A stretch of 64,000 nt of DNA, taken from the IMG/VR virus record IMGVR_UViG_3300042387_002331. One strand, given 5' to 3'. This stretch comes from a virus. How positions within the stretch are numbered: the first letter of the stretch is position 1; each line of letters opens with the position of its first letter. A program made the translations under genes and the position numbers. Positions 1-64,000 of this stretch are shown in pieces. The notes beneath the pieces are model-generated. The model was not told where the DNA came from. It saw only the letters and a program-made list of their open reading frames with translations, and did not search any database.

Positions 1-2
1 GT

Positions 3-1226
3 ATTAGTTGGGAATCTCGTAGATTATCTGACGGTTTAGGAGGTGCTAGTGTTTATTGGGATACTAGATGGTTAGTTGATCCATTAGGGATAACTACAGT
101 GAATTGGGGTATTAGAACCGGATACGATTCATCTACTTCTCAATCAATAGATTGGGGTGGTCGTATTTTATATGATGCAAACGAATCTTATTCAATCGAT
201 TGGGCAGCCAAAGCTTTATGGGGAACCGGTGGTTTTCCAACTTTAGAATGGGCTAGTAGATATTTAAACGATGCTAGTGGAAATGTTTCTGTAGATTGGG
301 GTAACAGATTGACTAAAGATTCCTCTAATAAAGAGTCAATAGACTACCAGAACCGCCAATTAAAAAATTCAAATGGAAATGAAGTACTTAACTGGCAATC
401 AGGTGTAACAATAACAGGATCGGCAATTGTTTCTGGAAGTCTTGAATCAACAGGTTCATTTAGTGTTCAAACATATAATTCATTTTTAGCTGCAACTGCA
501 ACTGCTATTGAATTAAACGATACCACTCGAAGAATATATGATACATCGGGTTTATTAAGTATAGATGCTCTTTTTAGAACTGCAAATTATCAAAATCTTA
601 GTCCGTCAATTGATTGGCAAAATAGCTTTTTATACGATTCATTAGGTAATACATCTCTTAATTGGGGTACTAGATCATTACTAGATTCATCAAACACTGT
701 AGTTTTTAATTGGGATGCATTTGCTCTTAACTATAAAATAGAAACAAACACATACTTAAAAAGATTCATTGAAGTAGGCACCCAAGACCTATTTTCAGAT
801 GTAGGAGTAGTAGGGTTTAACTATGAAGGAGAAGTTATAGAAGCAACATTAGATGGAACTGTAAACCAATTTGATCTAGTATATCTAGAAACAGATGGTA
901 AATGGTATCCTGTTGCTCAAGGAACTGCAGATTGTACTAAACTTTTAGGAATATGTGCTGAAACAGGTGCTAGACCTAAAGTTATTTTAGAAGGGTCAAT
1001 TACAGTAAATGATGGTACCTATATTGATACTCCTATTGTTCAAGGAATTAATTTTGGGTTACCAATATATGTTAGAGAAAGTGCAGGAAATACAATGTCA
1101 ACTGTTGTACCTACAACTGCAGGGCAATATGTTAGAATTTTAGGACATGCATACTACCAAAATACAGGATCTCCTGAATATTGGACTATGAAATTTAGAC
1201 CATCTAACGATTGGTACGTAATATAA
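3..1226 (+). CDS. Virion structural / tail fibre-like protein with ~15-aa S(I/V)DW-x-R-x-L-x-D repeats (5'-partial)
   Basis: The frame is open from position 3 (ISWESRRLSD...), so it begins upstream of the window. It has recurrent SIDW/SVDW/LNW repeats and a C-terminal fibre-like domain. Confidence 0.6.
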   Translation: MSWESRRLSDGLGGASVYWDTRWLVDPLGITTVNWGIRTGYDSSTSQSIDWGGRILYDANESYSIDWAAKALWGTGGFPTLEWASRYLNDASGNVSVDWGNRLTKDSSNKESIDYQNRQLKNSNGNEVLNWQSGVTITGSAIVSGSLESTGSFSVQTYNSFLAATATAIELNDTTRRIYDTSGLLSIDALFRTANYQNLSPSIDWQNSFLYDSLGNTSLNWGTRSLLDSSNTVVFNWDAFALNYKIETNTYLKRFIEVGTQDLFSDVGVVGFNYEGEVIEATLDGTVNQFDLVYLETDGKWYPVAQGTADCTKLLGICAETGARPKVILEGSITVNDGTYIDTPIVQGINFGLPIYVRESAGNTMSTVVPTTAGQYVRILGHAYYQNTGSPEYWTMKFRPSNDWYVI

Positions 1227-1236
1227 AAGAAATAAT

Positions 1237-1806
1237 ATGGGAAATATTAGTCAAATAAATGGTTTAAATATTAACGCAGCAACAGCTTCAATAGCAACAT
1301 CTGCATCATATGCTACAACAGCAGCATATGCTCAAGCTTCAAACCCTAGATTATTAGGTTTTTCTGGGATTACAGGAACTCAAACCACAAGCACGAATGT
1401 TACTACATGTCATTCACTTTTAATCCCTGCAAATTCTCTTGGAACAAATAATATTCTCCAACTTGTATTTAGAATGTTTAGACAATCTGGAAATGTTGGA
1501 CAATTATATGGGAGAATATATTTTAACACTAGTAATAGCTTAATAGGTGCTAGTTTATTCAATACTATCTTTACAATGAATGGAGCATCTACCCAATTCC
1601 TTGGATATGTTGAAAGAAACTTTAGCTATAATGGAACAACTTTAACAAGCTATTCAAATTCAGCATATTCAGAATATACTACTGGAAATGTTCAAACAGT
1701 TAATTTAAATAGAGCTGTAGACAATTATGTGCTATTTACTATGCAAGCACAAAATGCTGCAGATATAGGAAACATAAACTTATATAAAGTATTTTTATAT
1801 GAATAA
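1237..1806 (+). CDS. Putative virion fibre/decoration protein, paralog of 46580..47284
   Basis: Shares ANPR, LIPA..NN, GRxYxNTxNSLxGA, ERNF and DxYxxFxxQ blocks with 46580..47284. Confidence 0.55.
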   Translation: MGNISQINGLNINAATASIATSASYATTAAYAQASNPRLLGFSGITGTQTTSTNVTTCHSLLIPANSLGTNNILQLVFRMFRQSGNVGQLYGRIYFNTSNSLIGASLFNTIFTMNGASTQFLGYVERNFSYNGTTLTSYSNSAYSEYTTGNVQTVNLNRAVDNYVLFTMQAQNAADIGNINLYKVFLYE

Positions 1807-2029
1807 TATAACAAAAATAAAAGATGGATTTATATACAATAATATAGAATATAAATTCCAATCATACATTATTGAAGGGCAAGAAACTGAAGTTCAATAT
1901 GAAATTTTAAGTGAAACCCAATACCAAGTTGGAACAGACAACGGTATAATATTTTTTGATGTTTCTATTACAATTGATAATTTAAGTTTTCAAACTTCAT
2001 TAGAATATATAAATTATTTATTTAGTTAA
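1799..2029 (+). CDS. Hypothetical protein (possible fibre chaperone)
   Basis: ORF overlaps the upstream stop. Confidence 0.5.
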   Translation: MNNITKIKDGFIYNNIEYKFQSYIIEGQETEVQYEILSETQYQVGTDNGIIFFDVSITIDNLSFQTSLEYINYLFS

Positions 2030-2035
2030 AAAAAC

Positions 2036-2065
2036 TTGGCTTCTTAAAGAAGTCTTTTTATATTT
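2036..2065 (+). promoter_or_regulatory. Class A promoter TTG-N20-TAnnTT with hairpin in the spacer (representative)
   Basis: TTG gcttcttaaagaagtctttt TATATTT. The same spacing occurs at 4713, 11721, 17178, 21930, 25332, 26526, 28967, 39253, 40250, 44825, 47573 and 52428. Resembles the Bacteroidota -33 TTTG / -7 TAnnTTTG promoter. Confidence 0.7.
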
Positions 2066-2081
2066 AGCTAAAAAATAGGTT

Positions 2082-2594
2082 ATGTTATATAAAACGTCTG
2101 ATAAAAATTTAGTTTACAAAGAAATTAAAAAACTTCAACCACTAAACTACAATCAATTTAGATGGTGGAGACGTTTTGATACTAAAACAAAACCACTTCC
2201 TAAAGGTGCTACATTTCTTCAACGTATTCAAAACGGTGAATATGAATTTTCACATTATTTTTGGCAATGGAAATTAACTGAAATTGAATTAAACGATGTA
2301 TATGAAAAATACAACGGAAATATTCAAACGATGCTTGAAAAAAATGGAGTTGACTTTGCTCGTAGAAAACGTTTAATAGAAGATTTTAACAAGGACGAAG
2401 CTGACCGTTTAGAAGCACTTAAAAAAGGATTTTTACGTGAATTTGAGATGACGTCTGACGACTATGAAAATAGTCTTACAAATTTTGATGGGACTACTGA
2501 AGAATTTTATGTATATTGTTTGAAAAATTTTGAACGTTCTGGTAGACCGATTGAAAGACGTGGTCGTCCTAAAAAGGTAGTTGTATATGAGTAA
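2082..2594 (+). CDS. Hypothetical protein with C-terminal AT-hook-like RRGRPKK
   Basis: ORF after a class A promoter; RGRP motif. Confidence 0.6.
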   Translation: MLYKTSDKNLVYKEIKKLQPLNYNQFRWWRRFDTKTKPLPKGATFLQRIQNGEYEFSHYFWQWKLTEIELNDVYEKYNGNIQTMLEKNGVDFARRKRLIEDFNKDEADRLEALKKGFLREFEMTSDDYENSLTNFDGTTEEFYVYCLKNFERSGRPIERRGRPKKVVVYE

Positions 2595-2811
2595 AATTTT
2601 GGATTTACATGGTTTAAAACATGAACATGTCTATACTATAGTAGACAAGTTTGTAGGCAGCCATATAATACAAGGTACAAAAGAGATTTATATTATTACA
2701 GGACATAGTAAAAAAATGAAAGAAATAGTTACTTACATAATCCAGGACTATGACATTCAAGGAAAAGAAGAATGGGGCAATGCTGGTAAAATAGTTTTAG
2801 AATTAAAATGA
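2587..2811 (+). CDS. Stand-alone Smr/MutS2-domain protein
   Basis: LDLHG, IITG and GNAG motifs. Confidence 0.75.
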   Translation: MSKILDLHGLKHEHVYTIVDKFVGSHIIQGTKEIYIITGHSKKMKEIVTYIIQDYDIQGKEEWGNAGKIVLELK

Positions 2812-3521
2812 GCAATCAAACAATCCAATGGTCAGGATATGAATGGCTGACCCAAGAAAGATGGGGTCAAATCCATCCAGACAAACCAATTTGTTGGTAT
2901 GATCCAACAGCTATACAAATAAATAGTGAAAGTGAAATTGTATTAAAAACACAATACAATCCAAAACAATTTGATGATGTAGTTTCCCCAATTGGAGTTG
3001 GGTTAATTTCATGTACTGAAAAATTTAGTTATGGAATGTTTAGCATAGAAGCTAAACTACCTAAAGGACCATATTTATGGCCTGCATTTTGGATGTATGC
3101 TTGGGAATCTTGGCCACCTGAAATAGATATATTTGAAGCATACTCAAACAGTAGATCAAGTTATTTTAACTGGGATTGGAAAAGTTTATTTGGAAAGTTT
3201 TGGAGAGTAGAAACTAATATACACTTAGGTGAATCCCCAAACAACTATAGTTTAGGAGCCCAACCAGGGTATGTAGGTTTTACACCACCAACAGAAAAAT
3301 TCAACACATATACAGTTGATTGGACTCCAACTTACATTAAAATATACTACAATAACAAATTAGTTAGACAAGTAACAGATCCGAATGTGTTAAAACAATT
3401 TGAAGGGAAAACAATGAATGTGATTATCAACAATGGTGTTCAAAATTCATATCCTACTAATAGCAATTTACAAACTGAATTTATAGCACGTAATTTTAAA
3501 TATATTCCATATGAAAAATAA
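2808..3521 (+). CDS. Glycoside hydrolase family 16 (beta-glucanase/laminarinase-like)
   Basis: YG-x-F-x-IEAKLPKG-x-LWPAFW and WPPEIDIFE (ExDxxE catalytic) motifs. Confidence 0.85.
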   Translation: MSNQTIQWSGYEWLTQERWGQIHPDKPICWYDPTAIQINSESEIVLKTQYNPKQFDDVVSPIGVGLISCTEKFSYGMFSIEAKLPKGPYLWPAFWMYAWESWPPEIDIFEAYSNSRSSYFNWDWKSLFGKFWRVETNIHLGESPNNYSLGAQPGYVGFTPPTEKFNTYTVDWTPTYIKIYYNNKLVRQVTDPNVLKQFEGKTMNVIINNGVQNSYPTNSNLQTEFIARNFKYIPYEK

Positions 3522-4137
3522 AGTTGAATTACTAGGACATTATGGAGATGATTTAATTCATGCTTGCTCAGCTTGGACAAGCACATCACGTGAATTAACT
3601 GACGAAAAAATAGAACGTGTACCAAAATTGCTAAACATGTTAGCAAGTGAAGGACACCACACCCCATTTGAAAAATCAAGTTTGCACTTTTTAGTCACAG
3701 TAGATCAAGCAACTCACATCCATTTGCTAAAACATAGAATTGGAGTTTCAATTAATGGAGAAAGCGCACGTTACAAAGAATTAAAAGAAGATAAAACATA
3801 TTTACCTGCAGATTGGCCTGAACGATGGGATACAGCATTACGTAATTTTACAAATGAATCTAATACACTTTATCATATGTGTTTAGAAGAATTAACTTCT
3901 GTTTTAGGCCGTAAACGTGCTAAAGAATCTGCTCGTTTCTTTAAAACATTCAACTCCCAGATTACAATGGATATTATGTTTAACTGGAGGAGTTTTGCTC
4001 ATTTTCAACAACTTCGAAACAGCGAACATGCACAAGTTGAAGTAAGAGAGTTAGCACAACAAATGTTAGAGCTAGTTAAAAATATTGAAGGTAATCCTTT
4101 TAAACACACAATAGAAGCATTTAAGTTATCCAATTGA
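3511..4137 (+). CDS. thyX: Flavin-dependent thymidylate synthase
   Basis: GHHTPFE, HLLKHRIGVSINGESARY (ThyX motif), NWRS..F..LR..HAQxEVR. Confidence 0.92.
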   Translation: MKNKVELLGHYGDDLIHACSAWTSTSRELTDEKIERVPKLLNMLASEGHHTPFEKSSLHFLVTVDQATHIHLLKHRIGVSINGESARYKELKEDKTYLPADWPERWDTALRNFTNESNTLYHMCLEELTSVLGRKRAKESARFFKTFNSQITMDIMFNWRSFAHFQQLRNSEHAQVEVRELAQQMLELVKNIEGNPFKHTIEAFKLSN

Positions 4138-4140
4138 TTC

Positions 4141-4149
4141 ATATTTATA
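4141..4149 (+). promoter_or_regulatory. Class C (putative late) promoter ATAT(T/G)TATA (representative)
   Basis: Also near 10069, 16622, 20581, 23358, 24589, 26312, 28283, 38773, 40987, 41621, 42430, 46561 and 61723, mostly upstream of structural-like, tagged, HNH and tRNA genes. Confidence 0.65.
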
Positions 4150-4164
4150 ATAAAGGTATAAACT

Positions 4165-4629
4165 ATGAAAAAATCTGATTTAAAAAAAATTATCCGAGAA
4201 GAAATTCAAAAAGAAATATTTGGTCTTTTTAACAAAAAAACACCTCCTCCCCCACCACCCCCAAGTACTCCAAAAAAACCTACCCCATCACCTTTATCTT
4301 CTTTTGAGCTTAATGGAAACCCAATAACAATAGAAGGGATAAGTGCTACTGGAAAAGGTTACCATGTTTGGAAAGGTAATAATCCTTTAGGAGATTTAAG
4401 ACAGATTGCTTCTAAAGCATATGAAAATGGATTTGGTGAAACCCAAGATAAAATATATTATATAGCAATCGTAAACCCAGAATCTTCTAGATACTTAAGA
4501 GACCATGTAGATAGACCAGCATATTTTACTGTTTCTACTCCAAAAGGAGGAGCAACTAAAGGTGAATTAAAAGCGATAGCTGATAGGATTTTAAAACTTA
4601 ACCCTGATGGGAAAATTAAAATATGGTAA
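4165..4629 (+). CDS. Hypothetical protein with N-terminal LKKIIREE tag and poly-Pro linker
   Basis: Follows a class C motif; PPPPPPP run. Confidence 0.6.
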   Translation: MKKSDLKKIIREEIQKEIFGLFNKKTPPPPPPPSTPKKPTPSPLSSFELNGNPITIEGISATGKGYHVWKGNNPLGDLRQIASKAYENGFGETQDKIYYIAIVNPESSRYLRDHVDRPAYFTVSTPKGGATKGELKAIADRILKLNPDGKIKIW

Positions 4630-4762
4630 TAGTTTTTCCGATTCCAACAACTTTAGGCGCATTTACAGGTTATAAATTAAGTTATTTTTTAGCTCAACTT
4701 TTTTAAAAATATTTGGTTCATTAAATCTTTTTTTGTATATTAAACTTATAAAAATAAGAGTT

Positions 4763-5080
4763 ATGACGTTTAAGACAAAAACAAAAAATCAATTTAAATT
4801 ACTTTTAAGGCGTTTAGGTTTTCTTTGTAAAAAACCAACTAAAAGAACTCGTTGCCTTAAAATTTCCCACACCCTTAATCCGGATGGAACAGTAACAGTT
4901 TATAACCAACCTATATTTTCCCTCCCAGAAAATGCTTATGGAATTGAATCTGAAATCCATGTGTTTTTAGAAGAAAAGAAATCAGTTAACCCAGGTTGTA
5001 AATTTGATACAAATGCAAAAACATGTGTTTGTGGAAAAACAATAGAAGAATTTTTAACAAATAAGTGCATAAATAAGTAA
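4763..5080 (+). CDS. Hypothetical protein, Cys-rich C-terminus
   Basis: ATG after a class A promoter and A-rich leader. Confidence 0.5.
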   Translation: MTFKTKTKNQFKLLLRRLGFLCKKPTKRTRCLKISHTLNPDGTVTVYNQPIFSLPENAYGIESEIHVFLEEKKSVNPGCKFDTNAKTCVCGKTIEEFLTNKCINK

Positions 5081-5099
5081 CCCCAAAAAAATAAGTTAT

Positions 5100-5417
5100 A
5101 TGAAAACAGTTGTGAACAAAGAACAAGTAATCGCAGTTACTAAAAAAGTATTTAGCTATGCAATCATAGTAGGAGCCCTAGGAGCAGGATTTGTAATAGG
5201 AAGATTTACCCAAACATATCCACCTGCAGAAGAAGTTAACCCGTATCAAAGCATTCATTCAATTAAAAATGTTTCAATTGCAGTAAACGAAAGCAATGAA
5301 TTGATGTTAATAGATCGAACCACTGGAGAATACCAAATGTATTCAGATTCTATTGGTATGGCAGTTTTTAAAATGTATTCAAACCGAATTTACCAAAACG
5401 CTGGTTCGAATGAGTAA
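5100..5417 (+). CDS. Single-TM membrane protein next to the transglycosylase
   Basis: Hydrophobic YAIIVGALGAGFVIG. Confidence 0.6.
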   Translation: MKTVVNKEQVIAVTKKVFSYAIIVGALGAGFVIGRFTQTYPPAEEVNPYQSIHSIKNVSIAVNESNELMLIDRTTGEYQMYSDSIGMAVFKMYSNRIYQNAGSNE

Positions 5418-5928
5418 ATTAAAGTTTTTAGGTATAGCTGCTATTTCCCTAGCAGCTGTATCTTCCCTTAGGTTTGATCCACCTGAGGAAGTAAAACAAC
5501 CACTGAGAGACATGTCTCCGGTTAAATCAACCGATCCACCTTGTTTGCAAATGTACTACTACATTGAAAAATATGCTGACAGTTTTAACATACCAAAACG
5601 ATATGCTTACGGAATTGCATTTGCAGAAACAAGATATAAAGGACCATTCCATTGGAACTACAACCCAGCACAAACGTCTTGTGTAGGCGCAGAAGGACCG
5701 ATGCAAATTATGTTATCTACAGCTCATGGAAACAATAAAGACAATGTTTCACGTGAACGCTTACGAACAGATATTGAATACAATGTTAGAACTTCAATGA
5801 AACTGCTTCGTAAACTACATAACATATATGGAAACTGGAAACTTGTATTTGGATGCTACAACACAGGAAGACCTTGTGTAAACGGATACGCAGAAAATGT
5901 ATATAATCACAAAATAAATTGGAGATGA
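5410..5928 (+). CDS. SLT-family lytic transglycosylase with N-terminal signal/SAR segment
   Basis: AETRY (catalytic E), GAEGPMQIM and YNTG motifs; hydrophobic N-terminus. Confidence 0.85.
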   Translation: MSKLKFLGIAAISLAAVSSLRFDPPEEVKQPLRDMSPVKSTDPPCLQMYYYIEKYADSFNIPKRYAYGIAFAETRYKGPFHWNYNPAQTSCVGAEGPMQIMLSTAHGNNKDNVSRERLRTDIEYNVRTSMKLLRKLHNIYGNWKLVFGCYNTGRPCVNGYAENVYNHKINWR

Positions 5929-6173
5929 AAAAAGTAGTTTGTATAAACGATAGAAAACAACCTGAAGGAGGAGAACTTGTTGAAGGGAAAGAATATGAAG
6001 TTGAGGAAGAGTTCATCAACAACTATGAACAAAAAACATTTGTCATAGCAGGTATTAACAATTACGGAATGACCAAACTTGGAATGCGCTGGTATGGTTA
6101 TGATGCAAAACGATTTGCAGATTTAGATGCTTTAGCAACAGAAACATATGAACACGCTTATGCCTATAATTAA
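5925..6173 (+). CDS. Hypothetical protein
   Basis: Coupled ORF. Confidence 0.55.
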   Translation: MKKVVCINDRKQPEGGELVEGKEYEVEEEFINNYEQKTFVIAGINNYGMTKLGMRWYGYDAKRFADLDALATETYEHAYAYN

Positions 6174-6174
6174 T

Positions 6175-6969
6175 ATGAAAAAAATAAAAATATCACACGA
6201 GGTACCATTTTGCCTCTTAGAAAAAAGTAGAGAATTCAACGACTACGACTATTGTTTACCCCATTTAATGGATGAAAATGAAGAGTATCGTGATTTCTTC
6301 TACAAATCAAAAGAAATGGGTCGCTATATTGTAATGGATAATTCACTCCATGAGCTAGGTGAAGCATACAATACAAAGCGATTAATATATTGGATAAATG
6401 AAATTAAACCAGATGAATTTATTGTACCTGATGTTTGGGAAAATGCAAGAGCATCAATTAAAAACGCAGAAGAATGGGTTCAAATTAAACTTCCTGAAGG
6501 GGTATTAAAAGTTGCTGTAGTTCAAGCGAAACACATATGGGAAGCTAAAGACTGTGTTCAAGCATATAAAAATTTAGGATACCAAAAAATAGCATTTTCA
6601 TATGGTGCTTCATATTATAATGAATTATGCCCACATCCAAATAAAGATTTAGGTAAAGCAATTGGACGATACATGGCTGTTCATAAGTTATACAACAATA
6701 AAACATTAACCATGTTTGATCGTGTACATTTGCTTGGAACCGCTTCACCTATTGAATTTGGAATGTATAAAGATATTGAATGTATTGAATCTATAGATAC
6801 TTCAAATCCAATCATGGCTGCAATTGGAGAAATGCCCTATACAAAAATGGGATTGCATCAAAAACCACTTGCTAACATGAACAAATACCAAGATATGAGC
6901 ATTGACTTCTTAAACGAAGATCTAGTAGAATTCAATGTTGAAATGTTTAGAAAAATAAATGAATTATAA
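6175..6969 (+). CDS. dpdA: TGT-fold DNA guanine transglycosylase-like protein (DpdA family, subfamily uncertain)
   Basis: Colinear TGT motifs MDNS, PDV, AVVQ, VHLLG and SIDTS; located just upstream of queC/queD/queE/folE. Confidence 0.7.
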   Translation: MKKIKISHEVPFCLLEKSREFNDYDYCLPHLMDENEEYRDFFYKSKEMGRYIVMDNSLHELGEAYNTKRLIYWINEIKPDEFIVPDVWENARASIKNAEEWVQIKLPEGVLKVAVVQAKHIWEAKDCVQAYKNLGYQKIAFSYGASYYNELCPHPNKDLGKAIGRYMAVHKLYNNKTLTMFDRVHLLGTASPIEFGMYKDIECIESIDTSNPIMAAIGEMPYTKMGLHQKPLANMNKYQDMSIDFLNEDLVEFNVEMFRKINEL

Positions 6970-7228
6970 AATGGAATATTTAAGTTTATATGACTATCTA
7001 GGACATGCCGCAGGCAATGAATTAGGTAAAGAAGTAGCAATAGCTGCTAGTAAAGCAGGAATTAAATTAGAAACTCGGGAAGTTTCAAACCCAAAATATA
7101 CAGGAATAGTATATTTGTACCCCAAAGACTTTCTTGAAGCATATTTTAGAGAACCAGATTCTATCCATATGGAAGACCTTCCAGGATCTATTAACTATAA
7201 CATTGATGACGACGACTTACCTTTTTAA
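6959..7228 (+). CDS. Hypothetical protein, acidic DDDDLPF tail
   Basis: Coupled ORF; SSB-like C-terminal tail. Confidence 0.55.
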   Translation: MNYKMEYLSLYDYLGHAAGNELGKEVAIAASKAGIKLETREVSNPKYTGIVYLYPKDFLEAYFREPDSIHMEDLPGSINYNIDDDDLPF

Positions 7229-7230
7229 CT

Positions 7231-7404
7231 ATGGATAAATTAACAAAACAAGAATTTGAAAAATTTCGTGAAGTCTGGAAATCTGAATGGTACGACCATT
7301 GGAGGCTCTTGGATATTGACTTTAAAGTTTATATGTTAATGAGAGGATTAACCGAAAAACAATTTAAAAAATTAAATAACGACGAATTATGGAAAAACAT
7401 GTAG
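7231..7404 (+). CDS. Small hypothetical protein (57 aa; not in ORF track)
   Basis: ATG 7231 to TAG 7404, filling the gap before queC. Confidence 0.5.
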   Translation: MDKLTKQEFEKFREVWKSEWYDHWRLLDIDFKVYMLMRGLTEKQFKKLNNDELWKNM

Positions 7405-8336
7405 TAATTTCCCTGTCTGGAGGAATGGATTCCAGCACACTTTTGTTACGCTGTCTAAAAGAATACGACACAGTAACAGCAATTTCATTTGATTATGGAC
7501 AAAAACATCGAGTTGAGCTTGAACGAGCTAAATCGTTGGTAGATTACATTAATGAAACCAAAATTAAAGTAACAGGAAATTTAGATCAAATTCAAAATGA
7601 TTTATTGAAATTTCATGGTATAACTCCGGAAGGTTTTAGTGATATGATTAAAGAAGTAAAAGGCGAAGCATCCCCTATCACTTATCGTGTCATCAAATTA
7701 GACGGATTAACAGACTTACTCAACTCAGCTTTAGTAACAGGTGGAGATGAAGTACCTGAAGGACACTATGCTGAAGAAAATATGAAAGCAACAGTTGTTC
7801 CTAACCGAAACAAAATATTTGCTTCTATTGTTCAAGCAGTTGCACTTTCAATTGCAGATAAAACAGGTGAACAATGTGATATTGCACTTGGAATACATGC
7901 AGGTGACCATGCAATTTATCCTGATTGTAGACAAGAATTTAGAGATGCAGATGACCATGCCTTTAGAGTAGGTAACTGGGGTTCTGAAAAAGTAGGTTAC
8001 TTTACACCTTATCTTGATGGAGACAAATTTATTATTTTGCAAGATGGAGAAAAATTATGTAGTGAATTAGGACTTGATTTTAACGAAGTATACTCACGTA
8101 CAAACACTTCATATAAACCAATTTACCATGAATTCGCTTACGAAGAGGGAGATGACATTGTTGAAGTCAAAGAATGGTTTTCCGATTACAAATCAGCAAG
8201 TTCCGTAGAACGTGTAGAAGCATTTATTAAACTAGGAAGAAAAGATCCTGTATTATATGCAGACGAAGAAGGTCCTGTAACATGGAACCATGTAGTAAAA
8301 GAAGTAACAAAAGTACTTGAAACACATGAAGGATAG
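7389..8336 (+). CDS. queC: 7-cyano-7-deazaguanine synthase
   Basis: SLSGGMDS PP-loop, FDYGQKH, VPNRN, HAGDHAIYPDCR. Confidence 0.93.
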   Translation: MEKHVVISLSGGMDSSTLLLRCLKEYDTVTAISFDYGQKHRVELERAKSLVDYINETKIKVTGNLDQIQNDLLKFHGITPEGFSDMIKEVKGEASPITYRVIKLDGLTDLLNSALVTGGDEVPEGHYAEENMKATVVPNRNKIFASIVQAVALSIADKTGEQCDIALGIHAGDHAIYPDCRQEFRDADDHAFRVGNWGSEKVGYFTPYLDGDKFIILQDGEKLCSELGLDFNEVYSRTNTSYKPIYHEFAYEEGDDIVEVKEWFSDYKSASSVERVEAFIKLGRKDPVLYADEEGPVTWNHVVKEVTKVLETHEG

Positions 8337-8520
8337 TTGTATATTAGACTGGGAATTATACCAAAAAGTTATGGAAAAGAAAAAAACAATTAAAGTTTGT
8401 ACTGGAGTAGGATTAGACCAAATCACTCCTGAATACATTACAATTTATCTTTCTGATATTGATACAGAAATTAAAAAACGAGGACGTAAACCAAAAACAA
8501 ATGAAAATGGCAAAATTTAA
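8326..8520 (+). CDS. Hypothetical protein with KRGRKPK
   Basis: ORF bridging queC and queD. Confidence 0.45.
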   Translation: MKDSCILDWELYQKVMEKKKTIKVCTGVGLDQITPEYITIYLSDIDTEIKKRGRKPKTNENGKI

Positions 8521-8971
8521 TTCAACAAAATTATTTGACGGTTACTCAACATGTTTCCGTCAATGGAAAGCAGATGGAACACATTGTAAATTTTTACATG
8601 GTTATGCAGTTTCATTTAGAGTATGGTTCGAAGGCGAACTAGATGAAAGAAATTGGGTTTGGGATTTTGGTGGTATGAAACGTGCAAAAACACAAATCGA
8701 AGGTATGTCTCCAAAAGACTATTTTGCATACCTTTTAGACCACACTACAATCATAGCTGAAGATGATCCTCATTTAACTTTATTTAAACAAATGAATGCG
8801 GAAGGTATTATACAATTACGAATTTTACCTGCTACAGGATGTGAACGATTTGCAGAATATTTATATCATACAATAAATGATTTTCTAGCAGTAGAAACAA
8901 ACGGCAGAGTTAAAGCCACTAAAATTGAAGTTTATGAACATGAAAGAAACTCAGCAAGTTATGGAGAATAG
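8507..8971 (+). CDS. queD: 6-carboxytetrahydropterin synthase
   Basis: HCxxLHGY, WDFG, LDH, GCE and EVYEHERNSA motifs. Confidence 0.9.
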   Translation: MAKFNSTKLFDGYSTCFRQWKADGTHCKFLHGYAVSFRVWFEGELDERNWVWDFGGMKRAKTQIEGMSPKDYFAYLLDHTTIIAEDDPHLTLFKQMNAEGIIQLRILPATGCERFAEYLYHTINDFLAVETNGRVKATKIEVYEHERNSASYGE

Positions 8972-9028
8972 TTATTATACAACAACCACCACTTTTGGTA
9001 ATATTAAATTTATATACACAATAACAAA

Positions 9029-9277
9029 ATGAAAGAAATACTTTATTTCAGCGCAACATGGTGCCAACCATGTAAAAATTTTAAACCGATTATGGAACGT
9101 GTAGGGCAAACAATCCCAGTTGCATTTATTGATGTGGATGCAGATCCTGGCATGACCTCAGCTTATGGTATAAAAAGTGTACCTACGCTTGTATTTTTAA
9201 AAGACGGGCAAGTTGCTCAAAAACAATCTGGAGTTTTATCTGAATCGCAAGTAAAAGATTTATGGAATCAAAATTAG
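9029..9277 (+). CDS. trxA: Thioredoxin
   Basis: WCQPCK active site, SVPT. Confidence 0.9.
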   Translation: MKEILYFSATWCQPCKNFKPIMERVGQTIPVAFIDVDADPGMTSAYGIKSVPTLVFLKDGQVAQKQSGVLSESQVKDLWNQN

Positions 9278-10044
9278 GAAGAATAGAAGATTATAACAAA
9301 GTTTTACCAATAGTAGAACTATATAGATGTGTTCAAAGCGAGGGATCTCGTTTTGGACGCCCTACAATAGCAATTAGAACAACAGGTTGTACTCATAGAT
9401 GTTTCTTTGGTGAAGGTGGTTGGTGTGACAGTTGGTACACCTCAATCCACCCAGAAAAAGGAACATTTACATTTAACGACATTATCAAAATATATGACGA
9501 AAACCCTCATATTAAAGAAATGATGTTAACAGGTGGTTCACCTACAATGCACCCTAAATTAGTTAATGAATTAACATATTTTGCATATGAAAGAGGTATT
9601 ATTATTACTATTGAAACCGAAGGTTCTCATTTCCTTCCTACTGACTATCCTATATCTCTTATATCGCTCAGTCCTAAATTTGGTAATTCTATACCCGTAC
9701 TTGGTGCTGTTACGCCTCAAGGAGCGATTGTGGATCAAAAAATGATTGATCAACACAATAAATTTCGCTTAAAATTAGATACAATCAAACAAATGATTAC
9801 TCATCATTCCGATTACCACTACAAACCAGTTTGGGATGGTACTGAAGAAAATTTAGCTGAAATTGAAGCGTTTAGAGTTGCATTAGATATTCCAAAACAT
9901 AAAACCTTTATTATGCCTGCTGGTGATACAAGAGAAGAGTTAATTAAAATGTATCCACTTGTATTTGATATGTGTGCTGAAAAAGGGTACAATATGACAG
10001 GACGAGACCACATTATTGCATTTGACACTAAAAGAGGGGTATAG
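9262..10044 (+). CDS. queE: 7-carboxy-7-deazaguanine synthase (radical SAM)
   Basis: VQSEG, IRTTGCTHRC...WCDS, LTGGSP, IETEG, SLSPK. Confidence 0.9.
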   Translation: MESKLGRIEDYNKVLPIVELYRCVQSEGSRFGRPTIAIRTTGCTHRCFFGEGGWCDSWYTSIHPEKGTFTFNDIIKIYDENPHIKEMMLTGGSPTMHPKLVNELTYFAYERGIIITIETEGSHFLPTDYPISLISLSPKFGNSIPVLGAVTPQGAIVDQKMIDQHNKFRLKLDTIKQMITHHSDYHYKPVWDGTEENLAEIEAFRVALDIPKHKTFIMPAGDTREELIKMYPLVFDMCAEKGYNMTGRDHIIAFDTKRGV

Positions 10045-10068
10045 AATATTATTTTCTACCCTTTTTTT
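10034..10068 (+). terminator. Intrinsic terminator after queE
   Basis: agggg-tataga...tcta-ccct stem followed by a T run. Confidence 0.5.
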
Positions 10069-10088
10069 ATATTTATAAGAAAAATAAA

Positions 10089-11693
10089 ATGAGCACTTTA
10101 AAAGTTAATAATATTGAACCTACTTTAGGTGATAATATTAGATTAACAGGAAATGTAACTATCATTACACCTGCCGGAAAAGAAATAGAATTTAATGATT
10201 CTAACACCACATTTAGTGGTTCTATTACTCTTACAGGATCTTTAGATACTGATAAAGGAGATGTTTTAATCAACGAAGGAAATTTAATTTTAAAATCTGG
10301 ATCTTTACTTATTGGTTCAGGAAGCTTAAACCAACAATCAACCACAGGATCAACTTCCGCTTCATATTGGAGTATCACCAGTTCAATAACAGTTACAGGT
10401 TCAGAAGGATCTGATTGGACTGTAGAAGTTGAAGGAGATACAACAGTTACAGGTTCATTTGGAGTATTAGGTGATACTGATTTTACAGGTGATGTAACTA
10501 TTAGTGGATGTTTAGATATTAATTGCTATAACGACGAAGGTAACCCTATTTTCTGGGCAATTGATGGTCGTACAACTCCATCCCCAGCTGGATTTGAATA
10601 TGTTTCTATTAACTTTAGTACATATGGAGATTTAACAGCAGGAATTGCTGCTGCAGCTGCCTCTTCAAACAACGTATGCTACATTTATGATCCTGCTACT
10701 GGAGTATATGCCCCTTATGGATACTCAGGAACAGATTTTGATGGTGTAGTTACATACATTTCAGCTTCTGGTCCTGAAATTGCTACAGGAACATTAGTTC
10801 AAATAGGATTCCCAACACCTATCCCAGGTGCTACCCCAATCTACCCAATTGGAACCGGATCTTTAACACCAGTTGCTTCTTTCTGTTGTGATGGAATTAC
10901 ATTATACAGTGATGTAACAATTTCAGGTGGATTAGATGTATATGGTCCTACAAATTTACATGATGGGCTGATTGTAACAGGATGTATTGAAATGTATTGT
11001 CCTGGAGATGAAGCAACATCATGGTATGGATATGAAGGGTCAGTTAGATTTTCAAAACCATCTGCTAGTGTATTCCTTAACTACACTTGGTTAGATCCTT
11101 CTTATGGAGATGTTAGAACAGCCATTTCAGCATCTGCTGCTGCAAATGGAGGAACACTTCAATTATACAATACAATAACAGGAACTACTCAAACAGTAAA
11201 CTATATAAGTTCAACATGGACTCAAACACTTACTATTATTGAGTATTCAACCCCAACACTTACAGCATATAGCCCAATGCCTGTAATTCATATTGGAAAC
11301 CAAACCCCAGATTTGCAACCTGATGGTGCAGATATTTTAATGGGATCTGGTTCAGCTACTCCAACTCAAACTGCAACTTTCTGTTGTGATGGAAACGTAT
11401 TATACGGAGACACAACATTTACAGGATCAGTTTCAATTACAGGTTCAACCTCTACAACAGGTTCAGTTACAGTAACAGGACCTACAGAAATTACAGGTTC
11501 AGTAGATATTAAAGGTGATGGAAAAATTTCAGGATCTCTTGAAGTATCTGGAGGGCTTGCTTTACCTAAAGTATTAGATGGCCCACCAGCATATACTGGT
11601 AAAAAAGGTGAAATGGTATTTGGAGTTGATGGTAGTAACTATTTCTTTTATGTTTATTTAGATGGTGCTTGGAAATCAGGATCATTAGCATAA
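10089..11693 (+). CDS. Virion structural (fibre-like) protein with TGS repeats and an internal duplication
   Basis: MSTLKVNNIEP start, many (V/I)TGS repeats, two C..C...FCCDG units; class C promoter. Confidence 0.6.
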   Translation: MSTLKVNNIEPTLGDNIRLTGNVTIITPAGKEIEFNDSNTTFSGSITLTGSLDTDKGDVLINEGNLILKSGSLLIGSGSLNQQSTTGSTSASYWSITSSITVTGSEGSDWTVEVEGDTTVTGSFGVLGDTDFTGDVTISGCLDINCYNDEGNPIFWAIDGRTTPSPAGFEYVSINFSTYGDLTAGIAAAAASSNNVCYIYDPATGVYAPYGYSGTDFDGVVTYISASGPEIATGTLVQIGFPTPIPGATPIYPIGTGSLTPVASFCCDGITLYSDVTISGGLDVYGPTNLHDGLIVTGCIEMYCPGDEATSWYGYEGSVRFSKPSASVFLNYTWLDPSYGDVRTAISASAAANGGTLQLYNTITGTTQTVNYISSTWTQTLTIIEYSTPTLTAYSPMPVIHIGNQTPDLQPDGADILMGSGSATPTQTATFCCDGNVLYGDTTFTGSVSITGSTSTTGSVTVTGPTEITGSVDIKGDGKISGSLEVSGGLALPKVLDGPPAYTGKKGEMVFGVDGSNYFFYVYLDGAWKSGSLA

Positions 11694-11770
11694 AAAAATC
11701 CAACATTTTTAAAAAATAATTTGGCCCCTTAAAGGGGCCTTATTACATTTATATAAAATAATTAAGTTAT

Positions 11771-12469
11771 ATGTCAGAAAACACACGTAGAAAAAAACAC
11801 ACAGAACTAGAATGTGTACAAGTAGGTTTTGCAAATGGAGTTGCACCTGGTTTTCCCCTTACTGAGAAAGAAAAATGGGATATGGTTGATAAAGCAGAAG
11901 CTGCTTACGGCCAATTCCTAGATGCTTTAGGATGTGATTGGCGAAACGACCCAAATTCATCAGAAACACCTCGTCGAGTAGCTAAAGCTTATGTATTTGA
12001 CTTATGGGCAGGTAGATATACTGCAATGTCAGATATTACTTCATTTCCATCAGACGGATACGATGGCATTGTAATTGAGCGAAATATCCCAGTTACTTCA
12101 ATGTGTTCACACCACCACCAAACAATTGGAGGAGTAGTTCATATTGGCTATGTAGTTGGAGAAGGTGGACGAGTAATTGGTTTATCTAAACTAAACCGCA
12201 TTGTAGAATTATTTGGCCGTAGAGGAGCAATTCAAGAACAGTTAACCTCAGCAGTCCACAATGCAGTAAACAAAGTATGTGAAGGAAATAGAGGTATTAT
12301 CGTTACAGTAGTAGCAACTCACAATTGCGTATCTTGTAGAGGAGTAAAACATCAAGGTGCTTCTATGGTTACTACCAAAGCATCAGGTGTGTTTATTGAA
12401 AACGATAACCAAGCACGTAAGGAATTTTTCGATAGTATTAAAATTAATAATGGTGGACACCAAATTTAA
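11771..12469 (+). CDS. folE: GTP cyclohydrolase I
   Basis: ETPRRVAK, SMCSHH, IGLSKLNR, IQEQLT, HNCVSCRGV. Confidence 0.95.
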   Translation: MSENTRRKKHTELECVQVGFANGVAPGFPLTEKEKWDMVDKAEAAYGQFLDALGCDWRNDPNSSETPRRVAKAYVFDLWAGRYTAMSDITSFPSDGYDGIVIERNIPVTSMCSHHHQTIGGVVHIGYVVGEGGRVIGLSKLNRIVELFGRRGAIQEQLTSAVHNAVNKVCEGNRGIIVTVVATHNCVSCRGVKHQGASMVTTKASGVFIENDNQARKEFFDSIKINNGGHQI

Positions 12470-12474
12470 AAGTT

Positions 12475-12702
12475 ATGGACAAAACACAATTACTCTATGA
12501 GGCTTTAGAGTCAAAATATCTAGCCCAAATTGCTGAAGCAAAAGCAACACTAGCAATCTATTTTACAAGTTCAGTTGGTATTGGAGAACACCCACAACAC
12601 CTTGAAGAAATGGACAAATTTGTAGCCCAATTAGCTGAAGCTGAAGATAAACTTGAAACCCTTCAAGCATTGAAATTAATTGACCCTTCAACTCCATTTT
12701 AA
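12475..12702 (+). CDS. Small phage hypothetical protein
   Basis: VGIGEHP motif. Confidence 0.65.
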   Translation: MDKTQLLYEALESKYLAQIAEAKATLAIYFTSSVGIGEHPQHLEEMDKFVAQLAEAEDKLETLQALKLIDPSTPF

Positions 12703-12703
12703 T

Positions 12704-12865
12704 ATGACAGAGTTAGAACAAAAACAAGAAGAATTAATTGATCTTCTTAAAGGCCAAGTAATCGATCTTTCAATAATGTCTAAAATTGAACTTGGAGATG
12801 ATGTAATTCAAGAATGGAATAAGTTAAATAAAGAAATTCAAAACATAAAAGAAAATCATGGATAG
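12704..12865 (+). CDS. Hypothetical protein
   Basis: Coupled ORF. Confidence 0.5.
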   Translation: MTELEQKQEELIDLLKGQVIDLSIMSKIELGDDVIQEWNKLNKEIQNIKENHG

Positions 12866-13523
12866 AAAAGAAATTCAAGAAAAATTCAATATCCCAGACA
12901 ATACTATTTGTTTTTTTGATAATGAAAAACCTTTAGTAGAGTTCCGTGAAAATGGAGATATTGTTATTAAAGGAGAAGTAGTTAAAAATGATCCTGAAGT
13001 AGTAGAGGGAATGAGTGTAATTGCTCAAAACCTAAGTTACCCCGAAATAGGGAAAGATTTTTTACCTTTTGTCGATGAAGTTGAAGAGTTTAATGCAATT
13101 ATGGGAAAGCCCAATAATTATACCCCGGTCATTCCCGCTGAGAAGGAATGGATGTTTGTCTATAACTTTATTTTGGAAGAACTAGAAGAATATAAACATG
13201 CATGTGAACAAGGAGACATTGTTGAAGTTCTTGATGCTCTATGTGACATTGCCTACGTTTCCCTTGGAAACGGAACTATGTTGCATGGTCTTAAGGATAA
13301 ATTATGGCCCGCATATCAAGAAGTACAAGCGTCAAATCTTAGCAAAGCTTGCTTTAGTGAAGAAGAGGCACAAGAAACCGTTAGAGTTCGCTCCGAAGAG
13401 CAAAAGGAACCGTGTCACTATGAAAAGGTTGGTAAATATTTTATCGTCTATAGAACACGTGATCGCAAAGTAATGAAAAACATTAACTATTTTAGACCTG
13501 ATTTAACACAATTTTTTAAATAA
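12858..13523 (+). CDS. MazG-like all-alpha NTP pyrophosphohydrolase
   Basis: EELEEY...EVLDALCDIAYV...EVQASNLSK, KVMK..Y..PDL. Confidence 0.8.
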   Translation: MDRKEIQEKFNIPDNTICFFDNEKPLVEFRENGDIVIKGEVVKNDPEVVEGMSVIAQNLSYPEIGKDFLPFVDEVEEFNAIMGKPNNYTPVIPAEKEWMFVYNFILEELEEYKHACEQGDIVEVLDALCDIAYVSLGNGTMLHGLKDKLWPAYQEVQASNLSKACFSEEEAQETVRVRSEEQKEPCHYEKVGKYFIVYRTRDRKVMKNINYFRPDLTQFFK

Positions 13524-13529
13524 TAAAAC

Positions 13530-13829
13530 ATGAGAAACCCACAACAAATTATTTTTGATTTAAAACACACTATACATTGTTCTCAACCCAATGTTAGGTT
13601 TTATGATTTAATTCAACTAGTAAATGAATTAGAACATTCTTTAAATACTAAATCATCTCAAGAAGAAATTTTATCAATGCCTGCTCCTGTAGTTGAAGAA
13701 GTAGTAGCGGAGGAAGTTACTATTGAAGATGTAATTGAAGAGTTTACAATTGAAGACATAGCAGAAGAAGTTACTGTTGAAGATGTAACAGGAGAAATTA
13801 CAACTAAAAAGACAAAGTCTAAAAAATAA
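13530..13829 (+). CDS. Hypothetical protein with acidic EE(V/F)TIED repeats
   Basis: Three or four 9-aa acidic repeats and a basic tail. Confidence 0.55.
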   Translation: MRNPQQIIFDLKHTIHCSQPNVRFYDLIQLVNELEHSLNTKSSQEEILSMPAPVVEEVVAEEVTIEDVIEEFTIEDIAEEVTVEDVTGEITTKKTKSKK

Positions 13830-13853
13830 TAATTTAGTTTTTTAATAAAAGTT

Positions 13854-16583
13854 ATGTATCAAGCGGTTTTCTATAACAGATTACCTGGGGAAGATCAATG
13901 GAGTTACTATCTCAGGGATGACAAAAAAGGAATACACAAATTCCAGTATTGGCCCACTGTCTATAAACTTGATGAAGAGGGGGAATTCGAAACACTATTT
14001 GGTGATAGATGTTCTCCTCTTCAAGGCAAGTACGATAGAAAAGATCCTACTATTTTAGAAAAAGATATTGATCGTGAACTTGTACTGTTGAGGGATTTGT
14101 ATTTCGAAACAGATGAAATGCCCTCTTATCACAATACCGTTTATTTAGATATTGAGATTGAAATTTTAGGTGCACTTACTCCACAAACAATTAAAGAAGC
14201 AAATGCTGAAGTTACAGCAATTGCCTTAATTGACACTTCTACCAAGGAAAAAATATGTTTTATCCTAGATAAAGACAATAAAATAGAAGAGCTAAATTCA
14301 GATGGTAAAGTAATTATACCTTGTCCTGATGAAAATACATTGTTACGCAAGTTTTTATTGAAATGGGAACAGATGGACCCTACAATTGTAGTAGGTTACA
14401 ACAGTGATTTCTTTGATATCCCGTACTTATACTATAGAATTAAAAAACGTTTAGGAGATGAAGTAAACCGTTTATCCCCTATAGGTAAAGTTGAAGAAGT
14501 ACCATCCCAACCAAATTCCCCAATTCGAATTGGCTTAGTTAACTGTCTTGATTTTATGCACTTGCTTCGCAAGTACATTATGAAGGAAGAACCATCTTAC
14601 AAGTTAGGTGATATTGGAACAAAGTATGCTAAACTAGGTAAGATAGAATACAATGGTAATCTTGACACATTGTTTAGAGAAGATCCAAACAAATTTATAG
14701 ACTATAACATTCGAGACGTTGAAATTATAGAAGCGTTAGAGGAAAAATTAAAGTTTATTGAATTGACAGTTTTGATTTCTCACCTATGTCATACACCATA
14801 TGAATCAATCTACTACAATACTATATTGAATGAAGGTGCTATTTTAACGTATTTAAAACGTAAAGGTATTATCGCACCAAATAAACCAACAACTACAAAT
14901 CCCACGATTAGAGATTTAGAGTTAGGCGATCATGTAGTACATCAAAGAGGTACTCCTACAATTGAAGGTACGGTGTATAGCTTTGAAGATAAACAGATTA
15001 TCATTAAAACAATGTCTGGAAAATATATTTCCCGTAACCCTAAAACGGTTAAGAAAAAAGACAGTTACGCAGGTGGATATTTACTTGACCCTATCCCAGG
15101 GTTGTATTCGGATGTATCCGACTTAGACTTTACTTCACTGTATCCTTCGATTATAAAATCCCTTAATTTAGGTGTTGAAACATTAGTAGGTAGAATTGTT
15201 ACAAAAGATAATTACGAACAGTACAATTCACTTGAGCAACTTAAAAAACGTGATCCTGAAGAAAAAATACGCATTCAAAAACTAAACCGATACTCCTATC
15301 AACTTAAAGATGCCAATATAGCAATAGGATACTTAATTAATCTTATTGAAGATAATCAATGGACTATTTCAGCTAGTGGAGCGTTTTTTACAACCGATAA
15401 AAAAAGTATTGCTTGTGAGGTACTTGAAGATTGGTTCGATCAGCGAGAGCATTATCGAGCACTTAAGAAAAAAGCAGGTAAAGCGGAAGATTGGGCAAAT
15501 TATAAACTATATGATTTGTATCAAATGGCGTTTAAAATCTTACAAAACGCTTTATATGGTACATATGCAATTAATTCATGGCGTTTTACTGATGGATTTA
15601 AAATGTGCTCTGCAGGTATTACAAACAGTGGTCAACGCCTTACAAAAGAATCGATTAACTTTGTAAACCAATATATTTCTGATCAACTTGAAATTGATTT
15701 AAAACCATTTGTGATTGCTTCGGATACCGATTCACTTTACATGGAATTAACGGATTTGCTTAAAAAGCGTAACCCTGATTTAAACTACGAAGATCGTGAA
15801 GAAAAAATTAAACGATTACTAGTTTTAACAGAGGAACTTCAAGATGTAGCAAACGCAAATCTAAACAATATTACGCAAGATCTATTCAATATGACTGGTA
15901 AACACCACTTCGTGTTAAAGCAGGAGGTAATCGCTGAAAAAGCATATTGGGCTGGTAAACGCCGTTACGCTATTTACATTGTAAACAAAGAAGGTGTACC
16001 AATTGAGGAACTAGAGATGAAGGGATTAGACATTATGAAATCGAACTTCCCTCCATACTTTAGAAATTTTGGAGAAGAACTTATCAAATCCATTCTATTC
16101 AGCAAACCAAAAGAAGACATAGATAAGTTTGTAATGGACTTTAAAAATTCAATGCAAACGGTAGAGTGGATAAAGTTGCTTAAACCAACTGGATTGAAGA
16201 AAATGGGTGAATATATTGAACGTAGACCTATGGCTGGTGAATTATTCTCTAAATTGAAATTGAAATGTCCAATCAACACTAAAGCAGCTATAATATACAA
16301 TGACTTTTTACGTTACAAGAAACTTAATGTAAAGCATCCTGAATTTACAATTGGGGATAAAATGTATATAGCTTATTTAAAACCAAACCCATACCAAATT
16401 GAGGTAATAGGTTACAACGGTTACAACGACCCAAGTGAAATTACAGAATTGATCAACAAGTACATTGATCGCGATGGCTTATTTGATAGTGTAATCAGAA
16501 ACAAATTGGAAGGTGTTTACAATGATATTGGATGGTCTTTAAACTTAAATCCGTTTAAAGCGAAATTTTTTAGTTTTTCATAA
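13854..16583 (+). CDS. polB: Family B DNA polymerase (T4 gp43-like)
   Basis: DIE and YNxxFFD exonuclease motifs, DFTSLYPS, KILQNALYG, SDTDS, KRRY. Confidence 0.96.
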   Translation: MYQAVFYNRLPGEDQWSYYLRDDKKGIHKFQYWPTVYKLDEEGEFETLFGDRCSPLQGKYDRKDPTILEKDIDRELVLLRDLYFETDEMPSYHNTVYLDIEIEILGALTPQTIKEANAEVTAIALIDTSTKEKICFILDKDNKIEELNSDGKVIIPCPDENTLLRKFLLKWEQMDPTIVVGYNSDFFDIPYLYYRIKKRLGDEVNRLSPIGKVEEVPSQPNSPIRIGLVNCLDFMHLLRKYIMKEEPSYKLGDIGTKYAKLGKIEYNGNLDTLFREDPNKFIDYNIRDVEIIEALEEKLKFIELTVLISHLCHTPYESIYYNTILNEGAILTYLKRKGIIAPNKPTTTNPTIRDLELGDHVVHQRGTPTIEGTVYSFEDKQIIIKTMSGKYISRNPKTVKKKDSYAGGYLLDPIPGLYSDVSDLDFTSLYPSIIKSLNLGVETLVGRIVTKDNYEQYNSLEQLKKRDPEEKIRIQKLNRYSYQLKDANIAIGYLINLIEDNQWTISASGAFFTTDKKSIACEVLEDWFDQREHYRALKKKAGKAEDWANYKLYDLYQMAFKILQNALYGTYAINSWRFTDGFKMCSAGITNSGQRLTKESINFVNQYISDQLEIDLKPFVIASDTDSLYMELTDLLKKRNPDLNYEDREEKIKRLLVLTEELQDVANANLNNITQDLFNMTGKHHFVLKQEVIAEKAYWAGKRRYAIYIVNKEGVPIEELEMKGLDIMKSNFPPYFRNFGEELIKSILFSKPKEDIDKFVMDFKNSMQTVEWIKLLKPTGLKKMGEYIERRPMAGELFSKLKLKCPINTKAAIIYNDFLRYKKLNVKHPEFTIGDKMYIAYLKPNPYQIEVIGYNGYNDPSEITELINKYIDRDGLFDSVIRNKLEGVYNDIGWSLNLNPFKAKFFSFS

Positions 16584-16652
16584 AAGATTTGATATCCCTA
16601 TCATTTTTCCTTATTTGTATAATATGTATAACTAGAAAAAAATTAACAAACA

Positions 16653-17147
16653 ATGGCAAAAGAATTATTACGCATGCAATTATTGGCTGGAGTTATTACG
16701 GAAGGTCAATATAAAGAAAAAATGGAAGAAGCAGAAGGTGAAAAGGTAGATTTTGATCAAATTGCATCTGAATTATCCTCAGACTTTAAAGTAAAACCTG
16801 ATGAAGTTAAAAAATCTATGGATTTAGTAGATGAAGCTAAAATCAATGAAGATTATCTTACAGGAGTAGCAGAAGGACCAGAAGTAATAGCTGGGGCTGT
16901 TGCACTTGTTGGAGGTATTGTTGGAGCTTTAGTTGGGTACTTTAAATGGGAAGCAAATGCCAATTTAAGAAGTTACGTTGAAAATGAAGCTGAACAAATA
17001 GTTATTAAGAAAATGAAAGAAGCAGGATTAGACCCTAAAGAAGTTGATAAAGCTGAAATGAAAGAATTAGTAAAACTTACAGTTGCTGATTTAAGAAAAG
17101 ATGCAGAATTTATAAAAATGGCTAAAAAAGCATCTTCAGCTTACTAA
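16653..17147 (+). CDS. Hypothetical protein with RMQLLAGVITE tag and hydrophobic segment
   Basis: Class C promoter; tag shared with 24611. Confidence 0.65.
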   Translation: MAKELLRMQLLAGVITEGQYKEKMEEAEGEKVDFDQIASELSSDFKVKPDEVKKSMDLVDEAKINEDYLTGVAEGPEVIAGAVALVGGIVGALVGYFKWEANANLRSYVENEAEQIVIKKMKEAGLDPKEVDKAEMKELVKLTVADLRKDAEFIKMAKKASSAY

Positions 17148-17173
17148 AATAAAATTAAAATATCTTTATAGAA

Positions 17174-17199
17174 AAGCTTGCCTATTGGCAGGCTTTTTC
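17174..17199 (+). terminator. Hairpin terminator overlapping a class A promoter
   Basis: aagcttgcc tatt ggcaggctt ttt. Confidence 0.65.
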
Positions 17200-17212
17200 T
17201 TATCTTTAGCGC

Positions 17213-17947
17213 ATGGTAAATAAATTAGTTCTACAATCGGTTATAAACAAATACTACTTAGGCGAAAACGAATCCGTTAAGTGGAAAATCAAAGACAAAA
17301 CACTTACCATTGACTTTATGTCTGTAAACAAAGAAGTCATAGGTAAAATTATCCACACAAATTTTGATGTTGAAGACAGTGAATTAGCTATCTTTGACAC
17401 TAAAAAATTACTAAACTTACTAAGCATCACCCAAGGTGATCTAATGTTTAGTTTAGAAAAGGGTAAAAACGTTTACACTAAAATGCATTTTGCAGACAAT
17501 GCTTTTAACTTAACATATGCACTTGCTGATCCACTTTTAATTGGAAAAGTAGGTTCTGTAACAGAACCAGAATGGGATGCAGTTTTGCCTCTAGAAAAAG
17601 AATTTGTTGACAATTTAGTTAAAGCAAAAAACGCTTTAACAGGTATCGGCTCAATGACACTTTCAATTGATGTTGACATGAATGGAGACGATATGTGTTT
17701 ATTTACATTTGGAGACGAGCAAGGCCACAACAACAAAATTACCTATCAAATGTACGGTACAATCAAACAAGAAAAAGTTGAAATACCATTCAACTCAGAC
17801 ATGTTTAGAAACATTTTAAAAGAAAACAAAGACCTAGAAAGTGGAAACATCTATTTGAGCTATCAGGGTTTAATGAAACTGGAGTTCAAGTCAGAAGATA
17901 CAACATGCGAGTATTATATGGTACGTAAAGAAGAAAGTGCCTTTTAG
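17213..17947 (+). CDS. DNA polymerase sliding clamp (gp45/PCNA-like)
   Basis: 244 aa beta-rich two-domain pattern ending YYMVRKE; lies between polB and the clamp loader. Confidence 0.7.
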   Translation: MVNKLVLQSVINKYYLGENESVKWKIKDKTLTIDFMSVNKEVIGKIIHTNFDVEDSELAIFDTKKLLNLLSITQGDLMFSLEKGKNVYTKMHFADNAFNLTYALADPLLIGKVGSVTEPEWDAVLPLEKEFVDNLVKAKNALTGIGSMTLSIDVDMNGDDMCLFTFGDEQGHNNKITYQMYGTIKQEKVEIPFNSDMFRNILKENKDLESGNIYLSYQGLMKLEFKSEDTTCEYYMVRKEESAF

Positions 17948-18015
17948 TATGTATAATAGAATTAGGTAATTCAAAATAGTTTTAGTATATTACAGTTATA
18001 AATTTAAATTTAGTT

Positions 18016-18368
18016 ATGAAAGAAACCAAACGACGAGGCCGTCCTGCTAGGGACGAAAATGACACACAATCAAACTTATGCACAATTAAAGATCCAGCAA
18101 TGGAACCTTTCTACATTGTAAAAGATGCTACAAACTTTACAGTTATAGAAAGATCTATTGCTACAAGAGGATTTGGTGGTAAAAAAGCATCCGGTAAAGA
18201 AGTTGAAAAAGTTGTAGGATACTACAGTAGCTTTGGAAATGCTGTAAACCGCATTGCAAAAGAAAAGTTTTATCAAAATGAAGGTGAATATGAAACCATT
18301 CAAGGGTATATCACCACCTGGAGTAAAGTAAAAGAAGGAATGGAATCAATGTTAAACAAATTAGAAAT

Positions 18369-18372
<4 letters not shown>
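18016..18372 (+). CDS. Hypothetical protein with N-terminal AT-hook-like RRGRP
   Basis: ORF after a TAG-N20-TATATT promoter variant. Confidence 0.6.
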
Positions 18373-20298
<1,926 letters not shown>

Positions 20299-20299
20299 T

Positions 20300-20563
20300 A
20301 TGAAAGTAGAAAAAGTAGAATACAACGAGCTTATCGCAACACGAGTACCCCCAGGAGATTCCTGGGTGCTCGTGAACGATAGAAACAAGGTGATTCACAA
20401 GTCACTTACTGATGCTTTAGAAGCATGGTTTGAAGCAAACCAAGAAAAAGTAGAGTTTCGTTTAGCTCCTTTAGACAGTAAATTGTATGCTATTCGGAGC
20501 GAAGAAAAAGAAATTCAACCCGAACCTACAAAACGATACAATTTATATGGGGACCCAATGTAA
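20300..20563 (+). CDS. Hypothetical protein
   Basis: Coupled ORF. Confidence 0.6.
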   Translation: MKVEKVEYNELIATRVPPGDSWVLVNDRNKVIHKSLTDALEAWFEANQEKVEFRLAPLDSKLYAIRSEEKEIQPEPTKRYNLYGDPM

Positions 20564-20578
20564 TGGGTCCTCTTTTTT
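20551..20578 (+). terminator. Intrinsic terminator
   Basis: ggaccca atgtaa tgggtcc tctttttt. Confidence 0.65.
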
Positions 20579-20592
20579 AGATATTTATAATT

Positions 20593-21558
20593 ATGAAACT
20601 AACAGACATTTTACGCGAAGTAGAAGGAGAAGAAGATGGTATGCAACAAGTAAAGGTTCGTTACGACCTTGCTGTAGAACCCGCTGATCTTGATAAAGCA
20701 CTAGCTGCTTTAAACGATACCAAAAATTATGGTATTTACGCACAAAACATGCGAGATCCGCAAGCTATCATAAAAGCATTCGGACCTTCAATTCCTGCGC
20801 AAAAAGCTGGAGCTGCTTGGAAAGATTGGGATTCTCGTTCAGATGATGAAAAAGCATTTAAGCTAATCGATATTAAAAACAGAGTACCTGAAGCATGGAC
20901 TGCTACTGAAAAAGAAGCAGAATCAGGCTATGAAAGATGGCAAGCAGAAGGAAATGATGGGAGCTTAAACGACTATCTATTTACTCTATCAGGTAAAGAA
21001 CTTCCAAAAAGTTTAGTTGGAACATATGGCAAGAACTATTTTCCAATGAAAACACCAGACAACTTAAAAAAATATGGTGGTAAATTGGAACAAGGTGTTC
21101 ATTATGTAGTAAAAGGTGATAAAATTGTTTTTCCTTCAACTCTAGAAAACCCATATAAAACAAAACCATACTTGTCTAAAGTATTGAAAACAATTATGGA
21201 CAATGCAGGAGTTAGCTTTGAATTAATCGATGTTGAACAGGATGTTGAAGAACCAGTAGCCGTTCAAAAACCTGAAAAAGAAGTTATTCCACCTTTATCC
21301 TATACAGCTGATTCAAGAGACAAAGTTGAAAAAGCAAGAAGCATATTCCAAAAAGAAATTGGAGAAGTTCCAACTGTAAAATACGAAATAGAATCTTTTG
21401 AATCGCCTGAGGGAAGAAAGTATAAACTTGTAGTAACAGGATTCCAAAACAAAGATCAACGTGCAAAACTTTTAGTTAGAAAAACTACGTTGAAAGAAGA
21501 ACAAGAATTTGATTTTGAAAAATACCAAATGCTTAGACGAGCAGGAATAATTAAATAA
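20593..21558 (+). CDS. Hypothetical protein with MKLTDILRE N-tag and MLRRAGIIK C-tag
   Basis: Class C promoter; terminal motifs shared with other late ORFs. Confidence 0.65.
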   Translation: MKLTDILREVEGEEDGMQQVKVRYDLAVEPADLDKALAALNDTKNYGIYAQNMRDPQAIIKAFGPSIPAQKAGAAWKDWDSRSDDEKAFKLIDIKNRVPEAWTATEKEAESGYERWQAEGNDGSLNDYLFTLSGKELPKSLVGTYGKNYFPMKTPDNLKKYGGKLEQGVHYVVKGDKIVFPSTLENPYKTKPYLSKVLKTIMDNAGVSFELIDVEQDVEEPVAVQKPEKEVIPPLSYTADSRDKVEKARSIFQKEIGEVPTVKYEIESFESPEGRKYKLVVTGFQNKDQRAKLLVRKTTLKEEQEFDFEKYQMLRRAGIIK

Positions 21559-21559
21559 G

Positions 21560-21937
21560 ATGGACAATTTTGATTTAAAAAAGTATTTAGCTGAAAATAA
21601 GCTAAACGAAGCTGAAGGAAACGACTTGTACTATACAGCAGGTGAAATGATTTCCCAAGTTGGTTTATTCACCCAAGAAAATGCAGATAGACTAGAAGCA
21701 GAAGATAGAGGAAACCTATATCGTTTCTTTGACACCCCAGAAGAAAAAACAGAACTAATCAAAATTTCAGAAGAATATAAAAACTATTTAGCTAAAGTAA
21801 AAGCAACAATGGACGAGTTAGTAAACGATCCAATGTATAGAGTTGCAGTTGGTGATGTAGGTGGAAAATATAGAGATAGAGGACCAGGAGAAACTTTACA
21901 AAAAGCTTATTATAGATCAAAAACAGAGCTTGCCTAG
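21560..21937 (+). CDS. Hypothetical protein with MDNFDLKKYLAENKLNE tag
   Basis: Co-transcribed with 20593. Confidence 0.65.
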   Translation: MDNFDLKKYLAENKLNEAEGNDLYYTAGEMISQVGLFTQENADRLEAEDRGNLYRFFDTPEEKTELIKISEEYKNYLAKVKATMDELVNDPMYRVAVGDVGGKYRDRGPGETLQKAYYRSKTELA

Positions 21938-21964
21938 TGCAAGCTTTTTTTGTATAATACGGTT

Positions 21965-22873
21965 ATGAAAGAAAACACATTGTACGTAGAGCGTTTTCGT
22001 CCTACTGAACTACAATACTATGTAGGAAACGAAAATGTAAAAGACACAATCCAAAAGTACCTAGACCAAGGTGATATTCAAAACTTCATCTTCTATGGGC
22101 CTGCAGGTACAGGTAAAACTACCCTAGCTAAAATTATAGTCAAAAACCTAGACTGTGATTATCTTTACATCAACGCAAGTGATGAAAATGGAATTGACAC
22201 AATTCGAGAAAAAGTAAAGGGATTTGCTAGTGCTGCATCTTGGAAAGGAATTAAAGTAGTAATCCTAGATGAAGCAGACTTCATCACTATTCAAGGACAA
22301 GCCGCTTTACGAAACGTAATTGAAACATTTTCACGTTCAACACGTTTTATCTTAACCTGTAACTTTATAGAGCGAATTATTGATCCTCTCCAATCACGTT
22401 GCCAGGTACTTAAAATTGTACCCCCAACAAAAATGGATGTGTACAACCATTTAACTTGGATTTTAGCTGATCAATTAAACATATCCTATACACCTGAAGA
22501 TTTAAAATCACTGATAGTAAAATACTATCCTGACATGCGTAAAATGTTAAACGTTTTACAGATGTCTGTAAAAGACGATAGTGTTGTACTTGATGAAACA
22601 GTTTTGACCTCAAACAACTATATCAAAGAGGTATTGAAAGAATTAGCAGGTAAGAAAAATTGGACAACCATTAGACAAACCATAGCAGATTCAAACGTTA
22701 AAGACTTTGAAGAACTATACCGCTCACTATTCGAATATAGTTCAAAATATGCCCCAGGTAAAGAAGGTTCTGTTGCAATTATATTGAACGAGCACCTCTA
22801 TCAAGCAAATTTTCGAATTGACAAAGAAATTAACGTAATGTCTGCAATTGCAAAGATTATAGAAGTTATATGA
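21965..22873 (+). CDS. Clamp loader AAA+ subunit (RFC / T4 gp44-like)
   Basis: VERFRP, GPAGTGKTT, INASDE, ILDEAD, LQSRC. Confidence 0.93.
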   Translation: MKENTLYVERFRPTELQYYVGNENVKDTIQKYLDQGDIQNFIFYGPAGTGKTTLAKIIVKNLDCDYLYINASDENGIDTIREKVKGFASAASWKGIKVVILDEADFITIQGQAALRNVIETFSRSTRFILTCNFIERIIDPLQSRCQVLKIVPPTKMDVYNHLTWILADQLNISYTPEDLKSLIVKYYPDMRKMLNVLQMSVKDDSVVLDETVLTSNNYIKEVLKELAGKKNWTTIRQTIADSNVKDFEELYRSLFEYSSKYAPGKEGSVAIILNEHLYQANFRIDKEINVMSAIAKIIEVI

Positions 22874-23082
22874 AACATTTCCTAAAATACACTCTTTCGT
22901 GGGTATCAAGTAATTTGTCCGTACCTTTTTGGACAGTTGGACATATCCACCTGATGACATCTATTTATGCTGATTTACATGAAATACTAATGTCATTTGG
23001 AATGAATATAATTGTAGCAGCAGGGTTTATCCATGACTTTATAGAATATAGAAAAGAAAAAGTAACCAATAAAAACAAATAA
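22870..23082 (+). CDS. Small membrane protein
   Basis: Two hydrophobic segments. Confidence 0.5.
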   Translation: MKHFLKYTLSWVSSNLSVPFWTVGHIHLMTSIYADLHEILMSFGMNIIVAAGFIHDFIEYRKEKVTNKNK

Positions 23083-23083
23083 A

Positions 23084-23329
23084 ATGCAAGAACAACCAAG
23101 GTTGAACATCGACTTTAAAAACACAACAGCTGTAACTGGCTTTGATGGAGGTCATCTATTTGGACAAGCAATCATTGTCCGTAAAATTTCTAAATTTTTA
23201 ATCGGAGCTGAAGAAGATTCACTCATCCCAATCCCAGTATTTTATGATATGGAAAGTAAAAAAATCTTACCTGATTCACTCCCACCAGAACTTCGTGACG
23301 AATACAAAGATATTACTTTAGATGCCTAA
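23084..23329 (+). CDS. Phage hypothetical protein
   Basis: RKISKF...IPIPVF. Confidence 0.65.
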   Translation: MQEQPRLNIDFKNTTAVTGFDGGHLFGQAIIVRKISKFLIGAEEDSLIPIPVFYDMESKKILPDSLPPELRDEYKDITLDA

Positions 23330-23380
23330 AAAACATACATAGATTTGTATCCTTCTAATATGTATAATAAACGAAGTGAT

Positions 23381-23977
23381 ATGAAAATATGTAATGTGTG
23401 TAAAACAGAAAAACCATTAGACGAATATTTTAGATCGAATCATGGTACCTGTAAAGTTTGTAATCGAGAAAAGAATCGTGAACGCAACAAAAAAAGGTAC
23501 CATGACGATCCCACCCATAAACAAGAACAGTTAAATAGAACAAAACAATATGTTAAAGAAACTGGATATTGGGCTAAATGGAGGGAAAATAACAGAGACA
23601 AAATAAAAGAATCCAATACAAAAAACAAAGAATATAAACGTCAGTGGTCCCAAAAACAAAGACAAAGTAACATCCAACACAGATTAAAAGAAAATATCCG
23701 AAGTAGAATATACTTAGCTTTAAAAAATAAAAGTAATTCAAGTAAAGAACTTTTAGGTTGCCCTATTAAAAAATATATTATATATTTAGAGCAACAATTT
23801 GACCAAAACATGAATTGGGAAAACTATGGAACATATTGGGAAATAGATCATATTAAACCAATTTCATTGTTTGATTTGACAAAAGAACAAGAAATTAAAA
23901 AATGCTTCAACTATAAAAATACAAAACCACTCTCTATAAATGAAAACCGGCAAAAAGGAAATAAAGAATATTTTTGA
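23381..23977 (+). mobile_element. Free-standing HNH homing endonuclease
   Basis: N-terminal CxxC..CxxC; MNWENYG.WEIDHIKP..F, NxxPL..ENRQK; own class C promoter at ~23358. Confidence 0.85.
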
Positions 23978-24377
23978 ATGGCTTAATGAAATAACCCTCT
24001 ACAAAACCCCAATTAAAGGTATTTCGGAAGAATCATGGGAAAAATGGAATTCTTATATGGTTCACCGGTATTTATCAATGAATATAAATTATGTTGAACT
24101 AGCTAATTTTGTTCAAACTCTACCATACGAGAACAAACAACAAACATATTTAATTTATAGAGAGATGATCCCAAAAACTAAAACGTTCTTGAAGTACGTT
24201 AAGTCAAGAACAAAGAGACAGCCTGTTACTTTGGTAGAGTACGTAGCAAAACATTTTGAATGCAGTTTAGGCGAAGCTGAAGAATATATTGACATTTTAC
24301 GTGAACATGGAGTAAGAAATGTTCTATACAAAATGGGTGTTGAAGATAAAGAAGTAGAAAAACTATTAAAAAAATGA
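23940..24377 (+). CDS. Clamp loader small subunit (T4 gp62-like)
   Basis: IFEWLNEI...NSYMVHRYLS...FLKYVK...VAKHFECSLGEA pattern. Confidence 0.7.
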   Translation: MKTGKKEIKNIFEWLNEITLYKTPIKGISEESWEKWNSYMVHRYLSMNINYVELANFVQTLPYENKQQTYLIYREMIPKTKTFLKYVKSRTKRQPVTLVEYVAKHFECSLGEAEEYIDILREHGVRNVLYKMGVEDKEVEKLLKK

Positions 24378-24589
24378 ATAGAGAAATTAAGGTTACAGAT
24401 TCAATTGTTGATTCAGTTATTGACCAGTTTGTTTCAAGAGCCACATTTGGTAAAACAAAATATGGAGTTGATTTAGACCGTGAAGATTTAAGCGTTTTAG
24501 AGTGGATTGAACACGCTAAACAAGAACACATGGATGCGATTTTATATTTGGAAAAATTGAAAAAAATCGTAGAGACCAAAGGACTATAA
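24374..24589 (+). CDS. Small helical phage protein, possibly MazG-like
   Basis: GKTKYG...WIEHAKQEHMDAILY. Confidence 0.45.
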   Translation: MNREIKVTDSIVDSVIDQFVSRATFGKTKYGVDLDREDLSVLEWIEHAKQEHMDAILYLEKLKKIVETKGL

Positions 24590-24610
24590 TATTTATAATA
24601 AAATACCAAA

Positions 24611-25069
24611 ATGGATAAAGAAACATTACGTATGCAAATGCTAGCTGGGGTAATTACAGAAAGCGAATATAAAGCAAAATTAGAAGAATCTAAAAAAGAC
24701 TCATTAAACGAACACTACGTTGCAGGAGGAATTGTAGGAATTGGAGCTATCAACCAAATCCCACCTCGCGCTAAAACAGATTACGAAGATGCTTTTGAAT
24801 ACTTTTTAAGTCAAAAATACCCTTTAAACGAGGAAGAAAGCGTTAATGAAAACGTAATGGCCGTAGGTAATGAAGTTGAACATCCTGAAGGTACTGGTAC
24901 AATTGAATTAGTTACTGACTATGCTTCATATGCTGATGAGATTGATGCTAATCTTGGAATGGATTGGGAATCTATGACTCCAAAAGAAGAATTAACCTGG
25001 TATAAAATTAAAGGTGATGATGGAGAAACTTATTGGTTTGATGAAGAAGAATTAAGCGAATTTAATTAA
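24611..25069 (+). CDS. Acidic hypothetical protein with RMQMLAGVITE tag and LNE/VNE sites
   Basis: Class C promoter; tag shared with 16653. Confidence 0.65.
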   Translation: MDKETLRMQMLAGVITESEYKAKLEESKKDSLNEHYVAGGIVGIGAINQIPPRAKTDYEDAFEYFLSQKYPLNEEESVNENVMAVGNEVEHPEGTGTIELVTDYASYADEIDANLGMDWESMTPKEELTWYKIKGDDGETYWFDEEELSEFN

Positions 25070-25077
25070 TATATTTC

Positions 25078-25311
25078 ATGAACCAAAGAGACACAATCAC
25101 ATTAGACGTTCCTCTATTTATTCGTTTACTCGAATACGCTAGAGAAGATGCTCAAACCGACATGGACTTACACAACGTATCAGAAAATGCAATCGGTTTA
25201 GCACTTTCAGGAAAAACGTTAACAATGAAAGACTACAACATGATTGTTGGTTCCCCTGAAGACATTGAAGAAATTAAAATGCTCCAAATACGAGCTGGGA
25301 TTATTAAATAA
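25078..25311 (+). CDS. Hypothetical protein with C-terminal MLQIRAGIIK
   Basis: C-terminal motif shared with 20593. Confidence 0.65.
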   Translation: MNQRDTITLDVPLFIRLLEYAREDAQTDMDLHNVSENAIGLALSGKTLTMKDYNMIVGSPEDIEEIKMLQIRAGIIK

Positions 25312-25366
25312 AAATACTTTTACAGAAGAGCTTGCCTAACCGCAAGCTTTTTTTTATCTTTAGGTA

Positions 25367-26302
25367 ATGAAAAAAAAGTTACCTTCCATATTAAAGGAAA
25401 TAAAAACTAAGGTTTTACCACAAATAGACTACGCAACTCAAAAGTCTATTTCATATTCTCAAATGTCCATGTTTAATGAGTGCCCTAAAAAATGGTCACT
25501 ACAATATAGAGAAGGTCACAAACAATTTACTTCTTCAATTCATACTGTTTTTGGGACTGCACTACACGAAGTACTCCAACATTATCTTACAGTAATGTAT
25601 GAACAAAGCGGAGCAGAAGCAGACCGCATTAACACAGCTGAAATGCTCGAAGAAAAACTCCGTGAAGAATACAAAAAACAATACCAAGCAAACAACAACC
25701 AACACTTTGTTACCCCAGACGAACTCAGAGAATTCTATGACGATGGAGTAGAAATCATAAGAGAAATAGCAAAAGAAAGAGGTAAACACTTTAGCAAACG
25801 AGGATGGCATTTAGTTGGATGTGAAGTACCTCTTATATTGACTCCAAATCCAAAACTACAAAACATAATGTTTCAAGGGTTTTTAGATGTTGTTTTATAC
25901 CACGAACCAACCAACACATTCAAAATCATAGACATTAAAACAAGCAGACAAGGTTGGAGTAAAAAAGAAAAATCAAACGAACAAAAGCAATTTCAACTTA
26001 TCCTATACAAAAAATACTATTCGGAACTATACAACGTACCAATAGAAAATGTAGAGGTAGAATTTATGATTGTAAAACGTAAAATATTTGAAAGCGAACA
26101 ATTTACAATCAAACGTGTACAATGGTACAAACCGGCTTCGGGTAAAGTAAAATTAAATAAAGTAACGAAATCAATTGAAGAATTTATAGAACAGGCGTTT
26201 GATCGAAACGGCTTTAAACAAGTTGAACACCAACCAAAAGTAAATGATAATTGCAAGTGGTGTCCTTTTTACAAAACTCATTTATGCTCTGCGACCTACT
26301 AA
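25367..26302 (+). CDS. PD-(D/E)XK exonuclease (Cas4/AddB-like, Fe-S)
   Basis: SYSQ..CP, GTALHE, GFLD, IIDIKT, QLxLY, CKWCP...C. Confidence 0.85.
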   Translation: MKKKLPSILKEIKTKVLPQIDYATQKSISYSQMSMFNECPKKWSLQYREGHKQFTSSIHTVFGTALHEVLQHYLTVMYEQSGAEADRINTAEMLEEKLREEYKKQYQANNNQHFVTPDELREFYDDGVEIIREIAKERGKHFSKRGWHLVGCEVPLILTPNPKLQNIMFQGFLDVVLYHEPTNTFKIIDIKTSRQGWSKKEKSNEQKQFQLILYKKYYSELYNVPIENVEVEFMIVKRKIFESEQFTIKRVQWYKPASGKVKLNKVTKSIEEFIEQAFDRNGFKQVEHQPKVNDNCKWCPFYKTHLCSATY

Positions 26303-26345
26303 TATACTACCATATGTATATACGATAATATTAATTTAAAAACAT

Positions 26346-26543
26346 ATGAGTGAAAAAAACCAACAGTTAACAAGCGTCAAACTAGACAAAGACCTGTTTG
26401 AACAATTTAAAGTAGAGTGTATTAAACGTAAATTTTCGTTTCAAAAATTAAGTGAACGAGCAGTTCACCTTTATTTAACAGACGAAGACTTTAGAAAACA
26501 AATCCACAACCACAACAACCTAAGCTTGGAAAGCGAAGAGTAA
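26346..26543 (+). CDS. Small ribbon-helix-helix-like DNA-binding protein
   Basis: LTSVKLD..LFEQFK...FSFQKL.E.AV. Confidence 0.55.
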   Translation: MSEKNQQLTSVKLDKDLFEQFKVECIKRKFSFQKLSERAVHLYLTDEDFRKQIHNHNNLSLESEE

Positions 26544-26576
26544 ATTTGTACATTAAACCAAAACAAATATAGTTAT

Positions 26577-28016
26577 ATGAATTCAAGTTTTAAGTATCTA
26601 CCGCAGAATGAGCGGAAAAAAATCATGCTAATTTGTGATGACATTCGAGTACACTCCGGTGTAGCAACAGTGGCACGCGAATTAGTTTTAAACACAGCCC
26701 AACATTTCAATTGGGTTAACATTGCGGGAGCAATAAATCATCCCGAAAAAGGAAAACGATTTGACATTTCCAAAGACACTAACACAAACACAGGTTTAAC
26801 AGATTCTTCTGTTTTCTTGTATCCGGTTGATGGCTATGGAAATCCAGATTTGATCCGTCAATTGATTGCAATTGAACAACCAGATGCAATCATGTTAATT
26901 ACCGATCCAAGATATTTTGAATGGTTATTTCAAATCGAAAACGAGATTAGAAAAGAAATGCCAATCATTTATTTGAACATCTGGGATGATTATCCGGCAC
27001 CGTTGTACAACAAAGCATTTTACGAGTCATGTGATGCATTGTTAGCAATTTCAAAACAAACAAAATTGATTAACGAGCTTGTTTTAGGTGAAAAAGCTAA
27101 AAACAAAGTGATTCACTATGTTCCTCATGGATTGAATCATGAAATATATTATCCGATTGAAAAGGAAAATGAATTAAAAGAACTTGAAGCGTTTAAAAAG
27201 CAAATTTTTGGAGGTGATGAAAAGGATTTTGTAGTGTTTTTTAATTCAAGAAACATTCGACGTAAACAAATTCCGGATACAATGTTAGCTTTTAGGTTGT
27301 TTTTAGACACATTACCGAAAGAAAAAGCAGATAAATGTGCTATGGTAATGCACACCGAAATTGTAAGCGATCACGGAACAGATTTAGAAGCAGTTAGAAA
27401 AGTATTGTTTCCAAAATACCCTAAAGCAATTTATTTTTCAACAAACAAGTTAGACAGTAAACAGTTAAACCAATTTTATAATTTAGCAGATGCTCAAATT
27501 TTATTGACATCAAATGAAGGTTGGGGATTGTCATTGACAGAAGCGATTTTAGCAGGAACTGTAATTATAGCAAACGTAACAGGTGGTATGCAAGACCAAA
27601 TGCGTTTTGAAGATGAATATGGTAATTGGTTTACACCGTCTCCGAAAATTCCTTCAAACCACACAGGCCGTTATAAAAACCATGGTTCATGGGCGTTTCC
27701 GGTTTATCCAACAAGCCGCTCAATTCAAGGTTCACCTAAAACACCTTATATTTGGGATGATAGATGTACTGCTGAAGATGCAGCAGCTCGTATATCCGAA
27801 GTATATGCGTTGGATAGAGCAACAAGAAAAGACCTTGGTAAAGTAGGAAGACATTGGGCTGTAAACGAAGCTGGTCTTACAGGAGAGCATATGGGAGTTA
27901 GAGCAATTCACGCGATAGATAAATTATTTAACACGTGGACTCCGCGAGAAAGATATGAGCTAATCAACGTTAATGAAGTTAAAGAAGACACAATTGATCA
28001 CGAATTTGTATATTAA
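26577..28016 (+). CDS. GT-B (GT4-like) glycosyltransferase
   Basis: SGVA, PHG, RNIRRK, SNEGWGLSLTEA. Confidence 0.85.
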   Translation: MNSSFKYLPQNERKKIMLICDDIRVHSGVATVARELVLNTAQHFNWVNIAGAINHPEKGKRFDISKDTNTNTGLTDSSVFLYPVDGYGNPDLIRQLIAIEQPDAIMLITDPRYFEWLFQIENEIRKEMPIIYLNIWDDYPAPLYNKAFYESCDALLAISKQTKLINELVLGEKAKNKVIHYVPHGLNHEIYYPIEKENELKELEAFKKQIFGGDEKDFVVFFNSRNIRRKQIPDTMLAFRLFLDTLPKEKADKCAMVMHTEIVSDHGTDLEAVRKVLFPKYPKAIYFSTNKLDSKQLNQFYNLADAQILLTSNEGWGLSLTEAILAGTVIIANVTGGMQDQMRFEDEYGNWFTPSPKIPSNHTGRYKNHGSWAFPVYPTSRSIQGSPKTPYIWDDRCTAEDAAARISEVYALDRATRKDLGKVGRHWAVNEAGLTGEHMGVRAIHAIDKLFNTWTPRERYELINVNEVKEDTIDHEFVY

Positions 28017-28022
28017 AAAGTT

Positions 28023-28259
28023 ATGGAAAATTTAACACAACAATTAACAGCAAAACAGATATACGATAACTATATCAATCATCCTACAACAGAGGATAGT
28101 TTCAAATTATTTTACACACGAAAACTTAATGATAGTGTAGAATTAAAGGCTCAAAAGTTTGAATCAAAAGACGAAGATTATTGTATTTCTTTATTAGAAT
28201 CAATAATGGACTTAGAAGATTTTTTAGGATGGCCATTTGGTGATAAAATTTTTAAATAA
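28023..28259 (+). CDS. Hypothetical protein
   Basis: ORF with gttATG leader. Confidence 0.5.
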   Translation: MENLTQQLTAKQIYDNYINHPTTEDSFKLFYTRKLNDSVELKAQKFESKDEDYCISLLESIMDLEDFLGWPFGDKIFK

Positions 28260-28307
28260 ATTGTACTTTCCAATGGGCACACATATGTATAATAAAACGT
28301 GTGCCTA

Positions 28308-28985
28308 ATGGATTATACAAGAATATACAACCAAATTATTAAACGTGCCCAAACCCGTAAACTAGAGGGATATGTTGAAAAACATCATATAATCCCAAAA
28401 TGTATTGGAGGTTTAGATGAAAAAGAAAATATTGTTGAATTGACTGCTCGTGAACATTTTTTATGCCATATGTTACTTTGTGAAATATACTCAAAAGAAA
28501 ATAAACTCAAACATGCTTTGTTTTTGATGGCTATAGGAAAACAGAAAGTAAAAGAAAAAACATATGTTATAGGTTCAAGGGTGTATGAGCGGTTAAAAGA
28601 AGAATATTCTGCTATGTTAACTGGGAAAAAACAATCTCAAGATACCAAAAACAAGAAGAGTAAAAGTATGTTGGGTATTTGGGATGGAAAAACAAAAGAA
28701 GAAATGTCTGAAATTGGACAAAAAAGATGGAATACAAGGAAGGAAAATGGAACTGATAAAATAACTTGGGGAAACAAAATATCCCAATCTTTGAAAGGAA
28801 GAGATACTACCCAAGCAAACCAATCTAGAAGTAAACCTATTCTCCAATTTGATACTCAAAATAATTTCCTTAAAGAATGGCCAAGCATTTCAGAAGCTGA
28901 AAGGCAACTAGGAGGAGACATTAAAAGTGCAATTGCAGGAAGACAGAAAACAGCTGCAGGATTTATTTGGAAACCTAAAAATTAA
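28308..28985 (+). mobile_element. HNH homing endonuclease with C-terminal NUMOD1-like module
   Basis: YVEKHHIIPKCIGG..N..LTAREHFLCH; C-terminal KPILQFD...EWPSISEA...GRQKTAAGFIW. Confidence 0.88.
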
Positions 28986-29012
28986 ATTATATATTAAATT
29001 AAAATAAAAAAT

Positions 29013-30305
29013 ATGAGTAAACCAGTTTTTGTAATTAGTTGTGCAATTGATACATACAGTGGCTATGGAGCACGTTCTCGCGATATCGTTAAAGCGATTA
29101 TTGAATTAGATAAGTATGATGTAAAAGTCCTACCCCAACGATGGGGAAACACCCCATTTGGATTTATTAAAAACAATCCAGAGTGGGAATTTTTAGCAAA
29201 ACATTTACTTCAAACCCCTCAATTACCAGCACAACCTGAAATTTGGATGCAAATTACAGTTCCAAATGAATTCCAACCAGTAGGAAAATATAATATTGGA
29301 TGTACAGCTGGAATTGAAACCACAATAGCACCAGCTGAATGGGTTGAAGGTTGTGGTCGTATGAATTTGATTTTAGGTTCTTCTGAACATACAATTAAAG
29401 TACTTAAAGAAAGTAAATTTGAAAAGCGCGATCAACAAACAAACCAAACAGTAGGGATTATTGAATGGAAAGGTGATAGTGAAGTAATTTTTGAAGGCGC
29501 TAATACTGAAACATACAAACCAGTAAAATCAACATTTGATTTATCTAATATAAAAGAAGAATTTGCTTATTTGTTTGTAGGACATTGGATGCAAGGTGCT
29601 TTAGGTGAAGATAGAAAAAATGTAGGGTTATTAGTAAAAGCGTTTTATGAAACGTTTAAAAACAAAGCTAAAAAACCTGCACTTATCTTAAAAACATCTA
29701 CTGTAGGATCTTCTTACATGGATAGAGATGAATTGATTAAACGTATTCAAGCAATTAAAGCAACAGTAAAATCAACTAACCTACCAAACATTTATTTGTT
29801 GCATGGTGAATTTACTGATGTTGAAATGAACGAAATCTATAACCATTCTAAAGTTAAAGCAATGATTAACTTAACTAAAGGAGAAGGATTTGGTCGCCCA
29901 TTACTTGAGTTCTCACTTACAAACAAACCAATTATTACAACAAATTGGAGTGGCCATACTGATTATTTAAACCCTGAATTTACTACACTTCTACCAGGTA
30001 CATTAACAAAAGTACACCCTTCAGCAGCAAATAGTATGCTATTAGCAGATGCAGAATGGTTTAGTGTAGACACAGGTCATGTAGGACACTATTTAAAAGA
30101 TGTATTTGAAAACTATAAAGGGTATGCTGAAAATGCAAAACGACAAGGGTTTCAATCACGTAACAAGTTTTCATTTAGTGCTATGAAAGAAAAACTAGGT
30201 AACTTGTTTGAAAGTAAAATCCCTGAATTTCCAAAACATGTTCAACTACAATTACCTAAGTTAAATAAAATTGAATTACCAAAACTTAAAAAAGTAGAAG
30301 CATAA
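29013..30305 (+). CDS. GT-B (GT4-like) glycosyltransferase
   Basis: SGYG, RKN, KGEGFGRPLLE, PIITTNWSGH. Confidence 0.85.
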   Translation: MSKPVFVISCAIDTYSGYGARSRDIVKAIIELDKYDVKVLPQRWGNTPFGFIKNNPEWEFLAKHLLQTPQLPAQPEIWMQITVPNEFQPVGKYNIGCTAGIETTIAPAEWVEGCGRMNLILGSSEHTIKVLKESKFEKRDQQTNQTVGIIEWKGDSEVIFEGANTETYKPVKSTFDLSNIKEEFAYLFVGHWMQGALGEDRKNVGLLVKAFYETFKNKAKKPALILKTSTVGSSYMDRDELIKRIQAIKATVKSTNLPNIYLLHGEFTDVEMNEIYNHSKVKAMINLTKGEGFGRPLLEFSLTNKPIITTNWSGHTDYLNPEFTTLLPGTLTKVHPSAANSMLLADAEWFSVDTGHVGHYLKDVFENYKGYAENAKRQGFQSRNKFSFSAMKEKLGNLFESKIPEFPKHVQLQLPKLNKIELPKLKKVEA

Positions 30306-30772
30306 TGCAACACGAAGAAATAATTAACTGTCCTAAATCAGGAGGCGACTTGTGCTATAAAACACAAGTTGCTCCTGAAATATATAACTATTTAAGTTTA
30401 TCTTGTGGATTTTGGACAAATTCATTTATGACCGAAGACCATGAGTTTTACAAACAACAAATAGAAACGTTACCTGAGCTATACAAAGATTTAGCTTGGA
30501 CTGACCCTGAAACTGGTTTAATTTGGCTTCCAAACACAATTAACCAGCCTGAATTAGGTATGATATTTGCTAATGGTTCAAGCATCTCTAATTGGGGATG
30601 GGCAGCTGTTAAAGCCATTAAGGTTTCAGAAGAAGATAAAGAAAAATATCCAATCCCTGGCAAACCAGGAGAGTTTATGAAATATAGAATGGATATGAAA
30701 AACATGAAAATGTTTGCAGAACGTGACTATATTGAAGCTTTAGATCATATTGGAATCTTTCAAAATAGTTAG
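30305..30772 (+). CDS. Hypothetical protein
   Basis: Coupled ORF. Confidence 0.6.
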   Translation: MQHEEIINCPKSGGDLCYKTQVAPEIYNYLSLSCGFWTNSFMTEDHEFYKQQIETLPELYKDLAWTDPETGLIWLPNTINQPELGMIFANGSSISNWGWAAVKAIKVSEEDKEKYPIPGKPGEFMKYRMDMKNMKMFAERDYIEALDHIGIFQNS

Positions 30773-30806
30773 GATATTTAAAAAATGTTTTGTATAATAA
30801 GAGCAC

Positions 30807-31430
30807 ATGAAAATTACATACGCAATCACAGTCTGTAACGAATTTATTGAAATTCAACGTTTAGTGAACTTTTTGCTTCGTCACAAACGCATACAAGACA
30901 ACATAGTGATTTTATTTGATGAAGCAAATGGTGACCCCGAAGTGGAAAGTTTTCTCCGCACCCACTCCATAAATGGAGAATTTTCATGGCACAAAGGAAA
31001 ATTTGATCGCCATTTCGCAGACTGGAAAAATAAATTGACCAGTTTGTGTAATGGTGATTACATTTTCCAGATTGATGCTGATGAGATACCTCATGAAAAT
31101 TTAATTAACAATTTACCTTATGTCTTAGAAAACAATCCACTTGTAGAAACGTTTACTATACCTAGAGTAAATACAGTAGAAGGTTTAACCCTAGAACATA
31201 TTCAAAAATGGAGATGGGGAGTAAATCAAGATGGTTGGGTAAATTGGCCTGATTTTCAAACCCGAATTTACAAAAACCGTCCTGAAATAAAATGGGTAAA
31301 TAAAGTACATGAAAGGCTTAGTGGTTATAAACAATTTGCTTACCTCCCAACAGAAGAAGAATGGGCTTTATATCATCCAAAAACTATTCAGAAACAAGAA
31401 AAACAAAATAATTTATACGATACGTTATGA
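30807..31430 (+). CDS. GT2 glycosyltransferase
   Basis: ITVCNE, IFQIDADE, KVHE. Confidence 0.85.
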   Translation: MKITYAITVCNEFIEIQRLVNFLLRHKRIQDNIVILFDEANGDPEVESFLRTHSINGEFSWHKGKFDRHFADWKNKLTSLCNGDYIFQIDADEIPHENLINNLPYVLENNPLVETFTIPRVNTVEGLTLEHIQKWRWGVNQDGWVNWPDFQTRIYKNRPEIKWVNKVHERLSGYKQFAYLPTEEEWALYHPKTIQKQEKQNNLYDTL

Positions 31431-32011
31431 AAAATATCTTTTTAGATTGTGGAACTCATTTATGTGAAGGGTTAATCGATTTTTATAACAGAGGAATCAT
31501 TGATGATAGTTTTGAAATACACACATTTGAAGCTAATCCTGCTTGTAATATACATGAAAGAATTAAGCAATTACCACTTAATATAACACCTTATAATAAA
31601 GCAGTTTGGGTAGAAGATGGATTTGTAATTTTTAACCAAGAAAACCACCAAAAAAGCAAAACAGGCTCCCCTTCAGACGGATATTCAGATATTGATGGAT
31701 GGGGTTCCTCTATTAACGGAATAGGATTTAACCACCCAGGATATGATACACAAGTAAAAGTCCCCAGTGTAAATTTTTCCAATTTTATTTTACAATTTCC
31801 TGAAGATTCTAATATAATTTGCAAAATGGATATTGAAGGTAGTGAGTTTCAAGTTTTAAGGCATCTTATAAAAGAAAAAACTATCCTGAGAATAAAAGAG
31901 ATATACATTGAATTTCATGAAAGATTTATGCCTTCCGAATCTAAACATACAGTAGATGACTTAGTAAAAACCATTCAAAATATGGGAGTTAAAGTTAATA
32001 CTTGGTTTTAA
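31427..32011 (+). CDS. FkbM-family methyltransferase
   Basis: FLDCG, FEANP, KMDIEGSE, IEFH. Confidence 0.85.
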   Translation: MKNIFLDCGTHLCEGLIDFYNRGIIDDSFEIHTFEANPACNIHERIKQLPLNITPYNKAVWVEDGFVIFNQENHQKSKTGSPSDGYSDIDGWGSSINGIGFNHPGYDTQVKVPSVNFSNFILQFPEDSNIICKMDIEGSEFQVLRHLIKEKTILRIKEIYIEFHERFMPSESKHTVDDLVKTIQNMGVKVNTWF

Positions 32012-32012
32012 T

Positions 32013-32885
32013 ATGACAACACAAATAGTTATTCACTTATTACCTCAGGAAATTGATTGGTTTGAATGGCAAATTAAACAACTAAAACAAGGTAGCTATT
32101 ATTTAGAAAAAGAAGATAAAGTAATTTTAGATGTTACATTAAACTTAAACTTAATTGATTGGAGTAAATCTCAACTACCTAAACAATTTTTTATTGATAA
32201 GTTTAATCAAATTGAAAAATTATGTGATTGGAGTGAAACCCAATTTACAATTGACCAAGAAAATAAATGTTTAGGATGTAATGATAAACGTAGAGAGGCT
32301 ATCCGTTCTACTAAAGCAGATAATATTCTTTATCTAGATACTGATTTAATATTTTCTTCTGAACTATTTGCATATATAGTAAATGCTGCTAAAGTGGTTT
32401 CTATTCCATATTATATCATTTCTCCTCAACTTACAAAATTGTGGGATGATAGTTGGGATTGTTTAGTAAACCCCCAATATGCTAACCACACAGCACAAAA
32501 AACCTTAGAAATTTTAGACCCATATTTTCTAGTATACCAAAAAGGAGAAAATATTTCTTTAAAACCCATAGATCAATTTAAATTTGGAGGAGGTTGGTTT
32601 AACCTTATTTCTACTCCACTATTAAAAACCACAGATATCCCAGATTCATTTGGTCCATATGGAGTAGATGATACCTATGTAATGATAGGTTGTAATATAA
32701 TGAAACAAAAAGGATACCAAATCCAACAGTATGTTTTAAATGAAACTTTAGTTGCTGAAAATTATAAGTATCGTTGGAATCCTTATAAAGATTATTTATA
32801 TTTAATCAATAGACAAGATGAGTTTAGGGAACAAGCTCAAACAAATTTAAATAAAGAAATTAATAATTTATATAACCGGTTATGA
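32013..32885 (+). CDS. GT-A fold glycosyltransferase-like protein
   Basis: LYLDTD (DxD), YGVDD. Confidence 0.6.
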   Translation: MTTQIVIHLLPQEIDWFEWQIKQLKQGSYYLEKEDKVILDVTLNLNLIDWSKSQLPKQFFIDKFNQIEKLCDWSETQFTIDQENKCLGCNDKRREAIRSTKADNILYLDTDLIFSSELFAYIVNAAKVVSIPYYIISPQLTKLWDDSWDCLVNPQYANHTAQKTLEILDPYFLVYQKGENISLKPIDQFKFGGGWFNLISTPLLKTTDIPDSFGPYGVDDTYVMIGCNIMKQKGYQIQQYVLNETLVAENYKYRWNPYKDYLYLINRQDEFREQAQTNLNKEINNLYNRL

Positions 32886-33532
32886 AAAATGTTTATGATA
32901 TAACAAACGAATTTGAAAAACGTTTAGCTGACTATACAGGAGCACCTTATGTGATAACTGTAGATAATCAATCAAATGGTTTATTTTTAGCACTTTATTA
33001 CGAACACTACGTAAATAAAAGTCTTACATCAGATGAAATCACCATTCCTTCTAGAACATACCCATCTGTTCCATGTGAAATTATACATGCTGGATTAAAA
33101 GTAAATTTTAAACCGGTTAAAGGTAAAACTATTAAAGGTGCATATCAATTAGAAGGAAGTAATGTTTGGGATGCTGCTTTAAGCTTTACCCATAACATGT
33201 ACAAACCTGAAACACATATGTGTATTTCATTTACAGGCCCATACAAACACTTTAAATTAAGTAAAGGTGGAGCTATTTTAACAGACAGCCATGATGCTTA
33301 TCTTTGGTTTAGAAGAGCTAGATATAGTGGAAGACGTGAATGTTCATACCATGATGATTATTTTGATATGTTAGGTTGGAATTTTTATATGATGCCTGAA
33401 TTAGCTGCTCGTGGATTACTCCTAATGAACCAATTTTACAACATGGATGGCACTCCTAAACACAATAATGATCTAGAATTACCATACCCAGATTTATCTA
33501 AATTTGAAGTTTATACAAAAGCAAATAGATAA
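32882..33532 (+). CDS. DegT/DnrJ-family sugar aminotransferase (short)
   Basis: FE..LA.Y.GA, DAA, SF..YKH....GGAILT. Confidence 0.8.
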   Translation: MKNVYDITNEFEKRLADYTGAPYVITVDNQSNGLFLALYYEHYVNKSLTSDEITIPSRTYPSVPCEIIHAGLKVNFKPVKGKTIKGAYQLEGSNVWDAALSFTHNMYKPETHMCISFTGPYKHFKLSKGGAILTDSHDAYLWFRRARYSGRRECSYHDDYFDMLGWNFYMMPELAARGLLLMNQFYNMDGTPKHNNDLELPYPDLSKFEVYTKANR

Positions 33533-34110
33533 TGAAATTAGCTTTATATGGTTACGGTGGGCATGCTAGAGAGGTGGCAGCCCAAATAGGAGAAAAAGTT
33601 GAATTTTATGTTGACGATGAGTATGCTAATGATATAGCCAAACCAATATCTGAATTTAACCCTGCCACTCATTATATGATGGTAGCAATTGGAGATAGTA
33701 AGAGTAGGTTTGATGTGGTTCAAAAGTTACCTAAAGAAACGGTTTATTTTACCTATATTCATCCAACTGCTCTAATACTAGATGATGATATTAAAATTGG
33801 GGAAGGTAGTTTTATTGGTGCCTATAGTATTTTAACTACAAATATTAAATTAGGCAAACATTCCCTATTAAACAGAGCAAACCATATAGGACACGACACA
33901 ATAATAGGAGATTATTTCAGCGCTATGCCAGGAGCAATAGTATCAGGCAATGTAACAATCTATGATTGTGTCTATATGGGAACAAATTCATCAATTAAAG
34001 AAAAATTAAACATTCACAGTTTATCTACTATTGGGATGAACTCATGTGTTGTTAAAAATATTAATGAACCTGGGGTGTATGTTGGTACTCCTGCTAAAAA
34101 AATAAAATGA
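33532..34110 (+). CDS. PglD/NeuD-type sugar N/O-acetyltransferase
   Basis: GYGGHARE, VAIGD, IHPTA, hexapeptide repeats, IGHD, GTPAK. Confidence 0.9.
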   Translation: MKLALYGYGGHAREVAAQIGEKVEFYVDDEYANDIAKPISEFNPATHYMMVAIGDSKSRFDVVQKLPKETVYFTYIHPTALILDDDIKIGEGSFIGAYSILTTNIKLGKHSLLNRANHIGHDTIIGDYFSAMPGAIVSGNVTIYDCVYMGTNSSIKEKLNIHSLSTIGMNSCVVKNINEPGVYVGTPAKKIK

Positions 34111-34970
34111 GTAAAATAATTATTTATTCTCCATCATATAACCCTAATTCTGGAGGAATAATAGTGTTGCATAAATTGTGTGATATTCTTTTAAATTTAG
34201 GATATGATGCTGGGTTTTTTATCCAAGATAATCAACCATTTTATACTAGTTCAGCATATAAATCTCAAGGTTATTATCTTTCAGATATAGATTTAGAAAA
34301 CGATTTAATAATATACCCTGAAATAGTGTGGGGGAACCCACTAAATGGAAAAAATATTGTAAGGTATATTATGAACATAGGACATGTTACCTTGAATAGA
34401 AAAGATACTTGGGGAGAAAATGACCATTGGATTTATTATTCTGAAAGGTTTTATGATGGGATTAAACCTAAAAATATTCTTAATATTTCAGATTCTAAGT
34501 TAGATTATTTTAAGGATTATAAATTAGAAAGAAATATTGAAGACTGTTTTACATATAGAAAGCAATTAGAAAATGTTAATTCTATTAAAAAATATCATTC
34601 ACCAACAGCAGTAGAAATTTCTTTTAATTGTGGGGATGAATTTTTAATTAATGTCTTTAACTCATGTAAAAATTTTTATTGTTATGATGTTGAATCCCAT
34701 TTAAGTACCTTAGCAAGTCTTTGTGGCTGTAACTCTATCATAATCTCAGATAATGAAACTAGAGAAAACATTATAGATAAACAACCAATATTTAAATATG
34801 GGATCGCTTTTGGAGTTGAAGAAATTGAAAAGGCATCTCAAACTAGACATTTATTAAGAGAACATTTAATCCAAATAGAAAAACAACAAATTATCAATGT
34901 TGCTAATTATTTTACAAATATTTTAAATATACCTTCTAATGAAAATACACATATTTTACAGACATTATAA
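34107..34970 (+). CDS. Glycosyltransferase-like protein (WavQ-like)
   Basis: SGGIIVLHKL, IYPEIV.GNPL, A.LCGC. Confidence 0.6.
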   Translation: MSKIIIYSPSYNPNSGGIIVLHKLCDILLNLGYDAGFFIQDNQPFYTSSAYKSQGYYLSDIDLENDLIIYPEIVWGNPLNGKNIVRYIMNIGHVTLNRKDTWGENDHWIYYSERFYDGIKPKNILNISDSKLDYFKDYKLERNIEDCFTYRKQLENVNSIKKYHSPTAVEISFNCGDEFLINVFNSCKNFYCYDVESHLSTLASLCGCNSIIISDNETRENIIDKQPIFKYGIAFGVEEIEKASQTRHLLREHLIQIEKQQIINVANYFTNILNIPSNENTHILQTL

Positions 34971-35622
34971 TATAGAAGGTTCAGATTACAAAAATCGCCC
35001 TCAATGGTTTGATTTTGAAAAGTGTTTTGTAAACCTTTTAAACACTATAGAAGGTAAAAATGTTGACCTCCACTTAATAATGGATGGAAGTATTGAAAAT
35101 AACTTTGTAAAAAAATACCAAGACAAATATACTTTACATACTATAGATGCAAAATCAGATCAAATATCTTTTTGGGAAACTTGGAAAATAGCTAAACAAA
35201 CTTTGATTGGAGAAAAAGATTTAGTATATTTTTTAGAAAATGATTATTTACATGTTGAAAATTGGGTAGAAAAAATTGAAGATTTATTTTCAACTTTCCA
35301 AGGATTAAATTATGTTTCTTTATATGATCATAATGACAAATATTTTTTACCAATGTACGAAGATTTAGCTTCTAAAATTTTTACAACTAAAAAACACCAC
35401 TGGAGAACAACTCCTAGTACTTGTGGAAGTTTTGTTATTTCAAAACAGGTATTTGAAGATGATTTTGAAGACCATACTTCTATAAAAGGTGATCACAATA
35501 AATTTCTACATTTAGCCCAAACCAAATCAAGATTTGTACTTACCCCTATCCCAGGATTATCAACACATTGTATGGAAGGATTAATGTCACCTACAATTGA
35601 TTGGAAGCAAATAAACAATTAA
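34939..35622 (+). CDS. Putative GT-A glycosyltransferase
   Basis: YFLENDYLH, YVSLYDH, STH. Confidence 0.6.
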   Translation: MKIHIFYRHYNIEGSDYKNRPQWFDFEKCFVNLLNTIEGKNVDLHLIMDGSIENNFVKKYQDKYTLHTIDAKSDQISFWETWKIAKQTLIGEKDLVYFLENDYLHVENWVEKIEDLFSTFQGLNYVSLYDHNDKYFLPMYEDLASKIFTTKKHHWRTTPSTCGSFVISKQVFEDDFEDHTSIKGDHNKFLHLAQTKSRFVLTPIPGLSTHCMEGLMSPTIDWKQINN

Positions 35623-35623
35623 A

Positions 35624-36379
35624 ATGATATCAGTAATTATACCAACATATAAATCTCCAGATGCTCTAGATTTATGTTTACGTTCTGCGATTGAAGGACA
35701 ACAAAATCAAAATCAAATTATAGTTGTTGTAGATGGTTTTTACGACATCAATAAAGAAGTACTTGAAAAATGGTCTGAACATATTGATGTTCTTAACATG
35801 GAAGAAAATGTTGGGTTGTGTAGGGGAACAAATTTAGGAGTATACAACGCTCAACACGATAAAATATTAATTGTAAACGATGACAATGTGTTTCCTCGTT
35901 TTTGGGATACTACGTTAGAGGAAGATTGGGAAGATGGGGCAGTAATTTCACCTAACCAAATTGAACCATACCCTTCAATATTTCCCCAATTTCATATTGA
36001 AAATTTAGGTACAGACCCAAAAACATTTGATCTAGAAAAATTTTGGCTCTATGATTACCACTACGCTTCAGGTGATAAAAAAGAAGAAAGTGGTTCAACT
36101 TTACCTATATTCATGAACAAATATGATTACATTCGTTTAGGTGGGTGGGATGAAAACTATGAACTTGGAATGGTAGCAGATTGGGATTTTTTCTTAAAAT
36201 GTTCCCTATCAAATTTAAAAATGATCCGAACTTGGAATTGTCACTTTTACCATTTTGCTTCCGTTTCAACAAACGGAGAAAAAAGACAACAAGCAGAACA
36301 ACTAGGACATCAATACGCCCAATACAAATGGGGTACCCATATTAAACATAACCCAGAAAATAATTTAAAATACATATGA
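35624..36379 (+). CDS. GT2 glycosyltransferase
   Basis: ISVIIPTY, IIVVVDG, VNDD, GGWDE...ADWD. Confidence 0.88.
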   Translation: MISVIIPTYKSPDALDLCLRSAIEGQQNQNQIIVVVDGFYDINKEVLEKWSEHIDVLNMEENVGLCRGTNLGVYNAQHDKILIVNDDNVFPRFWDTTLEEDWEDGAVISPNQIEPYPSIFPQFHIENLGTDPKTFDLEKFWLYDYHYASGDKKEESGSTLPIFMNKYDYIRLGGWDENYELGMVADWDFFLKCSLSNLKMIRTWNCHFYHFASVSTNGEKRQQAEQLGHQYAQYKWGTHIKHNPENNLKYI

Positions 36380-37272
36380 GTAAAATAGTAGTAACAGGAG
36401 GATTAGGATTTATAGGTTCGCATTTTGTAAATTATTTAAATGAAAATACTGACCATGAAGTATTGATAATAGATAAATCAACATATGCAGCTAATAGAGA
36501 CAATATAAAACAGCCAACTCCAATCATTGAAAAAGACATTTGTGATGTGTCTGCTGAAGAGTTAGGTGAATATGACTATATAGTCCACTTTGCTGCTGAA
36601 TCTCATGTTGACAATTCAATCAAAAATGGTTTGCCGTTTGTTAGATCAAACGTTGAAGGTACCTACAACATGATAGAAGTAGCTCGTAAAAACCCTAACT
36701 TAAAAAAGTTTTTACATATTTCAACAGATGAAGTTTACGGTGATAGAGAAAATAGAGATGAATCAAACGAAGAAACCCCATTAGAAGCCAGTTCATATTA
36801 TTCAGCTACAAAAACAGCTTCAGATTTGCTAGTAATGGCAGCTGGTAGAACATATGATTTTCCTTATTTGATTACTCGTACATGTAACAATTATGGGGAA
36901 AACCAACACAAAGAAAAATTCGTTCCAAAAATTATCTATTCAATCAAAAATGGATTGGAAGTGCCGGTTTATGGAGATGGTAAGCAAATTAGGGAATGGA
37001 TACATGCAGATGACAACGCTGCTGCTATTTACAAATTACTTATGTCTGATCGAGTAAAAGAAATTTACAATATTGGAACTGGAGAAAGATACCAAAACAT
37101 TGAAATATTAAAAATCATCAGTGATCTTTTGGGAAAAGAAGTAAATTTCAAATATGTAGAAGATAGACTAGGTCATGATAGAAAATATGCTTTAGATTGC
37201 GATAAATTTAAAAGTGAATTAGGTAAAATTCAAACAGTAAAATTTAAAGAGTGGTTGTCAAAAAATATATGA
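36376..37272 (+). CDS. rmlB: dTDP-glucose 4,6-dehydratase
   Basis: VTGGLGFIGS, FAAESHVD, ISTDEVYG, YSATK, DRLGHDRKY. Confidence 0.92.
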   Translation: MSKIVVTGGLGFIGSHFVNYLNENTDHEVLIIDKSTYAANRDNIKQPTPIIEKDICDVSAEELGEYDYIVHFAAESHVDNSIKNGLPFVRSNVEGTYNMIEVARKNPNLKKFLHISTDEVYGDRENRDESNEETPLEASSYYSATKTASDLLVMAAGRTYDFPYLITRTCNNYGENQHKEKFVPKIIYSIKNGLEVPVYGDGKQIREWIHADDNAAAIYKLLMSDRVKEIYNIGTGERYQNIEILKIISDLLGKEVNFKYVEDRLGHDRKYALDCDKFKSELGKIQTVKFKEWLSKNI

Positions 37273-37273
37273 T

Positions 37274-37462
37274 ATGAAAACATATGTATACTACAATAAA
37301 CTAGACAAAACAAAAGAACCTCAAGGTAAAATACTTGATGCGGATAATGAAGATGATGCTGCTTTTCAAGCAGCGTTTAAAAAACAGATGAATATAGAAG
37401 ATTTTTTAAATGTATTTGAAGTAAAAGAAGTTTATGAAAGAAAAGTTCAAAAATCTAAGTGA
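37274..37462 (+). CDS. Hypothetical protein
   Basis: ORF. Confidence 0.55.
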   Translation: MKTYVYYNKLDKTKEPQGKILDADNEDDAAFQAAFKKQMNIEDFLNVFEVKEVYERKVQKSK

Positions 37463-37817
37463 ATTGATAGGAAGACACTCTAAAGTGGAAGAAAATCCTA
37501 AATCTCTAAGAAAAAAAGAAGAAATGTTCTTCTTAAATTTAACAGAACAACTCTGCCAAATTGAAGCTGTTGGTGCTGTTCTATCAACAGTGGGATTTCA
37601 GATGAATAAATATGAAAATCCATTTTACCTATCCACTAAAATGTTACTTGAAAAACATTATGGTGAAATAAAATCAGAAATTATTTTATGGTGGGTGTTT
37701 GATAGTTTGACTCCTGATGGGGGAGTGTATCCACTAACAGATGAAAATGAAGAACAGCATGTTATAAAAACAGCTCAACAATTATGGAAATTTTTAAAAC
37801 GATATGATGGAAAGTAG
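37434..37817 (+). CDS. Hypothetical protein
   Basis: ORF. Confidence 0.6.
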   Translation: MKEKFKNLSELIGRHSKVEENPKSLRKKEEMFFLNLTEQLCQIEAVGAVLSTVGFQMNKYENPFYLSTKMLLEKHYGEIKSEIILWWVFDSLTPDGGVYPLTDENEEQHVIKTAQQLWKFLKRYDGK

Positions 37818-38118
37818 AATATGCATTAAATGCCAACAAGAAATTAACCCACTAAGGGTTAAAGCATTACCCAACACAAAAACTTGTGTTGACTGCTCAA
37901 CAACAGGAGCAAAACGAGGAGTACCAATGATGTTTGGAGAAAAAGACCATACATGGACAGACATGGTAATCATGGAACCAGAAGAATTTGATAAATTTGA
38001 AAAATTAAACAAACAACAACCTACATTTGAAGTTTTAGACAAATCAGAAATGAATTCAGATGAAGACGATCTATCTGATTGGGATACCACTTTAATGGAT
38101 GGTTTAGAAGACCTATAA
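37804..38118 (+). CDS. DksA/TraR-type C4 zinc-finger protein
   Basis: CIKCQQEINPLRVKALPNTKTCVDC. Confidence 0.75.
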   Translation: MMESRICIKCQQEINPLRVKALPNTKTCVDCSTTGAKRGVPMMFGEKDHTWTDMVIMEPEEFDKFEKLNKQQPTFEVLDKSEMNSDEDDLSDWDTTLMDGLEDL

Positions 38119-38119
38119 T

Positions 38120-38773
38120 ATGGCACACCCAAAACCGATATCAAAGGAGGATTGCTTACGAGCAATGAAACATACTCGCTCGGTTAAAGCAGCTGCTCGT
38201 TATTTAAATTGCTCATACCAGCACCTTAAACCGTTTATGAAAGCTTACAAGGACGAAGCTACAGGCATGTCCTTGTTTGACCTACATAAAAACCAATCAG
38301 GTAAAGGTATTCCAAAATTTATGAGCAATTCTCCCTTTGGAAGAAAAATGCCTGCAATTGAGGACATTGTCAATGGAAGAGAAGACCCATCTTCATTTTC
38401 CCCAGATAAACTAAAATTTAAGTTAATTGAAGGAGGATATTTAATTGAACAATGCTATTGGTGTGGGTTTGATGAAAAACGAGAAGCAGATGGTAAAATA
38501 CCCCTTATCATGTTCTTTAAAGACAGTAACAAACACAACTATAGGGATGGAAACTGTCAATTATCGTGCTATAATTGTTATTTTCTGCGCTTAGGAAACG
38601 TGTTTACTGAACGTGATATGGAGTCATTAGAAGGTCATCAAACAATTTATAAAACGACTGAAATGGTTGATTTTCAATTAGACGATTATCAACAAAAACG
38701 TTTAAAAGAAATAGGTTTATGGGATGGTAAGGTTGATGATGATCCATATTCTTTAGTTTCAAGAAAAAAATAA
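38120..38773 (+). CDS. HTH plus degenerate HNH/zinc-finger protein
   Basis: SVKAAARYLNCSY HTH; CYWCG...N..N.QL.CYNC. Confidence 0.55.
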   Translation: MAHPKPISKEDCLRAMKHTRSVKAAARYLNCSYQHLKPFMKAYKDEATGMSLFDLHKNQSGKGIPKFMSNSPFGRKMPAIEDIVNGREDPSSFSPDKLKFKLIEGGYLIEQCYWCGFDEKREADGKIPLIMFFKDSNKHNYRDGNCQLSCYNCYFLRLGNVFTERDMESLEGHQTIYKTTEMVDFQLDDYQQKRLKEIGLWDGKVDDDPYSLVSRKK

Positions 38774-38787
38774 TATGTATAATCGAG

Positions 38788-38943
38788 ATGAAGAAGAAAA
38801 AACATTCAAAAATAGTCAAAGACTACGAAAAGCAAAAGGAGAAACACCTTGAGCGTTTGGCTACAAAAATGTTGGAGAATGATGAAAAGCTTAGTAAATT
38901 AAAAGCAAAAAATATTAATACAGACTTTTTAAATTTATTTTGA
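38788..38943 (+). CDS. Small basic protein (51 aa; not in ORF track)
   Basis: ATG after the class C motif at ~38773. Confidence 0.5.
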   Translation: MKKKKHSKIVKDYEKQKEKHLERLATKMLENDEKLSKLKAKNINTDFLNLF

Positions 38944-38944
38944 T

Positions 38945-39250
38945 ATGGCAACCGAAATTAGCGTATTTGATAGTGAGGAATTTGAAAAAATGGTTGCGAA
39001 TAGAGATTTAAGAATTTCAAAAGCTTTAGTAGATACTATTTTGAAAAACTTAAAAAGCCGAAGAAGATATTTCCATGCACTATCTATTCTTGTAGAGCAA
39101 GAACAGACAATATATGACATAACAGTAGATAAACAAGATTTTGTAACCACTTTAGAACAAAACTTATCTATTTTACAGGACAATGAAGATTACGAAACAT
39201 GTGCTGAAATAGTGAAAGCTATCAAATTTTTAAAAGAAAAGAAAAAGTAG
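38945..39250 (+). CDS. Hypothetical protein with UVR-like C-terminus
   Basis: EDYETCAEIV. Confidence 0.55.
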   Translation: MATEISVFDSEEFEKMVANRDLRISKALVDTILKNLKSRRRYFHALSILVEQEQTIYDITVDKQDFVTTLEQNLSILQDNEDYETCAEIVKAIKFLKEKKK

Positions 39251-39299
39251 ATTTGGTTTTCAAAGAAAACTTTCATATGCTGAAGAAAAAATAAAGGTT

Positions 39300-39608
39300 A
39301 TGGTAATCGTCTTAAGTTTGCTCATTTTAGTGATTCTACTTAGAGTTGTACAAGTATACTTGTTTATCAAACAAGTTAGTAGAGAATGCGATATTTATGA
39401 TTGGATGAGTGTTGATGAAAATCCTTTACGCTTACTTGAAATCTTGGAAGATGACTACTATGTAACTGCAGAATGGTCAGCATATAACTTTTTATTTTTA
39501 AAAGGTCCAAGCCCGTTAAGTATGTTTTTTTCATTTAAACGTCTCACAATAGAAAACATTTATAGTAAAGAAGTAGTAGCTAGATTAAACGGAGATGAGA
39601 TTAACTGA
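39300..39608 (+). CDS. Membrane-anchored hypothetical protein
   Basis: N-terminal TM helix. Confidence 0.55.
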   Translation: MVIVLSLLILVILLRVVQVYLFIKQVSRECDIYDWMSVDENPLRLLEILEDDYYVTAEWSAYNFLFLKGPSPLSMFFSFKRLTIENIYSKEVVARLNGDEIN

Positions 39609-40245
39609 AATATATTTAAAAGAGGTATTCCTTAAAGAATTTTGGACGGAACTAGAAGAAGATCTCCAATTAGACGAAGCAATTGATCCAGGATTAACTA
39701 AACTATTAGGTGAAGCTAATAAAATTGTATTTGAAAAATTTGGTATTCGTAAATCTGATAAAGTATATTTCATAGCAGGCTCAGCTCGTTTATACCTTTA
39801 CCCTGAATTAAGGGATGCTTTTGGTTTAAAGGGTTCAATTGGTGATCTAGATATTGTCATCCCAGATAAAGAAATTTGGAGAAAAGCAGGACTAGAAAAA
39901 GAACTACAAGCAGGAGGAATTTATCGCCCTACATCAGACGGTTCAATTGAAGTATTTACAGAATGGAACCCAGCTAAAGCAGGTGGTCAATATGCAGATA
40001 CTAAAGTTAGATCAACAGACGAAATTTTACAAAGTGCATCTCCTGTTGGTGGGTACTATTACATGAGCTTTTTTGATGTAATGGATTACAAAACAAAATT
40101 GGGTAGAGAAAAAGAAAAAGAAGTAGTTGATTTGATAGGAAAATATAGAGAAGGATCCATTAAAGATAAAAGAGAATTTTTGCGCCAAATAGTAAACTCA
40201 ATTGGTGCTGATCAAGCAAAAGAATTATTTGCTATGGGCAACTAA
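39595..40245 (+). CDS. Pol-beta-superfamily nucleotidyltransferase-like protein with MRLTEIYLKE N-tag
   Basis: YFIAGS...GDLDIVI, later IEVF. Confidence 0.6.
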   Translation: MRLTEIYLKEVFLKEFWTELEEDLQLDEAIDPGLTKLLGEANKIVFEKFGIRKSDKVYFIAGSARLYLYPELRDAFGLKGSIGDLDIVIPDKEIWRKAGLEKELQAGGIYRPTSDGSIEVFTEWNPAKAGGQYADTKVRSTDEILQSASPVGGYYYMSFFDVMDYKTKLGREKEKEVVDLIGKYREGSIKDKREFLRQIVNSIGADQAKELFAMGN

Positions 40246-40297
40246 AAATTTGGCTTCTTAAAAAATTTTTCGTATATTTCAAGCAAAGAAAAAGGTT

Positions 40298-40765
40298 ATG
40301 TTAAAGGAATTGTATTTAGAGTTTGAAGACGGTAGAAAAGAAACAAAACTCATTCACCTAGAACCAGGTGAACAAGTAAAAATTTACCCACAACGAGATG
40401 GAATTGTAACTGCTGGTTGTAAGACATTCAAATATCAAGTTCCAAAACATAGCTACTTACCTAAGATGATATTTAGATTTGGAGAAAAAACATTCATTTA
40501 CCCAGCGCAAATTGAATGTCACCCTAAAACAACTCTAGATGACATTGTAGAATACCTAACTGAAGAGCAACTGATAAAAGAAAAAATAGAAGCACCTAAA
40601 GTAGAGGTGAAAAAATGGGAATTTGAAAGTTCAAGTGGAGGAGGAACATACATAGTTACCTTAAACAAATTCGGTAACCCAAAATGCAACTGCCCAGGAA
40701 TGTGGAGATCAAAAGGAAGATGTAAACACGTTAAGGAAGTTGAAAAAGAACTTGGAATAGTATGA
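40298..40765 (+). CDS. SWIM zinc-finger protein
   Basis: SSSG..TYIV...CNCPG......CKH. Confidence 0.75.
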   Translation: MLKELYLEFEDGRKETKLIHLEPGEQVKIYPQRDGIVTAGCKTFKYQVPKHSYLPKMIFRFGEKTFIYPAQIECHPKTTLDDIVEYLTEEQLIKEKIEAPKVEVKKWEFESSSGGGTYIVTLNKFGNPKCNCPGMWRSKGRCKHVKEVEKELGIV

Positions 40766-40891
40766 TATTGTTAGTAGATTTAAACAAAAATAAAAAATGA
40801 GTAAAAACACACCAAGACAAAGAGTAGAACAATTTAAAGATTGGTTTAGCTGGATTAAAGCAATTGCTAAAAAAGGGAAAAAATAAAATAA

Positions 40892-40964
40892 GCCTTTGTA
40901 GCTCAACAGGTAGAGCAATTGATTTGTAATCAATAGGTTGCAGGTTCGATTCCTGTCAAAGGCT
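40892..40964 (+). tRNA. tRNA-Thr(TGT)
   Basis: Cloverleaf GCCTTTG/CAAAGGC, anticodon loop TTTGTAA, TTCGATT. Confidence 0.92.
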
Positions 40965-41007
40965 CTAAACTTATAATATCGTTTGGATATTTATAATGGG
41001 GAGGTTT

Positions 41008-41090
41008 GCTTGGGTGGTGGAATGGTAGACACGACAGACTTAAGATCTGTTGGCCATGTGGCTGTGCGGGTTCAAGTCCCGCCCCGAGTA
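41008..41090 (+). tRNA. tRNA-Leu(TAA)
   Basis: ACAGA CTTAAGA TCTGT, long variable arm. Confidence 0.92.
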
Positions 41091-41094
41091 CAAT

Positions 41095-41168
41095 AGTCCT
41101 GTAGCTCAGTTGGATAGAGCAACTCACTTCTAATGAGTAGGTCATAGGTTCGACTCCTATCAGGGCTA
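41095..41168 (+). tRNA. tRNA-Arg(TCT)
   Basis: ACTCA CTTCTAA TGAGT. Confidence 0.92.
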
Positions 41169-41182
41169 CAAAAAAATAATTT

Positions 41183-41254
41183 GGTCCCATCGTCTATCGG
41201 TTAGGACGCCAGGTTTTCATCCTGGAAAGCGGGGTTCGATTCCCCGTGGGACTA
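41183..41254 (+). tRNA. tRNA-Glu(TTC)
   Basis: CCAGG TTTTCAT CCTGG. Confidence 0.92.
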
Positions 41255-41258
41255 CAAA

Positions 41259-41332
41259 GGTGTGTTAGTTCAGTTGGTTAGAATACCTGCCTGTCACGCA
41301 GGGGGTCGTGGGTTCGAGTCCCATACACACCG
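41259..41332 (+). tRNA. tRNA-Asp(GTC)
   Basis: CCTGC CTGTCAC GCAGG. Confidence 0.92.
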
Positions 41333-41339
41333 CTAAAAA

Positions 41340-41507
41340 ATGAAGATGGAAGACAAAAATAAAACATTGAAAATTAAAACAGAGATTAATTCTTTGGAGA
41401 GTGTTTTAAAAAAACTAGAGGAAAAGTATAAGACATTTCCTAATAAACATCTTAGTGATGTGATTGTCCATTTAGCAATGGCAATTGACAGCGCTAAACA
41501 AATATAA
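41340..41507 (+). CDS. Small hypothetical protein within the tRNA cluster (not in ORF track)
   Basis: ATG..TAA, 55 codons between tRNA-Asp and tRNA-Ser. Confidence 0.4.
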
Positions 41508-41509
41508 AC

Positions 41510-41594
41510 GGAGAGTTGGCAGAGTGGTCGATTGCGGCGGTCTTGAAAACCGTTGAACCGAAAGGTTCCGGGAGTTCGAATCTCTCACTCTCCG
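41510..41594 (+). tRNA. tRNA-Ser(TGA)
   Basis: GCGGT CTTGAAA ACCGT, long variable arm. Confidence 0.92.
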
Positions 41595-41635
41595 CTTTTT
41601 TATAAACAAACGAGTTTATAATATGTATAAGAAAT

Positions 41636-41709
41636 GGGGGATTAGCTCAGCTGGCTAGAGCACCTGCCTTGCACGCAGGGGGTCAACGGTTCGACTCCGT
41701 TATCCTCCA
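41636..41709 (+). tRNA. tRNA-Ala(TGC)
   Basis: CCTGC CTTGCAC GCAGG. Confidence 0.92.
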
Positions 41710-41727
41710 CTAAAATTTCTTAACAGT

Positions 41728-41856
41728 ACCTCGACGCATCCCATTAGATCTGCGCACCCGCTGAGGTCAATTTTGGTTACAGTGAATAGCCCAAGGCATA
41801 AGCAGTAACAACCCCAAACAAGACTACCTGATCAATAGACACTGTTTGGGTTTTTT
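41728..41856 (+). ncRNA. Unassigned structured RNA segment between tRNA-Ala and tRNA-Gln
   Basis: Three stems (acctc/gaggt, gttac/gtaac, cccaaaca/tgtttggg); GC-rich; no ORF. Confidence 0.35.
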
Positions 41857-41860
41857 ATCC

Positions 41861-41933
41861 TGTCCTATGGTGTAATTGGCAACACGTCTGATTTTGGTTC
41901 AGAAGAGTCGAGGTTCGAGCCCTTGTGGGACAA
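41861..41933 (+). tRNA. tRNA-Gln(TTG)
   Basis: TCTGA TTTTGGT TCAGA. Confidence 0.9.
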
Positions 41934-41970
41934 CAACGTAGAAGTTCTTTGACATAAATCATTAAAAATC

Positions 41971-42378
41971 ATGGAAATAACATCATTTGTTTTAGGTATG
42001 CTTACGATTGTAGCAGTAATTATATTAACTGCTGTTGTTGTAGGTTTAGTTAAGATTAATCAAACAGTAAAACGTTTAAACACTTTAAACACAAATCTTG
42101 ATCGTCACATAAGCGATATCTATCGCAATGTGCAAGAAGAAAACCAATCTATTTGGCGCCAGTTTGAAAATACAGGCCGCGATATAACAATGGTTGAAAA
42201 AACCATTATGCAACGCATCAATAATGAAGTGGATAGTATCCACAGACACGAACATGAACTTGAAACAGTTCTTCACCGTGATATCGATGAAACACGTCGA
42301 TATATTGACTCCAGAATTGACAAAGTCGTATCATCTGGAGTATTAAAGGAACCAAAACGACAAATCCTAAACGGATAA
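41971..42378 (+). CDS. N-terminal TM plus coiled-coil protein
   Basis: Hydrophobic N-terminus, heptad pattern. Confidence 0.65.
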   Translation: MEITSFVLGMLTIVAVIILTAVVVGLVKINQTVKRLNTLNTNLDRHISDIYRNVQEENQSIWRQFENTGRDITMVEKTIMQRINNEVDSIHRHEHELETVLHRDIDETRRYIDSRIDKVVSSGVLKEPKRQILNG

Positions 42379-42516
42379 CCGAAAATAGTAATTAACCCGT
42401 CAAAAACTTCTACGTTTTTTTTCCTTGAAATATGTATAGGAAACTCGACCGGCCCATGGTAGATGGGGGTTTCCAATTGGATTCTTCAAGTGAGTAAAAT
42501 TTAACCATTTTACCCC

Positions 42517-44823
42517 ATGAAGAACTTTCTACTTTATGTTTTCCTTTTATTTTCCTTTACTATATTTTCCCAATCATGCACTCACACAATTCGATTAACT
42601 GACACCTTTGGTGATGGTTGGAATGGAGGGGCTGTTTCTGTATCGGTAAATGGGGTTACTGTTTTAAGTAATATTACTTTTAGCTCCGGATATGGCCCAG
42701 TTAATTTTAACTTTACTGCATCAACTGGACAAACAATAAGAGTTTGGAGAACCCTATCAGGAAGCTGGCCTTCTGAAATGAGAGTTCAAATAGTAAATAA
42801 TATAGGAACAATTCTTTTAAATACCATACAGCCAACAACAGGAACTGCAACAACAGGTGGTTATACCTGCATTGCTAGTTGCTCAGGAGGAGGAGGTGGT
42901 GGATGTGTTAATACCTCACCTTATATAACTATAGCAGCGCCTACAACACCCGGTATTCTTACCATAAGTTCATGCACATTCCAATCAGAATATAACACTA
43001 TAACAAGTGTTACTGCAGGGCGACAGTACAGATCAACTTATAATTTAGGTGGATGGATAACTGTTAGACATACTACCCCAGGAGGTACTGTTGTAGCTTC
43101 AGGTGCATCTCCATTAACATGGACAGCAACCGTTTCAGGAACATATTATATTCACTACAATACAAATTCATTATGTGGGACTGCATCAAATTGTGGGACA
43201 ACAACAATTGAATGTTTAAGTTGTACCGCTCCATTAGCACCAGCAAATGATTTAGTCTGTAATGCAACCCCAATTTCTTGTGGTCAAATAATCTCGGGAA
43301 CAACAGTAAATGCAACTAACAATGGAACCGGTGAAAATGGGATTTGTAGTGTTTCTCAAACCCAACCTGGTGTTTGGTATAGAATTACAGGTACCGGACA
43401 AATAATGACTGCATATTTATGCAACACAGTATGGGATAGTAAAATATCTGTGTTTAGTGGAACAAGCTGTTCTACATTAACTTGTGTAGGAGGGAATGAC
43501 GATTATGGCCCAACATGCGCAACTTCTTCAGCATCGTACCAATGGTTATCTGTTAATGGTTTAAATTATTATATTCTTGTTCATGGGTATAGTAGCAGTA
43601 GTGCGTTTCAATTAGGTTTAACTTGTACTGCACCACCTCCACCTGATCCTACATCAATCACATCAACATCAAACACAATATGTGTTGGTCAATCAACAAC
43701 ATTAACTGCAAATGGTGCAAGTGGAACTGTATACTGGTTTACTAGTGGATGTGGAATAGGTCAGATTGCAACTGGAAATTCAATTAGTGTTACACCTACA
43801 AGCACAACAACATACTATGCAAGAAACTTTAATGGTAGTTTGTTTAGCAACAATTGTGTATCTACTACTATTACCGTTAATCCTACCCCAAGCATAAGCG
43901 TAGCTCCGATCACAAACACCATTTGTGATGGGTCATCAACTCAACTAGTAACCACAGTATCAGGTCTCCCTGCAGGATCAACACCAACTTATAGTTGGAC
44001 ACCTTCAACCGGATTAACAAATCCATCAGCTCCAAGCCCATATGCTTCACCATCAACAACACAATCTTATCAAGTTTCTGTTTCATTTAACGGTTGTTCT
44101 AACTCAACATCAACAACAATAAATGTTAACCCATCAGTAGGCTTTGTTTCAACAATATCAGGGAATAATAACATAATTGCAGGAACCCAAGAAACTTATT
44201 CAGTTACCCCAGTTGCAAATGCAACTTATCAGTGGGCATATACTCAATCAATAACAGCACCATTTTGGTCAAATATACCAAACTCAAACTCTCCATCGAT
44301 ATCTTTTTATTGGCCTCAAACAACAACAGACGGATCAGTTAGGGTTACAGTATCGAATGCAAACAATTGTGGAACTCAAGTTAGATTTTTTAATATAATT
44401 ACAAACGGAGCATTACCCATTGAGTTATTATATTTTAGTGGCAAACCAGTAAACAAAAGCAACTTAATATATTGGGCAACTGCTACAGAACACAATACAA
44501 CCCATTTTGTAGTAGAGAAAAGTGAAAATGGAATTACATGGTCTGAATTAGGAACAGTTGCTGCAGCAGGTAATTCAACACAAGAACTCCGCTATGACAT
44601 TACAGATAATGCTGTTAAACCAATATACAACTACTATAGACTAACCCAATATGATATTGATGGTGCTTATGAAGTATTTGACCCTATATTAATCAACAAT
44701 AAATCAGAAATCAAAATTATAGCAAAACGAATTAATTTGATAGGACAGGAAGTAGATGAAAATGAAACGGGAATCATTATAGAAATTTATGAAGATGGAA
44801 CTTTAAAAAGGACAATAAAATAG
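42517..44823 (+). CDS. Secreted Bacteroidota-type surface protein (signal peptide, Ig/PKD-like repeats, T9SS CTD-like tail)
   Basis: MKNFLLYVFLLFSFTIFSQ signal; DTFGDGWNG; PANDLVCNA; LPIELLYFSG...YYRLTQYDIDG; C-terminal NLIGQEV...IIEIYEDGTLKR. Confidence 0.75.
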   Translation: MKNFLLYVFLLFSFTIFSQSCTHTIRLTDTFGDGWNGGAVSVSVNGVTVLSNITFSSGYGPVNFNFTASTGQTIRVWRTLSGSWPSEMRVQIVNNIGTILLNTIQPTTGTATTGGYTCIASCSGGGGGGCVNTSPYITIAAPTTPGILTISSCTFQSEYNTITSVTAGRQYRSTYNLGGWITVRHTTPGGTVVASGASPLTWTATVSGTYYIHYNTNSLCGTASNCGTTTIECLSCTAPLAPANDLVCNATPISCGQIISGTTVNATNNGTGENGICSVSQTQPGVWYRITGTGQIMTAYLCNTVWDSKISVFSGTSCSTLTCVGGNDDYGPTCATSSASYQWLSVNGLNYYILVHGYSSSSAFQLGLTCTAPPPPDPTSITSTSNTICVGQSTTLTANGASGTVYWFTSGCGIGQIATGNSISVTPTSTTTYYARNFNGSLFSNNCVSTTITVNPTPSISVAPITNTICDGSSTQLVTTVSGLPAGSTPTYSWTPSTGLTNPSAPSPYASPSTTQSYQVSVSFNGCSNSTSTTINVNPSVGFVSTISGNNNIIAGTQETYSVTPVANATYQWAYTQSITAPFWSNIPNSNSPSISFYWPQTTTDGSVRVTVSNANNCGTQVRFFNIITNGALPIELLYFSGKPVNKSNLIYWATATEHNTTHFVVEKSENGITWSELGTVAAAGNSTQELRYDITDNAVKPIYNYYRLTQYDIDGAYEVFDPILINNKSEIKIIAKRINLIGQEVDENETGIIIEIYEDGTLKRTIK

Positions 44824-44963
44824 CTTGAAAACCTAAAATTTCTTTTGTATGTTTAAGAAAATTAAAGAAGTTATGGAATTTATTAAAAATAATTCAATTG
44901 AAATTATTGTTTTAGGTTGGTTTGTTTTAATAGGCATTATTGCTGTTTTATTCGCTTAGATTT

Positions 44964-45710
44964 ATGTTAAAGGTTTCGCTTATTTCAGATACACATACCA
45001 AACATAATCAAATTACAACTAGCAAATCGTTTCGAAATAGTAAACAACAATTAGATTTGCCTGGAGGAGATATTCTAATTCATGCAGGTGACTTTATGAG
45101 TACAGGTTATCATAAAGCAGAAGCAGTAGGGTTTTTTGAATGGTTTGATAGTATAGACAACTACGATACAAAAATATTCATTGCTGGTAACCATGATCGA
45201 ATATTTGAAGATAATCCACAATGGGCTCAAGGTTTTTTAACAGGATACAAAACAATTGAATATCTTCAAGATGAAGAAGTGGTATTGTATTTTGATGGAC
45301 CAAATGGAGATTATCCGGAAGAGAATGTTCGTATCTATGGTTCACCTTGGCAACCTGAATTTTACAATTGGGCATTTAATTTGCCTCGCAACGGAGAAGA
45401 ATTACAAGCAAAATGGAATGCAATCCCAGATAATACAGACATTTTAATCACACATGGACCTCCATTTGGTTATCTAGACATCCCAGGAGGACGTACTATT
45501 CGAGTAGGATGTGATTTGTTACGTTATCGAGTAGATGAAATTCGTCCAAAAATACATGTGTTTGGACATATTCATGGGGGTTGGGGACACTACTATGATG
45601 GACATACTCACTTTTTTAATGCATCTGTTTTGGATGAACGATATTTATACACAAATTCACCATTCAATTTTGAATGGGATAATATTACAAATGAAATAAA
45701 ATGGCTATGA
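44964..45710 (+). CDS. Metallophosphoesterase (MPPED-like)
   Basis: ISDTH, HAGD, AGNHD, ITHGPP, FGHIH. Confidence 0.9.
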   Translation: MLKVSLISDTHTKHNQITTSKSFRNSKQQLDLPGGDILIHAGDFMSTGYHKAEAVGFFEWFDSIDNYDTKIFIAGNHDRIFEDNPQWAQGFLTGYKTIEYLQDEEVVLYFDGPNGDYPEENVRIYGSPWQPEFYNWAFNLPRNGEELQAKWNAIPDNTDILITHGPPFGYLDIPGGRTIRVGCDLLRYRVDEIRPKIHVFGHIHGGWGHYYDGHTHFFNASVLDERYLYTNSPFNFEWDNITNEIKWL

Positions 45711-45904
45711 AAAAAACTGTTTTTGTAAGATATGAAGGTGAAACGGTTTATAGAAAACACATTGAAATAGACCCATCCCAACTAACAGATATTTTAAAAC
45801 TTCCTGAAGATGTTTTTGCTACTGTAGATGGAATTCGTATATCAATTAAAAGAGATGAATTTGATACATTAATAAAAGAGCATGAACAAATTAAATCTAG
45901 ATAA
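45701..45904 (+). CDS. Hypothetical protein
   Basis: Coupled ORF. Confidence 0.5.
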   Translation: MAMKKTVFVRYEGETVYRKHIEIDPSQLTDILKLPEDVFATVDGIRISIKRDEFDTLIKEHEQIKSR

Positions 45905-46040
45905 ATTATGAAAACAGATTGGAAAACAGTATGGATATATTTTATTCATATATTAGCAGGAATAGCAATCGGATACTATTTAACAGGATGTAAATCATCA
46001 AAGTCTGGATGTGATGCATATTCCCAAAATAAAACAAAAT

Positions 46041-46277
46041 ATGAGAATATATCACGAAAATAAAGGTAGACCATCAGAAAAGAAATTACCGGTGGTGATA
46101 GTTTATAAAAAACCAACAGGTAAAAAACACTATTTGATGGTTACTGAATCTAGTATTGATGATATTATTGATGGAGGAAAACGTAATCCTCTTATTCCAA
46201 ACAATTATGAAATAGTTGATATGGGAATTGGTGAAACATTTATTGAAAAATATAAAAAACAATACGACATTAAATGA
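46041..46277 (+). CDS. Hypothetical protein
   Basis: ORF. Confidence 0.55.
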   Translation: MRIYHENKGRPSEKKLPVVIVYKKPTGKKHYLMVTESSIDDIIDGGKRNPLIPNNYEIVDMGIGETFIEKYKKQYDIK

Positions 46278-46510
46278 GTTTTTATAAACACAACGACAAA
46301 CTTTATATTATCCACAGAGATATTCCACTACACAACTTTACAAACAAAGAAGGAGTAGTAAATTTAGAAATGGTCAAAATGTGTAGAGACTATTTTTTCC
46401 GGGTTGATCACGTATTAAGAAACGAAACACATTTTTTATTCGCTGAAACTATACAAGATGCAGAAATTATTGAAGAAACTCAAAACGTGGTGGAAGAAGC
46501 ACATAGCTAA
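46274..46510 (+). CDS. Hypothetical protein
   Basis: Coupled ORF. Confidence 0.55.
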   Translation: MSFYKHNDKLYIIHRDIPLHNFTNKEGVVNLEMVKMCRDYFFRVDHVLRNETHFLFAETIQDAEIIEETQNVVEEAHS

Positions 46511-46579
46511 TACCTGCCCAGAACATTTAAACGATTTATTTTAAGTTAGAAAAATAAAACATATTTATAGAAAAATAAC

Positions 46580-47284
46580 ATGCCAACAAAATTATCCCAA
46601 GACCAGGTTGAAAATTTAAACTCAGACCTTGACTCGTTAGATTTAAAAGATGCTTCTTTAGAAAGCAAAATTTCAATAGAAGATTCTATAAACGACGGAG
46701 TTGATGCATCGCTAGCTTCTTCCCTTGCTGGGAAGCAAAATACATTAGTTAGTGGAACTAATATTAAAACTATTAATGGCAATAGTATTTTAGGAAGTGG
46801 AAATATAACCATATCAGGTACAGCTAACCCTAGAACATTAGCTAATGTAGTTGGTTCAAACTTAATAGGTACAACAAACCAAATTAGCACTTCAGTTTTG
46901 ATTCCTGCTGGAACATTAGTTGCAAATAATTCAATTTATATTCGTAATTTATTAACCAAAACAGCAGGTTCTACAACTTCAACGGGTAGAATGTATATCA
47001 ACACTACAAATAGTTTAACAGGTGCTACATTACTTGCAACAGCTGGAGCAATGAACTCAGCTACTTACATTCAACGATTCGAACGTAATTTTTTCTTTGA
47101 CGGAACAAACCTAAATGTTTATAACCCAACAAATGGAATTAGTACAGATTTAACCTCAGGAACAAATACGTTAGTTGCTTTTAATCCTTCCATTGACTAT
47201 TACCTTATATTTGCCGTTCAAAATTCCTCAACAACCCCCGATAATTTAGGTCACAAACGTGTAATTGTACAAATATACGATTAA
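46580..47284 (+). CDS. Virion fibre-like protein, paralog of 1237..1806
   Basis: KQNTLVSGTNIKTINGNSILGSGNITI fibre motif; class C promoter. Confidence 0.65.
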   Translation: MPTKLSQDQVENLNSDLDSLDLKDASLESKISIEDSINDGVDASLASSLAGKQNTLVSGTNIKTINGNSILGSGNITISGTANPRTLANVVGSNLIGTTNQISTSVLIPAGTLVANNSIYIRNLLTKTAGSTTSTGRMYINTTNSLTGATLLATAGAMNSATYIQRFERNFFFDGTNLNVYNPTNGISTDLTSGTNTLVAFNPSIDYYLIFAVQNSSTTPDNLGHKRVIVQIYD

Positions 47285-47308
47285 TTTAGATAATATAGAA
47301 AATAAAAT

Positions 47309-47569
47309 ATGCCAATAGCACCCCAATCAATCCGAAGAGGAACCATCATCAAATTTGATGGAGAAATAGTTGATAAAAAAACAGTTATCTCAGCAAGTGA
47401 GTCATGGAACGAAAATCATCAAACATTATTCAAAAAACTACTTAAACAAGGTGGTATATTCAGAATTAATGGAATGCCTGTTGAAGTAATTCCTGAAATG
47501 AAAACACTTAATTCCAAAGGTGAAACCGACGGAGGTGCTCAAAAAGTGGATCCACTAGCTCGTTTTTAA
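47309..47569 (+). CDS. Hypothetical protein
   Basis: ORF. Confidence 0.55.
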   Translation: MPIAPQSIRRGTIIKFDGEIVDKKTVISASESWNENHQTLFKKLLKQGGIFRINGMPVEVIPEMKTLNSKGETDGGAQKVDPLARF

Positions 47570-47609
47570 AATTTGGCTTTTTAAATTTTCTTTCGTATAT
47601 TAAAGAAAT

Positions 47610-47816
47610 ATGGGAAGAAAACCAAAGAAATCAAGAGAAATAAAGTTACCTGAGTTCATCATATTGAACGAAAACTGTCAAGTATTTTGTGGTTTGCGAA
47701 GCGGTTATCCTGCTTTCAGTGATAACATAGAAGATGCAAAACCCCTTACAAACGATGGTCAATTAAGAATGATTCAACATGGGACATCATTTAAGTTAGA
47801 AAAAGAGTACATATGA
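47610..47816 (+). CDS. Hypothetical protein
   Basis: After the class A promoter at 47573. Confidence 0.55.
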   Translation: MGRKPKKSREIKLPEFIILNENCQVFCGLRSGYPAFSDNIEDAKPLTNDGQLRMIQHGTSFKLEKEYI

Positions 47817-48004
47817 ATATAGAAGAAGAATCACAAGAGTTATACATCCAATTAAAAACAGCCCAGCAAGCGTTAGATGATGTTAAAAAAGAAGATATAG
47901 AAGCTAAACTATTGTTAGTTACTGCTTTAGAAGTGATGAAAGAAAATCCTGCTTTAAGCATTCAAAAAGCTATTATAAGTGGTTACGCCAAATGCCTTCA
48001 ATAA
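47813..48004 (+). CDS. Hypothetical protein
   Basis: Coupled ORF. Confidence 0.5.
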   Translation: MNIEEESQELYIQLKTAQQALDDVKKEDIEAKLLLVTALEVMKENPALSIQKAIISGYAKCLQ

Positions 48005-48058
48005 AGGAATAGTTTTTATAAAAGAACTTTCGTATATTCCAAGTAAATAAAAAAGAAA

Positions 48059-48376
48059 ATGTTTGAAAAAGGTTTTGATTTATTGAGAAAAGGATTATGG
48101 ATATGGAGTGGTGTTATTGTAACCAAAGCAATAATTGAAGAAATTGCTATTCATAAACAAAGAAAAGAAATAGCTAAACTACCAAAATATTTCCAATATG
48201 TAGGCAAATACACAGATGGTGGTTTTACCCCAGGTAGAATTTATGAATGTATTAACCCAGCTAATGTGAATGCTGAAGCAAATTTTATCGATGATGATGG
48301 TGAAATTAATGGGTACTGTGGGTTCAATGATGAAATGTTTGTTCCATCTACTAAAGAAAATTTTTTAGCTCAATAA
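48059..48376 (+). CDS. Hypothetical protein
   Basis: Class B cassette. Confidence 0.6.
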   Translation: MFEKGFDLLRKGLWIWSGVIVTKAIIEEIAIHKQRKEIAKLPKYFQYVGKYTDGGFTPGRIYECINPANVNAEANFIDDDGEINGYCGFNDEMFVPSTKENFLAQ

Positions 48377-48433
48377 ACGAGGGAATAAGAGATTTAAAGG
48401 AGAATTCGTATATTCCAAGTAAATAAAAAGGTT

Positions 48434-48661
48434 ATGAAAGATAAAAAAGATAAAGGTAATAGTTTTTTAGATACGCTTGCAAGTATATTAATTGTATTTG
48501 TGTTTTTAGCAGTATTTTGGTATTTAATATCTGAGTTCATTAATGCTGTTAAAAATCCCCAAACAAGAACAATAACACTAATTGTAACAGTAATTACAAT
48601 CATTTTGATGGTGTTGATTTACAACAACCCAGAGTTTGTAAAATCTTTAATGAAGGAATAA
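48434..48661 (+). CDS. Two-TM membrane protein
   Basis: Class B cassette; hydrophobic helices. Confidence 0.6.
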   Translation: MKDKKDKGNSFLDTLASILIVFVFLAVFWYLISEFINAVKNPQTRTITLIVTVITIILMVLIYNNPEFVKSLMKE

Positions 48662-48720
48662 GAGATTAAAAAGAGAATTCGTATATTTCAAGTAATAAAA
48701 AAAGAAAAAAAGGAAAAGTT

Positions 48721-49530
48721 ATGAAAATTGAAAAAAGACCTATGAACACAGCAAAACGCGGCCGCCCCGCAAAACAACAAATCCAAGTTACATTTAACCC
48801 TAACTCAGTAAAACTGATGAGAGGTAGTGATTTGCAATTCAGTGAAGCGTTATTCAAACCAATGAAAACTAATACTGAATTAGATGTTATATTTTCAACT
48901 GAAGGAGGAATAATGCCAGGTACTAACATGATGTTAGCAGGTGGACCGGGTTCAGGTAAATCCACAATTGTACTTGATGTATTATCTAAACTAACTAAAC
49001 AAGGATTAAAAGTATTGTTTGTTAGCGGTGAAATGGATGAAATTGCACATTACAAATATTGCAAACGTATGCCCGAATTCAGTTGTGTACAAACATTGTT
49101 TTTGAAAAACTATTCAGAAACAGTAAAAGAAACACTTGAACATGTATTTAATCAAGGATATGATGTAGTAGCAATCGATTCAATTGCTGAAGTATTAGAG
49201 ATGTATAAAGATGCGTATCGTACAACTGAAAGCGCTGCGGAGTTTTGGTTTTTGAATTTGCAAGATCAACATAAAAAAGGTGGAAACAAAAACAAATACT
49301 ATACTACGTTTGTAAATATTCAACAAATGACCAAAGCGGGTGATTTCGCAGGTAGTAATAGATTAAAGCACATGGTTGATGCGTTTTGCCACGTTGAGCG
49401 TTCAAGAGATGGTTTAGAGCGATCATTGCACTTCACAAAGAACCGTGATTGCGATAAAGATTTCAAAGTATACTTTTCTATATACAACGGAGGCGTACAT
49501 TATGCTTACGAAATGGAAAAAGCTGATTAA
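48721..49530 (+). CDS. RadA/Sms- or KaiC-like RecA-fold ATPase with N-terminal AT-hook
   Basis: GGPGSGKST, VSGE, IDSI, TKAGDFAGS..LKHMVD, KNR. Confidence 0.8.
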   Translation: MKIEKRPMNTAKRGRPAKQQIQVTFNPNSVKLMRGSDLQFSEALFKPMKTNTELDVIFSTEGGIMPGTNMMLAGGPGSGKSTIVLDVLSKLTKQGLKVLFVSGEMDEIAHYKYCKRMPEFSCVQTLFLKNYSETVKETLEHVFNQGYDVVAIDSIAEVLEMYKDAYRTTESAAEFWFLNLQDQHKKGGNKNKYYTTFVNIQQMTKAGDFAGSNRLKHMVDAFCHVERSRDGLERSLHFTKNRDCDKDFKVYFSIYNGGVHYAYEMEKAD

Positions 49531-49709
49531 AAGGAATAGGAGGAGCAATCCTCCTTTTGTATATTTATTTAATATTAAAAGATATGAGCTGTTCAGGAGG
49601 AAAATCAACTAAAAAAGGTCGCTACAATAAAGCGGATAACCTAAAAAAACCTACAGGATATACTGTAGATAAAAATGGAAATGTTAAACCAAAGTATAAT
49701 TAAAAAACT

Positions 49710-50459
49710 ATGTTAAAAAGAAATTTTATTCAAGTCGGAAATGACTTAAACAAAGCAATTGCATTTGCTAACACGTTAGATAACAATAACATTCTAAACG
49801 TACAACGAATTAAACAAAAAGAGTTTTATATTCCTACACTAGATGTAGTTTCAAAACTACAAAATGAAGGATGGGAAATAAATAGTGTTGCTGAACAACG
49901 AGGTAAAGGTCGTAAAATTGCACACAATTTTGTTCGGTTACAGCATCCTGATTTTGCTATAAAAAACGATAAAGGTAAAGATGAAGCATTGCTATCATTA
50001 ACAGTTACAAACAGTTGTAACGGAAGCAAACCGATTAGTTTAGAAATGGGTATGTATCGTTTAGTATGCTCTAACGGAGCAGTACGATTTGATGAAGCTG
50101 CAGAAACTCAAAAGATTAAACATACCGAAATTAACTATAGAAACTTAGATCAATATTTAAACACTGTTAATCGTAAATCATCTTTAGTACTAAATGAATT
50201 TGAAAAGCTAAAACATTCAAACCTATCAGTAAACGATATGCGAATATTAGCTTACGAAGCAGCTAAGTTAAGATACGATGATGTATCAAATATCAACATT
50301 GATGATCTACTTGCAGTTAATCGAATCGAAGATGAAGGAAGCGATTTATGGACAGTGTTCAATCGCATCCAAGAAAACCTAACATCAACTGTTAGTAACG
50401 CTAGTGATGATATTTTGTTGAATAAACGATTGTTTGCTTTAGCTGAAACGTTTGCTTAA
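49710..50459 (+). CDS. DUF932/DUF945-family protein
   Basis: NSCNG, GMYRLVCSNG, KIKH, D.GSDLWTVFNRIQE. Confidence 0.8.
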   Translation: MLKRNFIQVGNDLNKAIAFANTLDNNNILNVQRIKQKEFYIPTLDVVSKLQNEGWEINSVAEQRGKGRKIAHNFVRLQHPDFAIKNDKGKDEALLSLTVTNSCNGSKPISLEMGMYRLVCSNGAVRFDEAAETQKIKHTEINYRNLDQYLNTVNRKSSLVLNEFEKLKHSNLSVNDMRILAYEAAKLRYDDVSNINIDDLLAVNRIEDEGSDLWTVFNRIQENLTSTVSNASDDILLNKRLFALAETFA

Positions 50460-50692
50460 AAAAGGAATAGCCCTCGTAAGAGGGCTTTCGTATATTTCAA
50501 GTAATAAAAAAAGAAGAATATGAAATTTTTAAGCAAATTGTTTTTTATTTGGTGGATAGTAATGATTATAGTTTTCATGTATTCAATGTTCACCGATAAG
50601 CGTTACAGAGTGTGGATGTGGGTTTGGGTTGCACTTTGTATATTTTTTTGGTTTTATGGAAAAAGTATTAGAGATTTATAAATTAAAAGGTT

Positions 50693-50935
50693 ATGAGTGA
50701 AAGAAAAATTATAAGTCAAATAGCAGCTAGCAATGCTGATTTTCATCCGATTATTCGAGAGAGTAAATTGAGTATAGACGATAAATTATATTTACAAGAT
50801 GCATTAGTAAACATATTCAACAATGATTTCAGAGCAATGATTAACGATATGTTAGAACATGCAATTGAAATGGAAGAATATGAAACAGCAATTGTAATTA
50901 GAGATGAACTTGATAAAATAGACAAAAATGGGTAA
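50693..50935 (+). CDS. Hypothetical protein with UVR motif
   Basis: AIEMEEYETAIVIRDEL. Confidence 0.6.
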   Translation: MSERKIISQIAASNADFHPIIRESKLSIDDKLYLQDALVNIFNNDFRAMINDMLEHAIEMEEYETAIVIRDELDKIDKNG

Positions 50936-51173
50936 GATAATATTAGAATTTGATTCAATCGAAGAACAAAACGATGCTAGAACTGCACTTGATGGTTGGA
51001 AATGGAAAATGTTAGTATGGGACATAGATCAGAAACTACGATCAATAGTCAAATATGGACAAAGCTTTGATAGCAATAAAGAAGCATCAAGTGAAGAAAT
51101 GGATGTTTGTGACAGATTGAGACAACACATAAGAGAGTTAATGTATGAAAGTGGTTTAAATTTAGATGATTAA
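50928..51173 (+). CDS. Hypothetical protein
   Basis: Coupled ORF. Confidence 0.6.
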   Translation: MGKIILEFDSIEEQNDARTALDGWKWKMLVWDIDQKLRSIVKYGQSFDSNKEASSEEMDVCDRLRQHIRELMYESGLNLDD

Positions 51174-51176
51174 AAA

Positions 51177-51467
51177 ATGACAGAAAAAGAATTGCAGTTA
51201 TTAGGTTTTGAAAAACAAGAAGATGGTGGAATTGAACTTTCAGATGATGAAAATGGTGTTTGGATAGAAGATGAATTTCATTACTACACATACACAGTTG
51301 CTCAAGGATTTCAATTCATATCAAATTCAAACGATGAGGTTGGTGAAGACGGACAATGGTATGTAGAATTTTTTGATTCATACCCTTCAATTCGATTTAC
51401 CGAATTTGGTGAGGTACAAGCATTGATCAATTTGTTAGAAAGTAGAATAGTAAAAAAGGAAGATTGA
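51177..51467 (+). CDS. Hypothetical protein
   Basis: MTEKELQLLGFEK start. Confidence 0.6.
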   Translation: MTEKELQLLGFEKQEDGGIELSDDENGVWIEDEFHYYTYTVAQGFQFISNSNDEVGEDGQWYVEFFDSYPSIRFTEFGEVQALINLLESRIVKKED

Positions 51468-51515
51468 TTTTAAAATATCTTTCGTATATTAAATTAAATA
51501 AAAGAAATAAAAGTT

Positions 51516-51851
51516 ATGGCAAAAAAAGAAAAACACCCAATAGAAGTAAAGTACCTAGACCTTAAAAAGCGATTCAAAGCAAAAGAAATGTCAATTGAAG
51601 AAGTTGATTTGATCACCTGTGAATTGATTGCTGAACTAGCTATACTAACAGAAAAAAATGTAACAGAAATAAATGGCATCTCAATTGATCTATACAAAGA
51701 TAGAGTATGGTGGATTGTTGAAAATGCAGGACTGTTACCTGAATATAGAGATGAAGATGAAGATATAGTTGATGAACTTGAAGAAGACGACTACTACAAA
51801 GTAGAGGATGATTTCGACTATGAAATAGATGATAGTAAATTCTACAAGTAA
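51516..51851 (+). CDS. Hypothetical protein, acidic C-terminus
   Basis: Class B cassette. Confidence 0.6.
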   Translation: MAKKEKHPIEVKYLDLKKRFKAKEMSIEEVDLITCELIAELAILTEKNVTEINGISIDLYKDRVWWIVENAGLLPEYRDEDEDIVDELEEDDYYKVEDDFDYEIDDSKFYK

Positions 51852-52201
51852 TGGTAAATACAGGTAATCTATTGATAGGGATATTTTTTGGTTTTTTAGC
51901 TCAAATAGCTACATTTTACCAATTGCAAGGCCCTATGAAATATGAATGGTTCAAAAACCATTACTGGTTAACAGTGCTAATGGGAATACCTATTTCAATG
52001 CTATTCATGTTTTCAGTAAAACATATGATTCTAGCATTTGGTGGTCAAATGTGGCCATCACGTTTAATTGGATTCAGCATTGGTGCAATGGTGTTCACAT
52101 ACATGAGTTGGACATTATTTAACGAGCCATTAACATTAAAAACATTTGTTTGCTTAATGTTAGCACTTGGAATATTGATGGTTCAACTTTTTTGGAAATA
52201 A
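51851..52201 (+). CDS. Four-TM SMR/DMT-like membrane protein
   Basis: 116 aa, four hydrophobic helices, FNEPLT motif. Confidence 0.6.
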   Translation: MVNTGNLLIGIFFGFLAQIATFYQLQGPMKYEWFKNHYWLTVLMGIPISMLFMFSVKHMILAFGGQMWPSRLIGFSIGAMVFTYMSWTLFNEPLTLKTFVCLMLALGILMVQLFWK

Positions 52202-52220
52202 AATAAATAAATAAAAAAAC

Positions 52221-52439
52221 ATGAATAGAGTAAAAAACATTTTAGTAGAATTTAGTGCTATTGTAACAGTAGGAGTAGCAGCACTTTTAATTTCTTCATT
52301 TTTAAAGGAAGAAGTAACATTGTTTACAATGGGATTAGGTATGGTAGGATTTTTAATGCTACTGCCTGCTCAAGAACATTATGTTGAAGCATTTAAACAG
52401 ATTTTTAAAAGAAAAGTTGATAAAAATTTGGAGAACTAA
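52221..52439 (+). CDS. Two-TM membrane protein
   Basis: Hydrophobic helices. Confidence 0.55.
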   Translation: MNRVKNILVEFSAIVTVGVAALLISSFLKEEVTLFTMGLGMVGFLMLLPAQEHYVEAFKQIFKRKVDKNLEN

Positions 52440-52502
52440 AAAAGCTTTCGTATATTGAAAGTAAGAAAAAAGAAAAGAAAGTTAAATTAAAAAAAAGTAG
52501 TT

Positions 52503-53312
52503 ATGTTAGATTTAAGCCAAGACAGTTTTTTGACAATGAGTGAAGTTAGACAACGCGCTAAGTCAATTTTTACAGAAACAGCCGCTCCAACGGTTTCAGA
52601 CAAATTTACCCACATTCCAACCAATCGAGTGATTGAAGATATGGAACAATTAGGATGGGGTGTAGTTGATGCCAAAGAGGTAAAAGCTAGAAAAGAAGGA
52701 ACAAAAGGATTCCAAAAACACTTAGTTGTATTCCGCAACCCAGATGTAGTAATTAATGGTTCTGACGGTGATACAGTATTTCCACAAATCCTATTAACAA
52801 ATTCAAACGATGGAAAAAATGCGTTTACGTTTACAGCGGGTTTATTCCGTATGGTATGTGAAAATGGTTTGGTTATTTCAACTGAGCAGTTCAATGATGT
52901 AAAAATGCGTCACATGGGTTACACATTTGAGGAATTGCAAGTGCAAATTCGTGAAATGGTTGAGCAGTTGCCTTTGACAGTTGAGTCAATGAACAAAATG
53001 AAAGAAATTAAGTTGGACGAGGAACAAGCAAAAGAGCTTGCTAAAAAAGCATTGACAACTCGTTTCACAGAAGATCAAGTTGAAGCTATGAACATTAACC
53101 TAGATGAACTACTTGCACCAACACGTAAAGAAGATGAAGGTAGTGATTTATGGTCAGTATTTAACGTGATTCAAGAAAAGATATTAGATGGTAGTTTTTC
53201 ATACATGACAGGTGCTAAAATTAGAAAAGCACGTAAAGTGAAGAATTTCAAACAAGACATGGAAATCAACCAAAAATTATTTGCAATGGCAGCTGAATTT
53301 ATAGCTGCCTAA
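52503..53312 (+). CDS. DUF932/DUF945-family protein (second paralog)
   Basis: SDKFTHIPT, NSNDG, AGLFRMVCENG, RH.G, DLWSVFNVIQE. Confidence 0.85.
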   Translation: MLDLSQDSFLTMSEVRQRAKSIFTETAAPTVSDKFTHIPTNRVIEDMEQLGWGVVDAKEVKARKEGTKGFQKHLVVFRNPDVVINGSDGDTVFPQILLTNSNDGKNAFTFTAGLFRMVCENGLVISTEQFNDVKMRHMGYTFEELQVQIREMVEQLPLTVESMNKMKEIKLDEEQAKELAKKALTTRFTEDQVEAMNINLDELLAPTRKEDEGSDLWSVFNVIQEKILDGSFSYMTGAKIRKARKVKNFKQDMEINQKLFAMAAEFIAA

Positions 53313-53378
53313 GCAAAAAATCGTCGCAAGTAGAACCGACGGCCGCGTAAAGGTGCCGCTACTATAAAATTCGGGGTA

Positions 53379-53496
53379 AGTCAGGTGGCGGAATGGTAGA
53401 CGCATTGGATGGTTATAGCACCAAGGGTAAAAAAGCACACTGCGTGTGGTCACTATAATGGCAGCCCAAATACAGGTTCAAATCCTGTCCTGACTT
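53379..53496 (+). ncRNA. tRNA-like RNA 1 (118 nt) with expanded anticodon/variable region
   Basis: Acceptor AGTCAGG/CCTGACT, D arm GCGGAATGGTAGACGC, T arm ACAGG TTCAAAT CCTGT. Confidence 0.7.
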
Positions 53497-53590
53497 CAAA
53501 GTGTTGTTCCCTTGAGAAAGGAATATAAGTAAACAGCAACTAATAACTTAAAAGATAGTTGCCAACACAGAGGATTTCTCATCCTCATAT

Positions 53591-53673
53591 AGTCAGGTGG
53601 TGTAATGTAACACGGTCCTAATTTAATATGGTGAATACCAGGGCTAGTGCAGGTTCGAGTCCTGCCCTGACTA
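53591..53673 (+). ncRNA. tRNA-like RNA 2 (83 nt) with ~20-nt anticodon loop
   Basis: Same acceptor AGTCAGG/CCTGACT, D arm GTGT/ACAC, T arm GCAGG TTCGAGT CCTGC. Confidence 0.7.
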
Positions 53674-53706
53674 CGCTGCTCTTCATAACAGTAGTTTTCT
53701 TTTTAC

Positions 53707-53736
53707 CCTGCCTCACGAAAGTGGGGCAGGTTTTTC
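53707..53736 (+). terminator. Intrinsic terminator
   Basis: cctgcctcac gaaa gtggggcagg ttttt. Confidence 0.8.
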
Positions 53737-53797
53737 TAAAAAGGAATAGTTTGAGCAAAAGAAATTTCGTATATTGAAGTAAATTAAAGAGAGAACA

Positions 53798-54037
53798 ATG
53801 AAACAGACAGCAGTAGAGTGGTTGATTGACCAGTTAGTAACAGGAAACGAAGTTACTTTAAAAGGCGAGAATTATAAGCTATTTGACCAAGCCAAAGAAA
53901 TGGAAATAAATCAACACAATGAAACTTGGGATGTAGCACATCAAGCAGGTAGATTTGAAGGTAAAGGCATTGCTGAAAAAGATTGGCAAACATTTGAAGG
54001 ATATTGGGAAGAAAACTTTAAACAACAAGAACAATGA
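53798..54037 (+). CDS. Hypothetical protein (KQTAVEWL type)
   Basis: Class B cassette. Confidence 0.6.
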   Translation: MKQTAVEWLIDQLVTGNEVTLKGENYKLFDQAKEMEINQHNETWDVAHQAGRFEGKGIAEKDWQTFEGYWEENFKQQEQ

Positions 54038-54270
54038 AAACAGCAATGCAAGAACATATTGAGTGGCTCAAGGCAACGTTAGACATATGCAAAGAGCATG
54101 CACCAAGTTTAGTAAATTGTTTAGAATTGTGTATAAACGATGCTGAGTCTAAGTTAGAAATGGAGAAAGAGCAGATGATTGATTTTGCAGAAAATTATGA
54201 GATGTGGGAAAGTGAAAATTACCCGAGAAAAACATTTGAACAATACTACAACGAAACATATGGAAAATAA
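54034..54270 (+). CDS. Hypothetical protein related to the previous ORF
   Basis: Shares TA..EWL, EME..Q and TFE.Y..E. Confidence 0.6.
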   Translation: MKTAMQEHIEWLKATLDICKEHAPSLVNCLELCINDAESKLEMEKEQMIDFAENYEMWESENYPRKTFEQYYNETYGK

Positions 54271-54433
54271 AAAATCATCAGGAGGAATAGGAATCGGAAT
54301 GGTTCTGTTCATCATATTTACAGTATTGAAATTAACAGGAAACATTGATTGGAGTTGGTGGTGGGTTACATCCCCACTTTGGATACCAGCTGTAGTACTG
54401 TTGTTGATTGTAGGTTTTATTGCTATGCTTTAG
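54260..54433 (+). CDS. Small membrane protein (LKL.G.IDWSWWWV.SPLW type)
   Basis: True start probably ATG 54260. Confidence 0.65.
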   Translation: MENKKSSGGIGIGMVLFIIFTVLKLTGNIDWSWWWVTSPLWIPAVVLLLIVGFIAML

Positions 54434-54436
54434 AAT

Positions 54437-54685
54437 ATGAATTTAGGTAGAAATAAAATAACATCCCGCATTCATCAAGGACATAACTTGAAAAAAATGG
54501 TTGGACGTGTATTGTGTAGTAATGCATTTCCAACATTTTATGGAAAATTATTGTACACAGAAAATGAACGTTGCTATTTTGAAATGATAGAAAACCCTAA
54601 ATTTACAAAATACAATGCGTGTGCAGGACAGATAGAGTATTTGTCTGAACAAGTCGTAATAACAGCAAAATTTGAAGACGAATGA
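54437..54685 (+). CDS. Hypothetical protein
   Basis: ORF. Confidence 0.55.
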   Translation: MNLGRNKITSRIHQGHNLKKMVGRVLCSNAFPTFYGKLLYTENERCYFEMIENPKFTKYNACAGQIEYLSEQVVITAKFEDE

Positions 54686-54960
54686 AAAAATTTGCAACAG
54701 TAGTAGATAAAGATATGTGGCATGATGGTTTCCAAATCACATTTGGAAATGGTTGTACCATTAGCGTTATATTTGGAAAATCATCATATTCAGATCAAGG
54801 TGAAACCACAGCTGAAGTAGCAGCATGGAACGGAGATAAAGACTGGATGCTATATTCAGATGGGAAATGGGTTGTTTTAAAAGATGGTTATGTAGAAGTA
54901 ATGCCACGTTGTACAGCAGATGAGGTAGCTGAAATGATGTTTACCTTAAGTAAGGAATAG
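54682..54960 (+). CDS. Hypothetical protein (GFQITF.NG.TISV type)
   Basis: Coupled ORF. Confidence 0.6.
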   Translation: MKKFATVVDKDMWHDGFQITFGNGCTISVIFGKSSYSDQGETTAEVAAWNGDKDWMLYSDGKWVVLKDGYVEVMPRCTADEVAEMMFTLSKE

Positions 54961-55003
54961 AGATTGTAAAATAGATTTCGTATATTCCAATAAAATTAAG
55001 AAA

Positions 55004-55516
55004 ATGGCAAGAGTTTTTTTCATAGCAGATTTACATTTAGGGCACATCAACATGGCATTGCACCGAGGTTTCTCTAGTGTAGAGGAACATGACGAATACG
55101 TAATTGCCAAATACAACAGTGTTGTTCATAAACGAGACGTTACATATATTTTAGGGGATGTGACTATGGAGAAATCATCACCATATCCACTACTTGATCG
55201 TTTAAACGGTGTAAAACATGTTGTACTAGGAAACCATGATCGCCGTCAAGACGTTAAAAAACTACTTGAACACGTTGAAAGTGTAGCTGGGATGATACAG
55301 TACAAAGGAGTAATGTTGACACATTGCCCTATTCACCCAATGGAACTTGACTATCGCTTCAACAAAAATATACATGGACACATTCATGGAAAAGTAGTGA
55401 TGATGGATGCACCAATGGCTCCATTTGAAATACCAGATGATCGCTACATTTGTGTTTCGTGTGAGCAAGTAGATTATACTCCAAAAACACTTAAGGAATT
55501 AGGTATTGAAAGATGA
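55004..55516 (+). CDS. Calcineurin-like metallophosphoesterase
   Basis: ADLHLGH, LGD, GNHD, THCP, HGHIH. Confidence 0.88.
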   Translation: MARVFFIADLHLGHINMALHRGFSSVEEHDEYVIAKYNSVVHKRDVTYILGDVTMEKSSPYPLLDRLNGVKHVVLGNHDRRQDVKKLLEHVESVAGMIQYKGVMLTHCPIHPMELDYRFNKNIHGHIHGKVVMMDAPMAPFEIPDDRYICVSCEQVDYTPKTLKELGIER

Positions 55517-55545
55517 TTTCGTATATTTAAACAAATAAAAAGGAT

Positions 55546-56151
55546 ATGATTGACAATTTAGAGCATATAAAACTATTACTTAACTTTGAAAATAAAGGTG
55601 ATTTTTATATGCTTTATGTTTTCAAACGCAAGAAAGATCAACCTGAAGGTGAGCGGGATAACCATCAATCAGTTAGAACTATTAAAACTTATTGTATTGA
55701 ATCCATTGAACATTTAGAAAACAGATACGATGAGATTAAGCAACTTTGTGAAATGTTTAAAGCAAGAGCTTACATCCATGTTCAGAAACAAAACCATAAA
55801 GATGTATCGTTGAATATGATGGTTGCTTTGGCTCAAAGAATACAAGACGGAAACCACAATCAAAAACACCTATTTGATTCAGTTGTTGGGCAGATCAAAA
55901 CTCATGAAAAACGATGGATTGTTGATATTGATAACTCTGACGAAAGTTTTGATAGAGAAATTCAAGAATATATCAATACCAAATGTAAACCATTTGGGAT
56001 GAAGATTATAGCTAATATTCCAACTAAAAATGGACATCACTTGATTACTGAAAGATTTGATGTTATGGAATTTAAAAAGCAATATCCTGAAATTGATATT
56101 CAAAAGAAAAACCCAACTCTACTTTATCTACCCTCTAGTTTAGAGGAATAG
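55546..56151 (+). CDS. Phage protein with AEP/primase-like motifs
   Basis: WIVDID and PTKNGHHLI. Confidence 0.45.
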   Translation: MIDNLEHIKLLLNFENKGDFYMLYVFKRKKDQPEGERDNHQSVRTIKTYCIESIEHLENRYDEIKQLCEMFKARAYIHVQKQNHKDVSLNMMVALAQRIQDGNHNQKHLFDSVVGQIKTHEKRWIVDIDNSDESFDREIQEYINTKCKPFGMKIIANIPTKNGHHLITERFDVMEFKKQYPEIDIQKKNPTLLYLPSSLEE

Positions 56152-56195
56152 AAATTGTAAAATAGTTTTCGTATATTTAAACAAATAAAAAGGAT

Positions 56196-56600
56196 ATGAA
56201 TTTAGAAAATTTAGACAGAGACGAGTTACTAACACTACAACAGCTAATCAATAAAGCACTTGAACAGCCAGAACCCGTAGTAAAGGATCTTGAATATATG
56301 ATCAAAGATATTATGGATGAATTTGATTTTGATCAAGTAGAACGTGCTATGGGTGCTTTAGATTGGAAATGGCGAGGTGAAATGCCTACCATCTATGATT
56401 TAAGAGAAACAGCAGAACGTTTATTGCGAGGTGCTGCTGCAAGTAGATTAGGTGATTATAAAGGTACTCACCATGAAATACCAATTTTAAATGGTACAGG
56501 TGGTTTTGAAGCAAAAGCATGGTGTGATGAAAGTAAAACTAAAATTACAGGATTGCAATTAGACTTTATAGTAACAAGTTGGGATTCAAGTATAGGCTAA
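56196..56600 (+). CDS. Hypothetical protein
   Basis: Class B cassette. Confidence 0.6.
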   Translation: MNLENLDRDELLTLQQLINKALEQPEPVVKDLEYMIKDIMDEFDFDQVERAMGALDWKWRGEMPTIYDLRETAERLLRGAAASRLGDYKGTHHEIPILNGTGGFEAKAWCDESKTKITGLQLDFIVTSWDSSIG

Positions 56601-56659
56601 GGAATAGAATACTCAAAAGAAATTTCGTATATTGATTGTATAAAAAAGAAATAAAAGTT

Positions 56660-57433
56660 ATGGAAAATACAGAAAACATTAAAGACCCAAACCAATTAGA
56701 TTTATTTGCAGGTATATTGTTGACAACTGAACAACAAGAACAAGTTGATAGGTATATTGAAAATCAAAACAAAAACATCACATTCCAAGAAAATGAGAAT
56801 CAACGAATTGAAAATATGCTCATTGAAGCAGGATTTATCAAAGGTGTTCATTACAAAAATGATTTTAAATCATCCATCAACACACGTAAAGTAACATTAG
56901 GTTATAGTTACAATAAAACTCAATTTGAAGTTGAAGTTACAGCAAAGTTCTATACAGGTGGGATTAGTTTGTTAGGTAAACGTTTTGATACAACCACTAA
57001 GGAATTAAAAAATGCTTCATTTTCATTTGATGTTCAACGAGACAAAATACAATCATGGACTATTCAAGATCAATCTCGTTATGTTAAACCAAAAACATTA
57101 TTAACCAAATTGTTGGAACATAATGAAAAAGAAAAACAACGATTCGAGGAATATAATAAATCAACTGCATTATTGAATGCTACTCTCAACAAATACAAAA
57201 CATTATACCCATCAGCTACAATTACAAGCGGACGTGACTATGCGAAGTATTATGGTTCATTTGATGTAGTTAAGGTTGAATTTGAATCAGGTAGTTTTAT
57301 TGAATTTCGAATTGATCCATACAATGATAGAGACGTTATGTTTAAGAAAAAAGATGTTGAGTATGAAGCACTGAGTATAGAGGAATTACTTGAACGATTT
57401 TCAAAACAAGCAAAAAAGGAAGCCCTCAATTAA
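56660..57433 (+). CDS. Hypothetical protein with QLDLF motif
   Basis: Class B cassette; ATG 56660. Confidence 0.65.
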   Translation: MENTENIKDPNQLDLFAGILLTTEQQEQVDRYIENQNKNITFQENENQRIENMLIEAGFIKGVHYKNDFKSSINTRKVTLGYSYNKTQFEVEVTAKFYTGGISLLGKRFDTTTKELKNASFSFDVQRDKIQSWTIQDQSRYVKPKTLLTKLLEHNEKEKQRFEEYNKSTALLNATLNKYKTLYPSATITSGRDYAKYYGSFDVVKVEFESGSFIEFRIDPYNDRDVMFKKKDVEYEALSIEELLERFSKQAKKEALN

Positions 57434-57473
57434 GAGGGCTTTCGTATATTTCAAGTAAGAAAAAGAGAAAGTT

Positions 57474-57752
57474 ATGAAAGAAATGTTAGTAGAAAAATTA
57501 GTTAAACATTACAGAACAAGCGGTTGTGATAGATATGGTCAATTAAATACCATATCAGCAAGACAAATAGCTAAAACTGATGAAGAAATGGAAGTACTAA
57601 AAGAAATAGTACAAGTTGCGTTAGTTGGTTACCAATATGGTACATACGAAGGTATATTTCCATGGGGTAAATTTAAGGACAGTAATGTAGAACAGATGTG
57701 TAAAGAAGCATTCGCTCAAAACCCATCAAGAAATAATGGTAATCATTGGTAA
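57474..57752 (+). CDS. Hypothetical protein
   Basis: Class B cassette. Confidence 0.6.
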   Translation: MKEMLVEKLVKHYRTSGCDRYGQLNTISARQIAKTDEEMEVLKEIVQVALVGYQYGTYEGIFPWGKFKDSNVEQMCKEAFAQNPSRNNGNHW

Positions 57753-57764
57753 AAAATAAAAGTT

Positions 57765-57968
57765 ATGACAGAAAAAATGCAAGAAAATCCACAAAGAGTT
57801 AAATTAGTGATTGATGTACTCAAAGATATAGAAGTGGATGGTGAAACAATGCAATGCATTCTTAAAGAAATAAAAATGGACTGGCAAATGTTAAGACAAT
57901 TAATGTTAACAATGCCAATTGAACAAGTAGAATATTTAATTGAAGAACGTAAAGATTTAGGATTATGA
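57765..57968 (+). CDS. Hypothetical protein
   Basis: aaagttATG leader. Confidence 0.55.
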   Translation: MTEKMQENPQRVKLVIDVLKDIEVDGETMQCILKEIKMDWQMLRQLMLTMPIEQVEYLIEERKDLGL

Positions 57969-58249
57969 AATTTGATTTTGAAAGAGGAAAAAAACAATTG
58001 CTAGAGTGGATGGACACTGAATTTGATTGTTCATATGGTTATACACTCCAGTATATTAAGGAAATAGATGATATAGATGATATCGAATTTGAAGTAGAAT
58101 CGTTTCGTCGATTTGAACGAGATTGGAAAGAAAAAATATCATCAATTAAAAAAGCAACTACAATGATAGAAGTGTTTGCAACATTGGTAGACACTGCTAT
58201 TGAAAATGATGATAATTTTATTATTGAACTTTTTACAACAGAACAATGA
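57965..58249 (+). CDS. Acidic hypothetical protein
   Basis: Coupled ORF. Confidence 0.55.
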   Translation: MKFDFERGKKQLLEWMDTEFDCSYGYTLQYIKEIDDIDDIEFEVESFRRFERDWKEKISSIKKATTMIEVFATLVDTAIENDDNFIIELFTTEQ

Positions 58250-58473
58250 TACCAAAAGACAAAGCAATAGAATTAGTTAACAAATATCTTGAGCTAGGTA
58301 AGGATTTTACCCGAGGTGTTTCTATGCAAGAGTTTTCAAAAGAATGTGCCTTAATTGTAGTGGATGAGATATTAAATAATTTTGGTAGTAGAGTAGGAGA
58401 TAAAATACATTATTGTAATTATTTAACTATTCAGTATTATGAAGAAGTTAAACAAGAAATAGAAAACCTTTAA
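58246..58473 (+). CDS. Hypothetical protein
   Basis: Coupled ORF. Confidence 0.55.
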   Translation: MIPKDKAIELVNKYLELGKDFTRGVSMQEFSKECALIVVDEILNNFGSRVGDKIHYCNYLTIQYYEEVKQEIENL

Positions 58474-58532
58474 ACAGAGGAATAAGCTTATTAAAAGAAA
58501 TTTCGTATATTGAATGTATAAAAAAAGAAAAC

Positions 58533-58916
58533 ATGAGTACAAGAAGTAGAATAGCAATTGAAAACGAATCAGGTATAGTAAATTCAATTTACTGTCATTT
58601 TGATGGGTATGTTGATGGTGTAGGTATAACATTATTCAAACACTACGATAAAGAAAAATTACAAAAACTAATTGAACTAGGAGATATCAGTTCATTAGGA
58701 GAATCAACTGAAGATACAGTAGCATATTGTCGTGATCGAGGTGAAGATTTACATTCAACTAGTTATTTAGATGTTGAAGGTTTGTTTGAGTTAGGTTTTG
58801 GTAGTAGTGTAGAATTTGTTTATTGTTTAAACAGAGATGGTATTTGGTTAGTATGTAGAGATGGTTATAATCGGGTAGAATTTTTAAAAGAAATGCTTGA
58901 GGAATGGGGGTTTTAA
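58533..58916 (+). CDS. Phage protein (STRS.I...YCH.DGY type)
   Basis: Class B cassette; motif recognisable from other phage early proteins. Confidence 0.7.
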   Translation: MSTRSRIAIENESGIVNSIYCHFDGYVDGVGITLFKHYDKEKLQKLIELGDISSLGESTEDTVAYCRDRGEDLHSTSYLDVEGLFELGFGSSVEFVYCLNRDGIWLVCRDGYNRVEFLKEMLEEWGF

Positions 58917-58960
58917 CATCCTTTTCGTATATTACAATAAATTAAAAAGAAATAAAAGTT

Positions 58961-59242
58961 ATGAAAAAAGCAGACATGATCAAAAAAATTCAAGAAAAAG
59001 ATGCAAAGCTATATTTGCAAACAAAACAATATGAATCACGTTTTGGAAGAGATTCAAATTTAGCCACTGCATATCGAAATGAGTGGATGGCCATTTATGA
59101 ATTGATGAAAGAATTAGATATCAAATCAGATTACAGCTTACCAGAATGGGATAAAGCAATGGAAATCATAAATGAAATGAGAATAATTGAACAATTTGAA
59201 GCCGATGATTTTGCTAAACGAGACATAGGTTATCCATTATGA
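58961..59242 (+). CDS. Hypothetical protein
   Basis: Class B cassette. Confidence 0.6.
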   Translation: MKKADMIKKIQEKDAKLYLQTKQYESRFGRDSNLATAYRNEWMAIYELMKELDIKSDYSLPEWDKAMEIINEMRIIEQFEADDFAKRDIGYPL

Positions 59243-59450
59243 AAGTAGGAGATAAAGTAACATGCTACAAATACCCCGGAACATGGACGTTAGTGTGGTA
59301 TAAAGCAGGAGATATGACGTGTGCAATACAAAACGAACGATACAGATACATTGTAAATGTTTCAAGTTTAAAGAAAGTAGAGGAATAAGCTTATTAAAAA
59401 GGCTTTCGTATATTGAGTGTATAAATAAAAAAAGAAAAAAAATAAAAGTT

Positions 59451-59786
59451 ATGAAAATTACAAACAAAACATTAATGGTAGGCTTCAATACAGAAGTAAA
59501 ATTAGGAAACAACGATGCAATTGAGTTAACATTAATCAACCAAGCATTCATCAGTGAAGGTAAAGATGGTGGTGTTGAAGTTGATTTAGAAATTGGTCTT
59601 GATTTTGCAAACATTAAGTTTTTAGGAATTGATGTTGATTCAAGTTATAAAGGGTTTAGTGAATTTAAAAAATCATTATTGAGCTTAGGTATTGATTTGG
59701 ATAAGTTGATTGATGAAAAAGAAACAGAATTAGCTAATTCAGGAATAGAAGATAAATTAAAATTAATGTTTAAAGGTAAATTTTAA
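59451..59786 (+). CDS. Hypothetical protein
   Basis: ATG 59451 after the class B promoter at 59382. Confidence 0.6.
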   Translation: MKITNKTLMVGFNTEVKLGNNDAIELTLINQAFISEGKDGGVEVDLEIGLDFANIKFLGIDVDSSYKGFSEFKKSLLSLGIDLDKLIDEKETELANSGIEDKLKLMFKGKF

Positions 59787-59846
59787 AAGGACGCCCTCTA
59801 TTAAGAGGGCTTTTGTATATTACAATAAATTAAAGAAATAAAAGTT

Positions 59847-60059
59847 ATGAAATTAGAAATCACAGATAAAGAAGTATACGAAACAAAAGTATATACTATT
59901 GAAGGAGAAAATGGTGAAGGTTATGTAGTAACTATTCACGATTCATTTATGGATTTTATTATGGATGAAGTTCAAGTAGTTGACTTTAACAACAATGAAA
60001 TTGATGATAAAGAATTGATTGATGAATTAATTACTTTAATAGAGGAATCAAATAATTAA
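59847..60059 (+). CDS. Highly acidic small protein
   Basis: Class B cassette. Confidence 0.6.
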   Translation: MKLEITDKEVYETKVYTIEGENGEGYVVTIHDSFMDFIMDEVQVVDFNNNEIDDKELIDELITLIEESNN

Positions 60060-60100
60060 AAGAAAAATCGTATATTACAATAAATTAAAAAAAGAAAAAT

Positions 60101-60445
60101 ATGAAAAAAGTAGAATTAGTAGCACAATTAGAAGCAGCAAAAGCATTATCATCACAAGTTGATATTGATAAAGTAATAGCATTGATAAATGGATTAGATG
60201 ATGTTAATACAGTAACAAAACTAAGTGAAGAATTGATTAATGAATTATCAAATGAAATTGAACGAGTATTAGAGTATAATTGTGATGATTTAGTTAATAA
60301 AGATGATGTTGAGTTTTCTATTAACTATGGAAACGTAATTGAAGTAGATAGTGCACAAATAGATGTTTATGAAACAATGAGTCATATCAATGCAGTGTTG
60401 CAACAATTTGAACTTGAAGATAAAGTAGAGGACGAAGATAAGTAA
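60101..60445 (+). CDS. Highly acidic protein
   Basis: Class B cassette. Confidence 0.6.
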   Translation: MKKVELVAQLEAAKALSSQVDIDKVIALINGLDDVNTVTKLSEELINELSNEIERVLEYNCDDLVNKDDVEFSINYGNVIEVDSAQIDVYETMSHINAVLQQFELEDKVEDEDK

Positions 60446-61128
60446 AAAAGCTTTCGTATATTGAATGTATAAATTAAGAAAATAAAAAGAAAAGTTATGA
60501 GTAAATTAAATGATTTTGAAAAGTTTCTAATCAATGATGGATTAGATAAAGTACAAGAAAACATGATTGCTGAAATTGAAAAAGTAGAACAGAGTGGAAA
60601 AATGCCTATTATGACTGCAGGTTTTGTAAAAATGACTATTAGGGATTTGAAATTGAAATTAAAATTGAATAAATAAGGTTATGAGCTACACAGCAAAACA
60701 AATTGATAACATGTCAATTGAAGCCATTGAAGAACTAGCCAATACATTAACCGAAAAAGAATTAAGTAAATGGTGTGGAAGTGGTTATAGTGGAAAGTGT
60801 TATATTGAAATAATTAAAAATAGATAATATGAAAGAATTAGATTTTTATATATATGCATTTAGTGATGGCACAACAGCGCCATTTGAAATAAATGGGAAA
60901 CAAGTTATAGGGATTTGGTTTGTATATTCAAAATAAAAGTTATGAAAGACATACATTTTACAGATGAACAAGGTAATGAATACTTTGTTATGGTTAGAGA
61001 GGAAAAAGTAATAGTATTTAAAAATAAAACCCAAATAGAAGATGTAAGGTTTTATGTAGATGAATTAACTGAGGGAATAGAAAATATAAAATAGAGATCG
61101 TATATCCCAGATAAATAAAATAAGACAG

Positions 61129-61296
61129 ATGACAATAAAAGAATTATCAGACAATGAATTGACATTACTAAGTTCATTGGTAAAACAAAATAAAGATAAA
61201 CTGAAAGAAATCATCACTGGAGCAAATAAGGTGAATGATGTTAGAACAGGACGTTTAATAGAAATCGTCAAATTAGCAATGGAAATTAAATCGTAA
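61129..61296 (+). CDS. Small hypothetical protein (not in ORF track)
   Basis: ATG after the class B promoter at 61074. Confidence 0.45.
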   Translation: MTIKELSDNELTLLSSLVKQNKDKLKEIITGANKVNDVRTGRLIEIVKLAMEIKS

Positions 61297-61712
61297 ATCA
61301 TCAAATATACATTGTCAAAGAAACGAGAATCAACGTGAAATAAATGCAAACGAACATCGTCAACGGAACTCGTCAAAAATGAAAATCAACGATGATTATC
61401 AACAAAAGGAAATCGTCAATGTGTGGAATGAAAATCAACATGGGGAATGTAAATCGTCAATGATGATCATCAACAAAACGAAAATCGTTAATAGTATGTG
61501 ACAAGTGTGTTTGGCAATGAATGGTGTGAAAAAGTGGTGTGTCTAACCCCTCCATTGCCCGTCCACGTCCTTTTTAAAACTTTCCAAAAGTATATACAAA
61601 AAACATGAAAAAACACGTCCCCCACACGGGGAAATGGGGGGATGGGGATCGTCATATAATGAAAATCGTTAAAGAAATCGTCAAAAATACTTGGAAAATT
61701 GAATGAAAATCA
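61262..61712. repeat. Non-coding region with dispersed direct repeats AAATCGTCAA and AATGAAAATC (candidate origin or genome terminus)
   Basis: TCGTCAA x6 plus TCGTTAA/TCATCAA variants, AATGAAAATC x4, a C-run/G-run hairpin near 61619-61641, no credible long ORF. Confidence 0.65.
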
Positions 61713-62023
61713 TTATCTTCACATATGTATAACTGAATATTAAGGTATTCTCCATAATGGAAACAGAACAGAGGAACGCAACAGCATTAGGACACAGAAA
61801 GAACCTCCCAGTAATCAAAAAATGGAAAACAACATTGATATTCGTGTGTGAGGTAGGAACAGTTGAATATTAAACCGAGACCCACACCGCGATTATAGCC
61901 AAACGTGGCGTTTGAAAAACATTAAAAGAAGCTTGCAAGGAATTTGCAGGCTATCAGACTGCTCAGGAATAGATTTCATCAAATAATTTTCGTATATTAC
62001 AATAAATTAAAAAGAAAATTGTT

Positions 62024-62215
62024 ATGAAAGTAAAAGATGGAAAAGAGGTATTAGATTTTGAAGGAATTTTTATTGAATTAGATGAAAAAAGTAATGTTGG
62101 AATTTTTATTAGTAATGATAGTGAGTGTGATTTTGGAGAATATGAATGTGTAGGAGATAGTGGTGAAATAGAAATTAATGGGATGTTAATTAAATGGGGG
62201 GTGGTGTATGGTTAA
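62024..62215 (+). CDS. Small acidic protein encoded without any cytosine
   Basis: Class B promoter at 61966, gttATG leader; zero C in the CDS. Confidence 0.65.
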   Translation: MKVKDGKEVLDFEGIFIELDEKSNVGIFISNDSECDFGEYECVGDSGEIEINGMLIKWGVVYG

Positions 62216-62289
62216 TGATTAAACTACCTGAGGAATAAAATAATTAAAATAAATTTTGTATATTGATTGTATAATTAAAAAAATAAAAA

Positions 62290-62613
62290 ATGAAAGTTAT
62301 GAAAAATGAAGTAAAAAAATTAGGACGTCCTGTAAATGAAAACAGTGTAAGACAATTAAGGATTAAAGAATTAGAAAGTAAAAGAGAGTTAGGATTGTTA
62401 AAAAGAGGACGACCTGTAAATGAAAATAGTGAAAGACAAAAGAGGATTAGTGAGTTAGAAAATAAAAGAAAAAATGGAGAGTTGAAAAAAGGACGTCCTG
62501 TAAATGAAAATAGTGAAAGACAGAAAAGACTAAAAGAATTAGAGAGTAAAAGAGAGTTAGGTTTAGTTAAAAGAGGACGACCTAAAAAAGATAATAATGA
62601 AATAGCTGCTTAG
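62290..62613 (+). CDS. Basic protein with four GRP (AT-hook-like) motifs in 28-aa repeats
   Basis: GRPVNENS.RQ.R..ELE.KR..G..K x3, then GRPKK. Confidence 0.75.
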   Translation: MKVMKNEVKKLGRPVNENSVRQLRIKELESKRELGLLKRGRPVNENSERQKRISELENKRKNGELKKGRPVNENSERQKRLKELESKRELGLVKRGRPKKDNNEIAA

Positions 62614-62696
62614 GAATAAAATAATAATCATCATCAAAGGAAGCCTCTTATTAAAGAGGCTTTCGTATATTGATAACATAATTAAAAAGATAGAAA

Positions 62697-62894
62697 ATGA
62701 CATTAAGTGAAAAAGTATTTGAATTTGAGTGTGAAATTAGTGGTGAACAAGTTTTAGAATTTGAGATAGAAATTGATAAATTGAAAACTTTAGAAGATGT
62801 AAAAAATTATTATTTGTATGAAAGAGGATGGATTAGTGATGATAGTTTAGTGGATTTGTTAATTGATTTTATTATTGATTTAAAAATGGAATAA
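62697..62894 (+). CDS. Small acidic protein (3 C in 198 nt)
   Basis: Class B cassette. Confidence 0.6.
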   Translation: MTLSEKVFEFECEISGEQVLEFEIEIDKLKTLEDVKNYYLYERGWISDDSLVDLLIDFIIDLKME

Positions 62895-62945
62895 GTTAAT
62901 TAAAATGAAATTCGTATATTGAGTGTATAAATAAAAAGATAGAAA

Positions 62946-63155
62946 ATGACAGTAAAAGAATTAATTGAAGAGTTAGAAAAAGTAGAAAATAAGAATTTAC
63001 AAATTAGAATACATGGGACGGGTCCTGATGGATGGATTTATTATAATGAAGTAGAATGGTGTGAGAGAGAAAAAGTATGTGAAGAAATTTTTAGTGAAGG
63101 TGATTATGAAACTATCTATAAATATAGATTTGTTATAAGTGGAGGAATGTTTTAA
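62946..63155 (+). CDS. Small protein (MTVKELIEEL type)
   Basis: Class B cassette. Confidence 0.6.
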   Translation: MTVKELIEELEKVENKNLQIRIHGTGPDGWIYYNEVEWCEREKVCEEIFSEGDYETIYKYRFVISGGMF

Positions 63156-63198
63156 TACATTTCTCCTTCGTATATTGATGATATAAAAAGAAAATAAA

Positions 63199-63327
63199 AT
63201 GAGTGAAGAAGAAAGAAAAGAATTAGAATTGTTAGCATTTTTATTAATTCAGGAAGTGAATACTGTACAATTTGTATTTTTACCTGAAACATTGAAGTTT
63301 GAAGATGCTATAATCAGATTAAACTAG
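63199..63327 (+). CDS. Small hypothetical protein (not in ORF track)
   Basis: ATG after the class B promoter at 63144. Confidence 0.45.
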   Translation: MSEEERKELELLAFLLIQEVNTVQFVFLPETLKFEDAIIRLN

Positions 63328-63387
63328 GGAATAACAGAGTTAAAGTATATTTCGTATATTGATTGTATAATTAAAAAAATAAAAAGA

Positions 63388-63564
63388 TGAAAAACGAAGC
63401 AATTGTAAAAGGACTTATTATGAATGGAATCAATGAAAAAAATATTGAATTGTTTTTGAAATTGAAAGATGTAGCAGAGGAATTAGGATTTGAATTCAGT
63501 GAATATGATGGAATGGATGATTTATTTTATGTTACATTTGAAATAAAAAATGAGTTTAAATAGG
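63388..63564 (+). CDS. Small hypothetical protein (not in ORF track)
   Basis: ATG after the class B promoter at 63328. Confidence 0.5.
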
Positions 63565-63621
63565 AATAACGTTACTGAAATATAATTCGTATATTGATTG
63601 TATAATTAAAAAGTGAAAAAT

Positions 63622-63903
63622 ATGAATTTTGTAAATGAAGTAAAACGATTCCAAAACACTAAATTGAATAAATTGTTGATGAAACATTTTAATACATTGT
63701 ATAATGATTTTGAAGTTATTGAATTTAATGTTGATGAATTGGACAATGATATTGTTGAATTTGTGAAAAAAATTAATGAATATAATAAAACATATAATGA
63801 CGATTTAGTATACAATTATAGAGGAATGGGTATATATTTTGTTGAAAGTGAAAATAAAATATGGATGGAGGATTTGTTCAGCATATTATTTGAACGGGAC
63901 TAA
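63622..63903 (+). CDS. Hypothetical protein
   Basis: Class B cassette. Confidence 0.55.
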   Translation: MNFVNEVKRFQNTKLNKLLMKHFNTLYNDFEVIEFNVDELDNDIVEFVKKINEYNKTYNDDLVYNYRGMGIYFVESENKIWMEDLFSILFERD

Positions 63904-64000
63904 CAAAATTAAACTATAGTTCGTATATTGATTGTATAATTAAAAATGATAAAATGAAAAGATTTAAAGTAATTAAAAGAAAATTTAAAATTGATAGTGT

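Follow-up and report, generated by a model that had tools for sequence, protein, structure and literature searches.

Comparison with related sequences indicates that the two tRNA-like RNAs at 53379–53496 (RNA1) and 53591–53673 (RNA2) are real, selectively maintained, non-decoding tRNA-shaped RNA genes, and that they belong to two different conserved families, named type A and type E. Both RNAs contain the 7-bp acceptor, the D arm and the 5-bp T stem with its TTCRANY loop that are found in a canonical tRNA. In contrast to a canonical tRNA, in neither RNA does a 5-bp anticodon stem close a free 7-nt loop containing U33 and a purine at position 37, so that normal decoding is not expected of them. 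We consider it somewhat better than an even chance that they represent a natural 'tRNA scaffold', in which host RNase P and 3' enzymes would excise the RNAs and their structured neighbours, and in which the insert would be the working part.

Genomic setting and transcription unit

The window, which is the whole stretch of 64,000 nt analysed here, comes from an IMG/VR virus record of 124 kb with a completeness of ~77%. Judged by a neighbouring protein (44% identity), the closest cultured relative is a Flavobacterium myophage of 160 kb. Viral and metagenome contigs are the source of the relatives, and the binned ones are found mostly in freshwater Bacteroidota bins. Eight ordinary tRNAs of this uncultured freshwater phage are located at 40892–41934 of the window, and the RNA locus at 53379–53673 lies far from this normal tRNA cluster, as an earlier note on this DNA had stated.

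A motif GGA-N22-YGTATAT is present in 28 copies on the + strand between positions 48006 and 63928 of the window, versus 0.22 copies expected by chance. It appears to be an early-promoter class which divides this region into small cassettes. The likely promoter of the unit studied here is a CGTATAT box at 52449–52455 with an upstream GGA at non-standard spacing. It is followed, all on the + strand, by a DUF932 protein gene at 52503–53312 (Pfam PF06067, E 2e-32), a 58-nt leader RNA at 53321–53378, called 'motif X', which ends exactly at the RNA1 5' end, then RNA1, a structured inter-element RNA of 94 nt at 53497–53590, and RNA2. An intrinsic terminator at 53707–53730 closes the unit; it consists of a 10-bp stem with 7 G-C pairs followed by TTTTT, in agreement with the strong terminator that had been noticed after the RNAs. 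The promoter motif of the next gene cassette, an exact GGA-N22-CGTATAT match, is located at 53743–53774 on the + strand, and the RNA locus ends before it. From the DUF932 promoter box to position 53743 no copy of GGA-N22-YGTATAT is found. Since no promoter motif lies between the DUF932 gene and the terminator, the gene, the leader, RNA1, the 94-nt RNA, RNA2 and the terminator form one unit, and the RNA locus is probably the 3' part of the DUF932 transcript.

The DUF932 gene is found upstream of a type A RNA, on the same strand, in 25 of 46 loci, which were collected without using the protein. Type A RNAs are observed a few hundred bases 3' of the DUF932 gene even at 30–33% protein identity (L106 and L125). 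For DUF932 itself there is no solved relative, and its AlphaFold model (mean pLDDT 69.5) gives no PDB fold match at E≤0.001.

The leader RNA is 96–100% identical in the loci L002, L017, L018 and L020, whose DUF932 proteins are 70–99% identical, and a diverged copy is present in L042/L045. In every locus where it is found, it adjoins a tRNA-like element at that element's first base. If RNase P cut at RNA1, the leader would become the 3' end of the DUF932 mRNA, an arrangement resembling the MALAT1 triple helix with mascRNA; that the leader might protect this end is our conjecture. At MALAT1 (mascRNA) and MEN-beta, an RNase P cut frees a small RNA and leaves a structured upstream 3' end (PMC8457004). 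The two systems are alike in that a longer transcript has a tRNA-like RNA as its 3' end, here with a conserved leader adjoining RNA1; however, mascRNA belongs to a eukaryotic, nuclear system in which each transcript carries a single element and no insert is conserved.

The 94-nt inter-element RNA has a fold z-score of -3.99 and contains two complementary loops, UGAGAAA and UUUCUCA. It forms a conserved family of its own with a 5' block AAAGTGTTGTTCCCTTGAGAAAGGAAT and a 3' block CAACACAGAGGAYTTCTCAWCCTCA. The blocks are found in 12 other loci, and in both loci inspected (L060 and L078) this RNA lies between ordinary tRNAs. Its first base, 53497, is also the conserved C74 of the RNA1 trailer. 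The conservation of the inter-element RNA itself, also between real tRNAs, and the fixed position of the leader would both suit another reading, in which the tRNA-like folds only mark the cutting sites of RNase P and of 3' processing, so that the DUF932 mRNA is trimmed and the flanking RNAs are freed, while the inserts are functionless. We consider this reading rather unlikely because of the conservation of the inserts described below.

RNA1 and the type A family

The acceptor of RNA1 is formed by pairing of 53379–53385 with 53489–53495 (AGTCAGG/CCTGACT), and 68 nt lie between its Leu-type D arm (53388–53403) and its T arm (53472–53488). This middle part starts with a covarying inner stem of 4 bp (53405–53408 with 53421–53424) carrying a 12-nt loop (53409–53420), and further contains a GGG/CCC helix (53425–53427 with 53465–53467) and a variable hairpin (53436–53448). 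The discriminator is a U at 53496. RNA1 matches the Rfam tRNA model RF00005 over model positions 1–71 with 40.8 bits (E 3e-7, gathering score 29), with one large insertion placed at the anticodon loop. Two folds had been proposed earlier for the ~68 nt between the D and T arms, and both exist. The minimum-free-energy fold is a cloverleaf with a bulged stem, the loop GTTATAG and then a 47-nt branched arm; the alternative contains a TTATAG/CTATAA pairing.

This pairing is a pseudoknot on the + strand between TTATAG at 53413–53418, in the anticodon-like loop, and CTATAA at 53453–53458, where a 'codon' AUA stands opposite the UAU of the loop; 99.5% of the alignment cells are paired in this helix. 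A change from G-C to A-U is observed in 7 of the 33 aligned type A sequences, and the metagenome matches listed further include two wobble variants (G-U and U-G) and a single mismatch at the helix end. With one double change plus wobble variants, the sequence support for the UUAUAG/CUAUAA helix is real but thin. The helix would lock the only anticodon-like triplet of RNA1, UAU, onto the internal AUA. RNA1 is thus left without a free anticodon loop, having a 4-bp stem and a 12-nt loop whose UUAUAG is paired downstream.

A motif taken from the RNA1 insert is found in 46 stretches in IMG/VR, and the type A family comprises at least 78 distinct contexts on viral and metagenome contigs. A later viral scan keyed on the 3' part and a metagenome scan gave mostly coding false positives plus a few new members. 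Alignment A1 contains 33 distinct type A sequences, RNA1 and 32 others. In the named structure 95.8% of its cells are paired, versus 32–50% when the partners are slid. Double changes are observed at 11 pairs in all, comprising 3 pairs of the acceptor, all 4 of the inner stem, 3 of the T stem and 1 of the pseudoknot. The type A insert is defined by the loop ATGGTTATARCA followed by the tract GGGTAAAAAA, a variable hairpin and the block GGTCACTATAATGGCAGCCC, and RNA1 fits this definition. The 12-nt loop, the tract and the block are almost invariant in the 33 sequences; the block was not included in the search key. In several type A sublineages an extra hairpin is found in the D loop. These hairpins are unrelated between lineages and share the same insertion point (L070:4339-4479, L083:9264-9408, L090:3292-3431), which suggests that the chassis tolerates a second cargo site.

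The inserts of type A, and those of type E described below, are far better conserved than the surrounding stems and contain covarying helices. In addition, the type A insert is almost never found outside the chassis: among the matches listed, it lies within a complete tRNA chassis in 72 of the 73 evaluable distinct contexts. Processing marks with functionless inserts therefore fail to explain these inserts, and a scaffold that carries a working insert remains our preferred reading.

The type A body is of the leucine-tRNA type, in which U8, A14, G18G19 and U54-U55-C56 are kept and A73 is found in 65 of the 72 members scored among the matches listed. The 5' part of RNA1 matches annotated phage tRNA-Leu genes at ~90%, and its D loop is identical to that of the same phage's tRNA-Leu. 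Among 50,697 deposited phage records no full-length relative of the RNAs is found; only the 5' part matches, to tRNA-Leu. Such bodies raise the question of charging: Leu-type members could be leucylated by host LeuRS as non-decoding tRNAs, and would then act as an amino-acid donor or titrate LeuRS and EF-Tu. The known determinants of LeuRS are A73, U8-A14, G18-U55 and G19-C56, and the whole anticodon arm is dispensable for leucylation (PMC2377443). Bacterial LeuRS needs A73 and the elbow and not the anticodon arm, which makes it chemically plausible that Leu-type members are leucylated. That A73 and C74 are so strongly conserved also suggests that the 3' end matters; however, A73 and C74 favour RNase P recognition as well. 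RNA1 itself has U73, the sole U among the 72 type A members scored in the matches listed, and an A73U change lowers leucylation 45-fold in Aquifex (PMC2377443). Taken as the role of these RNAs, charging appears distinctly improbable.

RNA2, the type E family and the shared chassis

RNA2 has the same AGTCAGG/CCTGACT acceptor as RNA1, and the T arms of the two are nearly alike. Its D arm (53600–53613) is of the Gln type, and its T arm is at 53649–53665. Between them, the stem GTCCT/AGGGC (53615–53619 with 53640–53644) carries a 20-nt loop (53620–53639) which begins with AA and stands at the anticodon position, where a 7-nt loop with U33 would be expected in a tRNA. The D loop is AATGTA, without GG, and the discriminator A at 53673 is followed by C74 at 53674. 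RNA2 matches RF00005 over model positions 1–71 with 44.5 bits (E 3e-8, gathering score 29), with a single large insertion at the anticodon loop, and its minimum-free-energy fold is a cloverleaf. The description of the stem, the 20-nt loop and the missing GG in the earlier note is confirmed, and so are the common acceptor and the D and T arms of the two RNAs, which match the tRNA model end to end. With their matches above the RF00005 threshold and their D-arm and D-loop matches, the two RNAs resemble phage and bacterial tRNA-Leu and tRNA-Gln, and the bodies of RNA1 and RNA2 are of different ancestry, Leu-type and Gln-type, respectively. An inner helix AUUUA/UGAAU in the minimum-free-energy fold of RNA2 is unsupported, since variation within the family breaks it.

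The type E family is defined by the D arm GGTGTAA..TAACAC, the 5' stem strand G(G/T)TCCT and the 20-nt loop AATTTAATATGGTGNATRCC, and RNA2 fits this definition. The D arm and the 5' stem strand served as the search key with the loop left free, and alignment A4 contains 13 distinct sequences, RNA2 and 12 others. Though excluded from the key, 17 of the 20 loop positions are unchanging in the 13 sequences. Covariation is observed at 7 of 7 acceptor pairs and at 4 T-stem pairs, and the acceptors include AGTCAGG, AGCAAGG, GGCCTTA, AACCCTA and AGCTCTA. The type E D arm is identical at 17 of 18 positions to that of the same phage's tRNA-Gln. The anticodon determinants of GlnRS are absent from RNA2, which counts against its charging. 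G18G19 is missing in 5 of the 13 members, and together with the U73 of RNA1 this indicates that some tRNA features are relaxed. No protein gene is consistently linked to type E; one 79-aa protein of unknown family recurs in 4 loci. An identity of the stretch GGUGAAUAC in the RNA2 loop to 16S rRNA around position 1370 was considered and rejected, as the middle base varies among A, U and C within type E.

The inserts of both RNAs sit at the anticodon loop, the usual site of tRNA introns, and RNA1 can show a 7-nt loop with U33, UAU and A37, so that intron-containing genes, from which splicing would restore ordinary tRNAs, have to be considered. However, the inserts are 13 nt and ~50 nt long and no intron family is found at E≤10. 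Group I introns are several times longer. For RNA2 no bulge-helix-bulge (3-4-3) can be drawn, and no combination of a prefix and a suffix of its loop gives a 7-nt loop with U33. Conservation is also higher in the sequence of the inserts than in the exon stems. Furthermore, splicing endonuclease (PF01974) and RtcB (PF01139) are absent from the 124-kb record (77% complete), as are a CCA-adding enzyme and TGT/DpdA. With such short inserts, no bulge-helix-bulge, no U33-restoring deletion, no group I intron and no splicing enzyme, splicing is very unlikely, and the earlier concern that it might yield ordinary tRNAs is not borne out.

Decay of tRNA pseudogenes, or remnants of phage attachment sites, could be suspected from the fact that ARAGORN assigns no anticodon, as had been expected with an undetermined or pseudo call; it reports only RNA2, as tRNA-???, and leaves RNA1 uncalled. 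One degenerate type A copy is also found, in locus L119. On the other side, compensatory changes keep every helix across dozens of phages, several copies occur per genome, and no host tRNA has the same 3' half, which makes decay extremely unlikely. The homologues collected in A1 (33 sequences) and A4 (13 sequences) show compensatory changes that keep the acceptor and T stems, and nearly invariant inserts, in support of the earlier inference of selected mimics rather than decay.

Both RNAs belong to a larger group of freshwater-phage RNAs, which we define here as the 'AGTCAGG tRNA-chassis' superfamily, an unpublished grouping with 109 distinct members in the loci examined. Its members share the acceptor AGTCAGG/CCTGACT or a covarying variant, a T arm (A/G)CAGG-TTCRANT-CCTG(T/C), A73 and C74, and an anticodon arm that is replaced. 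RNA1 and RNA2 show all of these features, except for the discriminator of RNA1. In the loci anchored by DUF932, 31 distinct elements have an acceptor with at most 2 changes from AGTCAGG, and all of them have a non-canonical middle. They carry more than 20 insert classes, mostly singletons, and range from 58 nt, with almost no insert, to 162 nt. The minimal members of the superfamily are 58–62 nt long and nearly insert-free, which indicates that the chassis by itself can be worth keeping. These minimal members and the singleton inserts would also be expected if the folds were only processing marks. In the relatives, all the RNA modules of the unit described above are located inside ordinary tRNA arrays. 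A phage-specific acceptor code was considered and rejected, as L150 has both an AGTCAGG element and a GGCCTTA element.

The 3' half of the chassis is found in only 28 stretches in 185,579 species genomes, all of them on metagenome-assembled contigs. No ordinary tRNA is among them, and a normal anticodon arm is missing from every element that can be delimited. Thus the chassis 3' half matches no ordinary cellular tRNA, no cellular tRNA appears to have been copied, and mimicry of a particular host tRNA was rejected as an explanation.

Further elements of this kind were observed beside the two families. In L146 (- strand, read 10226-13167), a stretch of 3 kb contains an array of six non-decoding chassis elements, each with a different insert. 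Cloverleaves of 72 nt on the AGTCAGG chassis, called 'type D', are found at L012:3905-3977, L013:3815-3886, L014:3904-3975 and L015:3905-3976; their loop CG[C/A/U]UUAA is tRNA-Lys-like, with G33 for the universal U33 and a variable wobble base. In the record studied here, a third tRNA-like element of 69 nt is located on the - strand ~1.6 kb past the right end of the window (G000:C1:33055-33123), with the acceptor GGTCATG/CATGACC, an A73-like end and no normal anticodon arm.

The locus has no significant match to Rfam families other than tRNA, and no known RNA family is found inside the inserts at E≤10. No tmRNA is found in the genome by the ARAGORN tmRNA search or by Rfam. In 20 related loci, only tRNA, tmRNA and freshwater-1 are observed among the Rfam families. 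Freshwater-1 (RF02979) occurs in the tRNA arrays of related phages (L048:4534-4595 and L056:4047-4108), in L048 with ordinary tRNAs on both sides. We found no published or database description of such RNA families; of tRNA-like matches, only a few are mentioned in a catalogue of candidate viral RNAs from 2023 (PMC10690425).

Maturation signals and possible roles

The flanks of the chassis elements match those of canonical phage tRNAs in the signals for maturation, namely U-1, the discriminator and C74. C74 is found in 107 of 109 chassis elements, in 31 of 33 type A and in 13 of 13 type E sequences, against a background C frequency of 0.16, and in the canonical tRNAs of this phage (8 of 8) and of its relatives (127 of 136). 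A CCA end is never encoded, and the two bases after C74 are never CA. A73 is present in 102 of the 109 distinct elements. U-1 is found in type A (23 of 33) and type E (12 of 13) sequences about as often as in canonical tRNAs (94 of 136). The ends of the chassis are thus selected as in tRNAs, which speaks for a cut by RNase P, trimming of the 3' end and completion of the CCA.

On this basis the following mechanism is proposed for the tRNA scaffold. The locus would be transcribed as the tail of the DUF932 early transcript. The tRNA top half, consisting of the 7-bp acceptor on the 5-bp T stem, the elbow, U-1, A73 and C74, would direct the host RNase P, 3' tRNA-processing and CCA-adding enzymes to cut out and finish each RNA. 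The products would be stable small RNAs, and the same cuts would free the leader RNA and the inter-element RNA. With excision giving stable RNAs, the tRNA body would serve as a scaffold for processing and stability, and the conserved insert as the working part, most likely by binding a host or phage factor. A man-made counterpart exists. In the engineered tRNA scaffold of Ponchon and Dardel, an arbitrary structured insert takes the place of the anticodon stem-loop while the acceptor, T and D arms stay in place, and the product is recognised by bacterial tRNA machinery, processed and protected in E. coli (PMC3753655). The phage RNAs differ in that they are natural, have conserved insert families and sometimes carry a second hairpin in the D loop.

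Among the roles suggested in the earlier note, that of a scaffold for processing or a carrier of cargo RNA agrees with the genomic layout and with maturation signals of the tRNA type. The decoy role gains no support and is kept here as a less likely possibility. As decoys or inhibitors, the RNAs would act on tRNA-attacking host enzymes, such as anticodon nucleases and acceptor-end-modifying toxins, by presenting an uncleavable or trapping substitute for the anticodon arm. The locus belongs to an early, fast-changing accessory region, and the great diversity of the inserts is what an arms race would predict. The RNA2 loop starts with AAUUUAA (AGUUUAA in L146), resembling a tRNA-Lys loop with purine 33, and the type D loop resembles it in the same way; the UAU loop of RNA1, locked onto its AUA strand, would also suit a decoy. 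However, the tRNA-Lys resemblance is short and AU-rich, and the chassis 3' half, matching no cellular tRNA, copies no particular host tRNA. A T4-type RNA ligase or RtcB, a possible sign of conflict over tRNA cleavage, is not present in the 124-kb record; for the ligase (T4 Rnl1) this has little weight, as the PF09511 search was also empty in every control genome. Decoys of this type seem to us fairly improbable.

A more speculative and rather unlikely extension of the scaffold is a modular toolkit of freshwater phages. Here a constant chassis would be matured by the host, CCA-tagged and, for Leu-type members, perhaps aminoacylated, and recombination at its conserved ends would bring in many different functional RNA domains. 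In type A, the codon-anticodon mimic would be locked onto itself, and type E would display a single-stranded loop. Each would neutralise or redirect a specific tRNA-binding factor of the host, such as an anticodon nuclease or some other enzyme of defence. If this were true, such elements would be an RNA counterpart of protein anti-defence genes.

Two other non-coding RNAs deserve comparison. Bacterial YrlA (Y RNA-like) likewise has a tRNA-like D/T elbow and does not decode. Its topology is the opposite, as the acceptor end of its tRNA-like module is the closed one and the module opens toward the stem that binds Ro. RNAC and RNAD of phage T4 (species 1 and 2) are small stable RNAs that end a phage tRNA cluster, and no function has been assigned to them (PMC3014915, PMC9697503). 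A hairpin resembling a T arm is present in RNAC, but the T4 RNAs do not share a chassis with swapped inserts. They were rejected as homologues, since the tRNA model is unmatched and the best match is tRNA-Sec with 17.5 bits to part of rnaC.

Phage tRNA genes are usually viewed as a codon supply or as an escape from tRNA-cleaving defences. The RNAs described here keep the features of tRNA recognition and maturation without codon reading, they are found in many phages, and their inserts are strongly selected. These observations point to a class of phage small RNAs that had gone unrecognised and would make use of host tRNA maturation, nature's version of the laboratory 'tRNA scaffold'. With lengths of 20 to 70 nt, their inserts are compact RNA domains that could serve as bait for their partners. 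As ARAGORN gives tRNA-??? or nothing, annotation pipelines are suggested to mislabel or miss such genes. The class may also shed light on the unexplained stable RNAs of T4.

What the first reader, a model, noticed from the sequence alone, without database searches (positions are those of the whole stretch)
62001..63200. Cytosine-free genes: template-strand G avoidance in a phage that appears to modify its guanines
Seen: there is no C on the + strand from 62001 to 62223 (223 nt). This covers the whole CDS 62024..62215, whose protein has none of the residues that require a C (A, P, T, H, Q) and uses only AGT for Ser. Further C-free runs are 62229-62325 and 62789-62912. CDS 62697..62894 has only 3 C, all obligatory (Thr, Gln, Thr), and 7 of the 8 C in 62946..63155 are obligatory. 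My hand count is about 48 C in 62001-63200 (~4%) while G is abundant; a sampled polymerase line had 11 C in 60 nt. Even at 10% C, a given 223-nt C-free run has probability ~6e-11. The extreme bias starts right after the repeat-rich non-coding segment, with milder depletion at 58-61 kb. Established: DpdA/QueCDE/FolE pathways put 7-deazaguanine derivatives into phage DNA, in some phages at very high substitution. Inference: these may be the first genes read from incoming modified DNA by host RNA polymerase. Selection may have removed template-strand G (modified bases that slow or stall transcription) even at the amino-acid level, until an early product relieves the block. Alternatives are C-less mRNA escaping CTP depletion, ddhCTP (viperin) chain termination or C-containing RNase sites such as MazF ACA. 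I know of no description of either strategy in phages.
Basis: partly seen in the sequence, partly recalled or inferred. Interest (0 to 1): 0.92.

Follow-up and report, generated by a model that had tools for sequence, protein, structure and literature searches.

The report
Phage genes written without cytosine
A freshwater phage and many relatives carry small early-type genes whose messages use only A, G and U, so the proteins lack five of the twenty amino acids; selection keeps them so, I found no published description, and the cause is more likely something that acts on cytosine in the new RNA than the phage's modified guanines.

Summary
It lies in a mosaic of single-gene cassettes, each with a Bacteroidota-type promoter, in an Immutovirus-like myovirus encoding DpdA3, QueC/D/E and FolE. 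Relatives hold about 30 cassette families with 2% C or less and C-free runs up to 1,522 nt. In one family, 120 proteins (68-100% identity) contain no Ala, Pro, His or Gln; its DNA has 1 C in 8,481 nt. This is selection, not mutation: Gln, CGA, TAC and TCR codons, which deamination or C>A could only turn into stops, vanish too, while AGY Ser compensates. C is excluded from the transcription start to at least 8 nt past the stop, in every context. Modified guanine is not sufficient: six DpdA3 relatives, CP220 and phiST have no gene at 2% C or less, and 7-substituted deazaguanines block initiation rather than elongation in vitro. It is not excluded either, because no DpdA-free carrier could be tested. 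Best guess (0.4): escape from a host CTP- or RNA-cytosine hazard. This scan's unverified notes report similar cassettes in unrelated viruses. Cultured phage immuto_2-6A (gp143) allows a test.

The parts
61300..61988 (.). Repeat-rich, mostly non-coding segment (AAATCGTCAA-type repeats) with normal C content; left boundary of the module. Possible terminus, packaging or origin region (inference only).
   Evidence: a homologous segment precedes the module in G006 and L016
61989..62000 (+). Promoter box TTCGTATATTAC, a variant of the Bacteroidota -7 element. The last C (62000) falls at position -5, so the start site is predicted near 62005.
   Evidence: motif found 32 times on + and once on - in the contig; T-12 to G-5 numbering from PMC6847099
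62001..62223 (+). 223-nt C-free run covering leader, CDS and 8 nt after the stop
62024..62215 (+). C-free CDS, 63 aa, acidic, no A/P/T/H/Q. Eight database homologues (60-82% identity) also lack A, P, H and Q and carry at most one Thr.
62290..62613 (+). 107-aa basic protein with four GRP (AT-hook-like) repeats, 5.9% C. Its paralogue at the other end of the module (65275-65610 in extended window numbering) has 12.5% C.
   Evidence: (PF02178, E 0.096, weak)
62641..62672 (+). G+C hairpin (terminator-like) overlapping the next promoter; C is tolerated here
   Evidence: sequence, metaplot
62697..62894 (+). 65-aa cassette, 3 C, all obligatory
62946..63155 (+). 69-aa cassette, 8 C, 7 obligatory
63199..63903 (+). 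Three further cassettes (63199-63327, 63387-63563, 63622-63903), about 4-7% C
63954..64000 (+). Start of a 75-aa cassette (1.8% C). The module continues outside the window to about 67.2 kb, where a second non-coding segment closes it.
57765..61100 (+). Upstream cassettes with the same promoter and milder depletion (mostly 6-10% C)
6148..6969 (+). DpdA3-type DNA guanine transglycosylase
   Evidence: 38% to immuto DpdA, E 3e-42; match to phiST CGPG_00065
7389..12469 (+). QueC (7389-8336), QueD (8501-8971), QueE (9262-10044) and FolE (11771-12469), with other genes between them. No QueF or DpdN homologue in the 124-kb contig, which is incomplete.

Best explanation
Shown: these are real, conserved single-gene cassettes, and selection removes cytosine from their sense strand between the transcription start and just past the stop codon. 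It does so at synonymous sites, in leaders and at the cost of Ala, Pro, Thr, His and Gln. Inferred: they are early genes read by host RNA polymerase. Each C in the nascent message carries a cost at the time they are made, and C-free messages escape it. The cost is most likely imposed by the host: loss of CTP, a CTP analogue of the ddhCTP type, or an RNase or modifying toxin that acts on any cytidine. The products would be counter-defence or takeover proteins that have to be made while that pressure acts. Their mosaic gain and loss among close relatives would follow the patchy occurrence of the host activity. No such host system was identified here.
For: Selection: genes chosen only on third-position C also lose Gln (0.29x, p 6e-12), CGA (0.10x) and TCR (0.12x), and AGY Ser rises 1.8-2.5x; genes chosen only on positions 1 and 2 have no TAC. 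Orthologue pairs differ at 21.6% of A/G synonymous sites but 2.0% of T/C sites, against 13.8% and 16.4% in controls. In 120 homologues, 16,455 residues hold 0 A, P, H or Q and 4 T, and 2 of 210 variant states need a C. A second family has 1 A, 2 P, 1 H and 1 Q in 16,399 residues. DNA of 21 variants has NNT/NNC 1282/0, against 21.6% NNC in ordinary genes. Transcript-shaped limits: 0-0.1% C from just after the -7 box to the ATG, and up to 12.7% in parts of the promoter upstream. The first C after the stop is never within 7 nt in 14 families, against 135 of 282 controls (p 1.6e-4). Depletion is uniform along the CDS and holds in TC, AC and GC contexts. G is kept, reaching 28% in a 1,218-nt three-gene block. 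A homologue lying directly behind another gene without its own promoter has 11% C. The trait is patchy among DpdA3 genomes.
Against: No CTP-depleting or cytidine-general anti-phage system was found in the literature searches. From my own knowledge, prokaryotic viperin products block phage RNA polymerase rather than the host enzyme, and these promoters look host-read. Cassettes with the same promoter, and a tRNA-like gene in the module, are C-rich and would have to wait for relief. A 25- to 100-fold depletion needs only weak selection if the population is large. Sense C and template G cannot be told apart by sequence. The folds gave no functional clue.
Confidence: 0.4

Rival explanations
1. One reading: all G in the virion DNA is a 7-deazaguanine derivative, so a C-free sense strand leaves a template strand of fully canonical bases. 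Some hosts' RNA polymerase, or transcription-coupled repair, handles modified template G badly, so the first genes avoid it.
For: DpdA3 with QueC/D/E and FolE is present. DpdA3 phages are 100% modified. All five long genomes with very C-poor cassettes (window contig, G001, immuto, G013, G016) have DpdA3, and the DpdA-free distant relative Mel-JY01 has none. Ethynyl- and vinyl-7-deazaG were the most inhibitory bases in vitro. The transcript-shaped limits fit this model equally well.
Against: G002, G006 (78% DpdA identity to the window), G011, G012, G014, G015 (immuto-like QueF and DpdN), CP220 and phiST carry DpdA3 and have no gene at 2% C or less. In vitro inhibition was at initiation, with no pausing (PMC4838386), and promoter Cs and Gs are often kept. 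Replication genes must also be read from parental modified DNA. Unverified scan notes report the trait in unrelated viruses.
Confidence: 0.2
2. Extreme avoidance of the terminator Rho, which loads on C-rich, G-poor nascent RNA that ribosomes do not cover.
For: Rho-driven purine bias of sense strands is established in Bacillus (PMC13323073). C is lost while G is kept, in leaders and between genes too. Depletion is graded across all promoter cassettes.
Against: E. coli Rho reads CC and UC dinucleotides and excess C over about 150 nt. Here GC-context C is removed at least as strongly as TC, Ala (GCN) is excluded, and T rises although T-richness favours Rho in B. subtilis. Going from 3% to 0% C should gain little under a threshold signal. 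I did not find the specificity of Bacteroidota Rho described.
Confidence: 0.2
3. No attacker: weak selection for fast transcription under low CTP in starved hosts, or for unstructured, quickly translated mRNA, made effective by very large populations.
For: C declines gradually over about 10 kb of cassettes. C-free mRNAs fold more weakly (-10.3 against -17.4 kcal/mol per 100 nt). Translation in Flavobacterium is tuned by mRNA structure (PMC6847099, abstract).
Against: G at synonymous sites is barely reduced (15% against 20%), and folding is not weaker than codon shuffles (z -0.75). All-or-none neighbours lie behind identical promoters. Five amino acids are given up in well-folded proteins (pLDDT 94).
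Confidence: 0.12
4. DNA-level site avoidance in first-injected DNA, as in the T5 first-step region: a C-free strand contains no G/C-bearing palindrome and no site with modified G on both strands.
For: GATC, TCGA, GGCC, GCGC and CGCG are absent from 62.0-65.3 kb. The module is flanked by non-coding repeat segments. Some blocks are C-free across internal promoters.
Against: The limits follow transcripts. G+C hairpins and normal cassettes are interleaved, and the flanking non-coding DNA has normal C. Termini are unknown.
Confidence: 0.05
5. Strand-specific mutation (deamination of the exposed non-template strand, or G>T on the template) or replication skew.
For: Third-position C is replaced mainly by T.
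Against: CAR, CGA, TCR and TAC codons are lost as well. Val, Ile, Met and Tyr do not rise. Between the two GRP-repeat paralogues, Arg outside the GRP motif shifts from CGN to AGR. The edges at cassette limits are sharp.
Confidence: 0.03

Closest known systems
Rho-avoiding purine bias of sense strands (Bacillus subtilis; PMC13323073)
   Same: Selection on the base make-up of the mRNA strand; C disfavoured relative to G.
   Different: There it is a genome-wide statistical bias against excess C and T. Here C alone is totally excluded from chosen cassettes, T is not reduced, and the amino-acid alphabet shrinks to 15.
Motif avoidance in early or first-injected phage DNA and in RNase-resistant mRNAs (T5 first-step-transfer region; ACA-less messages resistant to MazF) - from own knowledge
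   Same: A sequence feature is purged from genes that must work before or during an attack.
   Different: Those avoid 3-6-base motifs. Here a whole base is excluded in every context and on one strand only.
[quoted passage not shown]
   Same: DpdA3 plus FolE and QueD/E/C. Gene order matches immuto (DUF932 gene, cassette module, HD hydrolase). Immuto itself has one 1.4%-C gene (gp143, 68330-68686).
   Different: No QueF or DpdN in the contig, so the base probably differs from fdPreQ1. CP220 and phiST have no C-free genes. The passages of the paper that I read do not mention strand bias, and the word transcription does not occur in it.
Terminal early or host-takeover modules of SPO1 and T5 - from own knowledge
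   Same: Many small genes with repeated strong host-type promoters between non-coding segments, including a small basic DNA-binding-like protein.
   Different: A terminal position is not shown here, and those modules are not known to me to be C-free.

Membership tests
DpdA3 7-deazaguanine phages | DpdA3 transglycosylase gene | tested here: met
   best hits are immuto DpdA (38%, E 3e-42) and Firehammervirus homologues; also matches phiST CGPG_00065
DpdA3 7-deazaguanine phages | FolE, QueD, QueE and QueC genes | tested here: met
   Pfam PF01227, PF01242, PF04055, PF06508; 62-71% identity to the immuto proteins
DpdA3 7-deazaguanine phages | Complete replacement of G in virion DNA | not testable with these tools
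   needs LC-MS; shown only for immuto, CP220 and phiST
Template-G (modification) avoidance model | Trait present wherever DpdA3 is present | tested here: not met
   8 DpdA3 genomes have no gene at 2% C or less
Template-G (modification) avoidance model | Trait absent from phages without G modification | tested here: inconclusive
   only Mel-JY01 was available (no DpdA, no trait); all 10 near-complete close relatives have DpdA3
Rho-avoiding purine bias | C low relative to G on the sense strand | tested here: met
Rho-avoiding purine bias | Preferential loss of CC/UC dinucleotides and low T | tested here: not met
   GC context is depleted at least as much as TC; third-position T is 47% against 36%
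Rho-avoiding purine bias | Expression restored by loss of Rho | not testable with these tools
   needs an experiment
Motif-specific RNase avoidance (MazF type) | Loss of one short motif, other C contexts kept | tested here: not met
   TC 0.006, AC 0.011 and GC 0.005 against 0.17-0.26 in controls
First-injected terminal module (T5/SPO1 type) | Located at the physical genome end or in a terminal repeat | not testable with these tools
Deamination-type strand bias | CAR and CGA codons protected; Val, Ile, Tyr and Met enriched | tested here: not met

The most novel reading that the evidence does not exclude
Phages keep a set of counter-defence genes written in three letters (A, G, U), encoding folded proteins of 15 amino acids, so that these genes can still be expressed while an undescribed bacterial defence removes or poisons CTP or attacks any cytidine in RNA.
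Probability: 0.3. Interest if true: 0.92.

Novelty: categorically new. Interest (0 to 1): 0.78.

Why it matters
Natural genes kept free of one base by selection, and proteins that fold confidently without Ala, Pro, His, Gln and (almost) Thr, are something I could not find described. The pattern points to a pressure on single cytidines in early phage transcripts. That pressure is an unknown defence, an unknown property of Bacteroidota transcription, or a cost of 100% guanine modification. Each answer would be new. C-freeness is also a simple sequence flag for candidate counter-defence genes. The question can be tested now, because the cultured phage immuto_2-6A carries such a gene and has a laboratory host.

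Tried and rejected
Mutation or skew as the cause: rejected. tRNA or codon-reading explanations: rejected, because NNC and NNT share a tRNA and leaders are C-free too; the phage's 8 tRNAs include Thr, Ser(TGA), Ala and Gln. Plain AT pressure: rejected, because G stays or rises. Pfam and PHROGs gave no function for the C-free proteins. Family A2: poor model (pTM 0.35) and no PDB match. Family A3: confident model (pLDDT 94), but best Z was 7.3 (rmsd 2.6, 81 aligned; PilO- and tail-terminator-like arrangement), with no significant viral or Atlas match, so no function follows. A gene-content comparison of carriers and non-carriers showed no obvious linked gene. Sequencing runs were unavailable, so termini, polymorphism and expression are untested. 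Literature searches for CTP-depletion defence and for cytosine-free phage genes returned nothing relevant; the library lacks most subscription journals. My dN/dS estimate (0.48 against 0.28 in controls) is crude because it counts forbidden C changes as available sites.

Full report
Observation. The window is the minus strand of a 124-kb virus contig with 14.4% C. The low zone is unique in the contig: 9-7% C at 58-61 kb, 15% in the repeat-rich segment at 61.3-62.0 kb, 4-7% at 62-65 kb, then normal.

Context. The contig is collinear with Flavobacterium phage immuto_2-6A: a DUF932 gene, a run of small genes, then an HD hydrolase. It encodes a DpdA3-type protein with QueC, QueD, QueE and FolE. DpdA3 phages replace all their G (10.1101/2023.04.13.536721). 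Most small genes from 47 to 66 kb have their own promoter box TT(C/T)GTATATT, a variant of the Bacteroidota -7 element (PMC6847099). No RNA polymerase large subunit is annotated in immuto, so host transcription and early timing are inferences. On that numbering the last C before the 223-nt run is position -5, so the run begins at the start site.

Conservation. Relatives in IMG/VR and metagenomes show the same module, with runs of 576, 702 and 977 nt, 1,218 nt and 1,522 nt. The genes are a mosaic: 30 of 391 cassette families have a member at 2% C or less, and C-free and ordinary cassettes alternate behind identical promoters. Cultured immuto has one such gene, gp143, at 1.4% C. The window's own 63-aa protein has homologues down to 60% identity that still lack A, P, H and Q.

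Selection, not mutation. Cassettes picked only for low third-position C have also lost codons that C>T could only turn into stops (Gln 0.29x, CGA 0.10x) and codons that C>A could only turn into stops (TCR 0.12x). Cassettes picked only on positions 1 and 2 have no TAC. Val, Ile, Met and Tyr do not rise, and Ser is kept through about twice as much AGY. Orthologue pairs differ at 21.6% of A/G synonymous sites but 2.0% of T/C sites; controls give 13.8% and 16.4%. The two paralogues of the GRP-repeat gene form an internal control: in the C-poor copy Ala falls from 12-16 to about 2, and Arg outside the GRP motif moves from CGN to AGR. For one 137-aa family, 120 proteins of 68-100% identity hold no A, P, H or Q in 16,455 residues. 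Twenty-one of its genes hold 1 C in 8,481 nt, with NNT/NNC 1282/0. Remote members are mostly C-free too, while one that lies directly behind another gene without its own promoter has 11% C. A second family behaves alike and folds with pLDDT 94, so these are real proteins.

Shape of the rule. C is absent from just after the -7 box through leader and CDS, evenly along the gene, and for at least 8 nt after the stop (0 of 14 families within 7 nt, against 135 of 282 controls; p 1.6e-4). It persists in upstream promoter DNA and terminator hairpins. All 5' contexts are depleted; AC is the most tolerated in partly depleted genes. G is kept or raised. The cost is therefore per C of the message, or equally per G of the template, which sequence alone cannot separate.

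The modification link. All ten near-complete relatives encode DpdA3. Genes at 2% C or less occur in the window contig, immuto, G013 and G016, and G001 has genes at 2.5-3%. They are missing from G002, G006, G011, G012, G014, G015, CP220 and phiST. G006 is the closest of these to the window and has one 48-aa ORF at 2.7%. G002's contig ends inside the module, and G014 and G015 are 93% complete. Modification is thus not sufficient. Bacterial RNA polymerases tested on 7-substituted 7-deazaG templates were inhibited at initiation, without pausing (PMC4838386). Whether modification is necessary could not be tested: the only DpdA-free relative, Mel-JY01, lacks the trait. Notes from this scan describe C-free early cassettes in gut, marine, giant and archaeal viruses. 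I could not check them and use them only as a lead that the trait is convergent.

Mechanism. I put 0.4 on a host-imposed hazard to cytidine in nascent RNA (CTP loss, a CTP analogue, or a cytidine-general RNase or modifier). It explains the transcript limits, the context independence, the near-absolute exclusion and the patchy, anti-defence-like distribution, but no such system was identified. Template-G avoidance gets 0.2 and Rho avoidance 0.2; against Rho, GC contexts and Ala are excluded and T rises. Weak speed or structure selection gets 0.12, DNA site avoidance 0.05 and mutation 0.03. That selection maintains the pattern I hold at about 0.9.

Verdict. The feature is real and conserved, and I found no description of it in the papers I could search. 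It works like sequence avoidance in early genes (T5 first-step DNA, MazF-resistant messages, Rho purine bias) but fails their defining motif tests and extends to a whole base and five amino acids. Interest 0.78.

Noticed in passing
window 62290-62613 and L001:18391-18726 (minus strand; 65275-65610 in extended window numbering): Two paralogues of a basic protein with GRP (AT-hook-like) repeats bracket the module. The Arg codon of the GRP motif stays CGN in most C-poor copies although other Arg codons became AGR, which hints at a DNA-level constraint (GGACGWCC).
   Followed up: partly
L001:18300-18369 (minus strand): Degenerate tRNA-like element inside the module (Rfam tRNA 31.7 bits, missed by ARAGORN), followed by further structured-looking G+C-rich non-coding sequence and a 45-nt hairpin repeated 862 nt apart.
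   Followed up: no
window 61300-61990: AAATCGTCAA-type repeats; immuto has ACCCGT repeats at the matching place (66.3-66.9 kb). Candidate terminus, packaging or origin signal.
   Followed up: partly
promoters 47.6-66.4 kb: The upstream promoter element here is GGAATA or GGACTA about 20 nt before the -7 box, not the TTG seen in immuto. It often doubles as the previous gene's stop codon, and terminator hairpins fill the spacer.
   Followed up: partly
L437:3826-3909: The three-gene C-free block ends in GGGT repeats, where neighbouring cassettes have G+C hairpins.
   Followed up: no
G013, G014, G016: DpdA3 relatives with other pathway sets: G013 and G014 have only a remote QueE match and G016 has no QueC match, so the inserted base may vary within the clade.
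   Followed up: no
window 53591-53674: tRNA-like gene with an undetermined anticodon among the promoter cassettes; a similar one is in L010.
   Followed up: no
contig about 500 nt upstream of the HD hydrolase gene (69372-69468 in extended window numbering): A roughly 97-nt C-free run is conserved in many relatives outside the module.
   Followed up: no
PP395634.1 (L216-L219): 'Microcystis phage Mel-JY01' shares capsid (54%) and terminase (51%) with immuto and encodes ribosomal protein S21, so its stated cyanobacterial host is doubtful (inference).
   Followed up: no
G000 contig and relatives: The contig encodes a family B polymerase and a homologue of immuto gp001 (annotated family A polymerase), while immuto has no match to the PolB; polymerase exchange within the clade.
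   Followed up: no
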